From Guillardia theta CCMP2712 (Eukaryota > Protista > Cryptophyta): a stretch of 64,000 nt of DNA. The translations under genes and the position numbers were made by a program. The notes under the pieces are model-generated. The model worked only from the letters and a program-made list of their open reading frames with translations, did not search any database and had not been told where the DNA came from. Each line of letters opens with the position of its first letter. The stretch's first letter is position 1. Shown here one piece after another: positions 1-64,000 of this stretch. Location of the stretch: contig NW_005434670.1 of the NCBI RefSeq assembly GCF_000315625.1, positions 744,016 through 808,015 of the forward strand. The letters are read 5' to 3'.

Positions 1-783
1 GATGTTGATGATGATGATGGTCTGGTCATGGTTAGCATTGTCTCTGACAGAGATGCTTGTGTTGACGACAACAACAACTCGCCTCTGTATCTTGACGTCC
101 ACGTTTGGAAGGCACGCGGCTGAGATCGACACAGCCTTCACCTGCTCGTACTCCTCTGGGCTCTCCTCCTCTCCCATACCGATCACGCCGGGGCTCAGGC
201 ACCCGATGACGTGCTTGGCGCCGAGCCTCGTCCTCAACAGCTCGGTCACCTTCATCAGGTCCTCCTGCCTGGCCGGCTCTTGCGATCCTCTCATCTCGAA
301 GAACCTGTCGGAGATGTAGCACATGACAAGGTCGATGCTTGTCCCTTCCCCGAGGTTCTCTCTGCACTTGTCCGCTGCCTCCTCTACTGTCTCTATCAAG
401 CCTCCGAAGCCTAGAGAGACCGCTGACGTCCACCTCATCGCGCCATTGGAGCTGCTGTCCTCTGACGACATACTCATCGAAGAAACAAGGTTCTTCTGCT
501 GTCCTCTCCAGTAATCAGCCGATCTTGCAGCGCGAGGAGATCGCACGCCGAACATCCTCGTCTGTGCTCTCGGAACGTCAGAAACCCTTGGAGGCAGCGC
601 GAGCGGCGCTGTAAAGCCGAGCTTGTTCCCACGACACCACCGAGGAGCGGAACTGCGGCTGATCCCGGCCTGAAACATCCGCGAGCATGAAGTATCATCG
701 GCATGCAGGGAAGAAGCATCAGTGATCGCGATGGTAAGGGACGACGCGAGCAGCAGCAGCCTCTTCATCTGCATCCTCCCCAT
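1..783 (-). CDS. FIST-domain (FIST_N) sensory protein with N-terminal signal peptide plus transit-like region; 3' partial
   Basis: Absent from the ORF track because the frame runs off the window. Manual translation from ATG 783: MGRMQMKRLLLLASSLTIAITDA, a Ser/Arg-rich stretch, then MRWTSAVSLG...VEEAADKCRENL...IDLVMCYISDRF...LGAKHVIGCLSPGVIG...EEYEQVKAVSISAACLPNVDV, matching the FIST_N pattern (W.SA.S / DL...F.S / IGC..GGVIG / E.E...ALS...A.LP.V). Confidence 0.8.
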   Translation of the reverse strand, partial: MGRMQMKRLLLLASSLTIAITDASSLHADDTSCSRMFQAGISRSSAPRWCRGNKLGFTAPLALPPRVSDVPRAQTRMFGVRSPRAARSADYWRGQQKNLVSSMSMSSEDSSSNGAMRWTSAVSLGFGGLIETVEEAADKCRENLGEGTSIDLVMCYISDRFFEMRGSQEPARQEDLMKVTELLRTRLGAKHVIGCLSPGVIGMGEEESPEEYEQVKAVSISAACLPNVDVKIQRRVVVVVNTSISVRDNANHDQTIIIINI

Positions 784-1188
784 CGTCGACCTCCTTCCCT
801 GTGCCGTACCCATCCTTTGTGCCCACTGGAGCAGTGACTACCCACCCTACTGACTCGAAGACTTGATCCCTGGTTTGATTGCAGTGTACCCCTACCTTCT
901 AGTGATAAAATATGATGTAAGTACCGGTCTTTTGTCCACCCCAGTGCCTGCTCCAGCATCCACCAAGTCTTAAAGGCAAAGTAAAGTATTCGAAGTTTTT
1001 ATATTTTAGTACCAATAAACTTAATTTTTCAAATCAAATTATACAAATGATGTGTTCTTGTGGCCAAATTAATGAACATTTCAGTTTGTTTTCCTTAAGC
1101 ACTTTTCGCTATGGCTTGTCGGTTTATGCGACCGGGGCGGCGGGGATGGCGGGGAGAGAGCGAGGGGAGCGGCGAGCTGTAAGGCAGG

Positions 1189-4100
1189 ATGGGGTTCTCC
1201 AGGGGAGGCCTCATCGCGGCAGTTCAGAAGAGGAGGAGGAGGCAGTCCCAGGATGAGAGCTCGATCCGGAAGGAGCTCGACAGACTGCGGGAGCCTCATC
1301 GGATCTGTCAAGATCGCCTGGATGCGATCGACGATATCCTCGAGGACGTCGGCACCAAGACCTACTTCGGTCCATCTTACACTGACCCAGCGCAGAGCAG
1401 AGAGGCTACGGTGGACGGCCTGCTGGAGAAGGTGGAGGAGAGGATTGAGAGGTCCACCGCTTACCGCAAGCTCTTTGGGACCACCGTCTTCTTCATCTCG
1501 TTCGTGTGGATGCTGTTCCTGCAACGGAACATCACGGCGCAGTACGAGATCGAGCGGTCGATCCTCAACGGCCTGATAGAGAGCCTCCCGACGACAGGGA
1601 GCGGAGGGTACACTAACTCCAACACCGGGGCGGTCGGAGTTTTGCAGGGCTCGAGCGACTTCTACTCGTGGTTCTCGACCTCGGTCATCCAGAAGATCTT
1701 CAGCGATCCCGTCTGTGGCGACGGGATCTGCGACGCTCCCGACGAGTACGCGGGGTTCGGGCGGTTCGGTTGCTCGGAAGACTGCGGGCTCTACCTGAAT
1801 GTGACCACCGTCCAGATCGACCTACAGGACGTGATCCAGGCGAGCGGGTCGGCGATAGGGTGGGACTTTACCACGATCCCGATGATATCGAACGCAAACC
1901 AGGGGCAGTTCAAATTCAATGTTTACAGCGAGGGGATGCAGGACTTCTTGTTCGAGGTGGATCAGAATGGCACCAGCGTCTCTACTCCCGTCCCCGACGG
2001 CAAGTACACGCTAGTGCTGTATCAGACACAGCGAACAAGCTCACTGGTAGACAAGCAAAGCATAGCAAAGCTTGGACTCGTGCCAAGGTAGGACACTTTA
2101 TATGGCGATGCGTATGATGTGATACACTCCCTGTTGTGTTTGATTGGAAAAGTCTTGGATGAGATCGCTTTTTTGTATGGAAAGATTGAACGAATCCCTG
2201 CAGCACCATACCGCAAGAGAACTCCTTCAACGATTTTGCCTATGGGGTCTCTATGGAGACACTGACATGGAGCATGTTGATCCTGAATGGGATCACCAAT
2301 TACTGCTTCTCGACTTCAGCATACTACACGGACCCTCACTGTGCAAGCTTGTACATACCAGGTGCTGGTTTGCTGACGACTAAAGACTCAATCTGAGGAT
2401 ACTGACCTGGTCTGACAGACGTGACGCTGAGGCTGATCAGTTCCTATGGCCTGAGTGGGACCGTATCCATCGTGAACAGCGGCACCGCTTTGGTGGAGCA
2501 GGCGGTCAAGGTCAGTGTCCTCGATCCGCAGTCGTTGACTTTGACTTGACCTTTCTTGCGTCGCCTGGCAGGTTCAGTTTTGCAGCGCCCTCCCCAACCA
2601 GACGGGAGGGACCTACTCCTCGGAGAACATGCAGTTCCTGCAAGAGTGCAAGATGACTTGCCCCACGGCCTCGTCCCGGCGACGTTCGGGGAGTGACAGT
2701 CGCCGACATCCCTCGAACGCCCCTGATGGCTCGCTCGCTGATCTGCCGTATGGGAGCGAGTCGGGGACGGGGTGGGACCATCGGTCACCTCCGCTTTCTC
2801 CTCACAGCCTGAGGAAGAGTGCTGGACTTCCCCTGGACCTCCGGGATGCTCATCCAACGTCCACGCACTCCTCGGCTCGTTCCTTGAAGAGGAACTCGAA
2901 GTCCATGGCAAGAGAGGGAGGAGGCCACGCGGGTACGAGGCAGAAGTCATCTCCGCCCGCATCGAACACGATCCATCAGAGCTCAGGTTTCATCTTCAGC
3001 TCCTCCCTCTCAAACGACTCGGCATGGTGGGTTGTCGACACGGGTCTGGAGAACATATCCTTCTCTGTACAGTCGTCTCTCCCCTCCGCCAGCGGCTACC
3101 TGCTCCGCTACGGTATCGTCACTTTCTCCGCCTGCTCATGCGTCTCCGTCAAGTATTGCCTCAGTTTCCCTTGCGTCCCTCAGATCCAAGTCTCCGGGCA
3201 GTCTCTGGATGCCACGTGGGCGGTCAAGGGAGCCATTGCAAGGCTGCAGCTGAACTTCGCTGAGGGGTCCAACAATGTTTGCATCACATGGGGAGGAGGG
3301 AAGTGTCCTCCCCGCCCTGCGATGCCTCGCTGGCTCAAGTCCGAGCCCCCAGCCACGACCGACTGCTCAGCGATGATCGCCTCCTATCTCATCTCATTGA
3401 CAACTGAAACTCCAGGGGCAACGTGGACTTACGCCATCGCAAATTGTGTGGGAGGAATCTGTGACACAGAGCCGAGCTGCTCACCAGGGAAGTTGCTGGC
3501 AAACGGGACACAGGATCTTGCGTACAACCGGCGGGCGAGCAAGTACGGTTCTTCGTCCTACATTGTCGCCGCCTCCTGCCTGAACAACGTCACAAGTGAC
3601 TTCCTCTTCGTTCCCGTCTGCATCTTCCCTGCTCCGGTCCTCTCCGTCTGGCTCAACGTTTCAACGCCTATCTCTGCGATGATTCTTGTCCGCGACTTGG
3701 TCATAAGGGGGCTGGGGTATGTGATAGGGGGGCATGAGTACCTGATGCAACTAGAGCTCTTGTCTGCCATCCCCGTCAATGAAACGATGTTGGTTAGCTC
3801 CAAGGTCTCGATGGTCTGCTCGAGCAACACGCAGGCGGTCAGCTTCAGGGACAGCATCGTACAGAAGATCGGGGAGGCGGACGCATACATCAAGAAGGAC
3901 ATCTCTCCCCAGAGCTCCGTCAGGATGGCATACTACAAGATAGACTCAACGTTGCAGTTTGCAGGGCAGAATCAAGTCTGCCACACCCACTACGACTGCT
4001 ACGACGACTTCTTCTGTAGCAAGGTGGTTGGAATGCAGGCAGGGGGTGTGTGCGACCGGTGCAACTTCTGTATCGTCGACAAGTTGAACTCCTACAACGG

Positions 4101-7038
4101 GATCTGCCCCATAGACAAGTGCCCAGGGTCAGGCGGATACCCTGAGTGTATCAATGCCACAACCTTCCTGGGGAGGATAACTGACAAGTGCTCTGACAGC
4201 TACGACTTCGAGGTCTGGAAGTTCGGGGCCCAGGGCAAATCTCCCACCATCATCCCCGCCTTCACCCCAAAGCTCCGAGAGGTCACGCCCTACAACCGCA
4301 TGGTGGGGGCAGTCGTTGTCTCGCAGAGGAGGAGGAAGAAGCAGACGTGCATACCCAACTTGATCCGCAACGACATCAAGAGATACACTGAGTCTGTCGC
4401 CGCCGGAGTCTCCTGCCCCTCCACTCAAGGCTATGATGGGACCCCCTACGGCTACGACCCGACCTTCATGCCCTTCAGCGGAATCTATAACGGGAAGCTC
4501 CGGCCCGAGGAGTTCTACGCTCCCTCTGAGCGCTACACCCTCGTCGACGCTAACGGGCACTCGTCCCTGTCCTACCCCAAGGGCTTCTTCCCCCACCAGT
4601 ACAACCAGAACCGGCTCGACCTCAACATGGACGGGATGCTTTCTCCTAGCGAATTGCAGGCAGACAAGTTGACGCCTGTCAGCAAGAACAATTCACAGAT
4701 CGTCTCCTCCAGTGTGAACACGTTCAAGCTCTACTTCGACGAGCGGCTCACGCAGAAGCAGGCGGACGCGATGGTTCAGTTCGCGAAGGACGGCAAGTTC
4801 ATCGACTCGCAGACGTCGGACGTGACGGTTGAGTTGGTCACCTTCAATGCGGTCCATGGGCTGTTCGCATACGTTCAGATCTTCTTCACGTGGGACTCGT
4901 CGGGGAACATCGGCTGGAATTACCAGCTCGACACCTTCGACATTGACGGAATCTTGTATCCAAACGCCTTCACCATCTTTCTCATGATCTTTGTTCTCCT
5001 CTGCCTTTGCCTCAACTGCTTCATGGAGATCCAGGACGTCTTGACGCAGGCAAGAAAGTTTTCGCTCAAGGAGTACATCCTTGACCCCTTCAACTGGATC
5101 GACTGGCTGCACTTCACCTTCATGTGGGGGTCCATCATCACCTGGGCATTTCTATTTAACGTGGCGAGCCGCTTCTCTATCAACGAGTACTACCCCATCC
5201 TCTTCTACGGGCCCAAGTACTCCAACTCCACCAGGAGACAGAGTTTCTTCGAGGCCCCCGTCGCTGCTAACAAGCCGGCTCAGGCCCGGTTCTTCCGCAC
5301 GCTCAACCAGCCCGAGTACGACTTCCTGGTTTTCATCAATGAGATGCAGGAGCTGGCGTCAGCCGTCAGGATCTACTCGGGGTTTGCTGGAGTCAGCGTC
5401 GTCCTCTTCATCTTCCGCCTGCTCAAGTCCCTGCACTTCCAGGAGAGGATGGGGATGGTGACCCGCACGATACACCTCGCGGCAGTCGACCTCTTCCACT
5501 TTGTTCTCCTCTTCATCATCGTGCTCATCGGCTACGCCATTGTCGGCTACTTCCTCTTCGGGCAAGAGTACGAGGTGAGTGAGTTCTGGTTGCATGTTTG
5601 AGCTCTGATGGGCCGATGCAGGGAATGAAAGACTTCAGCTCCTCCGCTAAGACCCTCGCCATCTTCCTCGTCAGCATCGACACCACTCAGTTCTACGCGT
5701 CGGTGAGGACAGAGCTCGTTGAGCGCGAGCTGACGTGTGAGGGCCTGACGTTGATGATCAGATGCAGCACGCGGGAGGAGATGTCTCTCTGCAGATCTTC
5801 CTGTGGTCCTACCTCTTCATCGCCTACTTCATCCTCGTCAACATCTTCTTGGCCATTCTGGTAGACGCATACGCCACTGTCAAGGAGGGGACGGACAACG
5901 CGTCCGGTCTCCTCACCGAACTATCTTCTATCATCTTCCATGGCATCAAGCGTCAGCTGCCTCTTGGCGCACGTTTCATCTCCGACCAGAGATTCAAGTC
6001 GCTCCTCGCCAAGGCCAAGAACCGAGTGGATTCGAAGAATCAGATCAAGCAGAATGTCAACAAACTGATGAGCAACCGGAAGGCCATCCTGGTCCCCGGG
6101 AACCTTCAGATCGACAAGCACACGCTGCAGCGCATCTTGCGGAATAACTCCGGTTCTGTGCATCCGGAAGACAACTATCTCAGCTTCCAGGGCTTCGACG
6201 ACGAGGCCATCTTCGAGCTGATCGAGAGGTACGGCACTGACATCTCAACCTTCCAAGAGCAGAAGAACAGAGACCTCAAGGAGTTCATCTCCCTAGAGAA
6301 CATGCGGTGAGCGGCGCCGCTCTCCCCATCCACAGCTCTGACTCTCTCGTCGGCAGGAGGCTAGTCGCCATGAACCTCGTGCAGAACGAAATCCACGAGG
6401 ATCAGAAGGAAATTCTCCAGTACCTTAGGGACCTGGCCAAGACTAAGGTCGTCAGCGAGGCCGAAGGGGGACGTGCCGCAGCCCGGAGGGAATCGGAGTC
6501 TCAGGTGGCGATCGGCTCCCTCTCGCTCACCATTCTTAGCGCCTCCAACTTGCCCAAGATGGACGTGATTAGGAAGAGCGACCCCTACTGCGTCGCCTAC
6601 GTGGACGGGGAGGTGCGGCAGGAAATCTTCATGACCGAGACCGTCTCCTCGTGCCTGGACCCTACTTGGAACGCCAACTTCAAGTGGGCCCTGTACCCAG
6701 ATGTGACATGCGTCACCATCGCTGTGTGGGATCGAGACAACGTGAGCAGGAGGAAGAGGAAGGGGACAAGGAGAAGGAGAGTGGGGGGGAGGAGGGGGGA
6801 GAGAGGCTTCTTGCGCTGAGATACGTTGGGTTCGCAGGTGACAGCAGACGATCTGATTGGAACAGCTTTCATCGACATCCTTGACTTGGCCCCTGATGAG
6901 ACCAGCCGGGAGCTGGAGCTCTCATTGGAGAACCCACGTCTGAGGAGAAGGCTGATCAAGTCCAGGATCTTAGTGAGGATAGATGTGGTCAGCGACAAGC
7001 CGGGGAGGGAGAACCCGTCAGAAGAAATGGGTGATTGA
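1189..7038 (+). CDS. PKD2: Polycystin-2 (TRPP)-like cation channel with very large Cys-rich S1-S2 loop and C-terminal C2 domain; multi-exon
   Basis: S1 helix (LFGTTVFFISFVWMLFLQ); polycystin-domain end (FIDSQTSDVTVELVTFNAVHGLFAYVQIFF); S2-S6 (YILDPFNWIDWL, FRLLKSLHFQERMGMVTRTI, DLFHFVLLFIIVLIGYAIVGYFLFG, YFILVNIFLAILVDAY); C2 domain (ILSASNLPKMDVIRKSDPY...VWDRDN|VTADDLIG). GT-AG introns near 2088, 2361, 2511, 5574, 5703, 6307 and 6742 join the ORF pieces. Confidence 0.85.
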
Positions 7039-7320
7039 AGGATGGCGGTCACTGGGCCCTAAGTTCACTCCTCAGAACAATGCTGTTATCGCGCTCCGTG
7101 ATCATTCATCCATCATTATATCTCAGTCCTCTCAAGTCAGCAATCGAAGCAAAAATTTATTATGGAACCATTGAGCGAGGGAAAACATTCACGAGATGAG
7201 GAGGAGAGTTACAAGATCGTGTCTCAGTCGGAGTTCACGATTGAATGGATAGAGGCCTTCTCGTTGCAAGGGCCTGCCTGCGCTGCGATGCAAGAAGTCA
7301 GAGGCTGGTCGAAAAACCGC

Positions 7321-8532
7321 TCATTCCTTACATCTGCCAATGAATCCTTGCTGCAGCCTGTTCCTGTTCTTCAACATGAGATCTCTATCATACACATACC
7401 TGCACTCGACCAACTCAGTCAAACAGAGCATTCCGGCAACCGCGAATTACCGGTAGGAGTACAGGAAATCTCTCTTGCCAGGGTCCCCTCCCCGCGGCCC
7501 TCGAGTCCCTTTCATGGGCTGCAATGAGCAGTGGATCAATCAACAAGAACGACTGAAGAAAGGCCATTACCCTAACTCCGATCTGCCTGAACAACTCATA
7601 CACCGGTCCTGTAGGCTCCTTGATGCATTTCTTGCCGTTTACCAGCCAGCATTTTTGCGCATCGTCGCAAACCATCTTTCTTATTTCCTGATTGAACGTG
7701 CTAAGATCATGCACTAGCATCTCTCTGAACCCCAGTATACAATTTTCAGTGTCCCTGGAAGAGCGATCAAATCTCAGGACGCGTGTGCTTTCTAGTTTGA
7801 GCAGGACCAGCATCAATTCTTTGATGCGATTGCGAGCATTCGGTTTCATCTTCACCCCTAGACGCTGATTCCCCAAGGTCTCGAGCAAATGATCAAAATC
7901 TTCTGCTTCATGCCCGGGAGCTACACTCGCAGCGCTTTCACTTGCAGTCTGCACTGAGCTTTGCTCCAATTTTTCGCTGGTGGCAACACCTGCAGGTCTG
8001 AAATGGGCAGTAAGTTGTGGGTTTCCTAAGATCGATCCCAGAGCTAGCCCATTCAGAACTTGCTGATCCACAGTCAAGGATGTCAGAAAGGGATTCAACC
8101 CCATGTTAGGCGCTAGGCTGATGTTCAAAGCCACAGGGATCTGAACCGTGGCTGTGCTGGGCAGACCTGTCCCCGCTTGAAATGGAAAATTGAGAAGAGG
8201 AGAAAACTCGAGACGTGTAGATTTAGCTGGTTGCATCGCGATGGAATGCTTCTCGATTTGTTTAGCAGCATGGATCGATGAAAACGCAGAATTATCAGAG
8301 TGTTGAAAACTGGTTGCTGCGTTCAGATCCATCGTTGACCCTGAACGCACCTCCCAGTAAGAGCAACGTTGCTGCAAAAACGAATAGTTTCAGCAATGGA
8401 CATGGAGTGAGTGTCAGGCAGATTTTGGAAATGAATATAAGATAAACCTTTGTCCAGAGAATACTTAGATATGAGTGTGATAAACTAGACATAAGAGACG
8501 ACTACCTCTTCCCATCTCCCCGCATTCATCAT
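7321..8532 (-). CDS. Hypothetical protein; low-complexity N-half and a C-terminal basic globular domain, possibly a divergent winged-helix DNA-binding domain
   Basis: Exon MMNAGRWEE (8532-8506) splices in frame at 8371 into the 320-aa ORF; two further GT-AG introns give ...YELFRQIGVR|PMKGTRGPRGGDPGKRDFLYSYR|YVYDRDLMLKNRNRLQQGFIGRCKE* (stop 7323-7321). Confidence 0.6.
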
Positions 8533-8849
8533 GGATCTGAAGCACTTCATACAATAAACCACCCTGCAATCCAACTGTTTCCTCTATCAATGTTGAATTT
8601 CATACCAAAATCATGGTTATTCACTTCCCATCCATCTGACAATCCTCTAGCGCTCATGGCCCAAGATGCTCACAGGAGATCATACCGCATGGCGTAACAC
8701 ACTTAGATCTGATCGCAAGAAAAGAAGCTGCTATCCATCAGAGATGTCACAGATGTGCTCACTGCTTCTGTCACATTGGATCCTCGGCCTCTGCTGTCTC
8801 CTCTTTCTTACATGCCTCCATTCTCTCCTACTCACTCTGCCTATCACCA

Positions 8850-10445
8850 TCTCCACCTTTGCCAGCAGGGAGCTACCCTACCCCCTACGTCAGACACCCC
8901 CTGTAATTATCCTGGTGCTGGTACTGATTTCACTACAACCCACCCCTCCTTTTAGGCTCACCCAGCTGTGACCGAGGGTCCACCCGATACTACTAAAAAA
9001 TCCTTTGTTTGAGACACCCTACCAACCACGGTACCCCCGTGTCCCTGAAGTCACTTATGTACCCCTACCCCCTGGATTAATTTCGTGCCGCCGTTCTTCT
9101 GCTGTTCGCCGTCGGAGCCGGGCGTCTATCCCACGTTTTCCATTTTTGAAATTAGGTCGTCAAAGATTCCTCTCCAAAATTCAAAAATTAACAGAAATCT
9201 TACTTAGTTTCATTCGGGCAGTCGAGGACTGAGCTCGAGCTTCCTTGGGTCTCCAAGCTACGGTAAAAATGAATATCAAATTACATTTGCTATTTGGTGA
9301 AATATATTTTAAAAATTTAAAAATGACTTGCTGCACCAGAGCGCTGATCATTTCTGCACCCCTACTACCCATGCTGAGATTTTAGAGGTACCCCCACGGA
9401 GAGAACCCCTTTTTACGTACGAAGACTACCCGTATCTTCACCTTCACCCACCCCACCCTAAAGTCATCATCAACGCCCCAAAAAAGAAATTCGTTTGCGT
9501 CTTAAAATGTGATTTAACATACCCACCCACGAATACCCATCCGAAAACACCAACTGCCCGTGATCATTTCGAATGAACCCCTCCTGATGTCGATTCGCTG
9601 CTGGCAATGTGCCCAATTGGACCCACCCCGTGAGTACACTTTTGACCCCCCACCCCCTTTTTCAAAAACTTCCTTGAGCCCCACAAACTTCGTCCGCGTT
9701 TGGAGATGAATGCAGTTTTAGATTTTTAAAAGAAAAAAAAAGATCGACAAGAAAAAGTACCGATTTATGGCATACCGCAAATGATATTGAGTGATTCTTT
9801 CAGACGACAAGAGTTGCACTCTTGCATCGTTTCGATTGTAGTACTGGAAAAAATCTCCTACCGAGACTCTCCTACAACTCCTTTTAAACACTTCGCATCC
9901 CACGTTTTTAACATGCTGGGCTTGATCACCGGTAGTGTCTCCCATTCATTCACGTTGCATGGGGTAGGGTGTCATGTAAAAAAATTGTTGTCCTCTTTAG
10001 ATTATTACTCATCGTATGCAATAATGAATGTTGCCGCTGATTCCACGTGATCTATCCTTTTCGTGGTGCAGCGTCAAGGTACCCTACCTACCGTACTGGA
10101 ACTAACCACGGTCCAATACTTCACTACCCCTACTTGTGACTTCTTGAGAAGTTTCCTTCCGACCGTCAGGGGGCCGTCAGTTGGGCAAGGCGATCTGTAC
10201 CGATAGAGTTTAACTTAACTTTGAGTAAAAGAGTAGAGGAGTCTACACCTGGCGGGTGCCGCTTCAACTTCGGCCGCGGACGCGGCCGTGACGGGCCGGC
10301 CGGGAGATCTCAGTCTACTGGTATGGTTTGAGTAAACGGTACGGTAGCCTGCTACTTTTCGGGCCCTCAGCCTGGGCCGGGCAGCGCGGCAGGCCCGGCG
10401 GCAGGCCCGGCGGCAGGCCCGGCGGCAGGCCCGGCGGGCCATTAC
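8850..10445. other. Intergenic island 1: ACCC/TAC-rich zone, AT-rich zone, then CCGG/GGCC-rich zone, between divergent genes
   Basis: No credible ORF; dense ACCCC/CTACCC/GTAC words at 8850-9660 and 10080-10200; CCGG/GGCC cluster at 10240-10445. Confidence 0.6.
10387..10434 (+). repeat. Tandem repeat (CGGCAGGCCCGG) x4
   Basis: Four perfect 12-nt copies read directly. Confidence 0.95.
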
Positions 10446-10476
10446 GGCGTGGGGACGAGGGGGCTTTGCTGGGATC

Positions 10477-13400
10477 ATGCGCTTCACGCGACTAGTGGGG
10501 AGGTTGAGTGGCAGGGGGGAGAGGAGCTGCGAAGTGCCGATGCTGGTGTTGAGGACAAGGCTGAGAAGCGAGGTGAAGACTGCGGCCTCTCGTCTCACCC
10601 CTCATGCTTCTTATGCAGGATCATATGGACGTTCGCCGGCAAACCCACTGGCAATGGTCGACGAAGCCGCTGGGAACATCTCCTGCCCCGCTGCTACGGA
10701 GGGCAATGCCTCCCTTTGGAGCTGTGCAACTCATTTCGAACAGGAGAGATGTAGCGTGCCGCAATGTTCGCTGGAGGTCGGATCAAGCTCATGTGATGAG
10801 CAAAGATACGGCTGATGCAAAACCCCACAAATCCCTCCTGATGCACGATCCCAGCAAAGGCTCTTTGATAGACAGACAACTCAACTCATGGGTCAGGAGG
10901 ATTTACAAGGTGACGGCAAGATTGTCTTGCATCGTCTCCTGACGAGAGGGCAGGATAAGGTGGTGCCGAAGGGGGCTGAGATCATTCAAAACTTGGTTCA
11001 CTACCTGTGGCCAGAAAATAAACCAGAGATGAGGATGCGAATCTTGGCTTCCATGGTCGAGCAGACAGCAGACATGTGAGAAGAGACAAGAGCCTGACTT
11101 GACATGTGTAGGCGTGTCTGGTGGGGGCAAAGCTGGTCAACATTCAGGTTCCTTTCTTCTTCAAGTATGTCATCGACGGCCTCCAAGGTGCTTTCCTCTT
11201 CCCCGCCAACCCCACGCCCTTCTCTACTCCCGTCCCCGTTGCTCTTCACTGTATCCCTGCGATGGATGGACCTCTCTCCTGACACTCCAGCAGTTGCAAC
11301 AACGAGCTCGGCGATCCTGCAGGTTTCCCCTCTTCAACGTCGGGTGTTATCCTGAGCCTTCCCCTGAGTAGCTACCGGTGGTGATGATGCTGGGATATGG
11401 AGTAGCAAGGTCAGCACCCGGGTCCTTATTTCTCCTTTGCTCTTCTTCTCCTGTCCTACTCTCCACCCCTCCTCCCCTCCTCCTGTTCTCTCCTCTCTTC
11501 CTTTCGTTCTCTTGTCCCCTCTTCCCGCACATTTCTCACCCTCCCTATGAGCAGGATTGGGGCGTCTGCCCTTACTGAACTGCGGACGGCTATCTTCGCC
11601 AGCGTCGTCCAGGCAGCTGTCCTTCGAGTCTCCGACAATCTGGTCTGACGGCTTGTGCGGCAACAGCATGCCATCCGGAAGATCTCGTTAAATGTCTGCA
11701 TCCTCTCACCACTTGCCAGCCCTGACCCCCTTCAGGTGTTCGAGCACGTCCACAAGCTCGACTTGTCCTTCCACCTCAGCCGACAGACTGGGTAGAGGAG
11801 CATCGTGCGACATGCGTAACCACTCACGCCTTCTCCTCCCAGCTCTGTCGCGCGGATCATGGAGAGGGGGACGAGGTGAGTTGGGCAGAGGCAGAGCGGA
11901 ATCGCTGCTTGCTCGTTCTGATTGCGGTGAACCCGCTCACAGGGGAGTGTCGTTTGCCCTCAATGCTCTCCTCTTTCAGATTGTGCCCACCGGTTGCCTT
12001 CAAATTTGACATCTCCACTTGAATTGAATGACGAGCTGAGAAGGACTTGAGATCGGACTAGTCGCTGGAATCCTCTCCTACAACTTTGGAACAGGTTGGT
12101 CAGGAGGGAAAGGGGTCTTGGGCCGCTGAGATGCTTGGCAGTCTACGGGGTCATAACCATAGGCACTGTGGCTGCTTTTGCTGTCTTCACTGTTCGGGTT
12201 GCTGCATTAGCCATGATGGTGCGAACGTTCCTGACGAGATTGCCAGGTGAGCCAGAGGAGAGTTGAGATCAGAAAGAAGATGAACGCGATGGAGAACGAG
12301 GCGTCCGCAAAGGTCGGTCTCTGGGGGGAGAGAGCAAGTGCGCTGATGACGTGGCGTCCTCTACACCACAGGCAGTTGACTCACTCATCAACTTCGAGAC
12401 TGTCAAGTACTTCAACAACGAGGCTCACGGTGATCGGCTCTCTTGCTCCCTCGGAAGAATCTCTAACCGGGATTGCAGAACTGAGGAGATACGATGACTC
12501 CCTCCGGTGTGCTAGGTGCGCGAGGCTGCTCCCTGCCTGACCTGCCGCCCCAGAGGGTTCGAGAAAGCTTCAGTCGAGACCCAGACTTCCTTGTCTTGGC
12601 TCAATTTCGGGCAGGTTGTCACGTGCCTTGCAAACCCTCCCACCCTCCTCCTCCTCCTCCTCCTCCTCCTCCTCCTCCTCCTCCTCCTCCTCCTCCTCCT
12701 TCTCCTCCACATCCTCTCTCCCTCCCTCTTCTTCTCTGGGTGACCTCTGCTCGTCTCCTCCTACTGCTCTTATTAACTACCATGGCAGAGTGCCATCTTC
12801 TCCGTCGGACTCACGGCAATGATGGTCGTCTCTGCTCAGGTAGGGAGTCCAGGAGCAGCCCGGCTGGTTGGGGGTGACCAGGTTGACAGGGCGTGCTGGC
12901 TGGCACGATGACAGCAGGGGACGTAGTCATGGTCAACGGCCTCCTGTTTCAGGTCTCTTCTCCATCCTCCTGCTGGGAGCGGGTGACGAGCTGTGGCAGC
13001 TTTCTGTGCCCTTGAACTTCCTGGGGACTGTCTACAGAGAGCTCCGGCAGAGCGTCATCGACATGGAGGCGATGTTCGGCCTGCGCGCACAGGTCCTCCT
13101 CCTCCCTTCCCTGCCCCTATCTGTCTGCTCCTTGCTTCCAACTTCTCCTCAGTCTGTACCCTTCTCTTCACTCCACTCCACCTCTTTGCTTGTCCCTGTC
13201 TCTCCCTCGGGCCGCTGCTCTCCTACCTCTTCGATCAGCTGACAGGCGCCATGGCAGAAACCTGCTGTCTCCGCGGCTAATCTCGCTCCTCCCATCAACG
13301 TCACCAAGGGTAAGATAGTCTTCGACAACATCCGCTTCGGATATGGAGACGGAAGAGAGGTACTCCTTGCCTCCTCCTTGCCTTTTCCTCCCTCTCCCTG

Positions 13401-13591
13401 CGTCTTCCGCTCCTCTTCTCCTTGCCTGTGCTCCCTACCAGCCTTGTTCGCTCCCTCACTCGCTAGCAGGTACTTCGGGGCGTCTCTTTCACAGTCGAAC
13501 CGGGTCAGACCATCGCGATTGTCGGGCCATCAGGATGCGGCAAGTCAACCATTCTCCGCCTCCTGTTTCGGTAAAAGCATCTACCTCCTGA

Positions 13592-13623
<32 letters not shown>

Positions 13624-14677
13624 CTGCTCCTCCTCCTGCTCCTCCTCCTGCTCCTCCTCGCTCCCAACAGCTCAAAAATGACGGTTTCGCAGGTTCTACG
13701 AGCTGAATGAGGGGAAGATCTTGATTGACGAACAGGACATACGGGATGTGGACGTCCAGAGCTTGCGGTAAGAATGCAGCAGAAGGGGGAGGGAGAGAAG
13801 AAGTGGAGAGGAGGGAAGAGGAAGGGAAGAAAGTTTGGACAAGAATCTTCACACTCTTGACAGTGAAATCATCGGGGTAGTGCCGCAAGATACAGTGATG
13901 TTCAATGACTCGCTGCGTTACAACGTTCTCTACGGGCGGACGGATGCAGGAGAGGTGAGAGGGAGAGGTCCCCTCCCTGCCTTCTCTTTCATCCCCTGCT
14001 CCTCCTCTCTCCTCTGCCCCTTCTCATCCTCCTCCTCTTGATGAATCCTCCTCTGCATATCCGTTCTCTGCCACCACATCCTCTCACCTCCTTTCTCCTC
14101 TTTCTCGTTTTCTCTCCCCCTTGCTCCCTCCTCTTTCAGCGCTCCCTCCGTGTGCTTCATGATTTCTGCGAGTAGCCAGAGCTGCAAGAGGCCCTCAAGC
14201 TTGCCGCCGTCGACAAGATTGTCAATGTGCTGCCGCGGGGCCTCGACTCGGTGGTGGGGGAGCGAGGGCTGAAGCTGAGTGGAGGAGAGAAGCAGCGAGT
14301 TGCTATAGCGCGCACAGCTTTGAAGAAGGCCAAGGTGAGTGAGGAGGAGCAGGACAAGGAGAACAGGGAGAGAGGGAAGGAGAGCCCAACGGTCAAGAGG
14401 AGTAGAACGTTCAAGAGGAGTAGTGACTCGGGATAAGAAGGGGGCGGGAGGAGGAAGGGAGGGAGGGAAGGGGGGGACAGTAGGAGCCACGACGAGGAGA
14501 GAGCAAGGATGGTGTCTCCCTGCTCTCATAGGGTGATGCTTCAGATTCTGTTGTGCGACGAGGCCACCTCGGCGCTTGACAGTCACTCGGAGTCGCACAT
14601 CCTCTCTGCCCTCTACAAAGTCTCTGATGGCATCTCAACCATCGTCATCGCCCACAGGCTCTCTACTGTAGTAAGTC

Positions 14678-14714
<37 letters not shown>

Positions 14715-15031
14715 CTCCTCCTCCTCTTCATTGACTCATTGCGCAACGAAAGCTCACAACTAATCCTTCTCTAGGTTTCAGCAGATCAAATCATCGTCCT
14801 GAACAACGGAGAGGTCCGTCAACCTCATCTCACTCTGCTTTCTCCTCCCTCTGCTCTCTGCTTCCTCCGCTTCACTTCACTTCTTCGCCTGCTGCGTTCC
14901 TTGCTACCCTCCTCCCTAACCATCAGCTGTTGACCATGGAGCAGGTGGCTGAGAAGGGCTCGCACCAGGAGCTGCTTACTCGCGAAGGCCTCTATGCGGA
15001 TATGTGGCGCAAGCAAGCACAAACACCCTGA
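10477..15031 (+). CDS. ABCB7: Mitochondrial ABC half-transporter ATM1/ABCB7 (Fe-S precursor export); about 28 introns
   Basis: Arg-rich presequence; spliced product contains [25 protein letters not shown]|HAIRKISLN|[56 protein letters not shown], Walker [49 protein letters not shown]; stop TGA 15029-15031. Confidence 0.93.
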
Positions 15032-15129
15032 GGCCAGCAGGACGGGAGCACCAGCAGCAGCTGAGAAAGATGTGAATCGGACGGCAGGTTTATGAATGTC
15101 GTGTGGTGAATGAGTCAATTATCCTCCTC

Positions 15130-18100
15130 CTCCCTTCCCCGCTCAGGCTCTGTCGCTTCGCCTCCTGAGGCCTCTGCGTCAGGCAGACCGACAGATCTTC
15201 ACCTCTTACCTCCTCCCGCATCTGCAAGCGAATCGCCTCCACGAACTGATGCAAGCTGACAACAAGTCATCCTCCTCCTCCTCCTCCTCCTATCACCTGC
15301 TCTCGTCAAGGACTGGACCTCCAAACCAAGAAAGCCATCCGCCCTGCTGCTGCCCGGATGTGAGACGGAGGATACGAGTGTGTGGGAGAAAACGAGAACA
15401 ACAGGGAGGTGGGAGAAGCACGGGGATGTGCTGATACCGAGCAAGGAGCACTCATGGTGACGGAAGAGGTCGCGAGACTGCCCGTCTTCTCCTCCTGCAC
15501 CTCCTGCGCCTCCTCCGGGTCACGGGAGAAGAATTTGAGCTTGTAGCTGCTTCCTCCTTCAGCAGGCAGCTGTCGAGCCTCCGTCACCTTCTCCTCGTAC
15601 AAGAGGGGGAAAAGAAAGAGGCAAGAGAGTAGAGGAAGAGGAGGTGGAAGGCGGCTAGGGAGTAGAGGAGGCAGGAGAGGACGATGAGCAAGGAGGAGGA
15701 AGAGGAGGAGGAGACGGGGAGGCTGCTAGGTGGGATGTGGCTGGGGAGCGGAGAGGGGAAAGGTCGAAGGGGAGCTAAGGAGGGTCTTGCCGGGTCGGAG
15801 AGAGCAACGATATTGGCGAGATCCACGCGGAGATGGCAGGAGCGCAATCGGCTGCCTGCCAAGGAGACGGAGTCGAGGTAGAAGAGAAGCTCCCTGAAGA
15901 GATACGGTTGAGCTCTTGCGGAAGGAAGATAAGAGGACTGGGGAGGAGGAGGGCGTACTGGGAGGGTAGTGAGGGGGACAGGATCGGAGGGAGATGAGAA
16001 AGGGAGGAGCTGGACGAAAGGGAGGGGAGCAACTTGAAGGACTTGGTGTGGGAACGGCAGAGGAGCTGTCTCGTCACCTTCTGCCGCCGCGGAGGAGGAG
16101 GAGGTTGTACACAAAGGGGGATGGCTTTCCGGGGAGGACGCAGACGGCGGTGGTGTGAGAAACAAACTCGCAGTGTCGGCGGAGGACGCTCTCAGCTCCT
16201 ACCATCCCCTCCAGGAAGAACTTGGCCTTCTCCGAGGACACATGCGCCTGCTCCCTCTCCATCACCTGCGGGACATCATGAGTAGATGCGGAGAGGATGC
16301 AGCTGCAGAGGGAGGGGAAGTCAGGATGCAGAGAGATGTCAGGGAGATTGAGCAGGAGGAGGCTGAAGGAACGGATGTGGATGGAGGACAGTGGGGACGA
16401 GGACAAGGAGGACGAGGGGAGAGGGAGAGGGTGAGGGAGAGGGAGAGGGAGAGAGAAGGGGGGGGGGAGGAAGAGGAGGAGGGGAGGGTGAGGAGGAAAT
16501 CATTGTTGATGCCATTCACCTTCTGGTTCAACATTCTTGTCTCGTCCTTCACGCGGAAGTAAACCTCGATCACGTCCGGGAGGTCGTCGACCATGCTGCA
16601 GCTCCCTTCCTCCTGCATCCTGCGCAGCTCGTTCACGATCTCCTGCGCTTGCTGCCTCTGGATGGCCCCGTCCTGCTGCTCTCGGAACAGAACGTCGAAG
16701 ATCAGCTTTGGGGTGATGGATGAGGACGAGAACGTCTGGTGAGGATCGTGAGAGCCGACGGCTGCCTCTGCGAGGTCGCGGAGGAGGAGGAGGTAGCGCA
16801 TCGACCGCTGCAGCGGCCATGCCAAGAGGTCAACCAGCCGTTGCCCCGAGAGCCCGACCTTGCTCCCCATCCTCTCCTCCACCTCCTCCACGAACTTGGC
16901 AAACCTGCCGGACACATTGAGCAGGTTGGGCCTCGCGTGCTTCTCCACCCGGTCGAACTGATGCTGCACGGACTTGATGGCGTAGAGAATGGCGCTGGAC
17001 CTCCCCAGCAGCTGCTTCTTGATCCCCGACAGCCGCGAGCAGTCTTGCACGCAGGTCTCTACCCACCTCCTCACCTCCGCCTCCACCGCCCTCGCGCACC
17101 GCAGGTTCACATCGAGGTCCCCGAAGCACGCGGACCAGCTCCCCTGCTCCTGCTCGTCCTCCCAGTCCTCCCGCTCTCCGACGCTCCCCAGAAGCTCCTC
17201 CAGCCTCCTAACGTACGTCTGCTGACTCCTCAGCATCACCATCGTCCTGAACGTGTAGTCCAGCTGGGCTCTCTGCTCCTTCCCGGTCGCCGTCAGCAGC
17301 AACTTCGAGATCTCCTGGCAGAAGGAGTTGTCTGCAGGGCTGAAGTCCAGCGGGTACTGGAGGGCCGAGCGGTAGAGCAGGAAGAGCAGGACGCCCTCGT
17401 CACCTGAGAAGGGAAACGTCAACCCAGTCGTCCCCCACCTCCCTCCCAGCTGCAGCAGGTTACCTGTATTGATCGCCTCCTCGAGCGCCGACCTCCCTCC
17501 CTCGATCGCTTGCCATGGTTTCAGGCCGATCCCTTCCACCAGCCGCCGCAAACTTCCCCAGTTGCTCCCCTTCACCGCCTCCAGCAGCGCCGTGTAAGCG
17601 TTGGCGTCGGCGCCAGAGAGCGGCTGGTTGGGGTTGTTGACGCGAGGACAGAGAGACTTTCGGATCTGATCGCCGACCCACTCGACCGCCTGCTCGAGCA
17701 CGATCATCAAAGGAAAAGAGAAGAGAGGAAGAAATTTGAAAAAGTAGCGAAGAGAAGAAGAGGGGAGAGGACAGGACAGGAAGGGAGAGGAGAGGAGGGG
17801 AGGCGAGGAGAGGAGAGGAGAGGAGGGGAAGGGAGGGAAGGGGAGGGGACAGGAGAGGAGGGATGGAGCAGAGCATAGCCGCAGAGAGGACGAGAGATCA
17901 CGAGACCTCTTCGAACTCGCTGATAAAAATTCCTTCCACACCCCCCGGGCGGAAGTTGGTCCTCTCAGTGGCGATTCCGATCCTGACAGGAGGGACGTGG
18001 AGGTATCGGATGTAGAGCGCTGTCCTGCGGAAGGAGCAGCAGCGCTTCTCGTGGGCGAGCCGGAGAAGCACATAGACGAGGCTCCTTCCCAGAAGACTTG

Positions 18101-18876
18101 GCTTGTCCCTGTACAGACCTCCAGCCACCTGCTGCAGCTCTACGAGCCCTAGATGCTCCTCGCTATCGTCACTGCTCCCCTCCTGTTCATCCTGTTCCTC
18201 CTGCTCCTCCTGCTCTTCTTGCTCTTCCTGCAGCCTGTCATGCTTTGCCACATCCTTGTCCTTGGGTGCCGCTGCCTTCAAGACACGCAGAATTCTCTGG
18301 CATGCTATGACAATCTGTTTTGCCTTTCCTTCGGGAGTTTTTTGCTGTGAGATCGAAATCATGCAGATTCACAAAAACTATCTTCATGCAGAATCACAAA
18401 TCACATCTTACATGATGCGTAACACAAGTTGCATCAGTCATCATTCTTGTAACAAGGCACACAAGTGCATCTTATCAAGACCAACCCAACCATAGGCATC
18501 TTTGCTCATCTCCTCATCCACCATCTTTCACTCTTGAGTGTAATGGATCACATCACATCCTTACCATCTCCATCTCCACCAGACTTTCTGCTGCTCCCTC
18601 GTAAAACTTCGGTTCGGACTCGTCCTTCTCCTCCATCGCCCACTCAGGAATCTCCAGGAACTGCAGCAGCTTCCGCCTCCCTGCCGCGTCCCAACCGAAC
18701 GCTGGCAGGCCGATGGTGAGCTGCATTTCTTTCTCGCTCTCAATCTGAACGAGCAGGTCAGGTCAGAGCAGATGTGAAGAAAGGAGAAGAATAGACAGAA
18801 GGAGAAGGGGGCAAGGGGGGGTTGGAGGACACGGAGGACGAGAACGAGAACGAGGACGAGGACGAGGACGAAGAGT

Positions 18877-18908
<32 letters not shown>

Positions 18909-21900
18909 CTCACCGAGGCAAACAGGTGCTCCATCATGGGCCACAGCCGAGTGAGGATAAGCGAGTTCACTGACTGCTCAATCACGTCTGACTCGACCTT
19001 CCCGCGGAACAGGAACACGTCCATCGCCCTTGCCCTGCTGCTGCCACCCTGACCGCCCTCTTGCCAGACCCGCGCGCTCATGAGCTCGAGCACGCAGTTC
19101 CTGCGGAACGACTCGATCCTGTTCACAACGTCCTCAACGGCTCGGAGGGCAGCATCAAACTTCGCTCCTCGCGGGATGGACCGCGACTGAGGGCTGAGGA
19201 CCTCCTCGAACTCCTCGTAGAAAGATGCAAAATTTCCCAGGATGGACCGGTCATGCATCCTCCCTTGCGAGAACTCTGTGGGAAGCTGGGTGATGGCGAA
19301 GGTTGAGTCGATCTGCTGCAGTGCCGAGCGGATCGGCTGGAAGTCAGGATGGAAACGCGGTGAAACTTCGTGCAGGAACTGCATCAAGGTCCTCAGGTGG
19401 AGAGCAGGAGGCAATGAGGAGGACAAGCAGCTGCAAAGCTCCTCCTTGCCCCCGCAAGATTCGATGACCTGACTGAGGGGAGGGGAGCAGCCGCTCCCAG
19501 CCTCAGCAAGCTGATCCAGCAGGGAGTCGGCGACCTCGGAGGAGAAGAGCTGTAGCTGGCAGATGTCATCAGCCAGGAGCATGAAGAACTGGTTGAGATG
19601 GACTTCATAGCAGTCCGTGAGGAGCTTCACGTCCAGAGGGAAGTGACCGAAGGACGAGGTGAGCAAGGACCGCAACCCGAAGCTCTCTTCAGCGTCGGAG
19701 CGGAGGAAGCTGTCGGCCCCGCGGCTGCGATCATCGCGCTCCTCCTCGAGGCCCCCGAAGAGGATGACGAGAGTCTCCTCGACTTCCCTGAGCTGCCCGC
19801 GCCTACAACGGGCGGCACAGAAGGCTCCGACGAGTTTCGATCGGAACTTGTGCAGGACTTGAACGCGCTCCATGTGCGCCAGGTAGAACTTGATCAGTTG
19901 GCGGAGGCGAAGGCTGTACGCTGATCGGACTGCTATGATGTCTCGCAGACTTGACGTCTGACGCCCGACAAGGTTCGGGTACTTGTCACCATCACTATCA
20001 TCGCAGCTCCGGCATGAGATGGAGGCAAGAGGGCTATCCTGGCCCTCTCGCGGCCAGTACTGCACCATCCCCGGCCTCCTCTTGCGCCTCGAGTACCTCC
20101 AGACCTGCTCGCGCGGCTGGTAGACCTCGACGACGGGGAGGCGTATCTGAACGCTCCTCCTCGCACACGCTTGCAACATCGAGACTTTCATGTGAAGATC
20201 CTCCGGCCAGAACATTCTGCAGAGCTGAGACGTAGAATGGTCGTCCACAGAGCAGCTCTGATCCCCCTGCTCTTCCTGCTGCCCCTGCTCCCCGTGCTCC
20301 TGCTTGCCTTTCTCCTTCCGGATAAGATTGCGAATGAGCGTCTCAGTCATGCTGCTCTTGAGCTCTCTCATGACATCGTCCATGGACACCGACGATGCTT
20401 CTCTGCGTTCAGCTGCATGACCAGCGGCACGAAGACGAACGTCGGAGATCAGGCGGTAGGCGGGGGAGACATTTGGTCGCTCGCTCATCGCTGCTTTCGG
20501 CCTGGTAGAGGAGCAGAGCAGGACGTCGTTGACAGAGAGCGTCAGAGGAGGCTTCGACAGCCAGTCGTCCTGGAACGCGTCCGCCGACACAAGGAGCATG
20601 AGCTCATCGTCGTCCGGAGCCTCACAGTCTCTCAGGTCCTGCTCCTGCAGCGCTTCCTCGCGGATCCCCTTGAGACTGTCCAGATCGATGAAGGAAGAGC
20701 GGCTAAGCCTGAGGTGGCGGCGAGCAACCGCGACGAAACTCCTCCAGCGGGTGACGTCAAGGCTCGTGTTGATCCTCGACAAGATCCACTCAACGGCACT
20801 CCCGTCACCTTCAGGCACAGCGGTGAAGAGAACTTTGAGCCCGGGACATGATCCTCCGCTCTTGGCACGAGCTGCGAGGGCCCTGGAGAGGAGGATCAAG
20901 TTGCACGGGTGACAACTCTGCGACCAGCCCAGCACAAACACGTGAAAGATCCCCTTGTCCAGGAAGAAACTCTGCGCGGTCCCCAGCACCTGGTCCACCG
21001 ACTTCTCGCCGGATCCTCCAGCCTCCGCATGAGGAGAGAAGCAGTGGATTGCTAGCGAGTTGTTGACGTCAGCAAGCAGGAGGGTACGCGATGCTTCGCT
21101 GCGGTCCTTGACCTTTCCTTCCTCCGTCCTCTCCTCAGGTGGAACGATGCCGAACGTCTGCTCCAAGATGTCGCGGGTGATGGTCTCGTCCGAGGACCAA
21201 ATGGCGACAGGAAGTAGTTTGGAGCTCTGGGAACGTAGGAGGAAGATGATGACAACCACCCACAAGTAGTTGAGGACGATCTTCTTGTCCATGGCATCGA
21301 GGTACTCAAAGTAGTGCTCCTCGTCCACCAGTCTCTGCCACGAGTCTGACTTGGACAGCTCCTGCACGAACACGGAAGGATGCATCAAGACGTCCTGGGC
21401 ACGTGTCAACCCTCGACCTCCCGAGCAGCTCCTCACCTGCAGCTCTTCGCGGGAGTCTGTTCCCAGGTGGGAGACGAGATGATCGAGGATCCTGCAGGCG
21501 ATGGCCTCCTCGAGGTAAAAGGCGAGGCTGCTGATCTTCTTAGTGTCAATCTTGATCGCCTCTGCAAGGTGCAGAAGTTTCTCCTCGTACACCCCGTCGA
21601 TGGTGCAGCGGGCCTGCCAGCTAGCGCGTCATCCACCGCCACATGGAGCAGCAGCCCAGCACCTGCATGTGGGTTCCCACCATGGAAGTCGCAAACATGC
21701 CAGCGACTGCGTGTGAGGGAGTCACGTAGGAGGCGATTGTCGGCATCATGGTGGCAGCGGCGTAAGGAGCGAGGAGACAAGTCCCTGCCATGATCGTCGC
21801 GCCGGCGGTGATGGCGAGGGTCAGCCCCATGACCTGACGGAACCTCGGGCTGAGCAGAGAGGTCAGAGTTTGAGCATGCGAGGTGCGGCAAGGGACCTCC

Positions 21901-24900
21901 GGTCCATCGAGAGCGAGAGAGGACGGTTCAAGAACTCCTCGATGAAGTCTGCCTGCTCCTTGAAGTCTGCCTGGATGCTGCAAGACACGTTCATCTCCCC
22001 CTCGTGACCTCTACAAACCTCCTCTCACCCTTGCAGACCGACAGTGTTGGCCTCCTCCTCCTCCTTCCTACCCGAGCTCGGGTGCGGGTCCACCCCGCCA
22101 AGGCTCAATGTCTGCATGAAGTCTCGGAACTGACTGCGAGTCTTCTCCTCGAGGTTTTGTGCCTCGCTGACGAGGAGGCTGAGGAGGTGGGCCGTTGACT
22201 TCCCTTTGAAGGCCTGAAGGACCTCCGACCTGTCAAAGAAGGAGCAGCGGCAAAACCGAACTTTGTTCTCGTTCTCCTGCGGCTGCTCAGTCTGTGTTGC
22301 CAAGACTGCTGCCAGTGAGGCACCTGGCTCAACAAGAAGATCGACTCGTCGGAGCAGCGCTGGTGGTAACGGCGGTATGACTTGGACGAGCCCAAGATCT
22401 CCTGCCGCTGCCAGGCGCTGGTCAAGACGCTTTTGACACTCTCGTCTTGGATCCTGCGAACAAGTCAGCAGGCGGCAGCTCGTCAGAGTCACTTGTCACT
22501 TCTCAAAGGGAGGGGGAAGACCCTTGAACTGCTCGACGTCGTGCGCCTCGCAAACAACCTCCACCTGCACCTCTCGTGACCGTCGGGAGTGACAGGACGC
22601 AGGGCTACCTCCCGCGTGCATGTTCCAATCAGACGAGCTCTGACCCGCCCTACTACCCTGCCGAACACACCGCTGCACCTGCAGAGATCTGAGAGGGACG
22701 AAGGGAGGAGGATGGAAGGGGAGTGAGGAAGGGAAAGAGCGACAGCGAGGCTGAAGACAAAGAGGAATGGCAGAGGGAGAAAGGAGGAATATTTCATCTC
22801 AGGAATGCACAAAAAAGGCAACCTTGCACTGATGCAATGACTGTCCCAGCTCTTGGGATCTATTTCCATCCACGTCCACCACTGTCCTCGGCTCTTGCTC
22901 TCTCCTCTCTTCCCTTCTGCAGGATCTCCATGCCCATCCACGATTAGCTGGATCGCCTCGACGTAGCCCATGTTGTGACCTCTACGTGTCATGATGAGGA
23001 AGGGAAGAGGATTGAACACAACATCACCGTATAGACAAACTCAAGTAGGTCTTATTGAACTCCTTCAAGCACAAACACCTCGCGTCGTGTGCAAGAACTT
23101 GACATGCAAGAGACCTCTCCGAGTACAAGGTCCTGGTGTTTGGCCCCTACCGAAGGGCTTAGTAGACGTTCTCGAACAAGAACATTACCGTAATTTCCTT
23201 CAATCTTGCTTTCTGCCACTGGGAGGTATTGATCCATTCCCAGATCGAATTCAGATACTGAAAACACCGTCATGTCAATTGAAGCAGACAATAGGAGTCA
23301 CATACCATGCCGATGTGATTTTGACAGAAGATACTTGAGATTGATTCCATGTGCAGATTCTGCCAGATCAATTACGAACATGAACCGGAACAAAACTGAT
23401 TCAATTGCCTCTTTCTCTGAAAAGATTTCCTTGAATATTTGGTACGATTCTTGCGCTTCAGTATGCAGCACTGTAACATTCTCCCTACCAAATAGCATGA
23501 ATGCGCTAGTCCAACATTTCCCAGCTCACCTCGCGTGCTTGAAATATGGGAACTGCACAACCCATCGACGGACGGCATCTATGTCTGTCTGCCGAAAGAT
23601 CCGCAAGGCTTCATGATTCTTCTGCACGCTTGACGAGCATGTTGCATCCTGTGCCAGCTGGCTGGAGGAGCTCGAGATCGAATCGGAGAAGATCCAATAC
23701 TTCCCCAACGCGCAACCTTCATGCAGTGAAACCTACGCAAGGGTCAGGATCAGAGGCGCCAGGCGCAAAGGAGGACCTGGGCCACTTGATCCTTGACGCG
23801 ATGAAGAAGATCTTGGTGACTCGTGCTCTTGGCTGACTGGCTCGTCGAAGAAGACCTCGATGAATCCTCGGAGTCTGCTGTATCGCCGCCAATATCCATC
23901 TCCAGAGATTCTTCGCCTGCCATGACGGAAGTCGATGGGGTTCTGTTTGCAAACTTCGCCCTGGTCGCGCGAGAAGCCACTACGTCCGCCTGTTGATCGG
24001 ACATAGACCCCAAAGATTGAACCAGCTCCTTTGAGAAAGGATGTAGGGTGTAGGGATGGAGCTGATCATTCAAAGATGCCTTGAGACGGTCGATCAACAT
24101 GGACCGATACTTGGCCTTGATGAGCGAGAGAGCCGGAACAACGTCTTCATTCCGAACGACATGCAGGAAGTGAGGACATGGCAGATCTTTGCGTAGATGC
24201 GGAACATTTCTCAGAGAAGGCGCTATAGCCTCCAGGAAACTCATTCTCTCGTCAGGGTCCTTGCTGCACATCACCGGCATACCGTAGGTGAAGCATCGCA
24301 GGCTATCTTTGAGGAGACTAGAATGCCTCTCAAGAAGAATGCACGACGCCTGGAACGCGAGTAATGCAACGAACCCGAACCCACACACGACGATCGAGTT
24401 GGCAGCTGCATAGGAAGCTTTGAGGGCCTTGACCCTCTGACCCTGATACTCAAAGAGCTCTAGCTCAATCTCCGTCACGATCTCCTCTATCAGGTTGGTG
24501 AGAGCAAGGTTCTTGCTCAGCTGGAGCATCTCGGTGACGGTGCAAGACTCCTGCTTCCTGCCGAACCATTTCGAAAACGACGACTCCCTCTCGGACCGAA
24601 TGGAATGCACAACCAGTGAAGGGGGCGCGGCGATCGAGAAGAAGAACGACGGCGATGTTGTGATAGAGGGTTCAGCCCTTGATGCGAGGGAGTAAGATAC
24701 CTTGGTCAGAAAGCACTTGCAACTCTGTGACAAGCTCCGTACACTACGAACTTGCACTCGGCGGGAGGACAGTAACAGTTCCCCAGCTTCTTGGATCTGA
24801 GGGAGGCAGATTGGGCGACCATCCAGGGAGAAGAAGGAATTCTGCTCATGAGACGCTTCCAGGACTAGCAGGCCATCCAGGACATCCCTTGCCTCCCTTG

Positions 24901-24931
24901 CAGGCTCAGACCAGAAAAGTTTCGTAGCCAT
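15130..24931 (-). CDS. Very large multidomain protein: class-3 lipase-like, degenerate P-loop-like, DH-like, helical bundle+VPS9, ankyrin, DH (RhoGEF), PH; 3' end approximate, and the 5' part (>22.5 kb) could be a separate gene
   Basis: In-frame splices join ORFs 22025-22492, 21621-21983, 18758-21592, an exon at 18745-18564, 17898-18344, 16262-17690 and small PH exons. Motifs: IVVCGFGFVALLA / CFTYGMP / HVVRNEDVVPAL (lipase_3); PRFHPDFQPIRSALQQI (DH end); AAESLVEMEM|QKTPEGKAKQIVIACQRI...LVYVLLR...GVEGIFISEFEE|AVEWV (VPS9); TALLEAVKGSN and GRSALEEAINTG (ankyrin); LVDLLAWPLQRSMRYLLLLRDL (DH); YLFRELLFY (PH). Confidence 0.65.
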
Positions 24932-25701
24932 TCACCGTGAACAATCCAACAGCCTTTCTAGTCGTGACCTGTTTCGCTTCTTGGCAGCATACATCTCAAC
25001 TCATAGTTCTCATCGCTGGCGATGCTCTTCTGGTACTTCTCTTCTCCTCCCGATCTCTCGGCCTCTCCCTTCTGCATCGTCCAACTTTGTGCCGCCATGC
25101 GTCGCAATGCACTATGCTTGTAATTTAGGATACGCAAATTTCAAATTAGAAGACATGTAATAAATTAAGATACCTAAATGAAGAGAAAAATTAAGATACG
25201 AGGGTCAATTACGATACGATCGACTGCTAGACGGCAAGCCGCAGGTAACAATGGCAGCGGCAGGAGAGGAGGAGGACTAAGTAGCAGGATACCTGTGAAT
25301 CCTTGTGTGAGACACAAGTACCTGCCTCCCTCTCCTCCTTACCAGTTCACCCTTGCCCCCCATGACTTCCTTCGGTCCTCTCCCTGTCTACTTGTGGTCG
25401 AGTTATGCCTTCTTGGAGTGTTGGTGTTGGGGCGATGACTGTATTGGTTAAGCATTGCTATGTTAGCTGTATCCTCTATGTTGTGGCTATGTTGCGCTTT
25501 CAAGATGGGAATGGAGAACTGATTTCCATCAGAGGATCTCTCCTTGCGTCTATTGATGGATTGATACGATTGTTCGCGCAGGTGATACTTTTCTTGTCAT
25601 GGCCGTAGGGCTGTTGGGACGTGTCGCCTCATAACCGAGAGGTTGTCAGGACAGCTTTGCAATACCGTAAAGGAGATATCCTTGGCTAAAAGCTGCAGAG
25701 A

Positions 25702-28663
25702 ATGAGGGGCTCTCGTCAGGATCCCGATGCAGGCTCCAAACCTGTTCAGCTCTTTCCTCTGCAAAAATGGATTCCGATATTGAAGGATGGGAGCAATTCT
25801 AGACCAGCGAATGGGAGCAAAGCATTCATAGAGCTGCCTAGCACAGTGCGACGGTTTTCGTATGAGGAGCTGTTGGTTGGAACTCAGAATCTCTCAGCGT
25901 CCCTTCTGGTGGGTCGTGGCGGCTTCGGACCAGTTTATCAACTCAAGGCCGATGGTGTTGAGTATGCAGTGAAAGTTGGAACGAACCTTCCCGACGCCGG
26001 GGTTGGACAGGGCAGGCATGAATTCGAGAACGAGGCTCTCCTCCTATGGATGTGGAAACATCCAAGAATTGTGAGCTTGGCCGGCGTAAGCGACGGTCAG
26101 TTCCCCTGTCTGATCTACGAGTACATGCCGGGGGGGAGCCTGTCCTCAGTCATCCATGACTCAAGACGGGCTGCACAGTTCGGGCCTGTCAAGAGGCTGA
26201 TGGTTGCTGCTGACGTCGCCAACGCGCTCATGTACCTGCACGAGGGAGGTCGGGGGGTGAAGCCGAAGAACAACAAGGTGAAGAAGGCTGTCGTCCTACA
26301 CCGTGACATAAACTCTTCCAACGTCCTCCTCGATCAGGATGGCAGGGGGAAACTCGGAGACTTCGGGCTGAGTGCGATGCTGCATGAGGTCGATGTAGAT
26401 AGCGGGATGGTCATGAGCGGCAACCAGGTGGTAGGCCAATGGGCATGGTCGGCACCAGAGGCCCAGGAGCTGGGAAACATGACGGCCTCGGACATCTACT
26501 CCTTTGGGCTCATTCTCCTCCAAATGCTCTCGGGCTGTGAGGACTCTATCCTGCCCACTGTGAGAATATCCGCTGCCATGCCAGGAACAGACCCTGTTCT
26601 GGACGATCGCCTGGCTCCTCACGACCCGTGGCCGGCTATGATATCTGAAGCGGTAAGCAAGCTGTCGTATGATCCTCGTACCTCGTGACTTGTCCATCTC
26701 AGGTCTTTGATCTGGCTTTGAAGAGCTCTGATCCTACCCCAGCCCGGAGGCCCACCGCGAAGCAGGCGCTGCAAGGGATTATGGCAGCCTTGCAGATGAA
26801 CGGGGCAGTTTATGTTTGCGATGAGCCCCAGCAGGTGAATGAAGATTTAAGATCTTCTTTCTCTCTTCTCGCCTTTGCTCTAGTCTCGGGTGCGACTCAC
26901 CATATCTTTAGGATCCACATTTCAACCATGCTCCGTTTGAGCCTTCTCGCATTGACCACAGTGGGACGGTGTCTACCTTGCTGCATTTCACTCAGGTATT
27001 CAGCTCCTTGGAGTATCCTTGACGTGACGCGAAGAGCAGGACAGCAACTTGAATGTCAAGGACAAGAAAAGTGGACACACGCGTCAGCGAAGCCTGGGTC
27101 CTGGCGAAGTGCGACTAGTCCCTTGGAACGGGCCAAGCACGAATGCTGCTAGCGCTGTCGACAACAAGAAGGCAGCGATACAATCTGTGATGATCTCAGT
27201 ATGGTTTGAAGAAGTTTTGACTGTTTTGTTGCAGGTTGTTTCCGTCTGCTGCTGCAGTGAAGAAGATGCTCGCCTGATGCTACAGGCGTGTCAATGGGAC
27301 GTCAACAGGGCCGTTGACAGACTGTTGAGCGGGGAGAAAATCCAACAGCAGCCGGAGGCACCTAAGGCTCAGCCACTGATGAACAGTGCTGTCTGCCCAG
27401 GTCTGGGAACGGGAAGTGGGCATGTGAAGATAGGAGACACGGAGTTCGAAGGGAGCTGGGTGAATGGTCGAGCTCACGGTCGGGGACGATTCATTGCCAA
27501 CGCGATCTCGTATGAAGGAGAGTTCCGCAACGGATTCATGCACAGCCGCGGGGTTTACAAGGCCCTAGATGGAAGTCTGGAGTATGAGGGCGAGGTATCA
27601 AGGTCTCTCCTTGACTTGCAAGCGCCTGATCGATGTTCTCGCAGTTTGTCGAAGGTTACATGAACGGTGAAGGGATCATTACCAAAGGGCCGGACCGTGT
27701 GAGGTTTCATTGTAAGTTCGATCGAGGTGTGTTGCTGTCGCAAGAGCCGTGCGCTGCGAAGCCAATGTTGACGGAGGACGAGAAGATGTTCATGATCTCG
27801 GTGTTCCAGTCCGTCGTCAGCAACAGCACCGAGCAAGAGGCTCATCGGTTCCTCTCCATGAGCTCTTGGAGCCTCCAGGATGCCATGAAGATTGCGCTGG
27901 ACACCAACCCTGACAGAGTTCTCTTCGACGGGAAGCCGCTAGAGCAGGAGGGAGCGAAATTGGGCAGAGTCTCAGATCAGAGCTCGAACGCTCGTGTGCA
28001 TGAGAGCCAGTCAAGCTCAGACGAGCAAGCAGTGACAGGAGCGACACGAGATAATGCACTAACTGCAGAGCAGGAAGCAACCAGGGGTGAGGCGAGGCAA
28101 CAGGACTCGGACTCGAGGAGCGACACGAGCAAGGGAGGAGATTCAAGCGGTGGGGAAGCTGGAAAGAGCGTGAAGAACCTCAATGAAATCCTCCAATCTC
28201 TTCCTCCGGGTTGGGAAATTCGAAAGGACCCGGCATCAGGCAGGATTTTCTATGTTGACCACAACACCAAGACGACCCACTGGAAGCCACCGCTGGAGGC
28301 TCTTGGTGGGAAAACGATTCAGAGCAGTACTCCAGAGAGAAGTGAAGTTCGGGGAGCGACAGGTATCTCTCTTATCTCCTCGCTGCATCCTTAACAAGTG
28401 GGGCAGGCGCGTCATCGCACGAGAGGGAGGAATCTGCGGGCGCGTCGAAGGGCAGCGGGGCAGGCGAGGAGTCTCTCGCCGATGTCCTTGAAAGGTTGCA
28501 GCTGAACCACATAGGCGCGATCCTTGAGAAGGAGGAGATCCGAGACATCAAGACGCTCTCGATGCTGTCGTCGCGGGATCTTAAGGACATGGGGATCTCA
28601 CAAGTGGAGGGGCAACGGATCATGGAAGAGATGATGCGGAAGCAGGTGATAAGAGGCAGATGA
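25702..28663 (+). CDS. IRAK/Pelle (RLK-like) protein kinase with UBA-like, MORN repeats, second UBA-like, WW and SAM domains
   Basis: [67 protein letters not shown]; [23 protein letters not shown] (UBA-like); [14 protein letters not shown] and [14 protein letters not shown] (MORN); [31 protein letters not shown] (WW); [41 protein letters not shown] (SAM, last exon about 28400-28663). Confidence 0.85.
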
Positions 28664-28779
28664 TGGACCAGCACTGGCGCCAGCAACATCATCTGGCTTC
28701 ATTCACATTCAACTCACGAGATCGAAAGAGACAGAGGGAACTGAATCGGGCAGGAGCAGGGGTGAGTGGTGGGGAGATT

Positions 28780-30406
28780 TCAGCCCCTACGAGCGCTGTG
28801 GGAAAATTCAAACCGAAACTTTCGAAGGATCGGAATCTTGAGGACCGAGCTCATCAGCTCCTGTGCCATGTCAAAGCTCGAAAATGCCACGTTATCATAC
28901 TCTGAAGGCAAAATGTGCGGCATGTTCGTTGTCGAACTCCGCGAAGGCCGTTCTCAGGCGACTGGCAGGCGGCGATCGCATCCTCAGCTCTTTGAAGCCG
29001 CTGTGAACAAGATCGAGGCGCATAGTCACAGGAAGAGCAGGAGACATCTAGCGACTCACCGAAACCTCTCAAAAACTCGAAGCAGCTCCCCTTGTGTGAT
29101 TGTCCTGTCGATATGATGCAAGAAAAGCGTGTCGGATACCTCTGTCGTTTCCCCTCCTTGATGATCACGATCCGGTTTTTTCTGTACCCCTCGTAGCTTC
29201 TGGAGATGCTCTAGTAACACTGACGTCGCATCCTGGTTGCCATTCCGGCGGGAAGGATCCAACTGCCCCTCATCCTCAAGTTGCTTCAATATCAAATCCG
29301 GACTGAGCCCCTGCGGCAAACCGTCTCGTCCTGCATTCTCATGATGTAGCTGATGAGGATCTCGCATCTCGCGATTGCGCGGATTGAGCTGCCGCCTGTC
29401 GTTGAAGGTGCGGTCCATTCTCCTCCAGTTCTGTCCATCCTGCACATTTTCCGAGGGAAGTCTACGGCCAGCACCGTTACCTGCCAAGGACTGTCTATCC
29501 GAAGAGGAGAGAAACTTGTCAGGGTTGTAGGTGACAATGCCAGTGAAGTCTATGAACCCTTTAGCTGCTTTGTCCCGCGGGATAGTGCTTGTTCTGTGTG
29601 CCACGTGGACCCGCAAGGAGAGTCGGACGTAAGGATCGAACCGGGTCCCGTTGACCTTGAGAATGTCCGTCAGAATCAACAGCAGGAGCGAAGTCTCATT
29701 GCTGCTCACCTGTCTCCCTGCATTTATGGCCTGATCAGGAGTTTCGAACGTCACAAACGCCACCAGTATCTTCCCGTTGCGATGCAGGGTGCTGTACCTG
29801 GAAAATGCAGGCAAAGTGTGAGGAATCAGCGGGAGAAATGCTCTTCTCTCTAAGGACCTGAAGCCAGGGAAGAGACGAAACCTGCAACAGCAAAAACAAC
29901 AACGTCATCGTCACTGCATTCGACTAGTCGATGAGAAACTCTCACATGTTGTAGATTTCCCTTGCGCGGCAGTCGTAAGGAATCCCGCTGAGGAAGAGGC
30001 TGCAAGGTGGACCGCTCTCTTCCATTGAGTCCGCCTCCTGGCTCTCGTCATCCACTTCAATTATCTCGTTTTCAGCCATGCCGGCAAGATCTTCTGAAGT
30101 TTTGTTTTCGGTCGAAGCAACAACAGCACTCCCGTCCTCCTGCGCTTCTTCATGGTAGTTCGATTCAGGTAGAATGGTGTTGTCGCCATCCAAAGCTAAA
30201 CTCTCATCGTTTTCGTCCATTGGTCTGGAAATGAAGGCTTCATTTGGTCCTGTCCCAGCATTTTCGATGAATTCGCTGCTCGCCCTCAGCTCAACAACTG
30301 CATCGGAGCCAATGCCCTCGGTCGTTGCCACTGGCTCGACGTCTTCAGGAAGTGCCGCATGCAAGAGAGACAGGATCAGCACACAACAGACAGCTCGTGC
30401 GAGCAT
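28780..30406 (-). CDS. Two-RRM RNA-binding protein of RBPMS/couch potato/Scw1 type with an N-terminal signal-peptide-like segment
   Basis: SLFLSGIPYDCRAREIYNM|FRLFPGF|RYSTLHRNGKILVAFVTFETPDQAINAGRQ|VNGTRFDP..LRVHVA; second RRM DTLFLHHIDRTITQGELLRVFERF...RTAFAEFDNEHAAHFA; N-terminus MLARAVCCVLILSLLHAALP. Confidence 0.8.
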
Positions 30407-30519
30407 GGCTCAACAACAGGATTGACAGTGGGGCTCACAAGAAAGGCCGAGCGCCAGCCATGCTCTCCTCTGACTCTCATGCCATGTCCCCCGTCGTTGT
30501 CTCATGGGACGCTTTCCGC

Positions 30520-31560
30520 TGGCTGCACCGCCAGCGGCCCGCCCCAAACTTCGCCGCTCCCGACTCGGTGGCCCGGCCCCCGCCGAGCCTGAGTCAACTG
30601 GCAAGTTTCAAGTTCCGAAGCGGCTCCTTACCGTTCTTCAATCTCACTGCCACGGTTCCGAAGTTCGGGTGACGGTTACCGGGTTACTTCGCTCGGGCCT
30701 TTCTTCTACCGTACGGTACTCATTTCCTCCCAGGCTAGTCCCAAGCATGATCTTGAACCATCGGGCCGGGCCGGGGGCAGGCGACCGTACTACGGTACGC
30801 CGCCCCTAGCCGCTAATGTAGTACCGTACTCCTGGGCAGTGGCAACGCTCAGGCTCGGCGAGAATTGCTTTGTTCTCCATTAGCTTGGTGAGTTTTTCCC
30901 ATGATCAGCCTCCGAGGCTCCCCACCGTGAGTCACACAACTCGGAAGTCAGACAAGACGGAAGTGAGTTCAAGTTCGGAATCCAGAAGAGGTCATTCAAA
31001 GTTAAATTAATCAGGAGAGTCGAGGAGGCTTGACCCTGACACTGTCGCACTGGCCGCCCGCAACTTCGGCGCAGTCGGCAAAACGTCGCAGCGAGAAGAG
31101 AAAAGACAGCGAAAACCAAACCTACTATGCTGCCAACTGCCCGGGCCGGGACTCCAGGCGGGCTCCGAGATTGGGCCGGGCCGGGCCGCGGGGCCCCGGG
31201 CCGCCGGCCGTCGTTACTAAGTCAACACTGAGAACTGAGTTGTCCCGGTCCTCGTACTGATTTTTGACTTAACTTTGAGTAAGGAGACGTAGCATGAAGA
31301 AAAGGCAAAAAAGAAAAAAGAGGTAGGTGTGGTCGTAGAAGCCAGCGAAATTAGTGAAGTGGGGGGTTCAGTTTCGGGGGTGGGGTCCAAATTTGTGGGG
31401 TTGGGGAGGGTTTCTTGTGAAAATTCAGATGGGTGGGGTAAAGAAGATAGGTGAAACAGGGGTACTCGATTCGATATATATTGGAGGAAGGGGTAGGGGA
31501 CTACAGTAGTGCGATTGACTACCCCCACCCAGCACCGAATAATCCTCGCAGAGGGCAGGG
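30520..31560. other. Intergenic island 2: CCGG/GGCC-rich zone (30520-31215) then GGGT-rich zone (31320-31560), between divergent genes
   Basis: Dense CCGG, GGCC, AAGTT, CCGTACGG words followed by GGGGT/GGGTA runs; no credible ORF. Confidence 0.6.
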
Positions 31561-31807
31561 GTTATATTTTAGTTGATGTGCTCCATGTGGGGAAAAGCGA
31601 GAGGGGAAAGGGGGACAAGGGAATGAATACGAGAGCAGCAGAGGGGGGGAAGACGATGCCGCAAGGCATGCAGCTCTTTATCCAGACCGCAAGCATGGCA
31701 GATAACATAACGCCAGCAACTCAGATCTGACTCTCTTCGGAACTTTGACTGCAGTATTTGTTCCCACACATCCATATCAAATCTCTTGCATCCTTTCAGT
31801 TAAAAAG

Positions 31808-34365
31808 ATGCCCTCTGAGCAAAACGTTCTCACCAAGGATTCAAGTTTTGGAAATGATCCAATGACCTGCTTGCTGCATGACTTGTGCGCGCTCTCAGGA
31901 CTCGGCTATGCAGAATTTTGGAAGCGGGACAGGAGTGATGTCGATCTTGGGAAATCCCATGAGCCCTCAAATGACGAGCTGCCCTATGCTCGAGGTACAG
32001 ATGTAGGCCAGTCGAGCTCCATGCCAGGACAAGATGTAAATGCACGTTCTGAAATAACAGAATCACGCCATTCACGGACATTTCACAAAGAGGTTTCATT
32101 CGATGACAAGAACAAGTCCAATAGCCGCCCTGCCCATGATGATGTAAAAGCTCGTCGAGGAATTTCTCGTCGGGGGCTCGGTAACAGCAGTCGTTCGCAC
32201 ATGCCTAGCATATGTGAGATCAATGCATTTGAAAGAATCTCCATTGATCGAGTTTGGTCTAGCTTCCTTGACGATGATGGCCGAAGAATCTCTCCACATT
32301 CAAACCGGGGTGCATCGGTTGATCTGTGGCGGGATCTGATCGCAGTGCTGATGATTTTCTAGGAAACAAGCAGATCTAGAAAGGATCTTGAGCGAAAGGT
32401 ATGTGTTTCAAGTACAAAGTTCTGAAATTGAATAATCTTGGGTAGGCTAACATGGTCTGGATACGCTTACGCGCACCAAGACATGTTTGAGATCGCAGTT
32501 GAAAACTCTAAATGCAGTCATGTGATATTGTGTTTTAAAATGCCTGAATTTTTTTTGACGGATGTCAAAGGACTGGCCAAGTACAATAAAGGCGCTGGAG
32601 GAAGTTGCTAAAGATGATGTATGTGCGTATGAAGAAGGCCATGGCGTGATAGGAATGGCTTGGCAACAACGTCGGCCCTTTTGGTACGACATCGCTGCAT
32701 CGGTACTCTCCTACTGTTCTCAAATATATATGATGGATAATTTTCCAAACCAAGACTTCAGAGAATTCTGAGTCGTCGACGTTTGACGCAAGGATGTCAC
32801 TTGCAAAGGTGAAGATGCAACTGTAGTGAAATATGAGCTCAAGACACCCAGAACGTCTTCGATTTTTGCGTCGGGATCCCTGTGTTGCATCCACATTATG
32901 GTATTGTGGAAGGGGTGATCCTTTTCTTTCACCTGGACAACAAAAAGATAGAGCTTCCAGATGAGGTTTGTCCTGTGATGAATGGGCAAGATCATTCAAA
33001 CGGCTGCAGAATTGGAAACAATACATGAAGGACCAAAGCATCATGGAAATTTTGGCTCAAGCTTCTCGCACAATGTACTGGACGTACCATCTTGGGGTAG
33101 ATTTCATTGATTGCCTTTGAAAATCAATCACACTTTGCGCAGTCCTCCATGAACTCGTGGTTCAGTATGATTGATGCTCAGAAGATGAATTCTGTTTGAT
33201 TTCTTGACGCATTTTGGGTTTCCAGTAACTTTCGATGTAGGTCGCCTTGATAATGGGAGCAAATGACGATTCTAGGAGCAAGAACGAAGTTTTACCTCCC
33301 AAAGCATGGGACAAGCGAACGAGACATTTCTTGCGCAAATATTTTCGGAAATTCAAAGGCCAGGTATTTACGCATTGGTCCAATTCTGTGCCAATGCCTT
33401 CGTTTAGAATGCCACCCCCCCCGGGCCATACAGCTGGCAATACTCACTCTGGTCGTTCGTTGGGACGTACCTGGGTACCTTCATCATCACGGTGAACTTT
33501 GGACCGTTCAGTGCAAAGCTGACTTGCTTTTTCAAGTCGATCAGTAACTACATGAAGTATAACACAGATTATGGACAATACACAGCGACATTGTCAGATG
33601 GTATTCCAATCTTTTTAGCCAAAATAAGAAATTTACGATCCAACGTTTGCACAGGAACCCAAAAGATTGAACAGGGCTACGTTTTTCTTCTGATAAACTC
33701 AATGGGCGCTGTCTCTGCTATGCTTTTTTCAGTTCCGAGCTCGCCGTTGGCCCAGGCACATTCATATCGTACTCAACTTGAATTTTTCCTGATCTACTCT
33801 TGACAGCCGAGAAATGTTGTTTTTGGTCATTTGATAGCCGTCACTCTGGCCATTGCACTGGTATGATGAAAATCTTTTGCGCTTTCTTGCTGACATGACA
33901 ATCAAGGACTATCTGACCAACCCTCGTTACTTGCGTCTTTTCCCAAATGTGTGACAAGCACAAGCGATTATTCGAAATAACATTTCTGACTAGTGGGTCG
34001 GCGCTCCATTGGCTCCAGCTCTAGCAATTGGCATTCAAGCAAAGGTAGCTCCTCGGGTCATAGTTTTGTCTCATATTTCATAGCTGGGAATAATCCATCC
34101 GCCTTCGTGCTCCGCGTGTGTGATCTATACCATGGGCTTGCCTTACGTCAAGAACTTGGTAGCGTTTGCTCCCTTTGTCTTGCTAGTGTTGGTGAAATCG
34201 GTTGGCAGGGCTGGCTGTACTTGGCTTGTCCCGTTTTACTCGATTGTGTGGTACGCACATAACGCTGAATCTTTTGTTTCTGATGCCCACGAACAGCTCT
34301 TGGTCGTCGTGAGTTTGCTATTCAACAATCTTTCCAAGGACAGAAGTTATCCTCTTTACTGGTGA
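31808..34365 (+). CDS. GAF domain + HPP-family (NitM/NITR2-type nitrite transporter) fusion; many short exons; start approximate
   Basis: HPP part: KYFRKFKGQ|NATPPGPYSWQYSLWSFVGTYLGTFIIT...LLINSMGAVSAMLFSVPSSPLAQ|PRNVVFGHLIAV...APALAIGIQAK|LGIIHPPSCSA...GWLYLACPVL...LLFNNLSKDRSYPLYW*. GAF part: LHDLCALSGLGYAEFWK...AYEEGHGVIGMAWQQRRPFWYDI...FDARMSLAK|NVFDFCVGIPVLHPHYGIVEGVILFF. Confidence 0.85.
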
Positions 34366-34974
34366 CAACTGAATGAGTTTAGTGTATCAAGAGGCAGAGC
34401 GAAGTAACATCTTACCTGATGTTTATTCCTTCCGATTTTTCCGATTTTTGGATCATTACTGTACCCAAGTAAAGCTGAGATATCTGTCAAACATCATGGC
34501 ACTTTTCACAGTGGAATGGAATGAGACATCACAAAAGTAGTCTGAAGCATCTTCTCAGTGACTTGATTTCGGCATTCGCCCAGTCCGATGCCTCTCTCAA
34601 TTTGAAATTCCATGGTCAAGTCCTTCACAGCCATTGATCTAGCCCGCCTCCGGATTCCACATAAAGAATGCGATAGGGCAGTTCGAGGTTTTGCTACTAT
34701 ATCCACTCAGTCCGGTCATCTGCCTCGGATGTCTTCGGATACTACCGTCGTCGGCAACGAGATGGCGGCAAAGGGCATGCCAACCCTCCAATGCTGCTGA
34801 TCGCTCTGTGATCGCTCTTGTTGCATCCCATCATCATCTTTCTCTGACCACATAACGTTTCATTCATTCGCTATCGTCAAATTTGATTTCTCGACAAGTT
34901 CTTTCGAGAGATTGAATGTGAGGATGAAATACAAACAGCAGTTTTTGAAATTAACTTCAAAATCGCAGTGAATC

Positions 34975-37900
34975 ATGGGAGAGTTCGATGTCGGCATTTA
35001 CTTTCAGAGCTCGAGGCATGGAAGATGTCACACAGTCTCGAGACTCACTCCTGGAGGTAGCGACGATGATGAAGAAACCTCACAACTCATGCCGTGGTGA
35101 ATCATGTCAGGTCCGGCAGAGAAGTCCTGTGCCGTTGAGATCGGTCATCGCATTGTGATGATCAACGAGAAGGTATGAAATGAAGCTGCAGGAGGTTATG
35201 GGCACATTCAACTTGTGATCTTCCAGGACGTTTCGACTTCTTCGCTGCAAGAAGTTGAAACTTTTCTGAGGGGCCCGAAAGACTCCTTGGTCAACGTCAA
35301 ATTTCTTGAGATGAGGGAAATTCGATTGACGATGGAGAGATGCGTCAAGATTGAGGTGATCGAGGATCTTGATAGCGAGCAAGCTGAATCTTGATCGCAG
35401 AATTCTTATTCTGTTGGCATCATATGGAAAAGAGGGGAGGAGGGGCTGGTCGTCAGCGGAATATCCCCAGGTTGTGCAACAGCTACTGAACATCATCGCA
35501 TCCTTCTTACTTTTAACATGAACAGAATATTATGGATTCGGTGTGTTGCCGAAAGCCGGGGACAGGCTGCTGAAGATTGATGGGGAGGTTGATGTGTTGC
35601 GATGAAGCTGCCGCCTGAACCCTTGACAGAGCATCGAGTCGATGAGATTCGACGACATCACCATGAGGCTTGCTGGGCCGCTCAACACGAGCGTGAGGCT
35701 TGACTTCGCCCGAGGAGTTGCTCATCACACTGTGACGTTGAAGCGCGAGTTGTCAGCTCCTGCACGGGGCCTGACTCCAAGTGTGCTCGACCCTCAGATT
35801 GTGGACCTTCAGAGCAACGTCCGGTTGATCAACACCCAGCAAGCTCACAGCCATGCTCATCCTGGATCTTCGAGTGCCTGGGAAGTCTTCGATGAGCCAG
35901 AGCCAACCCCTGGGTCCAGAGTTGACCAACGAATGGTGGAGACGGGCAGGAGCCCAGCTCCTCTGACCTCGAGCTTCAACGACACGAGTGCTTCTAGCGC
36001 CCCCAGTGCTGTCACAACGAGGCCCTACGGTAGTTGGAAGACCTTCAACGAGCTTGCAGGTCTGGACAACAGAGAGGCTGAGAAGAAGAACACACTCCCT
36101 CCGCAGGACAGGAGCAACGAGGCCGATCCAAGGCGAGCTATGCCGTATTCGGCCAACACTCACCAGCCTGCTCATGGTTATCCGGTTCTTTCAGCCCCCA
36201 AGGTTCCTCAGGGTATCGAGAAAGGCGAATCAAATGCCGTTTCAAATGCTCAGTTGAATCACCTCCAAGAGGAGAACCGGACTCTTGCGAATGAGAAGAA
36301 ACTTCTCCGAGAGCAGTTGAATGAAATGAAGAACAATCTAACCAATGCCGAACAGACCCTAAGCAGGAAGGAAGCAGAGCTGAACAGCGTCAAGACTGTC
36401 CTCTCTCGCCGAGCAGAGGCTGCGGGTGAGACAAGGCGGCAGATTGAAGATCTGTCTGCTACCATCGTGTCATTGAACGAAGAGAAAACCAACCTTGCTC
36501 TCAAACTCGACAAGACGTCATCTGACCTCAGTCAAGCTAGAGCTCAGATACAGGATCTTCAAGACTTGAGGATCTCAGAACGACAGAAGCTGCAAGACGA
36601 TGCTGACTTTCAGATGAGGAGAAGGTTTGACGACTACACAAGGCAGATAGAAGCTTTGAATGCGGACCTTCACACCCGCGATGAGCAAGTGAAGATTGCG
36701 CAAGGCAAGGTCAAAGAGCTGAGTCAGGCTCTTGTCGATGAGAAGAAATCCCTTGAAACCTCAGAAGGACAGCTGGCAGTGGCGAACAACGAGATCATCA
36801 GACTACAGCAGAATCGCGCTGAGCTGGAATCGAGTCATAAGGATCTGCGATCGCGGTATGAAGGTGTGGTGCAGCAGTTGAACGTGCAGCAGGTCAAGAA
36901 CTCAGAGTTGATCGATGCGGCAAGAGAACAGGAAAATAACATGGAAGCGCTCAAGGCTTCCAACGAGAAGGTGTTGGAGGAGATAAGACAGCAGCTGGTG
37001 GCTCAATCTGATGACTTCATGCGAGTCAAAGAGGAGATGCAAAGATTGCACTTGCAAGAGCTCGAAGATATGAAAGAAAAGCACCAGATTGCGATCGATG
37101 AAATTCGACGAGCCCAGGCCGACGCGGATACCAAGGCTCAAGATTATGAGAAGAGGATCCAAGAAGTTGAAGTTGCAAACAGAAGCCTTTCAGCTGAGTT
37201 GCAAGAAGCAGAAGCTTCCTACAGAGAGAACATGGTGGACATGAAAGAAAGGCACGAGTCAGAGTTGGCTGAGCTACAACAGAAGCTTGATGTGACCATG
37301 AACAAATGCGAGAAGTTGAATGAGGCGTGCGCTAATTTCAAAGAGCAGTTGGCTAACGCCAAACGAACGATTGAGGCGCAAGCGCTTTCATGTCAAGAAG
37401 AGCGAAAATGTACGGAAGACTGGCAGCAGAAGGCAGAGAAGAGTCAAGCTCAAGTGCAATCACTCGAAGAAGAGTTGAGAAATACCCACCAGCTCATGAT
37501 TCAGCTGGATATTTCAAGTACACGATTGAGGCTGCTGGAGCAATTCCAGCAGAGAATTCAGTTCGAGGCTCACAAGAAAAGTGAGCAGATACGGCAGCTA
37601 CAAGGAAACTTGCCCTACGCGCAGCTGGGAGGCATGCTGCAAGAAGCGCATGTCTCCCTAACGTCTCTACAGGAGCTCGCTGAGGTGCGGGAGAAAGAAG
37701 GTGCTCTTTTTTGCTGTCTCTGGAACTTCTGACTAACAATCATCTGTTTTACGAAATTGTGATCACACACTTCCACTTCAAGTTGGTAATGATTGCATTC
37801 TCTTTTGATCTAAAAATTGAACATGATTTCAGGTTTCTACAAGCAAAAGTTGAATGAATTGATGAACGCAAGGGAAATGGGTGTGGAGACTGAAAAGCAG

Positions 37901-38363
37901 CTGTGGAAATACAAGGTCTCACTCGCAGCAATCTATCATACTGCAGGCCTGAGACTATTATCAGGAACAGCTGGATTGGAAAACGATTGCACTTCAACAA
38001 ACGCTGGATTCCCTTTCGAACTGTCAGGTTCTCTGATGCCTGATCATGTTTCCTTCAACTTCTAACCATTCCGGGATAGGTCCTCATGCAGAAACATGGA
38101 GTTCCGCAAGATGAGATAGACAAGGTCCGTCTGCTCCAGCTGAGAACAAGCTTTTTCATCTGACCTTCTCCTCGTTTGCCCTGTAGGTGACCAGCGCCTT
38201 GACTGTCAGTGCCCAGCACGCAAGACCCTATGAAGAAACGTCGCAAGCTCTCAATCCGGGCAGCATCACCATAACAAAGGCTTCCTATGACGTCAACGCC
38301 GTAGCCATGACCTCCCAGGTGACACACGCGAATATGAAGAGCACGCCTGACTGGCTGGTTTAG
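34975..38363 (+). CDS. Tandem-PDZ protein with long coiled coil
   Basis: PDZ1: DVGIYFQ...VSRLTPG|GPAEKSCAVEIGHRIVMINEK|DVSTSSLQEVETFLRGPKDSLVNVKF; PDZ2: PKAGDRLLKIDGE|SIESMRFDDITMRLAGPLNTSVRLDFAR; then about 450 aa of E/K/Q/L heptads (36250-37700) and short 3' exons. Confidence 0.75.
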
Positions 38364-38674
38364 CATGACGGCGCTAGCAAGTATCGGTCGGCCAACGCGG
38401 CACCTCTGCTCTACTCCGGCATGGTAGGCCTGGAAGGCGAGGCGATGAGGTCGGTGACGTGAACCTGTCAGCCGCCTGCCATGTCCGACCCGAGGATGGC
38501 TCAGCCCGGGGGGATGAATCTCGACGGCTACTCGAGGTCACGTGACCTCTGGCGATGCTGGCGCGTGACTGCTGTGCGACAGGCCGGTGGAGGGCGACTA
38601 CCACTTCTCCTCGGGCAGTTACGCCTGATGACGACAGGGAGGATCGATGGCAGAGCCTCGCGTCCGTCTCGCCA

Positions 38675-39556
38675 TCATGAAAGTTTTGTTTCATTCACGG
38701 CTTTTGATAAAGATCCACGGGACCTGCCGAACGCGAAGACATCAACCCCCTCCTTCTCCTCGCTCTCCTCGATGATGCACATGAGAGCCTCGCCCGCGCC
38801 CTCCTTCCTCTCCTCATGGAGATCTACCGGGGAGACAGGAACGAACATAGACTTGAAAGACTCCAGCACGCTATCTGACGTCTCTACCATGGGCTCTCTA
38901 GCCTCATTCCATGTCACGCTATACCTGTCATGCCCGTACTCAGGTGGGACCACTGGACAGCCTAACGCCCCTCACCTCTTCTTGTGCGACATGATGAACA
39001 CAGCATGAGGGAGTACCTCAAAGAGTCTTCGAACCGCCGAGTGCAAGAGTTTGGCCATGTGCGAGGAGTACAGCAGGTCGCTTCCCACGATGATGCTCAC
39101 GTCGGAGCCTCTCCCGAAGGCGTCGAAGTGTTCGTCGTTGCTCCAGTCCAGTTTGCATTCCACACACTTCCCGTCAAGACCGTTCAGCTGGATGTTAGCT
39201 CGAATAACCTCCAGCACAACCTCATCATAGTCAGAGATGTACACTCTCCTCGCCCCCAGCTTCGAGAGGACCATACCAAGGATCCCTACCCCCGCTCCGA
39301 TCTCTAGGACAGCCGCGCCTCTGAAGAGGTTGCTGTTCTTCATGCAGTACTCGCAGAGCTTCTTTGTCGCCCCTTGCCAGACATCGAGACCGATCAGGTC
39401 ACTGTCATCGTCACACCTCAACCCCGCCATGACCAACTTTACTCCCTCATCTACCGCCATCTCTTCCATGTCCAACTCTTGCTCACAAGCTGGATCACTG
39501 GCAGGGTCCCCCTGCTGCTCTGCTCTTGTTGACGGCTCCTCTTCTTGATCTACCAT
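38675..39556 (-). CDS. SAM-dependent lysine/histidine methyltransferase, family 16 (METTL21/23-like)
   Basis: IGLDVWQGA, VLEIGAGVGILG, ISDYD, CKLDW, IIVGSDLLY; one intron near 38975-38925 joins the C-terminal exon; alternative start at 39658. Confidence 0.88.
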
Positions 39557-39851
39557 ACTCCCCTCCTCCTCCTCCTCCTCCTCCTTCTCCCCTGGAGCTC
39601 GTCTGCACAGAGCGCGCACCTCCTGCCCGGCTACCCTCACACGCATTAGGCGCAGCATGGCTGGTATAAAATACAAGCCAGCCTCGGAATGCTTTATTAG
39701 AAAAGCAGAAGAGACAGCAAAATTACGAGGACTTGAAGCGTGTGAGATTCCAACTTGACGGCTCTTGGGCAAGGAGATCGCAGTGGCGAAGAAGAGCAGG
39801 GAGGAGCGGTCTTAGTGAGAGAGTCAGCAGGAGAAGCAAGAGAACGAGAGC

Positions 39852-39918
39852 AGAGAGGAGAGAGGAGAGAGGAGAGAGGAGAGAGGAGAGAGGAGAGAGG
39901 AGAGAGGAGAGAGGAGAG
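39852..39918 (+). repeat. (GAGAGGA)n heptamer microsatellite between divergent gene starts
   Basis: About 9 tandem copies read directly. Confidence 0.95.
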
Positions 39919-39934
39919 GGAGTCAACGAGCGCT

Positions 39935-40688
39935 ATGGTGAAATTCCTAGAGATTTGTAATTCGGCGGACCAGAATAACCTGGCCTTTGTGATCGTGCTG
40001 ATTGGAAGCTGCCTCCTCAACCTACTTCTTAGCCTGTTCATCTTGTTCGTCCTGTTCTGTACAGGAAGAGGAAGCAAGGCGTCGAAATCCAGCAGCTACG
40101 TCGAGCCTGCAGCGTCCAACCCCGAGAAGAGCGACGTGAAGTCATTCCTACAGTTTCAGCCTGTACAAGTGACAACTTCTAACGATCTTGACGATGGGGG
40201 AGCGATCAAGGTGCCGCCTCATGCACTTATGATGACTGGCTGCCCTGCTGCTCACGCCGACGTCTGATGGTGTTGTGATCGAGCAGGATGAACTCAAGAA
40301 GATGTCGAGGGAGATTGCAGACCTGAGCTCCAAGATGGAGAACAGGAGGCTGAATGAGATCACAGCCAGTAACCTTGTCTGCAAGCCTAAGGTCTCTCTG
40401 TGACGCCATGGCAGGCTATCTCCTGCACAACGCGCACGACGTGATCGGCAACGGCGTTCCCACCTCCGCTCAGGTCAGTCTCCCCCCCCCCCCCCCCCCC
40501 CTGTCGCGCTCCCGGTGACGCTGGCTGCAGGTCACTCTAGAGCAGATCAGCGCGCATCAGGTATGTTTGACCCTCAGGAGAGCTGACGAGCTGAGAGGAC
40601 GTGACAGGCTCACGTGCGGCTGCGAGTCGACGACATCGACCGCAAGGTCGGCAAGCTCGAGTACCTCCTCGCCAAGATCACCAGCTGA
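39935..40688 (+). CDS. Small single-pass membrane protein with coiled-coil segments (hypothetical)
   Basis: TM segment LAFVIVLIGSCLLNLLLSLFILFVLFC; short GT-AG-flanked exons DELKKMSREIADLSSKME, VTLEQISAHQ, AHVRLRVDDIDRKVGKLEYLLAKITS*. Confidence 0.6.
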
Positions 40689-40866
40689 TGCAAGAGCAGC
40701 CCACCCGTGGCTTGTTTGCTCCCATGTCGACATGTCAACAACTATCAGCCCTCAGTGTCTGTAGTGATAGAGTACTTTACAGATTTACAACTTCCACGCC
40801 AAGCTCCGTCCTCTGCTCCTCGCCTCCCGCGCAGCTCCCATCCCGCTGCTCCCATCATTCCTATGC

Positions 40867-42403
40867 TCAGCACACTCCATACGTGTACGGGGCAGAGGAT
40901 GTATCCTCCATCGCTTGCAGTGGTACAGGGTCATCGATCAAGACTGCTTCCCCTTGCTTGTGAACTAGTCGACCTTTCACCCACACCATTGCGACATTCA
41001 CCTCCGAACCGAGGTTGATTAATTTCTCAAGGAGGTGCATGGACGAGTCCGAATCCCACACGTCTATCCCCCCCCTCGCAGCATCCAGCAGCACAGCGTC
41101 GAAGCTCTTCCCTGCCTCCAAGGTTCCCACCTGCCCTTCAATCCCCAGAGCCTTCGCCCCTCCCATGGTTGCCAGGTGAAACGCGTGTCGCCAGTCTAGC
41201 AGCTCGTCGCTCTTGATAGGTGCGAAGTTTCTGGTGACCTGATGGGCGATGACGGCGTTTCTCATCGAATTGAGCATGGAGGGGCTGTATCCTCCAGCTA
41301 CATCGGTGCCCAGAGCGACCTTGTTCCCAAGAGCGACGATCTTGGCGGTCGGCAAGACTCCATCGGCGAAGAAGAAGTTGGAGAGCGGACAGTGAGAGAT
41401 GCTCGTTCCCCGTTGCCGCAGCGTGCGCAGGTCCTCATCGTCCAGGTGAACCCCGTGTGCCATGATCGTCTTGTCGTGCAGAAGTCCGCAAGTGTCGAAG
41501 ATGGTCGTGTCGGACTTGAGGTGGGGATACCGCGACTTCACCATGGCGATCTCGTCCAACGACTCTGAGATGTGAGACTGCACGTGACAGTCATACCTGT
41601 CCGCCAGCGCGCCCAGACCATTCAACAGCTCCATGCTGCAGCTGGGAATGAACCTCGGGGTTACCACTGGATGGACAAGCTCGCTTCCCAGGCCTCGCAC
41701 GGACTGAATGAACCTCTCCGTGCTCTCCAGCGACTCCTCCGTGCTCTCAATGTAGTCTGCCGGCGCCAGGCTGTCCATGCAGACCTTACCGATGTATGCT
41801 CGCTGACCTCGCGAGGCCGCAAGCTCAGCAAACGCTATGCAGGACTGCAGGTGGATCGTAGCAAAGTAGAGAGCACAAGTCGTTCCATTCCTCAGCGTCC
41901 GATCGATGACGGACGAGTAGACTCGCTTCGCTGTCTCCACGTCTCGCAGACTGCTCTCGGCCGGGAACGTGTACTTCTGCAGCCAGTCCATGAGGGGGAG
42001 GTCAGTCGCTGTCCCCGTGTAGGAGTACTGCGGCGCATGGATGTGCGTGTCGATGAAGCCAGGCACAAGCATCTGGCCCCTCTCAAGCTTCACAAGCTCG
42101 ATGCCCCACTCCTCGTTCAACACGCAAGAGCCTGCTGCCCTGCCCTGCATCCACAGCCTGACTGGCTCGTCCTCCAGCTCCTTTAGTCGCGTCACCACAA
42201 TGATCTTGCCTCTCTGATCCACCACCAGAACAGCTTCCTCCATCACGTCGATCTGCAGCGAGAGCTTCAGACCAGCTCGCAAGCATCCTCCCCCTCACCT
42301 TGCCGTACGCGGTTGCGTGCGCCATGGTACCAAAGATTACCAGCCGGGCATCCGCCTCGACCCACCTGATCGGCACCTGCGGGTGGCTGCCGCTGACTCC
42401 CAT
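40867..42403 (-). CDS. GDA: Guanine deaminase (amidohydrolase superfamily)
   Basis: PGFIDTHIHAPQY, DWLQKYTFPAE, NGTTCALYFATIH, VTPRF, SHISE, AHGVHL, SHCPLSN, LGTDVAGG, LATMGGAKAL; first exon MGVSG...FGTMAHATAYGK spliced at about 42298/42256. Confidence 0.95.
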
Positions 42404-42599
42404 GTGCTGCCCATGCGCGTCAAAAAAGAAGACAAGCGAGAGCAACACCCGCTACCTCCTCCTGTCGCCTTCCTCCTCTCTCCTCCTGTCGCACTCCTCC
42501 TGTCTCCTCCTTTCGCCCCTCCGACGCCATGGCAGGGCTGCAACGTACTAGTCATAGTCACATCAACTGTCAAGCACAATCGGTACGGGGATCGCAGGT

Positions 42600-44783
42600 G
42601 GTGAGACCCGAGCGAATTCTGCAGGTTTGCAGCAGACGGCGATTCCCAAAGACGAGGCGAGAGCGAGGAGGGCGTCTCTTCTGCTCTCAGCTGGTCTCCC
42701 TGCTCGACTGCGTGCTGGTATCTGTGCTGGTCTTCAGGTGGACTAATCTGAGGCTCTGGTACCTAAGCAGGGACAGTCATGGGATGAGCAAGCTTCAGGT
42801 GCTCACCTCTGGCTCCCGAGCTTCCTCTTGGACCCTCTCGGAATCGATCGGAGCTGATGAGCTCGCACGGGAGGCGGGAGACTGGAGGGTGTGCTTGTCC
42901 ACAATCTCCTTCCTCGCTGACAGGATCGCGTCTAGTTCAGACACGTTCCCGTTCTGTGAGCTGACTGAGGCCAGCTTGCTCAGACTCCTCCCGAAGGGCG
43001 ACGGGCTACCGACGGAGTCATGGAGGGAGGAAGGAGTGTCTGCGGATCTGAGCGGCGAGAAGGGATCTGGAGGAGAACGATGAGCGAACAAGAGCAGGAG
43101 CGCTGAGGCAAGCCTGATCTCGAGGGGGAGGAAGTCTTGTGCTCCAGCCTAGTGGGGGTGAAGGACGACATGGAGTGGTTGAGACTCGACACGTGCTGCA
43201 GCCTCTGCGTCAGCCTCGCTGCTGCCCGGTCAGAGAGGTGAGAAATTGAACCACCTGGCCTGGCGGAGATGCCGTGACGGGGGGCGAGTGCAGGTTGAAC
43301 CTCTTGGGCGTGCCGTCGGAGGTAGCAGGAGAGGTTCTCCGCGAGGAGAAGGTCTTGGGGTTGAGGGCATCGTCTACCCTCTCCACCTTGTGCAACTGGT
43401 CGTCCTCGTTAGGACCCTCGAGCTGCCGCCCGCTCTCAAACCTTCTTTGTGATCTTCCCTTGCATCAGGATACTGCACGGATCCCTTATTTGATCTTCAA
43501 GCTCCCGGACTGCAGCCAAACTCAAAACCCCGACAACATGATCGTCTCATTGCATTACTGATGAACTCTGGCGAGATCGACTTGCCAAACATGATGATCC
43601 CGATAGTCGCAATGATACTCCCACGGCGCATGCCAAAGATGAGAATTTGCCTCCTCGAGATTTTCAACGCTGCTGCAAGGTCTTGTATCAATTGCTCTTG
43701 GTACCTGAGGGTGGAATCAGTCGCAGACAAGAGCAGCATGTGGTCCTGGAACCTCTTCCTTGTGTCGTGCGACAGCGCCATCATGTCGTAGTTGTCCTCA
43801 AGGGTGAGAGAGACGATGATTGGATCTTTGACGTTCAGTCGCGGGCTGAAGAAGTGATTGGAGATCGGAATGACACTCTCGAGGTTCAGCTTTTTGACTT
43901 TGGGTGCCATGACTGGAGTGGGAGGATTATCATCGTGGGTAGATGTGGAGAGATTCAGAAGCCCGTCTGCTCCCGTCCCTCCTCCCATGCTCGTCGACTG
44001 ATCCAAACGGAGATGGAGGTACAGGCGACAGAAATCAGCCTGTGAATGCGCGTTGAGCTCATTCGACGTTGATCCCGCCTCATCGGCCGCGTGCACACAG
44101 TACCAGCCTCCTCGCGAGCTGTGCTCTTCCTTCAAATGTCTCAGGGAGATCCCATCCAAGAACCCGATCTTTTCTCGCGAATGATTCGAACTCACTAACG
44201 GCGAGGAGCGCTGTGTAGGACACCAGTAAATGTCTACCTGCACAGAGCCATATGCTATCATGGTCTCATCCAGCATGAAGTCGAAGTAGGAGTTCCATGA
44301 GGGGTCAGCAACGCTTGCAGTCTTGGTCATAATGACGTTGGTGTGACCCGGACACATGATTGAAACCGAACAAACAAGTTCACCATCTCCTTGGAGGTTT
44401 CTTCGCAACAGCTCGAAGTTTTCGCAAGAGCCAACGTACAATGAGAAGTTCTGTCTGCCAGGTTGTGACCGTTGAGGAGACATTTGCGACGCAGCAGAGA
44501 GGCTGTCAGAGTCCATCCACCTGAGGACATACGAATCTTCCGTGTTCGTCTCTGTATGCTGATCCCTCAGCTCCTCCAAGGGGGAGGCGCCGTGATGGCG
44601 GTTGTCGCTTCCGTCCCCAGCCTGCCAAACTTTCCTGGGTGTGACGGGCGATAGAGAAGACGGGGAACCTCCGTGCTGCTGGAAGTGCATGTCTGCCAAC
44701 CTCTCGTAGGCTGCCGCCACCTCCGCACCCTTCCCTGTCCTCACCGCCTCCTCCATCAGCTCCTCCAGGCCAGGGCCCGGCAT
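42600..44783 (-). CDS. C2-domain protein with a SEA-like module and Ser/Pro-rich tail; 3' end approximate
   Basis: C2: FSLYVGSCENF...TKTASVADPSWNSYFDF...VQVDIYW...KIGF...GWY; IIVSLTLEDNY...LIQDLAAALKISRRQILIFGMRRGSIIATI; several downstream GT-AG exons. Confidence 0.6.
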
Positions 44784-45165
44784 GTCTACCGGCGGTGGGG
44801 ATTGAGGTGGGGGTTGGTAGGCCCAGAGGGAAATAGGTGAAGTATACAGTGAGGTGGTAGTGGATTGGTCAGAGGGACTGCACATGGCGTTGAAACACCA
44901 AGTCTGCGAAGCGCGCCAGCTCTCTCTGCCCAGCATCGAATGCTGCCGTAGCACGCACATGCGTCCGAGACCCGCAAACACTCATCGTTGACGAAGCATG
45001 TCGCTTACAAGGCTCGAAGGAAACCTTGACATGCAAAGAGCGATGGAGAACGGCTGAAAATCGGCGAAATAAGAGCAGACCCAGGATAAAAAGAAAGAGT
45101 GAGACACGAGAGCAGACAAATCGTTTCTGATTGAGTGGCAAAACAACACAGAAAAGTGTGAAGGC

Positions 45166-46237
45166 TTAGAGATTGTCAGGAGCTGATTGCGGTTGTAAAG
45201 AGAGAAGAAAAAATAATCCGCCCACGACCGCCTGCATGGATGGTGAGGACATCACTTTCGAGCAATTCAACACTTACTATCAAAGCAAACAGAACAGGAA
45301 AGAGTGTGGATGAGAATGAGCTTTGGTTGGTCGTGCTGGCCATATCCAGATCTGTGTTCAAATCAACTTGTCGTCGCAAACATCGAAGACAAGAGTACCT
45401 GATAGATCTTCTTCCTCCGCAGCAAGATCTGGGTTCTTCTGCGCTGAATTATTACTGCATAGCATCCAGCACGAGCAATACAACAAAATTTACCGCCTCC
45501 CAATCTTCTATCAAATCTGAAAATAGTTCACAAAAAGTCTTGTCCTTCAAGTTTGTGCGCATTGATTTTCTTGCAAGCTGGTCAAACGTGAGATATCATT
45601 AGTGAGAAACATAAATTAACCTGTCGTTTTACACTTTCACTGGTAGTGATAGTGCCAATAGCAGGCACACTATCCAACATGAATGATACCACTCCTTGCA
45701 AGATGGAAGAAACTGTGTTTAAGAGTCACAGTGAATCCATCACGGTACGTCATGAATTCCACTACAGTGGAATTCATGCGCCAAGAGTAGATTGTTCGTG
45801 ATTCGATCAAAGTTCTACCTGACCACATGCAGTTCCAAGTCTCCGGATGGAAATCAGACATGCTAAGACAAATCCGTTGGTTCGGCTCAAAGCGGCCGCT
45901 TGGGGTGAGCATCCGGATAGACGGTGGCTTATAAGGGTACTCCTGGGGAAAGCGGATGATGCCGTGATAGTATCCTCCCTGGTAAGGCGAGCCAGCAGGT
46001 CCTTCTATGACAAAATGCCATTCGAGCATGTTTGAGGGGAGAGGCTACTCGAACGTCAGCTTGTGCGGGCGAGATGACGATGGGCTCTCACCGTTGCATG
46101 TACTCCAGCCACAGGCTCCTCCTTCAGCTTCTTCAACTCGCGCTGTAATCGTTGCTGAGATGATCACAGTCATGCATGACGATCATGAAAGGATAATTCG
46201 TTGATACCAAGTTCTGTTTGCGCTCTGCAGGATGCAT
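45166..46237 (-). CDS. UBC6: Tail-anchored ubiquitin-conjugating enzyme E2 J (UBC6/UBE2J, ERAD)
   Basis: [93 protein letters not shown]; C-terminal [14 protein letters not shown]|[10 protein letters not shown]. Confidence 0.92.
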
Positions 46238-46769
46238 CTTCAACCCCTGAAAGAAAGAACGATTCCGACAACCAAACTACCTCGCTTTGTGTTGTTGTCA
46301 ATTCACTCGGGTCAAATCAGCAGATGCTGGAGAGTTTCAACTGGCAGTGACAAAGAATAGTCTTAGAAAGTCATTCAGAATGTCTCAATTCAACGGGACG
46401 AGATTAAATCTTCAAGCACAGCTGTTCGTAGCTAGCGAATGTTCTTTCCACTCTTAAACACTCCCATTCATTCCCACCAACAATACAAATTCATCCCTGC
46501 TCCTTCTTCTCTGCAACCGGTCAAGACTAACATCTCTGCTTCTTCTGTCGTCCTTCACCTCCCTGCATCCTTCGTTTCTCCATCCTATGCGTACCCTCAC
46601 TCCAGCAGCCCCAGCATGTTCCTTTACCCCGAGGCCGCAGAGCCCCAGGGTCCCACCCAAGGTCGTGGATCTCTCGAGTGAGGTACCTAGCGAGAGAGAG
46701 AAGGACCTCTCTTCTGCCCTTCGAGACCAGCTTCCCAATGATCCTGAGGCGGGCGCTATCTTCTAAAAA

Positions 46770-47640
46770 CGTGACTGAATAAGTTTGAAGCCGTCACTGT
46801 CACTGTCACCGGGCCGGGTCGGACCAGCCTGCCGCGTGCAGCGGCCCGGCCTGAGCCCCGGGCCCGGCGGGCCGTCGTAGGATGCCACTGGCGGCCTGAG
46901 GGCTGAGCCAGCCGGGACAAAACTGGCCGGGCCGTGCAGGCCGCTTGCGGCCAGGCTCGGAGTCTGAGTGACATGGCAATGATGATAGCCGGGCCCAACA
47001 GTGAAACTTTACCGTGCGTACGGTGTCGATCCGAGTCGTCGTCGGACCGGGACCGTCCGACGGTCTGCGTCAACCGTTGGCCGCGGCCCGGTTCCTGGCA
47101 ACTTGAAGTGAAGGCGAGCTGCGGCCCCGGACCACGGCCGCCGGGCTGGGCCCGGGGTGCGGCCACTGAGGCTGAGGTCTGTCTGGCTCAAATTTTCAAG
47201 TCACTGAGTGACTCAAAGTTACTAAAAAAAAAGTCTCCGGCCCCCGGATCATGGCACCCGGTGGTCGGTCACCGGGTCACGGGGTGCCGGCCCCGGGGGC
47301 CGGCCTGGCAGTGGCGGCGGGCCGGCCTGGCGGAGCGCAGTCACTATATCTTCTTGAACTTTAGTTACTTCTCGGATTCTATGTTCCATGGAAGCAGGAT
47401 TTATTTTAACGGGTAGGGGTAACGGGTAGAGGTACTCATCTGGCTTGGTGGTAGACAGTTTCACAGCCATAGCGTTCGAATGATGGCATAAGTAAAGAGG
47501 ATACTAGAATTTGCTATTCTCACATTCGAACTTTCGAGGAGGTATGGACTGGTGTTATAAACATGCGAACGAGAATTTTGAGGGAGGGGTAGTCACGATT
47601 TCAGGCTAGTTTGTTGTGGTGCGGGGGGTAGGCGTTATTG
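46770..47640. other. Intergenic island 3: CCGG/GGCC/GTCAC-rich zone (46790-47345) then GGGT-containing zone, between divergent genes
   Basis: Dense CCGG, GGCC, GTCAC, CTGAG, AACTT words and micro-duplications (GTCACTGTCACTGTCACC); GGGTAGGGGTAACGGGTAG at about 47410. Confidence 0.6.
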
Positions 47641-47660
47641 CTAAGGCGTACTGTGAGGCC

Positions 47661-49219
47661 ATGTCGAGATTAATGGCGGCCGTAGTGATGAGTCTGGGAA
47701 CAGCGTGCGCTTTCCATGGACCCCTTCCTCTCTCCCCTTCCTCTTTCTCCCTTGCTTGGCCGACCTCCTCTCGATCCCTCCCATTGTCACCGGTGTCTCA
47801 ATCTTGCTCAGCGTTTTCCCCGCTGGTGTCGAGTGGAAAACAGTTTGCCAAGGTCAGCCTGCGCATGGCGGGAACCTTTGGCAACAACGAGGATCCAGAA
47901 GACGAGAGAGGAAACTCCTTGCCTCTCTTCTACAGGAGTGACAATGGCACAAGGGACTCAGAATTCCGAGGCATTCAGTCGAGGGATGATGGACCAATCA
48001 ATCCTTATGTTGAGATGCTGGAATCTATCTCCCCCGGAGAAATGGTCGGTCAGTTCATGGCAACAGCATCTCCGAGAGTTCAAACCGCAGTGAAGAATAC
48101 GATCATGGGGTTGCTGGGAAGGTAGACTCAACTTCATGCTCGCATTCAAATAAGTCTCTTCTTCAGCCTACGCGCCTCCCCTGCGTTTGATGCCTCCATT
48201 GTTACTACACAGCGGGCAATGGCGTCTTTGATGTTTCAGCTCGAAATGACTGTAATGATGCATACCAGATGTCAAATACATTGTTTTGTAATCAATCATT
48301 TCCAGGGCTACATGTTTCGCAATGCCGAGTACAGGCTAAGCTTGCAGAAGTCTCTTTTGGAAGCGCTTCCGCCATCCATTGAGGAGGCAACTTGAAGAAA
48401 TGAATGATAGTGGCTTCGTTGCTTACAATCAATTTAGGAGAAAACGCCATCACCGAGTGTAAAGGGCAAAATTACTGTGACCATGCCAGATGGAAAAGAA
48501 ATAGAGGTGAAACTGATTTCACTGATCGATTGTTTGAGTATGCGTTCCCATTCATGTCTAAATTTCATTCTTTCTAGGTTGATGCCAATGCATATGTCTC
48601 AGAGCTTTCAAGAGAGGTAAAACAATTGAAATCAGAACTACTGAGCCTCCAAAAGGTCAGTTGCTTTTAGAATAATCTGATGCCAAGACTGATTGATTTG
48701 ACAGCAAAATGACATGGATGAAGTACAAGATATATTGGGATTTGTTCAGGTTCCAAATGATTTATCAAAGCTGGACTGAGCTCATTATGCTATCAGCGCC
48801 TAGACAACAAGGAGATGCAGTCGCTTACCTCGAGTGTAAGGTGCGGCAAAAGTCGATTGCCGTCAGTTCGACGCCTTGTGATGTAGAAATCGTTTTAGCC
48901 CTGAGGTATTGGACGCAATGAGGAAGCTGGTGGACACCGTCATCAAAGGGATGGGCGCTGATCCTTCTCTGATGAAGTGAGCAAATCTGTCTTGACTGAG
49001 ATCATCGTGACTCCTCGTCCAGCGAGGGTATTGAAATCATCACTGAGGTCCCAGCAAGCACTCTTGCCCAGCTGTGCATGTGGCAGGTAAACCCCTTGAA
49101 GCAAAGGTCGTGCCTTTTCTGACAAGCTTCCCAAACAACCACAGCTCGTGGTTGGATACAACTTGAGGGAAATGGAAGCTCGGGAAGAACTGAACAAGCG
49201 TCTTCCTGGTAAAGAGTGA
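47661..49219 (+). CDS. Plastid-targeted DUF760-family protein
   Basis: Bipartite presequence MSRLMAAVVMSLGTACA|FHGPLPLSPSSFS...; ASPRVQTAVKNTIMGLLG, ASLMFQLEMT|GYMFRNAEYRLSLQ; second repeat LAQLCMWQ|LVVGYNLREMEAREEL; stop 49217-49219. Confidence 0.85.
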
Positions 49220-49378
49220 AGAAAAAGAAACATGTCAAATTACGTCCTAGCGAACCAGCGATGTTGATTCTTTCTTCTATTCTTTATTAGACCTAATAAT
49301 AGAGGAATGCATTTTAGGCGTCAACCAACAGCATTGCAGCGCAAAGTTGATGCAAACATTGCAGACGAGCGAGAGATT

Positions 49379-51008
49379 CTAAAAAACATTATCCTGCGAT
49401 GTCTTGGTCTGACCATTAAACATGATGTTCGGGTTCCGGATGATATCACCCATGCTAACCACCTGGCAGGACGCTAAGAACAGCAAGCTTTCATATCTGT
49501 CTCACCCTCGGGCTGTCTGCGCTGCTGTCGTACATCGCATGTCTTCGAAGACGTTGAGCTTTCGTTTCAAGCTCGCGAATGACCAAAGGAGAGCTGGAAA
49601 GGATCTGCACCCGGCGAGCTGGATGCAAGCGGCGCGCTGCTGGGACTCGTCTCTGTACAATGATGAGATTGAGAACAATGTGTGCTTAATGATCACATGA
49701 AATGAAGGAGGGAACACAACCTCCTCTGCTTCTACTTTGCCACCAAAGCCAGAACGGATGGTGATCACAGCTGGATGAAAGCGATTACGAACAAACAACA
49801 CAATGAGCCACACTCATGGAGTACAAATAGTGGGGGAAAAAATACCTAAAGCAGCAATCGTGCAGACCAGAATCCCGGCAACGAGCATGGCAGTGGCCCT
49901 GCTCTTGATAGCACGCTTTGCTTCACAAGGGAATGATCCATCTGCAAAAAAAATCAACAATCGGCCTCCGAGCAAAACACTAGATTGATTTGCTTCAGTG
50001 GAAGCATCAGGGAGGACATCAAAGACGCCGAGAGCTTCCTAACCAGTAACCAGAGGGGAGGTATTTTTATCGCGTTCAAAGAGAAGCTTCTCGAATATGA
50101 GCACAAAGTAGAAGACCATGAAGACAAGAAGCAGAGGGAAAGAAAAAGGAGGACAAGCAGGAAGATTAGAAGGGGAGCACAAGTAGGAAGATTAGAAGGT
50201 GAGCACAAGTAGGAAGATTAGAAGGGAAGCACAAGTAGGAAGATTAGAAGGGGAGCACAAGTAGGAAGATTAGAAGGAGAGCACAAGTAGGAAGATTAGA
50301 AGGGGAGCACAAGCAGGAAGATTAGAAGGGGAGCACAAGTAGGAAGATTAGAAGGGGAGGAAGAGAGAGGAAGATTAGAAGGGGAGGGAGAGAGAGGAAG
50401 ATTAGAAGGAGAGGAAGAGAGAGGAAAATTAGAAGGGGAGGAAGAGAGAGGAAGATTAGAAGGGGAGGAAGAGAGAGGAAGATTAGAAGGGGAGGGAGAG
50501 AGAGGAAGATTAGAAGGGGAGACCAAGTAGGAAGATTAGAAGGGGAGGGAGAGAGAGGAAGATTAGAAGGGGAGGAAGAGAGAGGAAGATTAGAAGGGGA
50601 GGGAGAGAGAGGAAGATTAGAAGGGGAGGAAGAGAGAGGAAGATTAGAAGGGGAGCACAAGTAGGAAGATTAGAAGGGGAGGGAGAGAGAGGAAGATTAG
50701 AAGGAGAGGAAGAGAGAGGAAGATTAGAAGGGGAGGAAGAGAGAGGAAGATTAGAAGGGGAGGAAGAGAGAGGAAGATTAGAAGGGGAGCACAAGATAGG
50801 AAGATTAGAAGGGGAGCACAAGTAGGAAGATTAGAAGGGGAGGAAGAGAGAGGAAGATTAGAAGGGGAGGGAGAGAGAGGAAGATTAGAAGGAGAGGAAG
50901 AGAGAGGAAGATTAGAAGGGGAGGAAGAGAGAGGAAGATTAGAAGGGGAGGAAGAGAGAGGAAGGGAGGGTCGGGCGCTTTTTGCTCACAGGATAGTAGC
51001 ATTGCCAT
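49379..51008 (-). CDS. Hypothetical small type II membrane protein; the minisatellite probably lies in an intron; first exon uncertain
   Basis: Exons with plausible splice sites: KSRATAMLVAGILVCTIAALG (TM), RRVPAARRLHPARRVQILSS..., VVSMGDIIRNPNIMFNGQTKTSQDNVF*. Confidence 0.35.
50159..50964 (+). repeat. Composite purine-rich minisatellite, 26/27-nt units with constant core AGGAAGATTAGAAGGGGAG and two alternative tails
   Basis: About 30 units; the tail is CACAAGT (26-mer) or GAAGAGAG/GGAGAGAG (27-mer). Confidence 0.95.
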
Positions 51009-51441
51009 GTTCCCAAGGGCCAGTCTGAATTTTCACTCAAACGAGAAAAATGTAACTTCACAAGCCTGCCTATCAATTTATACTAGAAATTATTGAGGAC
51101 ATCAATTGACATTTACTTGGAATACATCACTTTCAGGTATTGCTGCTGGTATTGCTGTGTTAGGTTCATACGTGAGGCAGGCTTGGCACAAGATTTTACA
51201 TTGCGATGGCGTGGAAGTGAAGCAAGATCCCGTGACAGCTTGATTGACGTCCCGCTAGTCCTTACTCTCCTCCTCCTCCTCCTCCTCCTCCTCCTCCCAT
51301 CATCACCGCCACAACCACTAATATTACTACCCCCACCCCATTCAGTCAGATTTCGCACACCAGGCAGCTCATGGCAGTCTGGGTTGGATAATCTCTTTGA
51401 CCTCTGCAGAGTGGTGGAGAGACGCGATGAGATGAAGCTTT

Positions 51442-54414
<2,973 letters not shown>

Positions 54415-54672
54415 GGAGAGGAGTGAAGTGTCAGGATTGTTGATTCAGAATCAGAGTTTATCATCTCAAATCAGACCGGAACAAGCATCGATAGCATTGA
54501 TATGTAAAGAAATGTAAATCTTTTGCAGTATACAAAATATCTATGAGAACTTTGTAGATTTATTACCAATAGAAGGGTTTTTTCGTTCTAAAAGACTTGA
54601 TTGCTATCGACAACGCAATGCAACATCGCTAGGGTACAGTTGATATCTTACACAAGCTGGCTCTTCAAAAAT

Positions 54673-56118
54673 TCACCAGCCTGCATCGATGTCATCCACC
54701 ATCGGCCAAGGTGCATCATCCAGAGTGTCCAAGAGCAATCCATCCTTGCTGTGCGAGTGAGAACCACAGATAAGAGCCGTGAGCTCCTCGTGGGCATCGT
54801 ATGCCGCTGGACCCAAATCGAGCGGCGACCCAACGAAATCCTCGCAAATGCTGGCGACTCCCTCCGGAGAAGGGAAACCACTAGACATACCGTCCGAAGG
54901 ATCCTCAAGATGCTCCTGATGAATCCACTTCGCTCCCTTCAGCTCGTCCACAAGTGCCACCGGTCTCAAGGCAGAGTCCACTGCCTCCTCGACATCAAGT
55001 GACGCATACACAAGATCGTGTTCGATCCCTCGATGATCAAGCGAGTCCAAGCAGGTGAGAGGATCCAAGTTGTGGGACTCCCGCAGGCGTTCTTGCTTCA
55101 CTTCATCCAGTGAAGCCAGCGGATCCCACGATCGAACTGGAAGCGAAGGATGGGAAGGATCGTGGACGTTCACCACTCGAAGTCTGCGAGTAGTCACCGC
55201 ATCAACCTCATTGAAGAGGAATGAACGATCCGCAGACAGATCTCGCCCTCGCTTTCCAAGCACTGTTGGCGTTGGACTGTACACGTATGACGGAATCAAA
55301 GACTCGACATCACCGTGGGAGGCATGAATGTGTTTCCTTGAGCTAACTGACATCATCTTGGGTGTTCTGAGGGGTACAGAGCTGATATCCTGGGTTGCAC
55401 TTTCCACGCTCAAATGGTTGAGTTCGTGCTCATGCTTTGCACTCTCAATCCTTGAAGCATGGAGAGGTACACAGCTGTCCAAAGATCCTTCCGCAAATTG
55501 AGGCGAGGACTTGCCGTGGAGCGCATGTGCAATCTGCACTTTGCGAACCTGAAAAAGGGAGCGTTAGAAACAAATCTGTACTGCGGATGGTTCTCTCACC
55601 TCAGGTGGCTTGACTTGTGCTAGAAACTCTTGATCGGGAAGACCGATCTGATTCCTTGGCCTAAACCTCGTTCCCGTTCGTGCCCATTTATCTCCTTGTT
55701 CGAGGATGAAGAAATTGTACATCCTGCTGAATGGCCTTTCCGTACCATTAGACTTGACTTTGTTCCTAACCTTCCTCAATTCATTGAATCTGTGAAATCA
55801 TGTCAGACAAAGAGAAACCTGAACACAATTGACTGACCTGCGCTCGAAATTTTCCCCGTGCATCACTTCGTAGACTCCGTCTCTGGCATCCCAGCGCAAG
55901 ACAGTGGGATCCTTGAGAAGCTCACGCACCACGTCTGGCAATGCAAGTCCTCCCATCTTGGCGGGCTCTTCTTTCTTGGTGACTGGAGTTGTCGATGGCA
56001 TAGTAGCTATGGCACACCTTGCAATAGATTCTGTGGACGCACGCTCGAGTGAATCCTCCCTTCCTGGAACTGTGTAGCTGCTTTCTCTTGGAGCTAATGC
56101 AGTCAGCAGATTATGCAT
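54673..56118 (-). CDS. Putative transcription factor with HSF/ETS-like winged-helix domain and acidic C-terminus
   Basis: Three exons splice in frame: LPDVVRELLKDPTVLRWDARDGVYEVMHGENFERR|FNELRKVRNKVKSNGTERPFSRMYNFFILEQGDKWARTGTRFRPR; C-tail rich in D/L (DGLLLDTLDDAPWPMVDDIDAGW). Confidence 0.6.
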
Positions 56119-56399
56119 TCCACTGCCCCTCAGGCGAAGAGTGTGTTTCAGCCGCGAAGTGGCTTGCAAGCTTTGTTTCAGGTAGATCTGACGGGCTTCG
56201 GAGAGGGTAACAAAGTGATGCTCAGGCAGCAATACAGAAGGATAAGGTCGCAAGGAGGTAAGGTGAGGTGGCACGGAGGGTGGAGTCAAGGCTGGAGGAA
56301 GAGAGGGAAGGGCGTGCTAGTGCTAGGCAGATGATAAAGGGCTCCGTGCCAAGGGAGGGGGGCGGGGACAAGCCAGTCAGGAGGAGGAGGAGGAATTTA

Positions 56400-59300
56400 G
56401 CTACAGAATGGGTCGAGGGGGTAGGGGTTGGTGAGGGTTAACTATGACTGGGTGACTTCTGGTACGGGGTACTACTAGTACGGGTGATGGACATTTCTGC
56501 TGAAAATAAGGGGTGAGCACTTGCAGAAGGAAGAAGGTACCCTACCATGGCAGTCGTTTACAGTGAAAGGGCAAAGCATAGAAAAAGAAGGGGTGCAAGA
56601 AGGGACCCGTTCTCAAAGTATTCTGAATTGAGGGGGTGGGGGTAGACCAAACCCGTTCAAAGTTCTGAGGAACGGGTCCATTCCATGGAATTTACATTCT
56701 GCCCGCGATGTGACTGTGACACCCCCACCCCCTCATAATCATTCTCTCCAAGAGCCATGACATTCGGACTGAGGGTAGTGATTTTTGAAGGGTGGGTCAC
56801 TTCGAGATGGGTTGGAACCCCTCCTTTTTGGGCAACTGTTTTCCTCAGCCCCGACCCCGACCCCACTGAATTCAAATTGAACCCCCACCCCCTTTTAAAT
56901 CATGGAAGGCCACTTGTCAGTGGTCATATCGAAAAAGATAGTTTTAAACTTAAAATAATGTTAATAGAATATGTTTGTAAAATACAATGGCGCTACCCAT
57001 CGATGTTGAATATTGTTTTAAAAAAAATTGCAAATCGGGAGGCACCCCCACCCTATGTTCGCGATTCGAATACTTGACTACCCCACTAAACACAGATAAA
57101 ACAAGGGGAAAAAGGGGACGGTATTTCAGATCCTAAAGGGATGCTACCCCTAGTTTCCCAATGTGCCCCAACAGTACCAGTACTGTGAGAGGGTGTACCC
57201 CGGTATTTCATGATATATTCCTGGAGTACTGTCTGGTGGGTGGTAAAGGAAACTTTACAAGTCGCAGAGAGCTCCCGTTTGTACCGAGATCGAGCCTACT
57301 GGTACTGATTTGGACAGACTGTGCCAATGCCGTATGAGAACATAGAGTGATAATTGTACTGAAATCGGCACAAACAATCAAAAGTACATCTTTTTCAGCA
57401 CTCGGGGGGTGTTAATGGTAGTGTAGTTCTAATCTCTCTTGTACCAATATATACATAATTACTTACACATTTGTTATGAAAGGTAGACCAATTCATACAA
57501 GTCTTTTCTATTTTTGGTACTATTTTAATGCCCGAAAATACTTGCGACCCCAAGCCACAGGGGTCCTGTCAGGGTAAGTTTACTGCAGAATGTGTTCATC
57601 AAAAATCTCAGGTAGGGTAGTGTAAGCAAGACGGGGACTCGGGGGAACAGTTGCGGTGTTGTAGCCGGAAATACCTTGAAACCTCAATCTTTCAATGTTA
57701 TGCTGATACAATAGTTTTTAATGTGCCGGGCAGCCCCTTATCGGCCTCGAGAAAGAGAGCCCTTCACAACAGAGGGGTAGGGTCCAAATAATGAGGAAAA
57801 GACGGGTTGTGTGAGGTGGTCAGGCGGTCGGGTCTTATCCTGGTGGCCCCAGATGCTCGTAGATTCAAAAGGAGATATTTTCATCCTTTTACACATTCAG
57901 ATTAAGGCCTCCCCAGTGAAGTCCAAATTTTGCCCAAAGGTTCTTTTTTATTTCACAATTTTCTCTGAAAATAGGGGCACGAATTTGATACTTTGAAGAC
58001 AGGATCAGTGGCCTTAAACTGAAATTGAAAGTTGGCTTGTGATCATGGAGAGGGGGCACTTTTATAACAATGAGAGTTAACGGTCAACGAAAAACAGTCC
58101 GCCTCAGCATGATGCTGAAAGGCACCATTCAGGTATTATTCTTCTCTTATGAATTATTCTCTGCCCCACCAATCATTGGCCAACTCCCCGCTCAGGCCAT
58201 TTCGTTCCCCAACTTGACGCCTGGAGTTAACCGTCGTGAGCTCCGAGGCCGCGCCCCCTGGCAATTTGTATCTCTCCACGCTTGCCTGGAGCCGTGGACG
58301 GTCACAGGTCACAGGTGACTCGGATCTCAAGGGTATGGTATCTAAGTTACCCGCCGGCGGCCCAGTGGCCGCGGCCCAGACTCCCGCCGGGCCCAAGTCT
58401 CCCCGGGCCGGCCAGGGGCCCAGGCCGCGCCCGCGGCTGCCGCCGCGTGCCCGGCCGGCCCGGCGGGGGCCGGGGGGGGCCGGGGGGCCCGGGGGGGGGA
58501 GGGGGTCCGATCCTATCTCTCATGTCCCGGTGATTATTTTGGCCGGTGCCAATGTCGGGGGCACCATACTGTTCAAACTCCCAACTCCGAACCGGGTATC
58601 GGGTCGGTCAACAGATCGGAGATGGGACGCCGGGACTGTACTGTATTTCGTGATCTGTGTTCCAACNNNNNNNNNNNNNNNNNNNNNNNNNNNNNNNNNN
58701 NNNNNNNNNNNNNNNNNNNNNNNNNNNNNNNNNNNNNNNNNNNNNNNNNNNNNNNNNNNNNNNNNNNNNNNNNNNNNNNNNNNNNNNNNNNNNNNNNNNN
58801 NNNNNNNNNNNNNNNNNNNNNNNNNNNNNNNNNNNNNNNNNNNNNNNNNNNNNNNNNNNNNNNNNNNNNNNNNNNNNNNNNNNNNNNNNNNNNNNNNNNN
58901 NNNNNNNNNNNNNNNNNNNNNNNNNNNNNNNNNNNNNNNNNNNNNNNNNNNNNNNNNNNNNNNNNNNNNNNNNNNNNNNNNNNNNNNNNNNNNNNNNNNN
59001 NNNNNNNNNNNNNNNNNNNNNNNNNNNNNNNGATGCTGAGAATTGAATATTTCGTGGAAATCATAATCAAATACGACCTCACTCAGATTAATCCTAGCCA
59101 CCCCTCTCTCTTCCCGCCTCCCCTTTCCCCCTCCAACTCGGACCGGGGGGCAGGCTTGAACGGGCCGGGCCCCGGGGGGCCCTTCGGAACGGGCCCAGCG
59201 GCCTCCGGACCGCGGCCCGGGCCTCCCGGAGTCCGACTCACAGACGGTCAGGGAGGCTGGGCAGAGGGCGGCACGGCAAGACTGAAGATGCGGCCCCGCC

Positions 59301-59620
59301 TGGATCGGACCGGGGCTCCGACCTGCCGGCACAGTGACTGGGCTGGGCCGGCCGGCCCGGGCGACCCGTGACCCGGCGTCACCGGGCGTGTCACCGTGGG
59401 CCGTCGGCACCGGCCGTACCATCCTGCGCTAACTCAGCGAGTCGGACGGTCAACGGAAACGTCAAACAGACAGCCGGTGGACGACCCAACTTGAAGTGAA
59501 CGAGCCCATGGAACCTGAAGGTACGAGAGCGGCTGAGCTTGACGTGACTGGGCATGACCGTCACCGGTCACCTGAACCTGAGGCACTGTGGCCTGAAGCA
59601 CCTCACTCAGTGTGATAGAA
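56400..59620. other. Intergenic island 4: GGGT/ACCC/GTAC zone (56400-57800), AT-rich zone, then CCGG/GGCC zone (58240-59600) containing the assembly gap; between divergent genes
   Basis: Same word set as islands 1-3; G/C runs flank the gap. Confidence 0.6.
58667..59031. other. Assembly gap (N run)
   Basis: 365 N characters. Confidence 1.
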
Positions 59621-59849
59621 AGTTTACTGAGCCTAATGCCATGATTGGGATCCGATGATCCCATGCAAATTGCCAGCCAGTCAGTCGACTGATAGTTCTA
59701 GGGAGCCTAGCTAGAGCCTTCAAGATGAGACCGTCGACTCCAGGGCCGCACATTTGGCACGGCGGAGGAGTACAGTTGAAATTTGCCATGATGCCACACA
59801 CATCACTGTGAAATTTGAAGTGTCGTACTGAAAACTTCTTGTACTCAGA

Positions 59850-62324
59850 CGATAGCGAAAATGTTGAGGAGGTAAAGCAAGCAAAGGTCATCTATTCAGA
59901 AGATGAAATTCTGCAAGCATCATGCAAGATCAGCAAGTGCGCTAGAGGACATCGATGCAGGCGGAGAGCGAAGGCTTTGAAAGCTAGGTTGGCCACACAT
60001 GTAAGAAATGCATTTGTTTCCTAAAAAGGAACAGAACCTTGCTTGCTTGATGAGATCCTGGTGCAGGATTCTTCCGGATGGCCAATATTGGCCCAGCAAA
60101 CTGGAGGAGAAAATGTGCTGAGACCGGGACTCGATCTTGTATCAGACATCAGCATGCCATTCATGATAACATCGAAGAAGGTATCTGAGTGCGCAAAAGC
60201 ACTGGGCAAGACAGACTGACTGCTTTTGTGTAGGAAGTCATCACCTCTCTGGGTATTGTGGAATCTTACGAGGGAGAAGTTGACAAGCTTGGAAAGTGGC
60301 ATGGCAGCGGTACAGCGTCTCTGACGAACGGCCTTGTGTACAAGGGAACATTTGTGCATGGTGACATGCATGGAAACGGAGAAATCGAATGGCCGAGTAG
60401 GCTGCGATATCAAGGAGAAGTGAACAAGAACATGGCGACAGGTAAAGGAAAGCTCGAATGGCCCAACGGCGACTACTACCTCGGTAGTGTCCGGGAAGGG
60501 AAACGCCATGGTTCAGGAGAATTTTTTGTCGTCGGGTCCAACGGCGAGGCACGATCACACTATGACGGAGGATGGTTCGAAGGGAAACGACACGGCTGGG
60601 GGAAAATGACGTACGGGAACCGACAGGATCAGTGGTACGAGGGTGAGTGGAAGGAAGGTGCAAAGAGCGGGAAGGGAACGATGCAATGGAGTACAGGGAA
60701 TGTTTATGTCGGCGAGTTTGTTCAAAATTGCCGGGAAGGACAAGGAAGAATGCAGTGGATGGACAGGAATGAGATCTACATAGGCGAATGGAAGGCAGAC
60801 AAGCTGCATGGTATGGGGAGATACTTGTGGTTATCTGATGTTGAGGTCAACAAGAATCTTGCAGTCTTCAACCAGTATGTTGGTCAGTTTGCAGAGAACC
60901 AGAGGCATGGCTTCGGGATATTCTCCTATGCAGATGGGTCGAGGTATGTCGGGGATTGGAATGCAAATCTCAAACACGGCAAAGGCACCATCATTTCATC
61001 TGTTGGAGTCCAGCAGCAGGCTACTTTCGTCGAGGGACATACAGTATCCGACTCATCACAAGACGTTTTTGTGATGAAGCATGAGAATAGAGAGCATTCC
61101 ATCCGCCTACAGTTGGAAGATCTGTCTGAGAGCCTTCAAGATATCTCTCGGGAGATGACTGGTGTGAAAAAGCTGTTGTTCTCTTACCTCAGTGAGCTCA
61201 GGATAGTCTTCAACTTTTTCTCCGAGTTGGAAGACGAATCCGCAGGCTCTGAATTTGAAGATGACATGGAAACCAAGCACCAGCTCTCACGCAACCCACT
61301 TGCTGAAGAATTCCTTGCACGACAGAAGAGGCAACTTGCCGAACTTTACGCAGTAAGCGGGAAAGAAATTACACTAAAACAACTTTGGACTTTCCTGGAG
61401 GCATGCAGTCTGATTGATGCGAAGCTTTCGCTTGCTGAGGCGGATAGAGTCCTGCTCAAAGTCAAACATGGCTTCGAGTTTGCGTTTGGTTTTTTGAGCA
61501 TTCAGATCCCGAGATTGGAAGATCTGAAAGAGGCTGGAGTCAACGTGCAGCTTGCTCATCGAGCCGACAGGAAATTTGTATTCTCCGAGTTTCTGGAGAG
61601 CATCGTGAGGATTTCACATTTCAAGTATCCAGAGATTGCGAGTTTGAACGATCGGCTGTCTTTCTGTCTGTTTCGCAATGTTTTCCCTGTGGCAGCGCGT
61701 CTTGCTGGACGTTTCAATTCTGTTGCCATCAAGAGGACTGTTTTCTCCAAATCAGACGATTACTTTGCATCCTTGTATGCAAGGTTTGCTTCTACTTCTC
61801 CATTTGGGGACACCGTTCTTACATCACAAGGCTTTCTCAACCTGTTGGAGGCCTATGGCATGTTCAACGACAAGGTAACGCGCTTCTTTGTCCTGAAGAG
61901 TGTGTGCAATTCTTTGATTCCAGACCCCAAGGAAGCAGAAGCAAATGCATTCAACCTCGAGCTCGAGATGCTGCAACATCAGTTCTTGCTGCTCCTGGCA
62001 CGATACCCCAGCTTCGTTGCACAGAGCGATGAGGATCATGAGCGGAGTTTGGAGAATCTCAAGCAATCATTCTTAGATTACGAGAGAGGTCTGAATGCCA
62101 TCCGTGAGGCTGAACACTTTGCATCGCTCAACGACATAAGTGCGATAGAAGCAGCCCTGCTGGAGGCACAGAACATTTTCTCGACAATTGAGAGCGACAC
62201 ATTGCTCAGAGCTTCAAAGCAAGTGAACACTAGGATGCAGTCATTGATCCAGCTAGTCGAACGCTCAAAAACGAGCTTGGAACCCCAACAATCGGAAGAG
62301 CAAGACCAGCAGGAGGACAGTTGA
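59850..62324 (+). CDS. RSPH10B: Radial spoke head 10B-like MORN-repeat protein; upstream exons include an IQ-like motif; start approximate
   Basis: About ten MORN repeats (YEGE..GKWHGSG, YDGGWFEGKRHGWG, YVGQFAENQRHGFG) followed by LLFSYLSELRIVFNFF...LKQLWTFLEACSLID..LSLAEADR...FSEFLESIVRIS; upstream SCKISKCARGHRCRRR. Confidence 0.75.
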
Positions 62325-62329
62325 ATATC

Positions 62330-63345
62330 AGCTCCTGGGCTGTAAAGGGATGACAACCGGGGATAGATTGCTCCTGAGCAAACCTCAGTGTCGAATGAGG
62401 CTGATATATCGAGTGACCTGGAGAGTTTATGGCTCCTGAAACGCTGGTTGTCAAATTCCACCTTGGCACTGAGTCGGATGGATTTGGATAAAGTGGAGTG
62501 ATTCATCGACGCAACATGCTGCACATCTGTAGTCAACCAGCAGCAGTCAGGAGGGGGAGTTACCTGCTGAGTGTCTCTCCTTGTCTGACTCCCCACAAGC
62601 GTCCCTGTTTGGTAGTAGGGAACAACCTGAAACGAGAGTAAACAAACCCTGAATCCCACAACGAAGAAGATGTACCTTCAGCATTTGTTCGAAAGGGTGC
62701 TCGTTTACAGCGATCGCCTCTGAGACTATCTCATTCTTGCATTTCAAAACTTCTGCACCTACCTCGCCTTCGATTGAAGCTCGACGCTCTCGAAGAAGCG
62801 TTGCTCTGACTTGTAGCTGGTCTGGACACGTTAGACCACCTCGCGTCTGCTTGCATCGGATCTTCGACGGGGAGGATTACTGGCTCGTACACCTCATCCT
62901 GATACTCCCACACGCCGAAAGACCGAGAGAAGAAACTAGAGGATATTTGGCTCATCGCGTCCACCGAGCCTCCCACTCTACGTTTGCTCGCCTCATTGAG
63001 TTCGCTCGATTTCTTTGTCCTCGCAATCCTTGTTCCAACTGATCTTCCCCTCAGCCCAACTGTCTCAAAACTCTTTCTGAATTGAACGTATGCATGCCCC
63101 ATTGCGCTTCTTGATCTGGTCATTGGGTTTGCTTCTTCCTTGGCTGTCGGAGATGGCCATGATTTGCGGGTGAAGTAGAACTCGTGGTCAATGTTCTTAA
63201 CACTCGTCTTTGAATCGTTGTTGGTGCTGTGCTTCTTATAAGGTTCTGGCATCCTTCCAAACGTTGGTTTCCATACATGTGGAAGTTCAAAGGTGGCAGA
63301 TTTTTCCAAAATGCCTGCACTTGTTGATCCAAACCCCTTGGCCAT
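62330..63345 (-). CDS. Hypothetical Ser/Arg-rich protein; both ends uncertain
   Basis: 204-aa ORF 62731-63345 plus probable downstream exons (VSEAIAVNEHPFEQMLK|VVPYYQTGTLVGSQTRRDTQQ) with GT-AG borders. Confidence 0.45.
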
Positions 63346-63931
63346 CTTGCGGGGCGTGTTAGAAATGCACAGAGTTAAGCTTGCAAAGATCTTGGGGGCG
63401 CGAAAACTAGAAACATGTTGGTATAAGTTGGGAGCCAGCTTTCCTAACTCGATCCCTGTGCTTTGAGTCTGCCTGTTCGAGAAGAATTCTTGTCAACCCA
63501 CAGAGCTGTGACATGTGACTCGTTCTGAATTGATTTCTACCTCCTCTCCTCCTCCCTCCTCCATCTTGCTGACATTGCGGCCAGGATATTCTCGCAAACT
63601 GATTTGGTCCGGACCCACCATGTGGGTCTTCATACCCCTACCCCCGAATTATCGAACATCTATAGGAATTCAGTGGGTGGTTCAGATATACCACCCACCC
63701 CAATCACTCTCTCTTTACTTCTCCCCGGACCTACCTAATACGGGGTCCTACTAGTCGGGTCCTACAAGTGGATTGCATCCAAATACCCCTACCCCCGATT
63801 CTCCTCCTGGAACTACCCCTGATGATCCCGCATTCCGACCCCTCAACTCCAAAGACAAACTACTACTGTTTACTCACTACTAGTAACTGAGTCATCAAGC
63901 GCGAGCATGCTCGAGCAGCTTGTCTCCATGC

Positions 63932-64000
63932 ACCTGTGTAGAGCTGCAGCGCGATCAGCTCCGCCTCCTGTAGCCCCGCCTTGATGGCCGTCTCTTCCCT
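63932..64000 (-). CDS. Fragment resembling the start of a mono-ADP-ribosyltransferase (ART) domain; enters from outside the window
   Basis: Translates REETAIKAGLQEAELIALQLYTG, matching the L...E..AL.LYTG helix that precedes ART domains; no continuation found downstream. Confidence 0.35.

Follow-up and report, generated by a model that had tools for sequence, protein, structure and literature searches.

The GAF-HPP gene of Guillardia theta CCMP2712 encodes a single protein, in which an N-terminal GAF domain precedes a full HPP membrane domain. Proteins of this architecture are an undescribed cryptophyte family, with five paralogues in this genome. The protein is, with slight preference, regarded as a putative ligand-gated transporter of the HPP family, under the control of the cytosolic GAF domain at its own N-terminus, and regulation of the HPP domain by the GAF domain is rather probable. 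Homology points to nitrite or another small anion of this sort as the most likely cargo, the chances of nitrite itself being about even. Passage of nitrite through membranes and its matching to nitrate reduction, which prevents toxic nitrite build-up, are poorly understood in all algae and especially obscure in those with four membranes around the plastid. If the protein is a transporter that carries its own sensor, it would give a direct handle on the control of nitrite flow.

Gene and transcript

The gene was found in a stretch of 64,000 nucleotides, analysed as a whole and called the window here. It is transcribed as a single polyadenylated mRNA of ~2.04 kb (31606-34491, + strand) with 19 exons and 18 introns of 39-54 nt each (Table 1). 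RNA-type runs X1, X2 and X3, belonging to three studies, each yielded one contig of 2037-2049 nt that spans 31606-34491 via 18 short joints. Fourteen of the 18 joints are tabulated contig alignments; the remaining four were derived from contig coordinates, and all are GT-AG or GC-AG. The final two joints and the poly(A) tail at 34491 are independently supported by raw RNA reads of X19, four of which continue into an A-run past this position.

The spliced ORF comprises 571 codons, with the ATG at 31808 and the stop at 34363-34365. In the main frame of the mRNA a stop lies 36 codons 5' of this ATG, and there is no ATG further upstream in frame. The translation agrees at every residue with P0017, an MMETSP ORF labelled 'type:complete' on a 2049-nt contig. 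Chance does not explain an ORF that runs uninterrupted through 19 exons and coincides with one from an independent transcriptome. The preliminary description had placed GAF and HPP in one reading frame after splicing and in one transcript. Both statements were confirmed: all motifs listed in it are present, the ORF coordinates 31808-34365 match exactly, and three studies show the same contig with one ORF identical to P0017.

Table 1. Features of the GAF-HPP gene and its product (positions in the window; aa, residues of the protein)
Feature	Position	Strand	Basis
Whole transcript, 2044 nt spliced, poly(A) site 34491	31606..34491	+	Contigs X1/X2/X3, four X19 raw reads
5' UTR, 202 nt, with 35-codon upstream ORF (31623-31730, four in-frame ATGs)	31606..31807	+	Sequence
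Coding sequence, 571 codons + stop, 19 exons	31808..34365	+	Joints, splice ends, translation, identity to P0017
Exons 1-7	31606-32213, 32263-32317, 32363-32398, 32446-32521, 32571-32702, 32755-32808, 32852-32965	+	Joints, splice ends
Exons 8-13	33010-33096, 33143-33193, 33241-33363, 33408-33491, 33537-33600, 33655-33755	+	Joints, splice ends
Exons 14-19	33807-33860, 33907-33948, 33994-34044, 34084-34158, 34209-34250, 34297-34491	+	Joints, splice ends
GC-AG intron splitting SPLAQ/PRN; other 17 introns GT-AG	33756..33806	+	Contig coordinates, splice ends
GAF helix alpha1 and strand beta1, aa 18-42, motif LL.D.C...G..YAEFW.R	31859..31933	+	AlphaFold2, pLDDT 94
Disordered Ser/Arg/Asp-rich GAF insert, aa 44-152, spanning intron 1	31937..32312	+	pLDDT <50, composition
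GAF core, aa 153-281, exons 2-7	32313..32935	+	AlphaFold2 secondary structure; Foldseek and VIA-align GAF matches
G-V-I-G-M-A-W, aa 216-222, most conserved GAF motif, N-terminus of a helix	32643..32663	+	Family conservation
Long connecting helix, aa 289-344	32957..33261	+	AlphaFold2
Basic amphipathic helix before membrane, aa 359-376, ending in conserved Y..K.KG	33304..33357	+	AlphaFold2; conservation
HPP transmembrane domain, aa 386-568, exons 11-19	33429..34353	+	Pfam PF04982
His-Pro-Pro motif, aa 515-517	34096..34104	+	Sequence; conservation

Domain organisation and candidate cargo

The layout of the protein is a GAF domain with a disordered loop, a helix of ~55 residues, a basic amphipathic helix and an HPP domain of ~six membrane helices. 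The GAF part carries YAEFW (34-38), EEGHGVIGMAWQQRRPFWYDI (212-232), FDARMSLAK (245-253), CVGIPV (259-264) and VEGVILFF (272-279). Conservation was counted in a family set of 21 members, in which W222 is present in 21 of 21, G219 in 20 of 21, W38 in 15 of 16 and R40 in 13 of 15. The proposal that the N-terminal half folds as a GAF was upheld by structure comparison, including Foldseek and VIA-align, both for the AlphaFold2 model of P0017 itself and for a paralogue model (pLDDT 81). The predicted disordered insert is also present (pLDDT <50, aa 44-152), while its size proved to be 109 residues instead of ~150, the larger estimate probably arising because the 49-nt intron 32214-32262 was read through. 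Relatives have loops of widely differing lengths at the same site or no insert. The view that an N-terminal leader is lacking agrees with the first GAF helix beginning at residue 18 with high confidence and with the lack of an earlier in-frame ATG.

The C-terminal half is a full HPP domain, as had been described. Pfam PF04982 (TM_HPP) matches P0017 with E 3.6e-35 and 121.3 bits (cut-off 27.2) over profile positions 4-157 of 157, and 21 of 21 relatives match it as well. AlphaFold2 places about six helices at 388-415, 435-453, 462-483, 493-511, 517-534 and 538-559. Besides the intact HPP motif, the domain contains SPLAQPRN (457-464) and NN..R.YP.YW (559-571); P516, P517, Q461, P462 and R463 are invariant and H515 near-invariant in 21 members. 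Y371, K374 and G377 before the membrane are near-invariant in the family. Fold searches, in which the membrane domain was searched within the protein and not alone, matched no solved structure to it.

Nitrite is proposed as cargo by homology alone: Arabidopsis NITR2;1 and a cyanobacterial HPP protein (Maeda et al. 2014) share the same full-length TM_HPP and the SP..QPRN, HPP and NN...R.YP.YW motifs. According to PMC4137279, citing Maeda et al. 2014, AtNITR2;1 has a Km of 13 uM, and chloroplasts take up less nitrite when it is knocked out. Unlike the window protein, these proteins are short and lack a sensor domain, whereas here a predicted-cytosolic GAF module of ~375 residues precedes the HPP domain. 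The plant NITR2;1 also has a plastid transit peptide, in contrast to the leaderless window protein.

It is rather unlikely, yet to be taken seriously, that the HPP domain moves another small solute or is a membrane anchor, the link to nitrogen being a coincidence. Against this stand the HPP signature motifs, every one of them intact, and the full-length Pfam match. It would fit with the five divergent paralogues in one genome and with the few HPP proteins for which PMC4137279 gives nitrite transport as demonstrated, namely AtNITR2;1 and a cyanobacterial member. An alignment with prokaryotic HPP proteins was also too variable to place the domain relative to NITR2 or the cyanobacterial protein, and two genome scans returned no relative. 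Nothing in the neighbourhood of the gene relates to nitrate assimilation, which likewise counts against a role in nitrogen transport.

Relationships of the GAF domain and putative gating

The GAF domain is hardly visible to standard models. Pfam GAF, GAF_2 and GAF_3 do not match P0017 at E<=1, and Pfam GAF models give sub-threshold matches in 2 of 21 relatives (best E 0.019). A PDB sequence search with the family profile returned chance antibody matches only, and an NCBIfam search gave no relevant match. Homology is seen only at the profile level, where hhalign gives 99.7% probability to bacterial sensor GAFs. Outside the family, the GAF profile finds its best sequence matches in bacterial PAS/GAF sensor kinases and cyclases of the GAF_2 type, whose output domain is of the kinase, cyclase or HD kind and never an HPP membrane domain.

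The domain had been called most like the NLP-type GAFs. NLP-type GAFs are indeed among its nearest relatives, together with NreA and the N-domains of plant MYC proteins, but they tie with the bacterial sensor GAFs. With hhalign the cryptophyte NLP-like GAFs reach 96.6% probability (E 5e-10) against 99.7% for the bacterial ones, at unequal alignment depths. The Streptophyta GAF_NLP cluster takes row 1 of the Atlas shape search (TM 0.67 versus 0.65-0.68 in bacterial rows) and rank 2 by language-model features. Foldseek has NreA and plant bHLH-MYC_N domains as top matches, the NreA-based NitrOFF sensor also being among the best, but the structural scores are level with every other GAF kind. None of the 21 members was matched by Pfam GAF_NLP (PF22922) at E<=1, although it scores 32.9 bits on an RWP-RK protein of the same genome, used as a positive control. 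A profile search of 1.84 billion proteins gave 138 matches; no RWP-RK protein or RWP.RK motif occurs among them, nor in the family.

That the GAF domain is a nitrate/nitrite receptor of NLP7/NreA type, the protein being a one-component nitrogen-oxyanion sensor-transporter, is accordingly put forward as a doubtful reading, with the similarities to NLP and NreA for it and the tie of scores, the GAF_NLP result and the missing RWP-RK proteins against it. GAFs known to bind nitrate include those of NreA and NLP7, and NreA is described in PMC12423327 as also complexing nitrite. NreA (PDB 4IUK, 4IUH, 6IZJ) is a free 155-residue protein acting on the kinase NreB, while here the GAF is fused to HPP; no match of NreA to the family was found at the sequence level in the PDB search. 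The pocket residues of NLP7 are H/L/Y, as in 'HLY/AAA'. NLP7 and the cryptophyte NLP-like RWP-RK proteins (L013, P0173-P0177) have a homologous GAF, the blocks G-I-P-G-x-x-W, R...A and V-A-V-P-V being alignable. Those proteins carry RWP-RK DNA-binding domains and match GAF_NLP, whereas the HPP-linked GAFs do not match it.

By the order of structural elements, G219-M220-A221 (family consensus G-L-A) fits G66-L67-A68 of NreA, and W169 on strand beta2 takes the position of NreA Trp45. Two helix N-termini point toward the pocket, likewise in NreA, and the fused cargo domain is of a nitrite-transport family. The NKFDE-type motif is a mark of cNMP-binding GAFs, and its pattern N[KR][FYVA][DN][EQ] is absent from 21 of 21 members, in favour of the nitrate/nitrite receptor. 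Against it, the Tyr of the NreA Y-P-I and cryptophyte NLP Y-L-R motifs is Asp in 18 of 21 members, as read from the alignment register and not from superposition. In the window protein D246-A247-R248 stands where NreA has Y95-P96-I97 (again by order of elements, not superposition), the lid Tyr95 apparently being replaced by Asp. The beta2 aromatic of the family is F, W, Y or H, with Trp in only 5 of 21 members.

The domain could also be GAF-like without a small-molecule ligand, serving in dimerisation or protein docking like the plant bHLH-MYC N-domain; it would then join HPP subunits or bring in a regulator, and the Ser-rich loop would be a site of phosphorylation. Among solved folds the plant MYC N-domain, a binder of peptides and not of small molecules, comes closest by a small margin, which counts against ligand gating. 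The best structural matches include the N-domains of MYC3 and EGL3, whose partners are JAZ or MYB peptides; the GAF is followed by a long helix, a feature of dimeric GAF modules too, and the insert is disordered and Ser/Arg-rich. This insert, however, varies wildly in length and sequence between relatives, and the top-conserved residues G219, W222, D246, R248 and F256 lie at the usual GAF ligand-pocket elements and not on the surface, which makes a docking role decidedly improbable.

The ligand-gated transporter is preferred to a signalling receptor. The term 'transceptor' could not be kept as worded, the protein having no output domain. Since the sensor domain sits on a transporter lacking an output domain, the architecture points to allosteric gating of transport and not to signalling. 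The GAF would be held on the cytosolic face and bind a small cytosolic ligand in a pocket built from the helix ends at the conserved motifs G-x-x-G-(L/M)-A-W and D-x-R. The ligand state could then pass via the connecting helix, opening or closing the HPP pore. Nitrate/nitrite is the most attractive ligand candidate, yet the pocket residues do not favour it, and that either is the ligand seems questionable. The prokaryotic HPP-CBS fusions (COG3448) would then have their eukaryotic counterpart in the window protein. In them, too, a single chain combines an HPP membrane domain with a cytosolic regulatory domain that binds a ligand, but there a CBS pair is C-terminal, whereas the eukaryotic GAF is N-terminal.

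The GAF-HPP family in cryptophytes

All five N-domain loci of the Guillardia theta CCMP2712 genome have an HPP part, giving five GAF-HPP loci. About 30 clusters (50% identity) with both domains occur in public data, the named members all being cryptophytes (Guillardia theta, Hanusia phi, Hemiselmis tepida and Rhodomonas salina). That HPP proteins with a long N-terminus may exist in other algae had been suggested, and the fusion does occur in other cryptophyte genera; no description of a GAF-HPP fusion was found in the literature searched, in agreement with the preliminary description. Both the Y..K.KG motif at the junction and the connecting helices are kept across the family. An assembly artefact or a read-through joining two adjacent genes is extremely improbable: mid-gene transcript support does consist of assembled contigs and not raw reads, but three studies give the same contig, the frame is unbroken over all 18 junctions, and the architecture recurs in four paralogues and other genera, intron-free genomic ORFs among them.

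A nitrate-assimilation cluster around the gene was considered and rejected, the neighbours coding for a protein kinase, a WW/UBA protein, a methyltransferase and an amidohydrolase.

More speculative, and on present evidence improbable, is a cryptophyte-specific family of nitrite channels gated directly by cytosolic nitrate/nitrite, with a GAF of ancient NLP7/NreA stock and the five paralogues on different membranes toward the four-membrane plastid. A nitrate/nitrite-gated channel, if true, would be the first transporter known with a built-in nitrogen-oxyanion receptor of the GAF type. For ligand screens the GAF domain lends itself to expression on its own, and Synechococcus elongatus NA4, a cyanobacterial host deficient in nitrite uptake that served earlier for AtNITR2;1, is available for tests of the HPP half. 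Kinship with NLP-type GAFs, together with the true NLP-like RWP-RK genes of the same genome, bears on the age of the nitrate-sensing GAF.

Word-indexed protein searches did not return P0017, which was recovered only by exhaustive profile search. Pfam does not see the N-terminal domain, and public records name the family proteins only 'HPP transmembrane region domain-containing' or 'hypothetical', so that their annotation can be improved.

Transcript and domain architecture

Four public runs were aligned to window 31200-35000. In three of them, each from a separate study, one transcript contig of 2037-2049 nt was recovered, starting at about 31606, ending at 34488-34491 and containing 18 short gaps. 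Fourteen of the 18 joints were read off the alignment output, and the other four were derived from contig coordinates; all have proper splice ends. The introns of this nuclear gene are 39-54 nt long, 17 being GT-AG and one GC-AG. In the fourth run (X19), raw RNA reads are confined to the 3' part of the gene, where they independently confirm the last two joints and an A-run after 34491. In the spliced transcript, a stop lies upstream of the main ATG in the same frame, with no earlier ATG for that frame. The preliminary description had assembled a single reading frame at 31808-34365 by splicing; its bounds agree exactly with the spliced ORF, and the frame is borne out by the transcript in three studies and by P0017, an MMETSP protein from an exhaustive profile search. 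P0017, marked as a complete ORF on a 2049-nt contig, is letter-for-letter identical to the spliced translation.

Within the 5' leader lies a 35-codon upstream ORF (31623-31730) in which four ATGs share the frame, and which may regulate translation of the main ORF. The exact 571-aa protein is on record from MMETSP/JGI only, with no NCBI or UniRef entry, and the reference annotation of the locus may be missing or mis-spliced.

Positions of the gene features, predicted protein elements, neighbouring ORFs and the NLP-like gene of G. theta
Feature	Position	Strand	Remarks
5' leader, 202 nt	31606-31807	+	spliced message
Main ORF, 571 codons	ATG 31808, stop 34363-34365	+	spliced translation
GC-AG intron, sole one of the gene	33756-33806	+	splits the most conserved HPP block, SPLAQ/PRN
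GAF helix	aa 18-30		AlphaFold2, high confidence
GAF strand	aa 34-42		AlphaFold2, high confidence
Loop within GAF	aa 44-152		pLDDT <50
Complete alpha/beta GAF core	aa 152-281		AlphaFold2
Connecting helix, ~55 residues	aa 289-344		AlphaFold2; short disordered stretch after it
Basic amphipathic helix	aa 359-376		AlphaFold2; nearly invariant Y..K.KG motif at its end
Membrane helices, about six	after the Y..K.KG motif		AlphaFold2
Protein kinase domain ORF	window 25702-26688		
WW + UBA-like protein ORF	window 27633-28394		
Lysine methyltransferase-like ORF	window 38972-39772	-	
Amidohydrolase ORF	window 40867-42282	-	
NLP-like gene	L013 1372-2733 (G000:C77:92517-93878)	+	N-terminal GAF_NLP, 32.9 bits, then RWPHRK motif

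TM_HPP is the only Pfam domain in the protein (residues 386-568, 121 bits, whole model covered), which confirms the full HPP domain proposed for the C-terminal half. None of the Pfam GAF models reaches even E 0.1. AlphaFold2 was run on the full protein with an input alignment of 21 relatives, and Foldseek matched the resulting model to GAF domains only. The N-domain of a G. theta paralogue, which has no such loop, yielded a cleaner model (pLDDT 81, pTM 0.83) that again gave GAF. At the sequence level, the family N-domain profile matches bacterial PAS/GAF sensor kinases annotated as GAF_2 in Pfam, and profile-profile comparison with these domains (hhalign) returned 99.7% probability. On predicted fold and profile similarity, the N-terminal half is a GAF domain despite the silence of Pfam, as had been proposed.

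A cryptophyte family of GAF-HPP proteins

In the G. theta genome (assembly of 87.1 Mb, 669 contigs), the N-domain profile detects five loci, on contigs 4 (the window), 12, 75, 92 and 125, all with the HPP part on the same strand. In the segments that were compared, the contig 75 paralogue agrees at 99-100% with the NCBI entry 'hypothetical protein GUITHDRAFT_143489 [Guillardia theta CCMP2712]'. Against 1.84 billion representative proteins, the profile gave 138 matches at E<0.001. About 30 clusters among them, including nearly all non-fragment matches below E 1e-10, carry a whole or partial HPP domain downstream; the remaining matches are bacterial multidomain sensors. The organism-labelled fusion members are all cryptophyte (Guillardia theta, Hanusia phi, Hemiselmis tepida and Rhodomonas salina), and further members come from marine metagenomes and transcriptomes. 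GAF-HPP is a conserved family and not an isolated case. Public records call these proteins only HPP-domain or hypothetical proteins, and a full-text literature search returned no paper joining HPP with GAF or with Guillardia. The architecture is real, conserved and unannotated. The loop joining the first two GAF strands ranges from zero in one subfamily through 109 residues in the window protein to several hundred in others, and on these sequences it is a hot spot of variation.

The P0005/P0157 subfamily is intron-free and lies on compact, intron-poor contigs of 58% G+C from ENA metagenome assemblies, for example at 4267-5595 of L015, a 24-kb contig of ENA ERZ17087806. One member of this subfamily cluster is an NCBI partial protein from a Promethearchaeia MAG; mis-binning of a eukaryotic contig is the probable explanation. 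P0012 and P0014, a EukProt model from Rhodomonas salina and an ORF from Logan, are unspliced read-through forms of the P0006 gene, so the public R. salina model is wrong beyond its first exons.

Type of GAF domain and predicted pocket

The function proposed for the window protein depends on which kind of GAF it carries, and the preliminary description had judged it most like the NLP-type subgroup. In favour of an NLP/NreA relationship, Foldseek with the paralogue model ranked plant bHLH-MYC N-domains best, followed by NreA and an NreA-based nitrate biosensor. The Atlas shape search listed a Streptophyta cluster, 99% GAF_NLP, in its first row, and language-model features placed this cluster second. 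NLP-type regulators are themselves present in cryptophytes, since G. theta encodes a true NLP-like protein that combines GAF_NLP and RWP-RK, and its relatives P0173-P0177 carry PF22922 and PF02042. The NLP-like GAF matched the HPP-linked family with 96.6% probability (hhalign, E 5e-10, 122 columns). However, at a threshold as loose as E<=1 Pfam GAF_NLP matched none of the 21 family members, no RWP-RK protein occurred among the 138 profile matches, and bacterial GAF_2 matched both groups better than they matched each other in hhalign comparisons of unequal alignment depth. The NKFDE-like motif associated with cyclic-nucleotide GAFs was found in none of the 21 family members. The evidence is mixed, and the models and profiles support nothing narrower than the same broad branch as NLP and NreA.

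According to a recent preprint, nitrate in NreA is bound by the W45 indole (strand beta2) and, at two helix ends, by backbone NH groups, those of L67 and A68 at one and that of I97 at another. Y95 forms a lid, the pocket is lined by G66 and P96, and regulation is described there as lost in Y95A. The residue mapping to NreA is an inference from the succession of structural elements in the AlphaFold2 model and from family conservation. The first helix end reads G219-M220-A221-W222 (family consensus G-L-A-W; G in 20 and W in all of 21), and the consensus G-L-A is identical to G66-L67-A68 of NreA. The second helix starts with D246-A247-R248 (consensus D-P-R; D 18/21, R 16/21), whereas Y-P-I stands there in NreA and Y-L-R in the NLP-like proteins of cryptophytes. 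In the window protein, W169 is the beta2 aromatic, a position that varies among F, W, Y and H within the family. A two-helix-dipole geometry suiting an anion is plausibly kept in the predicted pocket, and the NreA-type lid tyrosine appears to be lost in the HPP-linked GAFs.

Putative ligand-gated transport and the surrounding locus

AtNITR2;1 transports nitrite with a Km of 13 uM, and its mutant was reported to have lowered chloroplast nitrite uptake (PMC4137279). Nitrite transport is the only HPP-family function on test record, so the best explanation for the window protein is a ligand-gated transporter of nitrite or a similar small anion. A GAF sensor fold, predicted to lie on the cytosolic side, joined through the long helix and the conserved junction and lacking an output domain, would exert allosteric control of transport. 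The earlier label of candidate nitrate/nitrite transceptor was not retained, as this architecture points to transport control rather than signalling. NreA has been reported to complex nitrate and nitrite (PMC12423327). Nitrate or nitrite as the GAF ligand would fit the physiology but is rather unlikely because of the pocket differences. The function proposed here is an attractive hypothesis. Prokaryotic HPP proteins with an attached regulatory domain are known, there a CBS pair instead of a GAF.

The first GAF helix begins at residue 18 and therefore leaves no space for a signal or transit peptide, in line with the described absence of an N-terminal plastid leader. The protein thus probably enters the endomembrane system, which in cryptophytes includes the outermost plastid membrane, via its first membrane helix. 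A division of the five paralogues among different membranes is speculative.

No nitrogen link was found among the genes neighbouring the window locus, and none of the four large ORFs nearby is a nitrate-assimilation gene. G+C-rich repeats of GGGCCGG/CCGGGCC-like units lie between the upstream gene and the fusion gene (window ~31130-31215). At window 31266, in the 3'-terminal part of the transcript from the neighbouring upstream gene, all four RNA-type runs have A against G in the assembly; possible causes are a difference between strains, an error in the assembly or editing.
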